Of a stretch of 22,117 nt of DNA, positions 1 through 22,117 are shown one piece after another. Source of the DNA: Catajapyx aquilonaris (Eukaryota); assembly GCA_000934665.2 (NCBI GenBank), contig KZ538306.1:124001-146117 (forward strand), given 5' to 3'. The position numbers were made by a program, and so were the translations under genes. Within the stretch, counting starts at the first letter, position 1. Each line of letters starts with the position of its first letter. The notes under the pieces are model-generated. The model ran no database searches. It had not been told where the DNA came from and worked only from the letters and a program-made list of their open reading frames with translations.

Positions 1-191
1 TTCCCTGCAGTAGGGGTCCTCAAAAATCCACAATTGGTTTTAACAACCGTACAAGTTCGGTTGACGTCAAATCGGCAAACACATCCTAGAACTCAGAGAA
101 AATGAATTATTTCATAGTCTGAAAAATTGTAAAGCCACTTCATGTCCACCTGTCGATGTGAATTGGGCTTTTCATCTAGTGCGGCTATGTT

Positions 192-617
192 ATGCAGACT
201 CAGGAGAACCCAGAGTTTCTCATGCAAATTGTCGAAGTTTTGATTATGAAGTGTTTTAATTGCAGTAATTTCTCTTCCATACTTAGACGCAAGCAAGATG
301 TGTCTAGGATATATGTCATTCCCAACAAGTCGAAGCAAATGAAGGCTGGATGCCGGGAGATGTGTCAGCAGCGGATTGCAACAGTTAGCACACGTCTCAT
401 AAAACCTTCGTCTGTCTCCATGCAGGAGAGGGAAAGCTCATCCGAACTAGAATCACAGACTCAAGATGCATGCTGCACATGTTCAGTGAAGATACTGGCC
501 TTGGAGAAAATAATTGAACAACAACAGGAGCAAATATTGTGTCTAAGACAGAAGTTAGTTGCCTTAGAGGAGGAGCAGACTAAATCACAGGAGTTGTCAC
601 CCGTGGTATTGGAATGA
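192..617 (+). CDS. Probable 3' part of an unidentified gene with a C-terminal coiled-coil; the most secure part is the terminal exon 426-617
   Basis: 141-aa ORF ending in a heptad-like segment (ILALEKIIEQQQEQILCLRQKLVALEEEQ). Acceptor-like ctccatgcag ends at 425 and AATAAA lies ~11 nt after the TGA. Upstream exon structure is unresolved and no family was recognised. Confidence 0.45.
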   Translation: MQTQENPEFLMQIVEVLIMKCFNCSNFSSILRRKQDVSRIYVIPNKSKQMKAGCREMCQQRIATVSTRLIKPSSVSMQERESSSELESQTQDACCTCSVKILALEKIIEQQQEQILCLRQKLVALEEEQTKSQELSPVVLE

Positions 618-1460
618 TTTACGTATAGAATAAAAGATGCGAGACACAACCAAACACTTGTACTAAACCCATCTTTTAAGCACTGAACAACATCTGTCGT
701 AACATTACGAATGCTCCTTGTGTAATAAATTAAAACTTTTGACCATTGTTGGAAGGGGAGAGGGGAATTAGCTTCAGTGAGGGAGTCTCTTAATTCCAGT
801 TTTGAAAATGCTTTAAAATGCTTGTTGAAAAAAATGTATATATTTTTAGTTAGCATGGTTTTGTAAGCAGATAATTACGATTATTTATAAGTTTAAAAAT
901 GCAGCAATGTCCACAATTATTGCTAGTCAATATGTAACAAGGTGTTGGAATGTAGAGAGGGATATACATGAATATTAAAACACATTAGAAATATTATAAC
1001 TTCAATTTATAATTTTACTGATATTGCGCACCAGCGTAGGTCGTCTTTGGTTGTGAAACACAAGTCTTTGGAGTTATAACGTGTACATCTAAATACTGAA
1101 CACACCCATAAAGGACTGACTACGTCTTGTAATATGAGAAGGTTCACTTTACAAAAAGTAAGCTCGACACACTCTTTCATACTGTCGACGACAATATAAA
1201 TCATTTGCGGTGCTGGCCAGTAATGTGGTACATTATTTTCGTATCAAACCGTGGGTGTAAAGGCACAGGGCGACTGCTCGCAGATAATATTTCTTAATCC
1301 ATATAGCTGCACCATAATACACTTTACGTCAATAAGTACCAGACCTTACTTCAAAGGCAACTTTAAACTGCAGTAATATCTGAACCCACCTGCAGAATTA
1401 AAGCTAAAAAGAAAGAAAAAAAAAAAATGCCCAACCTGGATTCCACGGCAGTAGAAATGA

Positions 1461-3966
1461 TTACACAGAAATGCTTCCCTCCCTAAATTTGGTCGAACCA
1501 ATGAGAGCATTAACCATAACACTTTTTCCTGATGCATACTGTTCCCTTGCAGCCTTGAGAGTCTTCTCGATGTCATCTCCACGTCTCAGAAGGAAGCCCT
1601 TTCCTTCAAACGCATCCACAACCTTGTGGTAATCACAATGCTGGAAAATAATTAGAGAAATCAATTAAATAGAAGGATAGGCAGGGTGGGATTTAAAAAA
1701 AACATATCTCACCCCTAAGCGGCATGCAACGTCACTTCCAAAAATGGGGACTTGTTCCCTGGCAATCTGCATCCAAGCGGCATCGTTCCCGACAATGGAC
1801 AACACAGGTGCCTTGTGTCGCAAGTACGTGTCGTACTCCACCACGCTGTACCCGCAGGAGCCATCACCGTACACTATCCACACCTCTGAGTCTGGACGAG
1901 CAGTCTTGGCTCCAAGAGCAAAACCAGCGCCGACACCAAGTGTGCCAAACGCACCCGGATCTAACCACTGGAGAGGACCTCTTGGTCTGGTGGGATAAAA
2001 TATGTCATGGCTGGTGTTCGATACAGCTTAGGATATGAAATAATCAGACATCGCAGAAGCCCTGCACATTAACAAAAATACCTGAGAATGTACGCTGCAG
2101 TCCCGACAAAATCTCCACCGTCCGCAACTAAGATTGCATTGTCCGGTAATTGCTTATCCAACTCAAACAGAATTTTCATTGGGTTTAAATGCTCCTCTGT
2201 CGGCTGCTCTGCCAGCTGAGAATTACAAACACGGGTTAAAACTGAGCTGAATATGTTTTTTAAAAAAAGTAAAAATTGACGAACCTCCTCGTTGTGCTTC
2301 TGCTTCACTTTATCTTGCTCTCGAAGCATTTCAATCCACTCTTGATCCACTTTGAAGTTCATGAGCTGTGCGGACAACTCGGTCAAAAATGTTCCGACAT
2401 CCGCCTGCACTGCCAGGTTCGGAGACCAGAAGATACCTGAGTTCTGGCCAGGAAAGGAATATTTAAGAACAGGAAGATCCTCATGCTGCTTCGATTAGCA
2501 TTGTATATGCAGTCAAATATTGTACATATTATTTATAATAATTACTTTGTAAAGCTGCTCCTTGTTCCTATTGATTGCCACAATCTTCGCCTTCTTGGAT
2601 AGCGATCGTCCATATGACAACCTGAAGTCACACACCGAGCCTGCCAGAATCACCAAATCGGCTTCCTTCAAGGCCAACTTCCGCTGATGAAAAATCTGTA
2701 TTGGACTTGCGGCGCCGAGTAGTCCGCGACTCATCCCACCAAGGAAGGTTGGAAGGCCCAGAGACGATACTGAGCGCTTGATTGTATCGACAGGAACAGG
2801 CGGCAGGACTGCTTGGCTACCCAACACTAGTATGGGCTTTCGGGCTTGAGACAACATCTCGGCACACTTCTGAACTGAAATGTTACAGTACACAACAGTT
2901 GGTACGAGACGCAACATTTTATGAGACTTACCAGTGTCAGTCGGTGGCATTGGAATATTCAGTGGATACGGGTTGATAATCTGCTCTTCCCAGGCACCGG
3001 CAAACACATTGTCACAATAATTTTGGAGGTACCTAGAAAAATAATTTATACATCTTAATTAACGCCAGAATCGATGCAAAATGAGCTGTTAATGTGTTCG
3101 TACTGACCAGTGGATCAATTTAGATCTTAGGCTGCCCTTATTAGGCGGGACTTCCTTTTGCAGCATTTCGTATGGGTAGAGGATATCAACAGGCAACTCC
3201 AGGAAAACGGGTCCTGAAAAATGTGGTCTTGTTACGCACACGTCGAATCGTACACGATTGTGTTAATACCCGGTGTTCCCGACTGGGCAACGTGCATCAG
3301 TTTGAGCACAGTAGGCACAATGTCGCGTATGCAGGTGACAGTCGCACACTCCTTGCAGAGCGACCGAAAGAGAGACATCTGGTCTATGTCCTGCAGGGCG
3401 CCACGTCCTTTCAGTATGTTCGGTGCGGCTCCACCTAAACAATACCATTTTTCAGCAATTACTGGTACTTTTCTCCATAGGTACACCCACCAATGATTAA
3501 AACAGGTGATTCAGCCATCTGTGCATTTTTAACAGCCGTTATTGTGTTGGTAAGACCTGGACCAGCTGTAACGGCAGCCACTCCCACACCACCAGACAAC
3601 CTTGCAACCGCATCTGCAGCAAATACAGCAGTTACCTGCAAAAACAATGAGCATTTATCCAAACATGCAAATTACACGCAATTACTTTTAGGTACGAGCC
3701 AAACCTCATGCCTCGTGTCGATCACTTTGATCCCGATCTTCTCCGCAGCAACCAAAATTGGCGATATGTGACCTCCGACTAGGGTAAAGATGTACTTAAC
3801 TCCATGTACTTTTAGAGCCTCCGCAACAATCTCGCCTCCGTGCCTCTTGGACGTTCTGTCCGGCTGTAAAATCATAACAAGAAGCGCCATTAGTGCGATG
3901 TCATCACTGACATATACGCTAATAATTTACATGCGAATATAATATGCGATGTACAAAAATACACAT
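1461..3966 (-). CDS. ILVBL: 2-hydroxyacyl-CoA lyase 2 / acetolactate-synthase-like TPP-dependent enzyme, 11 coding exons
   Basis: Exons 3966-3931, 3863-3705, 3635-3491, 3434-3270, 3213-3108, 3032-2932, 2874-2546, 2443-2285, 2215-2082, 1986-1713 and 1640-1461. All 10 introns are GT-AG and phase-compatible. Motifs: [78 protein letters not shown]-binding GDG...GND, C-terminal FREGSISV. Exon 1 and the start codon are the least certain part. Confidence 0.95.
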
Positions 3967-4808
3967 CCGGCTGCGTAATCCAAGCCGAGAACAAATCTAT
4001 GAATTAAACCCAGCCGGTTTGTGGGAATGAGATCGTACTCATGCAATCGGCCCATTAAGAGTGAGGTAGTGCTAGAGTAAAACAGCTTTTCAACACCTGT
4101 CGTCCTTGACCTGTTTTTTTTTCTTCCTCCCCACAATATTGCATTAGTACCTGCCCTCATTTTTCAGCACCCACGAGCGTGTGCATCGGTGCAAGTAATT
4201 CCTGTCACGTACCGATACAACAAGTTTTTATGCATCCAATACTGGCCGCAAAGCCTGTTTTGAGCAGGAAGGAAGCGGCAGTTGGTCAGTGCACCGCTTT
4301 ACTCGGCTGCTCGGCTTTAACAGCTAGACAGCAATTTTGTCTGTTGTCATCGTAACGTTGCTGACATTGTCGCTGTAGGCCTACTGATACGTGTAATGAC
4401 ACCGCGACTGACAGGTTTTCGGCAGTGTACTTCACGTAGCAATGCTCATTACCCGGTGCTGGTCTTGCCGTATACCCACCGTACTCTACGTCCTGTGTGA
4501 TGGAATAATAGACCAGACCTTGTGCATGTAGATGTACAGAATGTTGAACCAGGAGGCGAGCACTCCGAGTCCTATTCCTAGGAGAAGGGTGGTCCAGAAC
4601 ATGAGGAGGGCCACTCTGTCCGACAGGTCATCGCCACCCATCTTCTTCGGTTATTATATTATTGTCTTGTTGTGTGCTGTGCTCCAGTTATTGTGCTCTG
4701 TACCGGCGGGGCTATACTGGCGTACTGCGACCGATGGTATATACCGACAGATCCGGCCTTGAGAAATGTGCGAACTACTACAGGTGGCCGGAATAGTGGC
4801 CTTCAAGT

Positions 4809-4896
4809 GACGTCGTTGCACAGAGGGGTTACACGGTACAAAAATATGCCCGTCTTCACATTTTTGTACCGTATAACCCCTCGGGGAATCGACGTC
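4809..4896. other. 88-nt hairpin (40-nt arms, 8-nt loop); pre-miRNA-like or a minimal palindromic element
   Basis: 4809-4848 matches the reverse complement of 4857-4896 at 34/40 positions without gaps. Confidence 0.8.
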
Positions 4897-4948
4897 GTGT
4901 ACATATAATACAGTGGAAGGCCCTCTCACTTGAAAAACATGTGGACGC

Positions 4949-5019
4949 GTTGGCAACCCTGATTGGGCACGTGACAGAAATCGACCAATGATGAGGTTGT
5001 TGGCAACAGTGGTGCCAAC
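4949..5019. promoter_or_regulatory. Promoter-like motif cluster
   Basis: Within 70 bp: GTTGGCAAC twice (4949, 4999), ATTGG (4962) and CCAAT (4985) boxes, E-box CACGTG (4968) and GTGCCAAC (5012). It lies upstream of ILVBL. Confidence 0.4.
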
Positions 5020-5045
5020 AGTCTGTACATATATAGTTAAAGAAG

Positions 5046-5962
5046 TTATTTGAACTACGTTGCTTATTATTAAGCTGCTAGATGTTACGGCTGCTTTATT
5101 TAATAAGTTGTTATAAGCAGCTTAATAATATCTGAGTATATAAGCAGCTTAGTTTAAAAATTGCTAACTATACAGACTGAGATGCAACGCTCTTATTGGC
5201 ACTGTTAACCACTAAAGTAGCTGCTTACCATTAAGCTGCTTATAGGCATTGAATAAACAGTTTTATCAAGCAGCTTAATAATAAGCAACTATTTTAAATG
5301 GCTAACTAAAATAACTGCTTACGCTGCTTATATCAACTTATAAAAAATAAACAGTTTATCAAGCAGCTTAAGAATAAGCAACTATTTTAAATGGCTAACT
5401 AAAATAACTGCTTACTATTAAGCAGCTTATATCGGCTTATTAAATAAACCGCTTTATCAAGCAGCTTATAATGTTATAAGCTGCTTGATTGAAAGCGGTT
5501 TATTTAATAAGTCGATATAAGCAGCGTAAATGTACGCAGCTATTTTAGTTAGCTATTTAAAATAGTTGCTTATTATTTAATAAGCAACTATTTTAAATAG
5601 CTAACTAAAATAATAAGCAACTATTTTAAATAGCTAACTAAAATAATAAGCAACTTTTTTAAATAGCTAACTAAAATAATAAGCAACTTTTTTAAATAGC
5701 TAACTAAAATAGCTGCGTACATTTACGCTGCTTATATCGACGTATTAAATAAACCGTTTCATCAAGCAGCTTGATAATAAGCAGCTATTTTAGTGGTTAA
5801 CAGTGTCAATAAGAACGACGTTGCATCTCAGTGTGTATAGTTAGCAATTTTTGAACTAAGCTGCTTAGATACTCATCAGATATTATTAAGCTGCTTATAA
5901 CGACTTATTAAATAAAGCAGTTTTATCAAGAAGCTTGATAGCAAGCAGCTTAGTTCAAATAA
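5046..5962. mobile_element. Foldback-like non-autonomous element with long inverted arms built from modular subrepeats
   Basis: TTATTTGAACTA (5046-5057) pairs with TAGTTCAAATAA (5951-5962). ~5046-5240 is an imperfect reverse complement of ~5762-5962. Inner hairpins are centred near 5472 and 5576. AAGCAGCTT/AAGCTGCTT recurs throughout. No ORF and no clear target-site duplication. Confidence 0.75.
5579..5710 (+). repeat. Tandem repeat, 4 x 33 bp (AATAAGCAACT[A/T]TTTTAAATAGCTAACTAAAAT)
   Basis: Units at 5579, 5612, 5645 and 5678. Dispersed copies at ~5280 and ~5373, and an inverted copy at ~5542-5574. Confidence 0.95.
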
Positions 5963-6982
5963 TAAAATGAAAATCCAAATCAATAATAGCGTTCGATAAT
6001 ATAAGCAGCAGGTGCCGTGGTAATCCGCGTGGTAATCAGGATTAGCTACTATGTCTGAACTAATAATATAAATTGTTTCCCACTTTAATTATTGCAAATG
6101 CCTGACCCTTTTATACAGTCAAAAATTAAGTAAAATAAATTTTCGTACTGATTTTATGCTATAATTATTTATTTGAGATTGATATAAGAGTTGATGCAAC
6201 CACATCAGGCGTATAACGATGCCTGATAAGAAGCGAGGACGATAGATGGTGATTGAGTGTAGGCAGCAGTATGGTTTTTGTAATAATTAGCTTGAAATTT
6301 CCACTGTTCTTTTTGCGGCGGCATAAGTAGCCTATACTCTTCGGTTTAGCAATAAGTCGTCCTTCAGGAAACATGCTACAAAAAAGACTCTCTGCTGATG
6401 AGATACATGCGCAAAAATACTGCACTGAACTGTGCATGAACATATATGGTGAGATTATTTTATTTAGTGTATTTTTTAAAATATTATTGACAAAATAATA
6501 ATGTAAGCAGTGGTCGTTGCTAGGCATCCGCGCATATGTGACAGGAGTACTTGAGAGAGCACAGAGAGAAAATTAGTTGTATTTTTTTTCTGAATCAAGA
6601 TCAAGTCACAGTGAGACGTCGCAAGTAATGTAATGTAAGTAATGTTTGCTTTATAATAACACAAACAATCCGCCAGAATATTTGGCAAAAACCCCATTGC
6701 CATTGTGCAGTTGAATCTAAGCCAAAATCGTGTACGTCAAGATCCCATAGATGCAGGTATTCCCCCGGAAGCTGTGTGCGTAATAACCGAGAGTGTGAAA
6801 AGAGTGTTTGCAATACTCGGGGTTTTGCAGGTGTATTTTGAGGGATGCTTTATCTTGGCAGGTGGTCAGCAGACACTTGGATCAGTATTGAACACGTATA
6901 TTATTGAAATTTCCTCCACGTAAAACATTTTTCAATGAAGCAGCCTTGTCTATCATAATTATATTCATGCAGGGAATAGCGC

Positions 6983-7036
6983 TGACGTCACAAGTCTGCA
7001 ATAATTGTTAGATTCATTGTGCCCATTGTGACGTCA
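6983..7036. promoter_or_regulatory. Pair of perfect CRE palindromes (TGACGTCA)
   Basis: TGACGTCA at 6983-6990 and 7029-7036, about 200-300 bp upstream of the putative spliced + strand transcript. Confidence 0.4.
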
Positions 7037-7250
7037 GTACAATAATTTATTATTATGGTCGATATGGTTAATTTGTGCTCATACAATCGGCCCATGAAAT
7101 GGCCCATAAGCACATGACACATTAAAATTTATCTAGAGTTCCGTATCTAGTCCCGGGTTAAGTAGAGATTACTGGTGTCCGTCACAGTTCAAGTGATGGT
7201 CAAGGGTATGGGGGTGTGACCATAGCAAAGAAGGAAGAAGAGGGGGGGGG

Positions 7251-7944
7251 ATGAACATACAGAGCTATATGATACAAGTCATCATATGTTCACATGTGCG
7301 TCGGCTCTCGATAATATATATGACGCTTGATGTTCTGGTGGTGCGTGACTCAATCCAGTCTGTTCCAGGTGGGCTTAAACTTTCGAAACTTGATGTATAT
7401 ACAGTGGTCATTTATTTCACAGGCGTCACTTTCGGACTCGGCCCTGACCTGACAGGACAGCACACTCGGTATTGTCTTTCTTCGACTGTGTGAGGGCCAT
7501 ACCAGTGTACGGCGCATTGCAAGATGGACTTTGCACAGATGAGGATATCGGCCTGGATTGAACCAGGTTAGTACACACAATAAATTATTAATTGTGCAGA
7601 ATATTATTTTTTGCCAGCGTATAGGCAGTGTTAATTAGTGTAAAATTAATTAGGAGTTAACCGTAAATATATGGAGTAAACATGACCTTTCCCCCCCTAC
7701 AGTATTTGGACTGTGGACTTGAGCTGTCTCGCATATATGTTAACAAAATATTATGATGCCCTGACTTTCTCACTTGGGAAACAACCCTGCTTTTTAAACT
7801 GATAAGAAATAGCATTTTTAATTAGGCTGCTCATTAATGCAATGGGCCCGTGAGAATCTCGGCTCTGATGAGCGATTGATAACAAGGTTTGAATCACTTG
7901 TGAAATATTACACTCAGAAGCTGCATGCTCTGCCCACATGTTGA
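7251..7944 (+). other. Putative spliced transcript: a small 53-aa ORF or the 5' exons of the F-box gene
   Basis: Candidate intron 7369-7422 (54 bp, CAG|GTGGGC...TATTTCACAG), exon 7423-7566, donor CAG|GTTAGT. ATG 7524 joined in phase 1 to 7826-7944 gives MDFAQMRISAWIEPGCSLMQWARENLGSDERLITRFESLVKYYTQKLHALPTC. Confidence 0.3.
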
Positions 7945-8901
7945 ACTTCGAAGTCACGCGCGGTGCACCATCTATACTAACGGTTTTTTGCCACCATTTA
8001 ATTTTTATTGCAATATTATCAGTGCATTTGGAGGAATTAATAATTATTATTGACACTGGATTTGGGATTTTACTGTTTAGTACACAAAAAGGAGCAAGCA
8101 AACACACTGCACAGAATCTCCAATTATCAGCAAGGCACTACAGTAAACAAGCTCAGGAGCTTGAGACTTTATTACGTAAAATTATATTTACTGTGAATTA
8201 CATTTTTAAACCCTTTAAATTTTTACGAAATTTTAAATTACATTTAAAAATTACATACACTTCTTTTGTTCTCTCAAAGTACTAATAACAAGGATCAAAC
8301 TTATTTGTACTTTCGTGTTCGGGTCAACAACCGCATATAATATTATGTAAACCAGTTTAATATATTTTATACGTATTACAATGTGATCTTTTGGCTTATA
8401 ATGTCATCTGCAATGGTAACAACCGACCCTGAGCCTTCTCACACAAATCCGGGGACATAAATTAATCTTGTTTACTGCCGACTTGTGCTTGGTTACATAA
8501 CTGGATGGGAAGTCCAGGGGCACTGCATATGTGACGACACATCATGCAGGAAATATTATGTGCAATAGTATGTACTAGTAGCGGGGACTAGTTGTCCAAT
8601 TTTAGCAACACTGCTTGGCCCACCCCTCCAACTTGGACGTAGTACGATAGGCCCCTACCAGTTGGCGCACAGGCTGGCCCTCTGCGCACGTTGGTGATGA
8701 GTCACCGCGTGGACAAAGCCCACCAAGGTGTGTCCCACCCTCTCTGACCGCTCTATGTCCTCTAATTGTTGAAGGGTGAAGGTGAAATGTCTGGTAACTT
8801 CCACCTGTAGGCAATGAGTCAACACTGACATACAAGCAGACGGAGAGAATAAGGGGATTAGTAGTATGATAATGATAATGAGAGAAAAATCCTTCCTCCA
8901 G

Positions 8902-10096
8902 GAGAGGAGGAGCCTCCAGGGGTCAACTACTTCTCCAGACTCCCAGTGGAGATGAAGCTGCTGATTTTCTCGTACCTGAGTCCGTACGACCTGGTGTTCC
9001 GGGCACAGAGAGTGTGCAAGGAGTGGGAGAGTCTGACCTGGTACGTCCGACTGACCCCTTGGGACAAGTACCACCTGTGCGGGGCTCGCGAGGAGACCGG
9101 CATCACCTGGGAGTCTGTGACCCAGCTGGTCCAGAGGTCACCCGGCCTGAAGGAGCTCCTTCTGATGCGGTTCTCCCGAGGAGGCGACCGGATCCTGGAG
9201 ACCCTCGCGCACACCACGGACCAGCTGGAGGACCTGTACCTGGACAGGGTGACCATCAGCCAAGAGTCGGTTGACCTCCTGGCTCGAAGCTGCCCCAATC
9301 TGAAGAGGGTCACCCTGAAGGCCTGCCACACCACTTGCAACCTTTTGGACCTGACCGCCATCAGCCAGTGCCCGCTTCTGGAGGTCATGGTCATCGACGA
9401 CCCCTACCATAACCTGCGTCTTCCCGAAGAGTGGTCCGGACAGGTGAAGCAACTGGATGTTGCCGGGATGTTCATCGCGGACTGGGACATAAAGAACATG
9501 TTCAGGAGCAAGCTGGGAGAGTCGTTGAGGACAGTGAGACTCAACTTGTCGTGCGTGACGTGCGGGTTCACCTCTCTGTTGAGCATGTTTCGTCTGGAGA
9601 GCCTGGACATTGTCAACTGTCACCACCAGCTGACGGACGAGGCAAGTGCTTGGCCACCATTCGGAAGATCTTTATACATTCCAACATTGTCTAATTTTCT
9701 TCTTCATTTGGACCATAGGGTCTCCTCCAGTTTCCGGGATGGATTTTGTTGAACCTGCGCCAGCTTCGACTGTATCTGACCGACACTAAGGTGACCTCCA
9801 AGGGGATGAGGCGATTCCTGACCAGCATCTGGCAGTTCATGCCCAGACTGGAGTGGCTTGACCTGTCTTGGTCTCCGATTGACAAGAAGGGACTTAAGGC
9901 ATTGGGAAAGACCTACCCGATGCTGAGGCATCTGACCTTGCGTCATTGCCCCAAGTTGGCCCCAAGGATGCTGAGGAAGTACTTGAAAGGTGCGACCAAC
10001 CTGGAGGTACTGGAGGTCATAGGAGTTCCTGGGGTCACCAAGAAGGTCGCTACGGAACTGGAGGAGCTCAGTCCCGGAGTGAAGGTCCGGTTCTGA
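8902..10096 (+). CDS. F-box/leucine-rich-repeat (FBXL-type) protein; first coding exon uncertain (candidate 8697-8727, MSHRVDKAHQ)
   Basis: Exon 8902-9641 has an F-box (FSRLPVEMKLLIFSYLSPYDLVFRAQRVCKEWESL) and cysteine-containing LRRs (SPGLKELLL, CPNLKRVTLKAC, CPLLEVMVI). A GC-AG intron at 9642-9718 joins it to exon 9719-10096 with more LRRs (MPRLEWLDLSWS, YPMLRHLTLRHCPKL). Confidence 0.88.
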
Positions 10097-10253
10097 CCCA
10101 GGGTTGTTGTTTTTTTGTGTCATTTTTGTACATACCCATATGTCCAGTAAACATCGTTATCATCATAAAACATATTTATTGGAGAAAAATCAGTCGAATG
10201 GATAACTGTGCAACAAGCAACTAAGCACCAAATGTGATTGGTAAATCTCTATA

Positions 10254-10715
10254 CTACTTTTTTTCGTGGCCGATCCAGCCTCCGGGTTTGCATGTCCTGT
10301 GTCTGAGGCAGGTGTCGTAACAGCATTTGTCCGGTCCTGGACAGTCTGCGTCGTTACCGCATGGTTGAGGGTCGTACTGGGGCCAAAATGGCATGCAAAA
10401 CGGTTGCACAGGTGGACACAAACCCATTTTCCATCCTGAGGGAGACAAAAGTATAGTATTCTCATTTTTTGGGGGGGACCAAACAATGAGAATGTATTTA
10501 CCTGAGTCATTACTTGATGACCCTTGGGTTGTTGTTTCTGGAGCACTTGTGGTGGTGGCAGGGGTTGGTTCAGCACCGCAGCAGAAATACTGTCCAGCAG
10601 GAGTCACACACCAGTACATGCAATCGTCTCCAAGTGTCCCATCTGGCAATCCGGACACCACCAGGACTATTGCAGCAGCAAATGTCCAAAATTTTGGCCA
10701 GCTGTCGTCTGCCAT
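10254..10715 (-). CDS. Crustin-like secreted WAP (four-disulphide core) peptide, 2 coding exons
   Basis: Exons 10715-10502 and 10435-10254, with a 66-bp GT-AG intron. Signal peptide, then the crustin Cys-rich motif CMYWCVTPAGQYFCC, a Thr/Ser-rich linker, and an 8-Cys WAP domain KMGLCPPVQPFC...PCGNDADCPGPDKCCYDTCLRHRTCK. Confidence 0.88.
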   Translation of the reverse strand: MADDSWPKFWTFAAAIVLVVSGLPDGTLGDDCMYWCVTPAGQYFCCGAEPTPATTTSAPETTTQGSSSNDSGKYILIVWSPPKNENTILLSPSGWKMGLCPPVQPFCMPFWPQYDPQPCGNDADCPGPDKCCYDTCLRHRTCKPGGWIGHEKK

Positions 10716-11976
10716 CCTTTTTTCGTTACAATCTTTTGGAAAGTATAAAGTTGTAACATTGCAATGTGAAGATAATGTAGCTCAAACAACGTACCTGTGT
10801 TTTGTTGCCATCACACCTGAATCGAATGGAGTTCTATAGTAGCCTTCTTTTGTGACAAGGTACTAATATAGCTTACGTCAATAGAAGGACGACGTAGTTG
10901 ACATTGGAGCTTCACAAACACAGATTCCGGGTATGTCCTGATATACAGGCGACCTGAAATAAACTTTTGTTGCTTTCCGCGCAATGTGTGATAGACACCT
11001 CAAGGAGGCTTTGGTTCGAGTTGAATGATCAACAGATGCAACAAAGCCATTATGTTGTAATCACGTTTATAGCATGGAATAAAGATGATTAATTCTCACA
11101 CGAGAGCAGGATTCGCCAATTACTTAAACTTGAAACACGAGAAGTGCACAAAGTTTAAAAACTTTTACAAACTATCGTCATTATTCATGATCCGGATGAG
11201 AAAATTGCGACACAATACAGAGGGAAGCAATGTTGTGTGACAATGACAATATATTACCGTCAGCTGTACTGCATTGTATTGTATTGTAATAAGCTGTATC
11301 CGCTACATGCCCACGAGCTTCCCCATTTGCCAACATGAGATATTATTTGCATAGTACAATTAAAAACGGTAGATTTTTTATCACTTTCAATGTCAAGCTC
11401 GCAAGACATTTACCTTAAAAAAAATCTCTCTGTTTCTGTACTGAAGGTAACTTACCCATGGAGTAACTACTGGAGTAACTTGTTAACAAACAAGTTACCC
11501 AGCGAATGAGAAGCAACTCTTATCCTTTTCTTCCTCATGCTGTGACCTTCTACATGCGCCTTTCCAGCTCCATATCTGGTGTACTTGGATTCATCAACTT
11601 ATACCCCGGAGCAAGTTGTTCATTATTTGCTCCCCGGTGCAAATATTTGATGAAGCCTTCCCATGAAGGCTATAATTATATAGTCCCATTGAAACTCAGA
11701 GTTGGGTGCATCACGAATTTCATATTATTTCCCCCCCTCTTCTTTCCATGCTTCAACATAATGTTACAGAAAGACTACATGGATTAAATTTACCGGGACA
11801 ATACAACGTCACGTCGTTCCAATTTCCTCACTAAAAGTTTTCGTTTTAAAAACGATTGTGACAGGACATATGAGGTTTTTCAAAAAAATTGCGGTTGCCG
11901 GCCGGATGTGATGCTTTTTCTTTTCTTATGAGTTGTATGGTTCTTCTGGTGTGTCCTTTTGCTTTCTCTTTTTTAT

Positions 11977-13749
11977 TTAGCAGCGGTGTGTGATGAAGGT
12001 GGAGATGGGGAAGCTCTTCCTCATGCCCAGGCACTTCTCCCTGTCGATGAAGAGGCTGTTGGCCTTGACCTGTATGTCGTGCTCCAGGTCGCTTCGGGCC
12101 TTCAGCATCTGCTGGTGGGTGGCCTCTGCCTCCCTCAGCTTCCTCTGCAGCTGGTCTATGGAGCAGTTGATGTCGTACACCTCCTGGACCAGGTTGGTGT
12201 AGGCTGGATCGCGGCACAGCTCCACGCAAGGACGGTGCATCCTGTTCTCAAGGCGTGTCTGGGCCACCTGGACAACAAAAAAACGACACATATGAAGTAT
12301 ATATATATATAAAAAGGACTGAACAAGTTCCAGTGAACTCACCTGGAGCGGGGCCGCCTTGTCCATGATGGCCTTCCTGAGCACCTCCATGTTCTTCTCG
12401 ATGTCGAAGATCTCCAGGTTGAGCTTGTGCAGGTACATCTGCAGGTTGCTCTTGGCCTCCATGGTCTCCCTGACCCTCTGGGCAAGGGCGTCGTTCGTGT
12501 TGGTCCATGCCTGCCAGACGTCGTTGAAGGCAGACCCGATGGAGTGGTCCACGTTGGTCCGGATGTGCATCGAGTTGGCCCTCTCGGTCTGGGACCTCTG
12601 GATGTTGGTGAAGGAGAAGTCGGCCCAGGTGTCAGGGATGCTGATGTTCGGGTCCAGCGTCTCGATCCCGTGTCGGAAAGCGATGCCCTTCGAGTTGTTG
12701 TTCAGCTCCAGGCAGGTCACGTCGATACCAACAGCCACCTCCTTGTTGCTAAGGTCTCTCTCCAGCTCGTGCCTTTACATAGGTTAGAGGGTTAGGATCT
12801 GTATCCACCGAATCTGTCCAGAAGAATATTACCTGGCGGCCCTGAGGAGTCCCAACTGGCACTCGAGGCTGTCCAGCATCCTCCTGAGCTTGTCCTGCCA
12901 GCATCTGATGAGGTCCACCTCCCTCAGCAGTGCCTGTTCAACCTTGTCGTGCACCTTGTCTATCCCCTCTCGGCTCTCCCTCTGGTACAGACACTCCTGG
13001 GCGATGTGCAAAGGTCCGTCCAGCTCCTTGATGGCCCTCTGGAGAGCATCGCGAGTGTCCATCAGCCTGTGGGTCTCGGCCACGTTGCTGTCCAGCTCAT
13101 CCGCCAGGTCGTTCTTCCACTGGACAACGTCGCTGACACGCTCGGACAGACGCCTCGTGGACTCCCTCTGGCTACGGTGGACATCGCAGTCACGCATCAG
13201 GTTCACAGACTCGCCTCTGACCTATGGTGACAATGATTTTAAAAAATTGGTGACAGCAATCTCACGTTATGTTGGCCACCATGAACACTTTGTTAAAATT
13301 GTTTACAAAACAATTAGTTCTAATTGTTGGTGTAATTGTTGCCGGAAGGTCACCTTCTCTGAGATCATCCTGGTGTTCTTGGAGTTGCAGAACTGGTTGA
13401 CGTTGTTCTGCATCCAGTCTGCGGGTGTGTACCGTGTGTACAGGGCGGTTCGGGATGCGTGTGCAGGGTTGATGTTGAACCCTGTGACTAAGTTGGGGAA
13501 CCGGATGGGTCCACAGACGCCACCGTGGGCAGGGTATCCGGCGTCGAACATCTTGGACATCATGGGCAGTCCACATACCGATGAGACGTCGTGGGGCTGA
13601 GGGGTCAAGGTGTGCCGCCATGGGAGTGACCTGAGGGCATTGCTTGTGAATGGCCTCTGTACTGCGGGCATTGGACCCTGTGGCTCCTTGCAAGGGCAGC
13701 TCCAGCTGGCACATGGCCCGTTGGCCACCCGGACGCAGTTGCTTGACAT
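11977..13749 (-). CDS. TEKT3: Tektin (tektin-3/5-like), 4 coding exons
   Basis: Exons 13749-13354, 13221-12833, 12772-12343 and 12267-11977, with GT-AG introns of 132, 60 and 75 bp. Motifs: SLPWR, LYTRYTPADW, ECLYQRESREGIDKVHD, VAQTRLENR, tektin nonapeptide RPCVELCRD, VKANSLFIDREKC. The frame stays open upstream to an acceptor at 13845, so the N-terminus may be longer. Confidence 0.93.
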
Positions 13750-14157
13750 GGCTTGGCTGTGGACACTGGTCAAGCACCAATTTTTTTCACTAGCCCAACT
13801 GCTACTGCGGGTTGGTGATGAGTCGGGATGGTGGTAGTTCCGACCTGAAGAAAGATATGTGGGCAGAGTTTGTTACACTTTTCGAATAAGGCAAGACGAC
13901 CCCCTCCTCGTAACCGGGGAGACCTGAACCACAACAACCTCAACCATTGTTGAATCTTTAGCCAAAAAAATAAAAATAAATCGAGACTGTTTATTCCACC
14001 TGGAAGATGCTGAAATGTGGCCAGCAACTTTGTGGAAAGCTGCTAATTAAAATAATTATCAGCCATATTAATTAATGTCTAATGTAACAAATATTACAAT
14101 GGTATATTAATTTATTTAATTAATTAACGTAATGCATGGAGTAGAAATGGTATTGAC

Positions 14158-14219
14158 ATCACCTAGGCAACAATAACTTTCAACTATGTTTGCAATGAAC
14201 GAACAGGCTGCTGACGTCA
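14158..14219 (-). promoter_or_regulatory. RFX X-box plus CRE upstream of tektin
   Basis: ATCACC-TA-GGCAAC (14158-14171) fits the X-box consensus RYYNYY-N(1-3)-RRNRAC. TGACGTCA at 14212-14219. Both lie ~410-470 bp upstream of the ATG of an axonemal gene. Confidence 0.6.
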
Positions 14220-14550
14220 AACATTTAAATAAAATATTAATATGAAGTCACCATTGTTGTCGTTTAAAAGCAGGTCGCCAGGATATTTTTAATGGTAAGA
14301 TATACAAGGATTTCCTGTAATAAAAAATTACTCATGTCAGTCATGTGGGGCGAAATAAAACGATGTACTGTTCATTTACTTGTTAATTGTTTATTGGCCA
14401 GATCTTTTTATAAAAATTAGGTGTATACACAATAAATTGTGCGAAAATTGAGTTTCACACTTAATAACAATATTTGTTTAACTAATGGCTAATGAGTTAT
14501 GTTTGTTCATACAGTATAGGCTATAGACCAAATATTTTCAGTATAGACTA

Positions 14551-14996
14551 TTAATATGAAAATCCCTCCTCCTCCTCCTCCTCCTCCTTTTTCTTCGGTT
14601 TCTCCTTCTTATTTGAACTCTTCTTTTTGTCCGTTGTGTCACCAGTGGCTGCTGCTGCTGCTCCTCCTGTTTTCTCTTCAGATGAGCTGCTGGTCACTTC
14701 CGTAAAATTGGAGACCCAGAAGGGAAATATAAATTTCGAGCTGGCTCCTCTCCAAAATGCGTGAGGATGCACATATGAGGGACCCATCAGAGGCAGTCCT
14801 GGAGGTCCCCAAGTATCAAGCAGGCCTAAACCATATTGTGGCACGGGATCTGAGTAGGAACATAGAACGTCTGCCGGAAAAAAAAATGGGATTACAGTCA
14901 TAGTCTGGGTGTAAAGCAAAATTATAAGTATTATTATTGTACCGTACCTTGGCTGGCGAACAATCCAAGTAATGAGAAGAATAGGAACGGTAACAT
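14551..14996 (-). CDS. Orphan small secreted protein (122 aa): Gly/Pro/aromatic N-half and Lys-rich then Glu-rich tail
   Basis: Exon 14996-14948 (MLPFLFFSLLGLFASQ, signal-peptide-like), 77-bp phase-1 intron (AG|GTACGG...TTTTCCGGCAG), exon 14870-14551 open to TAA. Confidence 0.7.
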
Positions 14997-15719
14997 TGCA
15001 GAAAACGTTGACAGTTTCTGTGGAGTTGACAGGATTTATGTAATTTTTATGCTTTGTAGTTTTGTTGATAGGATTCTGAACTGATGTACTACTGCGCATT
15101 AGAAAACATATCTTCAGCTTATTCCTACTAATTTAAAATAGCGGAATATATAATGTAGCAATAGTAATATTAACAGAGCCTATTTTTTGACAACTGTGAA
15201 GATACCCTCACATGTACCAAATAATATTCATGTGTACACATTGTTATTTTCAGGCATGAATTCATTGCCTGCCTGTAATAATGAGATTCAAGTACATACC
15301 TTGCAGCTATTCAGACTTCCGAGAATGAAATGGCAAGGGATATCTCCTACCCTTTAGCTTCATGGCCCGATAAAAACATAAAGGAGTTGCCAGGGGAGAT
15401 ATAATTAGGACATACTCATTCAAGCAGAGTAAGATAATAATAATTGTGCAACATCCTTTTGTCAAGAGGATTACTCACTGTAAGTACTTGCTGAAAAATG
15501 AGTTACGTAATATCAGAGCTGTCTCTGATTTAGTAAGTGAACAACTTGTGAATTTTGAAAGCATTTAATTCGATGTACGTACAACACATGTACTCCAGCC
15601 TCCAGCAACCAGCAACATTCATGATTCATAACATATTCATCCTTAGAAAATGCTGATGTCATTAGCATTGTTGATTTTTTTTTTTGACAGCTCACTGAAT
15701 GACCCTCGATTAAGAGATC

Positions 15720-16294
15720 TTAGTCCGTCTCGTCTTCAGTCTTTTTTCGTGGATCTTTCCAATTAGAAGGAGGTGACCACTTAGCAGGTGGTTTCCATGA
15801 CGGAGGAGGCACCCACCGAGAAGGTGGGACCCACTTGGAATTTGGGATCCAGGCAGGACTTGGGACCCACTCTCTATGAGGCATCCAGTCTGTCGGTGGG
15901 GCCCAGTTGGGATGAGGGGTCCAGTTCGGGTATGTTAGGCAACCCGGTGGGTGGCAAGGGATGGGTGGGATTTTACTTCTCCACTCTTCCATCTGTGGAT
16001 CGCTGTCTGAAATAAGCAATAATGTAACTCAATTTGGACCAAAATTGAATGTAAAGTTCGGCTGTGAACTATTGCAATTAATTCTCCAAAAGGATAAGCA
16101 GACAAAAAACTGGTTGAAAATTTGCAAAATATGAATAATTGTTAAATCAAAATAGTATGAAATATTATGTAGATAGCATGTACTGTACCTATGAATGATG
16201 GCGACATGTAATAGAATGCTTCCGAAAGTAGTCCAAAATTCAGGAGGGCTGTTGCACATCCCAAAAGAAGACACCTGAAGGAATAAGTTGGCAT
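15720..16294 (-). CDS. Orphan small secreted protein (130 aa) with 10 tandem xxxWxP hexapeptide repeats
   Basis: Exon 16294-16189 (MPTYSFRCLLLGCATALLNFGLLSEA signal peptide, then FYYMSPSFI), 182-bp phase-1 intron (AG|GTACAG...TATTTCAG), exon 16006-15720. Possible 5'-UTR intron at 16356-16314. Confidence 0.78.
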
Positions 16295-17099
16295 GCTGTC
16301 GGTGCAACCTGATCTGTAAAGCAATAATTCAGCTTAAAAAGGGTGTGACGATTCACCTATAGGACACGGGTACTACAGTAGTAATTTTTCGGCAGGAAAG
16401 TGAAATATGCTAATTATTAATATTGTATTTGATTGTGATCAGCGTATGACTTTCCCGCGGTTGACACTGTGGTATTTTTTAAATAAGATTCATAATGAGC
16501 GTAATTTTCTCCACATATGTGGTACTCCTCATTATGAACTGTAATATTATTGAGTACCGGTAGTAAAAATGTTAGTTTCCATTAAGAATATGCACACTAT
16601 ACCTCAGCTGTGTCGAGCCTCAACGTAGTTTAGGAATGTTATTTTTTATCGCAAAAGGTTGGAAGTAATAATAGTCGCCTGAGATATGCCTAATGACTTG
16701 ATAGTCGGGCTACATATTTGCGCTGACACAATACGTGGGGGCATATTATGATCACTTTTGTCAAGTGGCAATAAAAATAATATGAGCTATGCATAGCCCC
16801 GTGAAACAAGTCTTGCTTCACATAACTGCTGCGTACTATCACACGCAAAAAGAATCTCGCAGGGGGAAATACTGTTATCTTGCAAAAATGCAAGGTCATG
16901 GATCTGCCAACTAATATATAGCCATGTGTCGTGTAATTCCGGGCTCGTGGCCTTGGAAAGCCTTTTTATTTGGCGGCTTCCTCGTTATACTTTGCATAAC
17001 TGGCACAATAAATTTTTTCTGGTGATTTGCTGGACAAAGGCAGACAAACAATTCTTACTCTGTAAGGGAAAGTTTGTTTCTCTGTCCACGGCAACCGGT

Positions 17100-17258
17100 T
17101 GCAATGAAAACAGGCCCTTCGAAGGACTGGCAGTAGTGGGAGGGGGGGGGGGTGCACGTTAAAGATCCCCAGAGTGGCCAAATTTCCAGGAGGAGGACCA
17201 CCCCCTGGCGTCGGTGTTGAGCCTTATAGAGGCAGAAATAGGCCGACGTTAAGCCCCA
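17100..17258 (+). mobile_element. SINE remnant with a Deu/Nin-like core resembling the 3' half of tick Ruka SINEs
   Basis: GGTGCACGTTAAAGATCCCCAG-AGTGGCCAAATTTCC...GGCGTC...GACGTTAAGCCCCA follows the motif order I recall for Ruka-type SINE 3' halves. No tRNA-derived head was found. Confidence 0.55.
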
Positions 17259-17572
17259 CTGAACACAGGTGGGCAAAAATGCCCAAAATATATCCCAGTA
17301 ATAATTATTCCTGGGAAAATGAAAAAAGTGTTGCGAGGTAGAGGATGCCGGCTAATCGGCACGACACAAATGCCATTCTGGGTTTTTTGGTCGGCAAATT
17401 CCCACCACAAAAAAGCACCCCAAAAATATAACGCATTTGGCAGCCACTCCCCGGTCCCTGACCTGGAGTCTTTTCCGGTAGCAACTTATTTTTGGAAGGA
17501 GGGTGGGAGTGAGTGAGGGCCTTTGATAGTGCCGTTGTGTGTGGCTCGCTAGTTGAGAAGAAAAAGTTGAAG

Positions 17573-17797
17573 ATGGACGCCGAAGGACGTCGCACACATT
17601 CTCTGAGGTCAGCTCCACTCGACTCTGCGGATGAACATAGTGAAATAACGCATTATTTAGCGCAAAGTAAGTGTCTCATTCTATGCGTTGTTTACGCTGC
17701 TTACACATTTCCATTTGCAGAAGATTTTCCTACACATCTGTATATAGGAGCTTACGACATTGGACACGAAGGGAGCATACTTGTGGGAAGCCAATAA
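17573..17797 (+). other. Possible spliced small ORF or fragment of an unidentified (perhaps decayed) gene
   Basis: Consensus 54-bp intron at 17667-17720 (GTAAGT...TTTCCATTTGCAG). The spliced frame gives MDAEGRRTHSLRSAPLDSADEHSEITHYLAQKDFPTHLYIGAYDIGHEGSILVGSQ, with AATAAA overlapping the stop. Confidence 0.3.
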
Positions 17798-18412
17798 ACA
17801 AGATTTAAAATATCATGGCTGGGGAAAGACTCAGCCGTCTAATACAGGGGCCTTTGGAACATTGTGTCATACTTTCCCACGCTCACAATAGTTTATGTGG
17901 GCAGACGCTCTTTGCATAGGATTGCCAATCAGCTTCCTATGCGAAATGACACAGGATTAAGAGCTAGCTGTGGTTAGAATTATCGGGACTACAATTTAAA
18001 ATCAGCAGGAGCATGAGCAAAAAAGAAAAAAAGTGTGAGAATATAAGATCCCTATAGCAGCCGCTCTGCCTATAATCTCACTTGTTCCTGGTGAGCAAAA
18101 ATATTAACATATGATCTTTTGTAGTAGCAGGAGAAGAGCAGTTGTAATTGGCTCCAATAAATCAACTCCGATAAAAACGTTTAATTGTTGTTCCATTATT
18201 CTATCCGGCAACATGCCTTCCGGGTGCAAGTCCCCCCGACCGGCCATTGGAACAGCCTAATTTTGCAAGCAAATTTATACACTCGGGATCACATTTCTGG
18301 CATTCACGTCAGGATCTGTACCCTATTACAATATTGGCAGGTGTCTGATAGAGGCCACTTTGAACCACAACATCATCTACTCCAAAGGTAAGAAATATAT
18401 GCCTCTGTTAAC

Positions 18413-18836
18413 CCAGTGATGTGAGCACTTTTTGTGACCACCGTCACTTTTTTGCTATAACTTTGGAAAGTTAGGATATTCATCTTAGAGAACATTTCGT
18501 ATGACTATTTCTGCGTTGAACGACGTTTGGTTGAAATTTTTTGAGCAAATAGCGCAACCAGGAAAATAAATTAGACGACATCGCGTAGTTGGGGCCTGTC
18601 AAAGATCCTGCTTGGCGGCTCTGAGTGGCGTCCCTGGCCGCCAAGGATCCCCCTACCCCCCGAGAGTTGAGCCGACTGATTTTCTTTCCTTTTTTTCTAC
18701 TCGCGCTATTTGCTCAAAAAATATAAATTAAAAGGTATTTATCGTAGAAGGAATCACAATATAATAGTGTCAAAGGTGAACATCCTAAATTTTCTGCCAG
18801 ATATTATTTAAAAATATGACATGGTCACAGCACCGG
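18413..18836. mobile_element. Palindromic MITE-like element (~420 bp)
   Basis: Nested inverted matches: TGTGACCA 18433 with TGGTCACA 18822; TTAGGATATTCATCTT with AAGGTGAACATCCTAA; a 20-bp perfect arm 18536-18555 with 18703-18722; CTTGGCGGC 18611 with GCCGCCAAG 18637. No coding capacity. Confidence 0.75.
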
Positions 18837-19319
18837 AGAGCAGACATTTCGCAAGTCACCATCAGAGGATTCTAATATACAGGAAAACTGTGCTAGGCTC
18901 AACAAATCAACAAGATATCCAGAATATGCAATATTCAAAAACCCGGATTACTCCAGAGAAAATTATTTCAACTATAGTCTCCCGATCAAGGTTACGCGAC
19001 TCCTAGTATTAAAATCTTAGGAACAACTCCCGAAATTTATGGATTAATAATTATAGTTTTGCTTTTTCACCACAAGACAAATGTACTCTTTGTAACATCT
19101 ATCAAGAATTTGACTATTATTTCATGTATTATATGTATGTTTGTTTCTTAAACACACAAAGAACTGCCCTCCTTAAAAACTTTTTGCAAGTCCCACCAAA
19201 TCAGATTTTTTCACTATTTGTAGATATTCCGGAATACCGTTTGTACCAATTATTATACAGTTATTTTTTGTGCAATAGTCTCCAAGCTCACATTTTGTGA
19301 TATCACATTGGAATGTAAT

Positions 19320-19371
19320 ATGTGCGAACCTCCCGCCCATTCGGCTTATGCCTCAGGGCGGTGGAAATAAA

Positions 19372-19418
<47 letters not shown>
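19320..19418 (+). mobile_element. Probable 3' end of a non-LTR retroelement with an (ATT)n tail
   Basis: GC-rich short stem (CCGCCC...GGGCGG), then AATAAA, then ~15 ATT units (19373-19418) that abut the broken end of the ACAD9 fragment. Confidence 0.5.
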
Positions 19419-19419
<1 letters not shown>

Positions 19420-19735
19420 TGCAGGCATACTGTATATCATCACAGCAATGTCCGATGGCCGCCGTAGCACCATATGGCACTCGGCAACTTCGGCTCCATG
19501 ATACGCAAGCACCTGCTCCACGCCGAACTCCAGTCGTGCCACGCAGTACTCCAGCATCTTCCCGTATTTCTGCAAGTACACACATCGTAATACCCGATCA
19601 TTTCAACCAGCATTGTCTTACCTTCAGGGACGGATGGACAAACCCATCCAAGCCCATGTCCACCTTAGGGTTGTCCGAATGGTGCCATATTCACTGCACT
19701 GTGTCCCGCATCTTTTTAACGTCATCCTGCAGTTC
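19417..19735 (-). pseudogene. ACAD9: Two-exon fragment of acyl-CoA dehydrogenase 9 / enigma (C-terminal region), disabled
   Basis: Exon 19735-19622 (ELQDDVKKMRDTVQ*IWHHSDNPKVDMGLDGFVHPSLK), 52-bp GT-AG intron, exon 19569-19417 (KYGKMLEYCVARLEFGVEQVLAYHGAEVAECHMVLRRPSDIAVMIYSMPAV). This resembles the ACAD9 VHPSL...LKRVANI...YGMTAVLSRAS segment. In-frame TGA at 19693-19691, truncated at the microsatellite, and no catalytic exons before the neighbouring gene. Confidence 0.75.
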
Positions 19736-19992
19736 CTAAGCCAAAATACTATATCCATTTGCATTTCATAATAAAGGTTATACAGTCATAAACCCTGCTG
19801 GTACAATAGTTTTATTTAAATTTGTGATTTTGTACAAGTACAGTATAGGCAAACTCTTAAGTCATATTGCCAAGGGTTCCAAAATTCCACATGGAAGATT
19901 TTTCATGTGGGACGGGAAAAGACATGAATAATATTGGAGAACCTACAATCTGTCGTAATAATTTATTAATCATTTTCTAACTGGCATTTCTT

Positions 19993-21477
19993 CTAATGTC
20001 TTATGAGAATACCACGTGTCTTGAGTAATTTACCACACCAATTACATTCAAATTGCTGCTCATTTGAGTGTTCACATTTGTGAGCCTTCAAATTTGCAGG
20101 GGAACTAAAACTTTTGGAGCAAGTGCTGCACTTGCAAAAGCTACCTTGCGCATGTGTCAATCTGTGTTTATGCAAATGATGAGGGGAAATAAAGCATTTG
20201 CTACACTCAATGCACATGAATGGTCTCTCCCCCGTGTGACGTCTGATATGAATTTTCAATTTGCTCTTAGAAGAGAGCACTTTATTGCAAGTGACACATT
20301 TTTGTTCATTTCCTCTTGTTTTGTAACCATGAAACTTTTGTCTGTGACGAGTTAGATTCCGTTCGCTTGCACATTTACGTGAGCAATCTGGGCAACTGAT
20401 CATGGACGTGTCTTCCCCATGAAAACTTCTCATGTGATCCTGCAAACCAGATTTACTATCTGAGACTTTAGGGCAGTGTTTGCAAGCATACTTCTTCCTG
20501 TCATATGCACCACTTTCGTGTGCTTTCATGTGGTCTTTCAGACCTTCCCTCAGTTTGAATCCCCTTCCACATTTATCACAAATGAAAGGAATGTCATCTG
20601 AATGCGCCAATAGCTTGTGACGCTGCGCCGATGCTTTTGAACTCAGCCTCTTTGAACACAGGGTACACTTGAATGGCTTCTCACCCGTGTGACTCAGCTC
20701 ATGTACAGCAAGTTTAGCTGTGTCAAAGCATACTTTACCACAATATTTGCACATGTACGTTTTCCCAATGTTATGGGCACGCTTTTTGTGCCTACCCAAA
20801 TGATTTGAATTATAAAATTTCTCAGAACATAGTTCACAAGTGTATACCTTGTCACAGATGTGGTGAAACCTTACATGATTATTGAAGTTCTTCTTGGTTT
20901 TCAGAATTTTGTCACAAAATGGACAGGACACAGATGCATGTGATCCACTGCTGCTACAGAGACTACCTGTCCTATCTCCAAGTAATTTACTGAGGGCTTC
21001 ATTCAAACCTTCTCCTGTATGGTCCTTCTGATGATTTTTGAAATTGTACGGGGACTTGAAGGACTTATTGCACTTGTCACACTTGAAGGGCCTGTCATCA
21101 GAGTGAATTGTCATATGATTAGACAGGGCTGAGGGACTTCCAAATGATCTGTCACACCGTTCACAAGTTAATGACCTCTGACATGACTGCGCCTGAACAT
21201 GAATACTGAGACAGCCCCTGTTTTTAAATACTCTCCCACAGTGTACACAGTCGAGAGATTTGTCCTTGGTGGTCACTGATTTATGACATAACTGGGCATA
21301 AACATGCTTAGTGAGATTGCTCCTGTTTGAAAATACTTTCCTACAGTGTTCACATATGAGATGCTCCTTCCTCCAAAACTTTAAATACTCCACCTTGCTA
21401 GAGGTATTCCCACTATCAGCAAAGGATAGCAACAGTGGCTCTTTCATCTTAACCTTCTCACCTGGTAATGCACAATC
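19993..21477 (-). CDS. Multi-C2H2 zinc-finger protein, large terminal exon with 15 fingers (last one incomplete)
   Basis: Repeated CxxC-x12-H-x3-5-H/C units with HTGEKPF, HTGERPF and HSDDRPF linkers. Acceptor TTTTTTTCAG ends at 21478. Upstream exon(s) not resolved. Confidence 0.9.
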   Translation of the reverse strand, partial: DCALPGEKVKMKEPLLLSFADSGNTSSKVEYLKFWRKEHLICEHCRKVFSNRSNLTKHVYAQLCHKSVTTKDKSLDCVHCGRVFKNRGCLSIHVQAQSCQRSLTCERCDRSFGSPSALSNHMTIHSDDRPFKCDKCNKSFKSPYNFKNHQKDHTGEGLNEALSKLLGDRTGSLCSSSGSHASVSCPFCDKILKTKKNFNNHVRFHHICDKVYTCELCSEKFYNSNHLGRHKKRAHNIGKTYMCKYCGKVCFDTAKLAVHELSHTGEKPFKCTLCSKRLSSKASAQRHKLLAHSDDIPFICDKCGRGFKLREGLKDHMKAHESGAYDRKKYACKHCPKVSDSKSGLQDHMRSFHGEDTSMISCPDCSRKCASERNLTRHRQKFHGYKTRGNEQKCVTCNKVLSSKSKLKIHIRRHTGERPFMCIECSKCFISPHHLHKHRLTHAQGSFCKCSTCSKSFSSPANLKAHKCEHSNEQQFECNWCGKLLKTRGILIRH

Positions 21478-22020
21478 CTGAAAAAAAGATAGAAATACAT
21501 TGTAACCTCGATTTGACAGGTGTGGATGATCCTTGCAATGCCAAAAAAAAAGACTAAAAATAAAAGTCCAAAGTAATGTCAATATGGCTTGCAAAGAAAG
21601 AAAATCAACATACTTTTTCTAGAAGACAAACTAAAAATCTATCCTAAGTTTCATTATTGTGATTAAACCTGATTGAAAAACAGCATGTACGGTAGTTCAT
21701 TAAAAACCCCCTGATTATTTTATTACACTGTACCTGACTGTACTCGTGATTACGCTATGCAACAAAGTGTTCACTACCTCCTACTGCTCAACACGGAACA
21801 TTGCTCTCCAACAACAGAGTGTTTCCACACAATGTTGTGTATCGCGAGGTTTTATGAAAACTTTTCTCATGTCCGATTCAGGAAGTGCACGGGATGTCAA
21901 TTGATGCAATGCCACTCAATTTTTCAACCCCGTATTACGACCAGCTATACGCGAGCCCTCTCACTCAATTTTTTCATTATCATTGTCTTCCTCATTGTAG
22001 ATTTTGCCAAATTTTGGTGC

Positions 22021-22117
22021 TAATAATAATAATACAACAACAACAACAACAACAACATCACGACATTTCCCTATGAGGGGTAGTCAGCGATGAAGGGAGA
22101 CGCAAGCTAACCCAATA
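22021..22117 (-). repeat. (TAA)n(CAA)n compound microsatellite, probably the tail of a SINE/LINE that runs off the window end
   Basis: The minus strand reads ...CCCCTCATAGGGAAATGTCGTGAT(GTT)n(ATT)n, a short stem followed by a simple-repeat tail. Confidence 0.5.

Follow-up and report, generated by a model that had tools for sequence, protein, structure and literature searches.

Secreted tandem-repeat proteins rich in Pro are common in arthropods, in which they are found in cuticle, in glues, and in gland products; strictly spaced Trp as the basis of a repeat is unusual. Several described systems come close in one respect or another. Among the low-complexity cuticular families of insects, CPLCP is Pro rich, and CPLCW, reported from mosquitoes only, is marked by one invariant Trp (PMC12426002). 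Pvfp-1, a foot protein of the mussel Perna viridis, is a tandem-repeat adhesive in which modified Trp replaces DOPA (PMC4275877). Indolicidin, tritrpticin, and PR-39 are Trp- and Pro-rich extended peptides with no regular secondary structure (PMC6017362). Finally, C-mannosylation of Trp follows the motif W-x-x-W/C (PMC8433626).

The window analyzed here is the whole 22,117-nucleotide stretch of the Catajapyx aquilonaris genome at positions 124,001 to 146,117 of contig KZ538306.1. Its minus strand carries a gene for a protein with ten exactly spaced Trp-containing hexads. Like CPLCP and CPLCW, this is a putatively secreted, low-complexity arthropod protein marked by Pro or Trp, but those two families, by their descriptions in PMC12426002, are defined by conserved regions of their own, and none of the searches below brought up a member of either. 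With Pvfp-1, it has in common a Pro-rich tandem repeat and putative secretion, and in Pvfp-1, Trp is the functional sticky residue. This likeness is one of description, however: the mollusc repeat is a decapeptide whose Trp is C-mannosylated and hydroxylated (PMC4275877), whereas our protein has no W-x-x-W/C site at all. By the motif as given in PMC8433626, the absence of such sites, together with the absence of any Pfam domain, also distinguishes the protein from thrombospondin type-1 repeats and from ladders of C-mannosylated Trp. Like the Trp/Pro antimicrobial peptides, it is rich in both residues and has basic residues next to Trp in its C-terminal half; those peptides, as described in PMC6017362, are short, strongly cationic, and cut from larger precursors, whereas this protein has about 100 residues, is near neutral, and is strictly periodic.

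Gene model and transcript evidence

A single 540-base contig, from the Logan contigs of public run X1, aligns to the window without a mismatch or gap in three blocks on the minus strand, 16707-16603, 16313-16189, and 16006-15697. Its two joints skip 182 and 289 bases; the skipped segments end in CT..AC when read on the plus strand and are thus GT..AG introns in the direction of the gene. X1, aligned over 14300-17300, is the sole public run with the stretch and contained 0.46 of the words sampled. The library type of X1 is unrecorded, no run containing the stretch is recorded as RNA, and the X1 contigs convey neither transcript level, strand, nor true ends. Because two canonical introns are removed here, and because another X1 contig removes the intron of a neighboring gene, the contig is best read as cDNA derived; alternatively, an intron-free contig may come from a processed DNA copy. 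On the cDNA reading, the gene is real, transcribed, and spliced, with three exons.

Exon 1 (16603..16707, minus strand; contig positions 1-105) is a noncoding 5' leader without an ATG. It begins where the contig begins, and the true transcript start may be further upstream. Intron 1 (16314..16602, minus strand) has 289 bases with GT..AG ends, its joint linking 16313 to 16603. Exon 2 (16189..16313, minus strand) consists of 19 leader bases, the start codon at 16294-16292, 35 codons in all, and the first base of a split codon. That codon, G|AC for Asp, is interrupted by intron 2 (16007..16188, minus strand), a 182-base, phase 1 intron with GT..AG ends, at which the contig has 125 bases on the shorter side. 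Exon 3 (15697..16006, minus strand, to the contig limit) supplies the remaining coding sequence, the TAA stop codon at 15722-15720, and the beginning of the 3' UTR. In the joined transcript, the first ATG stands at mRNA position 125 (window position 16294) with an in-frame TGA upstream, and the frame that it opens runs for 130 codons to that TAA. On the minus strand, 16294-16190 encodes the 35-residue N terminus (P0002) and 16004-15723 encodes the 94 residues that hold the repeat (P0001).

A preliminary description of this stretch, made from its letters alone, had predicted an intron at 16188-16007 and had named a spliced transcript across it as the first thing to look for. The X1 contig, of unrecorded library type, is such a spliced contig, and its joint at 16006|16189 places the predicted intron exactly to the base, given GT..AG ends at the joints and no mismatch. 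The description had further proposed that a signal exon is spliced to a repeat exon, which stands; its two-exon layout does not, as the contig adds a noncoding 5' exon upstream and brings the count to three.

The predicted protein and its hexad array

The N terminus has the classical layout of a signal peptide: one Arg, a 16-residue hydrophobic core, and then SEA, with a Kyte-Doolittle peak of 2.24 at residues 10-18. From hydropathy and a reading by hand, the putative signal peptide covers residues 1-26 (16217..16294, minus strand). By the -3/-1 rule, cleavage would fall after SEA, and the product is probably secreted. The predicted mature protein (residues 27-130) would have about 104 residues, with 25% Pro, 10.6% Trp, a pI of 7.0, and one N-x-T sequon; residues 27-122 have a net charge of +2. 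Ahead of the array, the translation contains a CHPPGC motif (residues 53-58; 15939..15956, minus strand), whose cysteines are the sole two outside the signal region and could possibly close a small disulfide loop. Behind the array lies a C-terminal tail (residues 121-130; 15723..15752, minus strand) that consists of a basic RKK site followed by an acidic end (TEDETD). The signal-peptide exon, the CHPPGC motif, and the acidic tail had all been noted beforehand; the RKK site, also behind the array, is an addition to that picture.

By translation and period count, the ten-hexad array covers residues 61-120 (P0001 residues 25-84; 15753..15932, minus strand). Trp occupies residues 64, 70, and so on to 118, and the nine successive spacings are all exactly 6. 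When the hexads are stacked, column 4 is W in 10/10 and column 6 is P in 9/10, which bears out the original observation that Trp recurs ten times at every sixth residue with Pro at W+2 in nine units. Column 1 is P in 5/10 and column 2 is P in 4/10, while columns 3 and 5 vary freely. When P0001 was shuffled 200,000 times, no period-6 W run exceeded 6 (a length reached in 9 shuffles), against the 10 observed, and an analytic estimate by counting puts the chance of a ten-W run at ~5e-11. No other period-6 W run of at least 4 occurs in the six frames of the window.

Charge changes along the array. Hexads 1-5 have a net charge of -1 and contain 2 His, whereas hexads 6-10 have a net charge of +4 and carry K or R at W-1 or W+1 in every unit; the drift toward basic charge reported earlier is thus present in the count. 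This asymmetry bears on the idea that the protein is the precursor of a Trp/Pro-rich host-defense peptide. On this idea, processing would take off the signal and the acidic tail that follows RKK, and the Trp residues in the basic C-terminal half of the array would enter the interfaces of microbial membranes in the manner of indolicidin-like extended Trp-rich peptides. The order of parts suits such a precursor, with a +4 half array containing five Trp, then the RKK site, and then the acidic tail. Some families with a WAP domain are antimicrobial, and a WAP-domain ORF (PF00095, E 5.8e-05) lies about 5 kb away; a tektin gene, however, separates it from our gene, so there is no real defense cluster. 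Extended antimicrobial peptides rich in Trp and Pro form an established class, and Trp has a preference for the interface of membranes (PMC6017362). The high positive charge of that class, as described in the same source, is nevertheless missing here: with a pI of 7.0 for the mature protein, a net +2 over residues 27-122, and a charge of +4 reached in hexads 6-10 only, the protein is far less cationic than the peptides of PMC6017362. Moreover, the peptide released would have about 95 residues, there is a single basic processing site, and the array is neutral to acidic in its N-terminal half. We regard the host-defense role as quite unlikely.

Divergence and age of the repeat DNA

Tandem Repeats Finder detected no period-18 array in this DNA, and the ten 18-base units share on average just 9.76/18 bases. 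At the 13 unconstrained positions, those not fixed by TGG and CC, identity is 39.7%, where composition alone would give 26.8%. All four synonyms (CCT, CCA, CCG, and CCC) occur among the 18 Pro codons of the array. Since the 18-base units have diverged to this extent, the array is not a young minisatellite, as the preliminary description had already concluded. To judge from its units, the array is old, with W and P kept in this frame while the remainder drifted. The retention of W and P in units only 9.76/18 alike, with all four Pro synonyms in use, points to selection acting on the protein in this frame and away from a recent DNA expansion.

These values also bear on a deflationary explanation, under which the gene is young and lineage restricted and has little or no specific function, an old internal repeat having expanded once and its W and P having been kept by descent or weak constraint. 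Such a gene would be expected to look much as this one does in other respects: neither the word-index search nor the HMMER search found a homologue, the protein is of low complexity and unstructured in prediction, and its transcript occurs in one run only. It is the codons that are difficult for this explanation. TGG, the single codon for Trp, is kept in 10/10 units although the unconstrained positions have fallen to 39.7% identity, and Pro is kept through synonymous codons of all four kinds. The canonical splice sites, first-ATG start, and signal-like N terminus likewise speak for a working gene. Ten retained single-codon Trp residues are hard to square with a functionless young gene, and we consider this explanation unlikely.

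Neighboring genes and other features of the window

Several other genes in the window can be recognized from domains. Tektin-3-like exons occupy 11977-13221 on the minus strand (PF03148, E 1.2e-79), and the best matches of the tektin ORF are to insects such as Diploptera, Cloeon, Gryllus, Timema, and Blattella. Also on the minus strand are the exons of a thiamine-pyrophosphate enzyme resembling acetolactate synthase (1665-3058), a long C2H2 zinc-finger ORF (19993-21618), and the WAP four-disulfide-core ORF mentioned above (10254-10781; 23.7 bits for PF00095, cut-off 20.8). The last of these has a hydrophobic N-terminal stretch and may encode a small secreted protein of the protease-inhibitor or defense type. 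The plus strand carries an F-box and leucine-rich-repeat ORF (8865-10096; PF12937, E 1.1e-09), for which none of 960 word-sharing candidates qualified as a homologue at E <= 1e-5. Neither the Rfam scan nor the tRNA scan found anything in the window.

The adjacent downstream gene, at 14386-14996 on the minus strand, is small and is likewise represented by an X1 contig, which removes a 77-base GT..AG intron (14947-14871) and has an AATAAA near its end. This gene has a 16-residue signal-like exon and a phase 1 split GAC codon exactly as in the hexad gene. The 105 residues encoded after the intron (P0012) begin with a part containing aromatic residues and Pro, continue with poly-Ala and a Lys-rich stretch, and end in eight Glu; the sole Pfam match of P0012 is a sub-threshold one of the tail to Ribosomal_60s (22.8 bits, cut-off 28.1). 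We considered paralogy between the two genes and rejected it, exon design alone being in common (BLASTP E 2.7). The arrangement gives a hint, no more, of a local pair of secreted low-complexity genes.

Two further features are repetitive. At 17152-17263, several short X1 contigs pile up to a summed word depth of 139; on both sides, their loose ends continue into unrelated sequence, the pattern that a dispersed, transcribed repeat element would give. At 19371-19500, a trinucleotide microsatellite would be translated as poly-Ile from one strand and as poly-Leu from the other.

Family and structure searches

The preliminary description had recognized no family, and database searches gave the same result. 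An hmmscan of P0001 against Pfam-A at E values up to 1 returned 0 families, and hence no chitin-binding, cuticle, or thrombospondin type-1 repeat domain, and an NCBIfam search also returned 0 families. A search of PDB sequences gave one match at chance level only (E 0.38, to a 4E-binding protein), and the ESM Atlas gave no usable match. In the literature outside subscription journals, we found no published description of a hexad-Trp repeat or family. A word-index search for homologues of P0001 yielded no candidate, and the F-box ORF of the window, run as a control, was blank as well. In the same collection, the tektin ORF as a control retrieved 183 proteins at E <= 1e-10, the best only 50-52% identical. 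With one control blank and the nearest tektin 52% identical, the blank for P0001 says little about whether the gene is an orphan; at the distance of a 52% tektin, a fast-evolving repeat protein would escape detection.

Structure prediction had been proposed as a check on the shape of the array. AlphaFold2, run without an alignment, returned a low-confidence coil (pLDDT 52.1, pTM 0.14), in which the array has no secondary structure and a pLDDT of 44-59. This outcome is compatible with an extended, nonglobular chain and is silent on a polyproline-II (PPII) helix and on binding. A self-association model of three copies of P0001 residues 22-86 scored 0.03 against a mark of 0.32, a value that speaks neither for binding nor against it.

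W-x-P hexads in microbe-like surface proteins

A profile search for further (xxxWxP)n arrays, also suggested at the outset, did find them. A HMMER scan of 1.84 billion representatives returned 9 proteins, all weak matches, at E <= 1e-3 (best, 1.8e-10), and seven of the nine (P0003-P0008 and P0010) have exact period-6 Trp runs of their own, 3 to 11 units long. Across these seven, Pro stands at W+2 of between 8/12 and 8/8 Trp residues. The W-x-P hexad is therefore not unique to the Catajapyx gene. The remaining two of the nine lack W-x-P and were set aside: one is a WD40-type protein, matched by chance on its W-containing blades, and the other, P0011, which has 23 Trp at period 6 without Pro, resembles a translated DNA repeat.

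The host proteins of these arrays have features of the cell surface. As read from their sequences, the N termini of P0005, P0006, P0007, and P0008 are signal, lipoprotein, or twin-arginine leaders, P0004 has a hydrophobic N-terminal anchor, and P0003 ends in a membrane anchor that follows a PGF-pre-PGF domain (TIGR04213); P0008 also has DUF6517. No Pfam or NCBIfam model covers the arrays of P0003-P0008 and P0010. Six of the seven hosts have an export or anchoring sequence (signal, lipoprotein, Tat, or anchor at the N terminus or else an anchor at the C terminus), and the W-x-P hexad motif thus appears to recur in extracytoplasmic proteins. The Catajapyx protein has the same combination of features, namely exact period-6 Trp (a run of 10) with Pro at W+2 (9/10) in a putative extracytoplasmic protein.

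The relation between these arrays and ours seems to lie in the repeat unit. In BLASTP, our protein has a local identity of 49-51% to P0003 and 39% to P0004, and the W-x-P-P form is common to all three; the alignments run through many shifted registers, all of them within the arrays, and nothing aligns outside. Collinear similarity outside the repeat unit, by which common descent would be recognized, was thus not found in the comparison with P0003 and P0004. Unlike our protein, moreover, P0003-P0008 and P0010 carry their arrays within long multidomain hosts, for example, with PGF-pre-PGF or DUF6517, and several of the microbe-like arrays have Gly where ours has Pro. As the alignments slide through many registers and do so only inside the arrays, the repeat unit would have arisen more than once. 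The likeness to the microbial arrays is one of repeat units rather than shown homology, and convergence is the simplest reading. An AlphaFold model of P0005 from its single sequence had a pLDDT of 36.6, with the array again without structure.

We also ran a degenerate DNA pattern for six W-x-P hexads over genome and viral contigs. The W frame was open in 165 of the 254 matches listed, and in 1 of these 254, it formed an ORF that reached 150 residues or more, exceeded those of the other five frames, and had units <80% identical. Most of the other matches listed are near-perfect tandem DNA repeats, open in several frames, and the scan cannot serve as a census of W-x-P proteins.

From the protein matches, W-x-P hexad arrays may be an undescribed repeat class. 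A much broader proposal would be that the W-x-P(-P/G) hexad is an unrecognized convergent solution, an extended rod with a one-sided Trp comb that grips polysaccharide or other surfaces and is used in extracytoplasmic proteins of animals, archaea, bacteria, and possibly large viruses. We give this proposal only a slim chance of being correct.

Possible function of the Trp array

For the Catajapyx protein itself, the function that we favor, tentatively and at somewhat short of an even chance, is that of an extracellular matrix or adhesive protein, a multivalent "sticker" in cuticle, in a glue or coat, or in a gland secretion. Our preference comes from the make-up of the unit, which matches the multivalent sticker proteins of glues and matrices, and from the precedent of Pvfp-1. 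It also agrees with the presence next door of another small low-complexity gene with a signal-like exon, as in a local set of secreted proteins of the material type, and with the recurrence of W-x-P hexads in extracytoplasmic proteins; that no chitin-binding or cuticle domain matched the protein counts against it. We infer secretion, extended shape, one-sidedness, and the function as a whole. The ten-hexad array would be too Pro rich for a globule and would stay extended, in a PPII or strand-like form; an extended chain is the default expectation since Pro at two to four of every six positions is incompatible with helices and with a compact core. In either conformation, all ten indole rings would point to one side of this chain because 6 is a multiple of both the 3-residue turn of PPII and the 2-residue alternation of a strand. 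With the usual rise of 3.1-3.3 Å per residue, successive Trp residues would be 18.6-19.8 Å (about 19-20 Å) apart, and the whole would form a rod or comb some 170 Å long.

The stickers on this rod would be of several kinds. Besides the Trp comb, there would be adjacent Pro-Pro steps, open to Trp-Pro CH/pi contacts; in many proline-binding domains, such a Pro-Pro step is the partner recognized by aromatic residues. Hexads 6-10, with Lys or Arg next to every Trp, could add cation-pi contacts, and cohesion of this type would be limited to the C-terminal half, given that the mature protein as a whole is near neutral. The many weak contacts so made would be with a polysaccharide, for instance chitin, or else with partner proteins and other copies of the protein itself.

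Contact with polysaccharide could also take a more specific form, closer to the preliminary description, in which the protein acts as a ruler for chitin or another glycan and its one-sided Trp comb stacks on the sugar rings of a single polysaccharide chain. The exact spacing of the ten Trp residues is what such a ruler would need, the 19- to 20-Å interval expected of an extended chain is near the length of four sugar units, and an arthropod origin, as the tektin matches indicate, would put chitin within reach. The agreement is rough, however; with the usual dimensions of the sugar unit, a Trp spacing of about 19 to 20 Å fits four units of chitin only roughly. Flat-face carbohydrate-binding modules hold their aromatic residues on a folded scaffold, whereas AlphaFold predicted no fold for our array, and no chitin-binding or cuticle family of Pfam matched the protein. 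We think a dedicated glycan ruler improbable, and the matrix or adhesive role, which asks for many weak contacts of any of these kinds, remains the reading that we prefer.

What the gene would mean depends on which of these accounts is right. As it stands, the protein is a variant within the familiar Pro-rich secreted repeat proteins, one whose exact Trp hexad matches no family model, and if it is instead a lineage-specific filler protein, then the finding is an ordinary one. If the Trp comb binds chitin or drives self-association, then the protein would represent a minimal, domain-free design for multivalent aromatic adhesion, and it would offer a simple model peptide for Trp-Pro and cation-pi cohesion. 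Should the broader proposal of a convergent Trp-comb class prove true, this gene would be the first member of the class from an animal and also the cleanest, since its product has ten units and lacks any other domain. That the same hexad occurs in surface proteins of microbes, unrelated to this one, is a hint of a function for the spacing itself.
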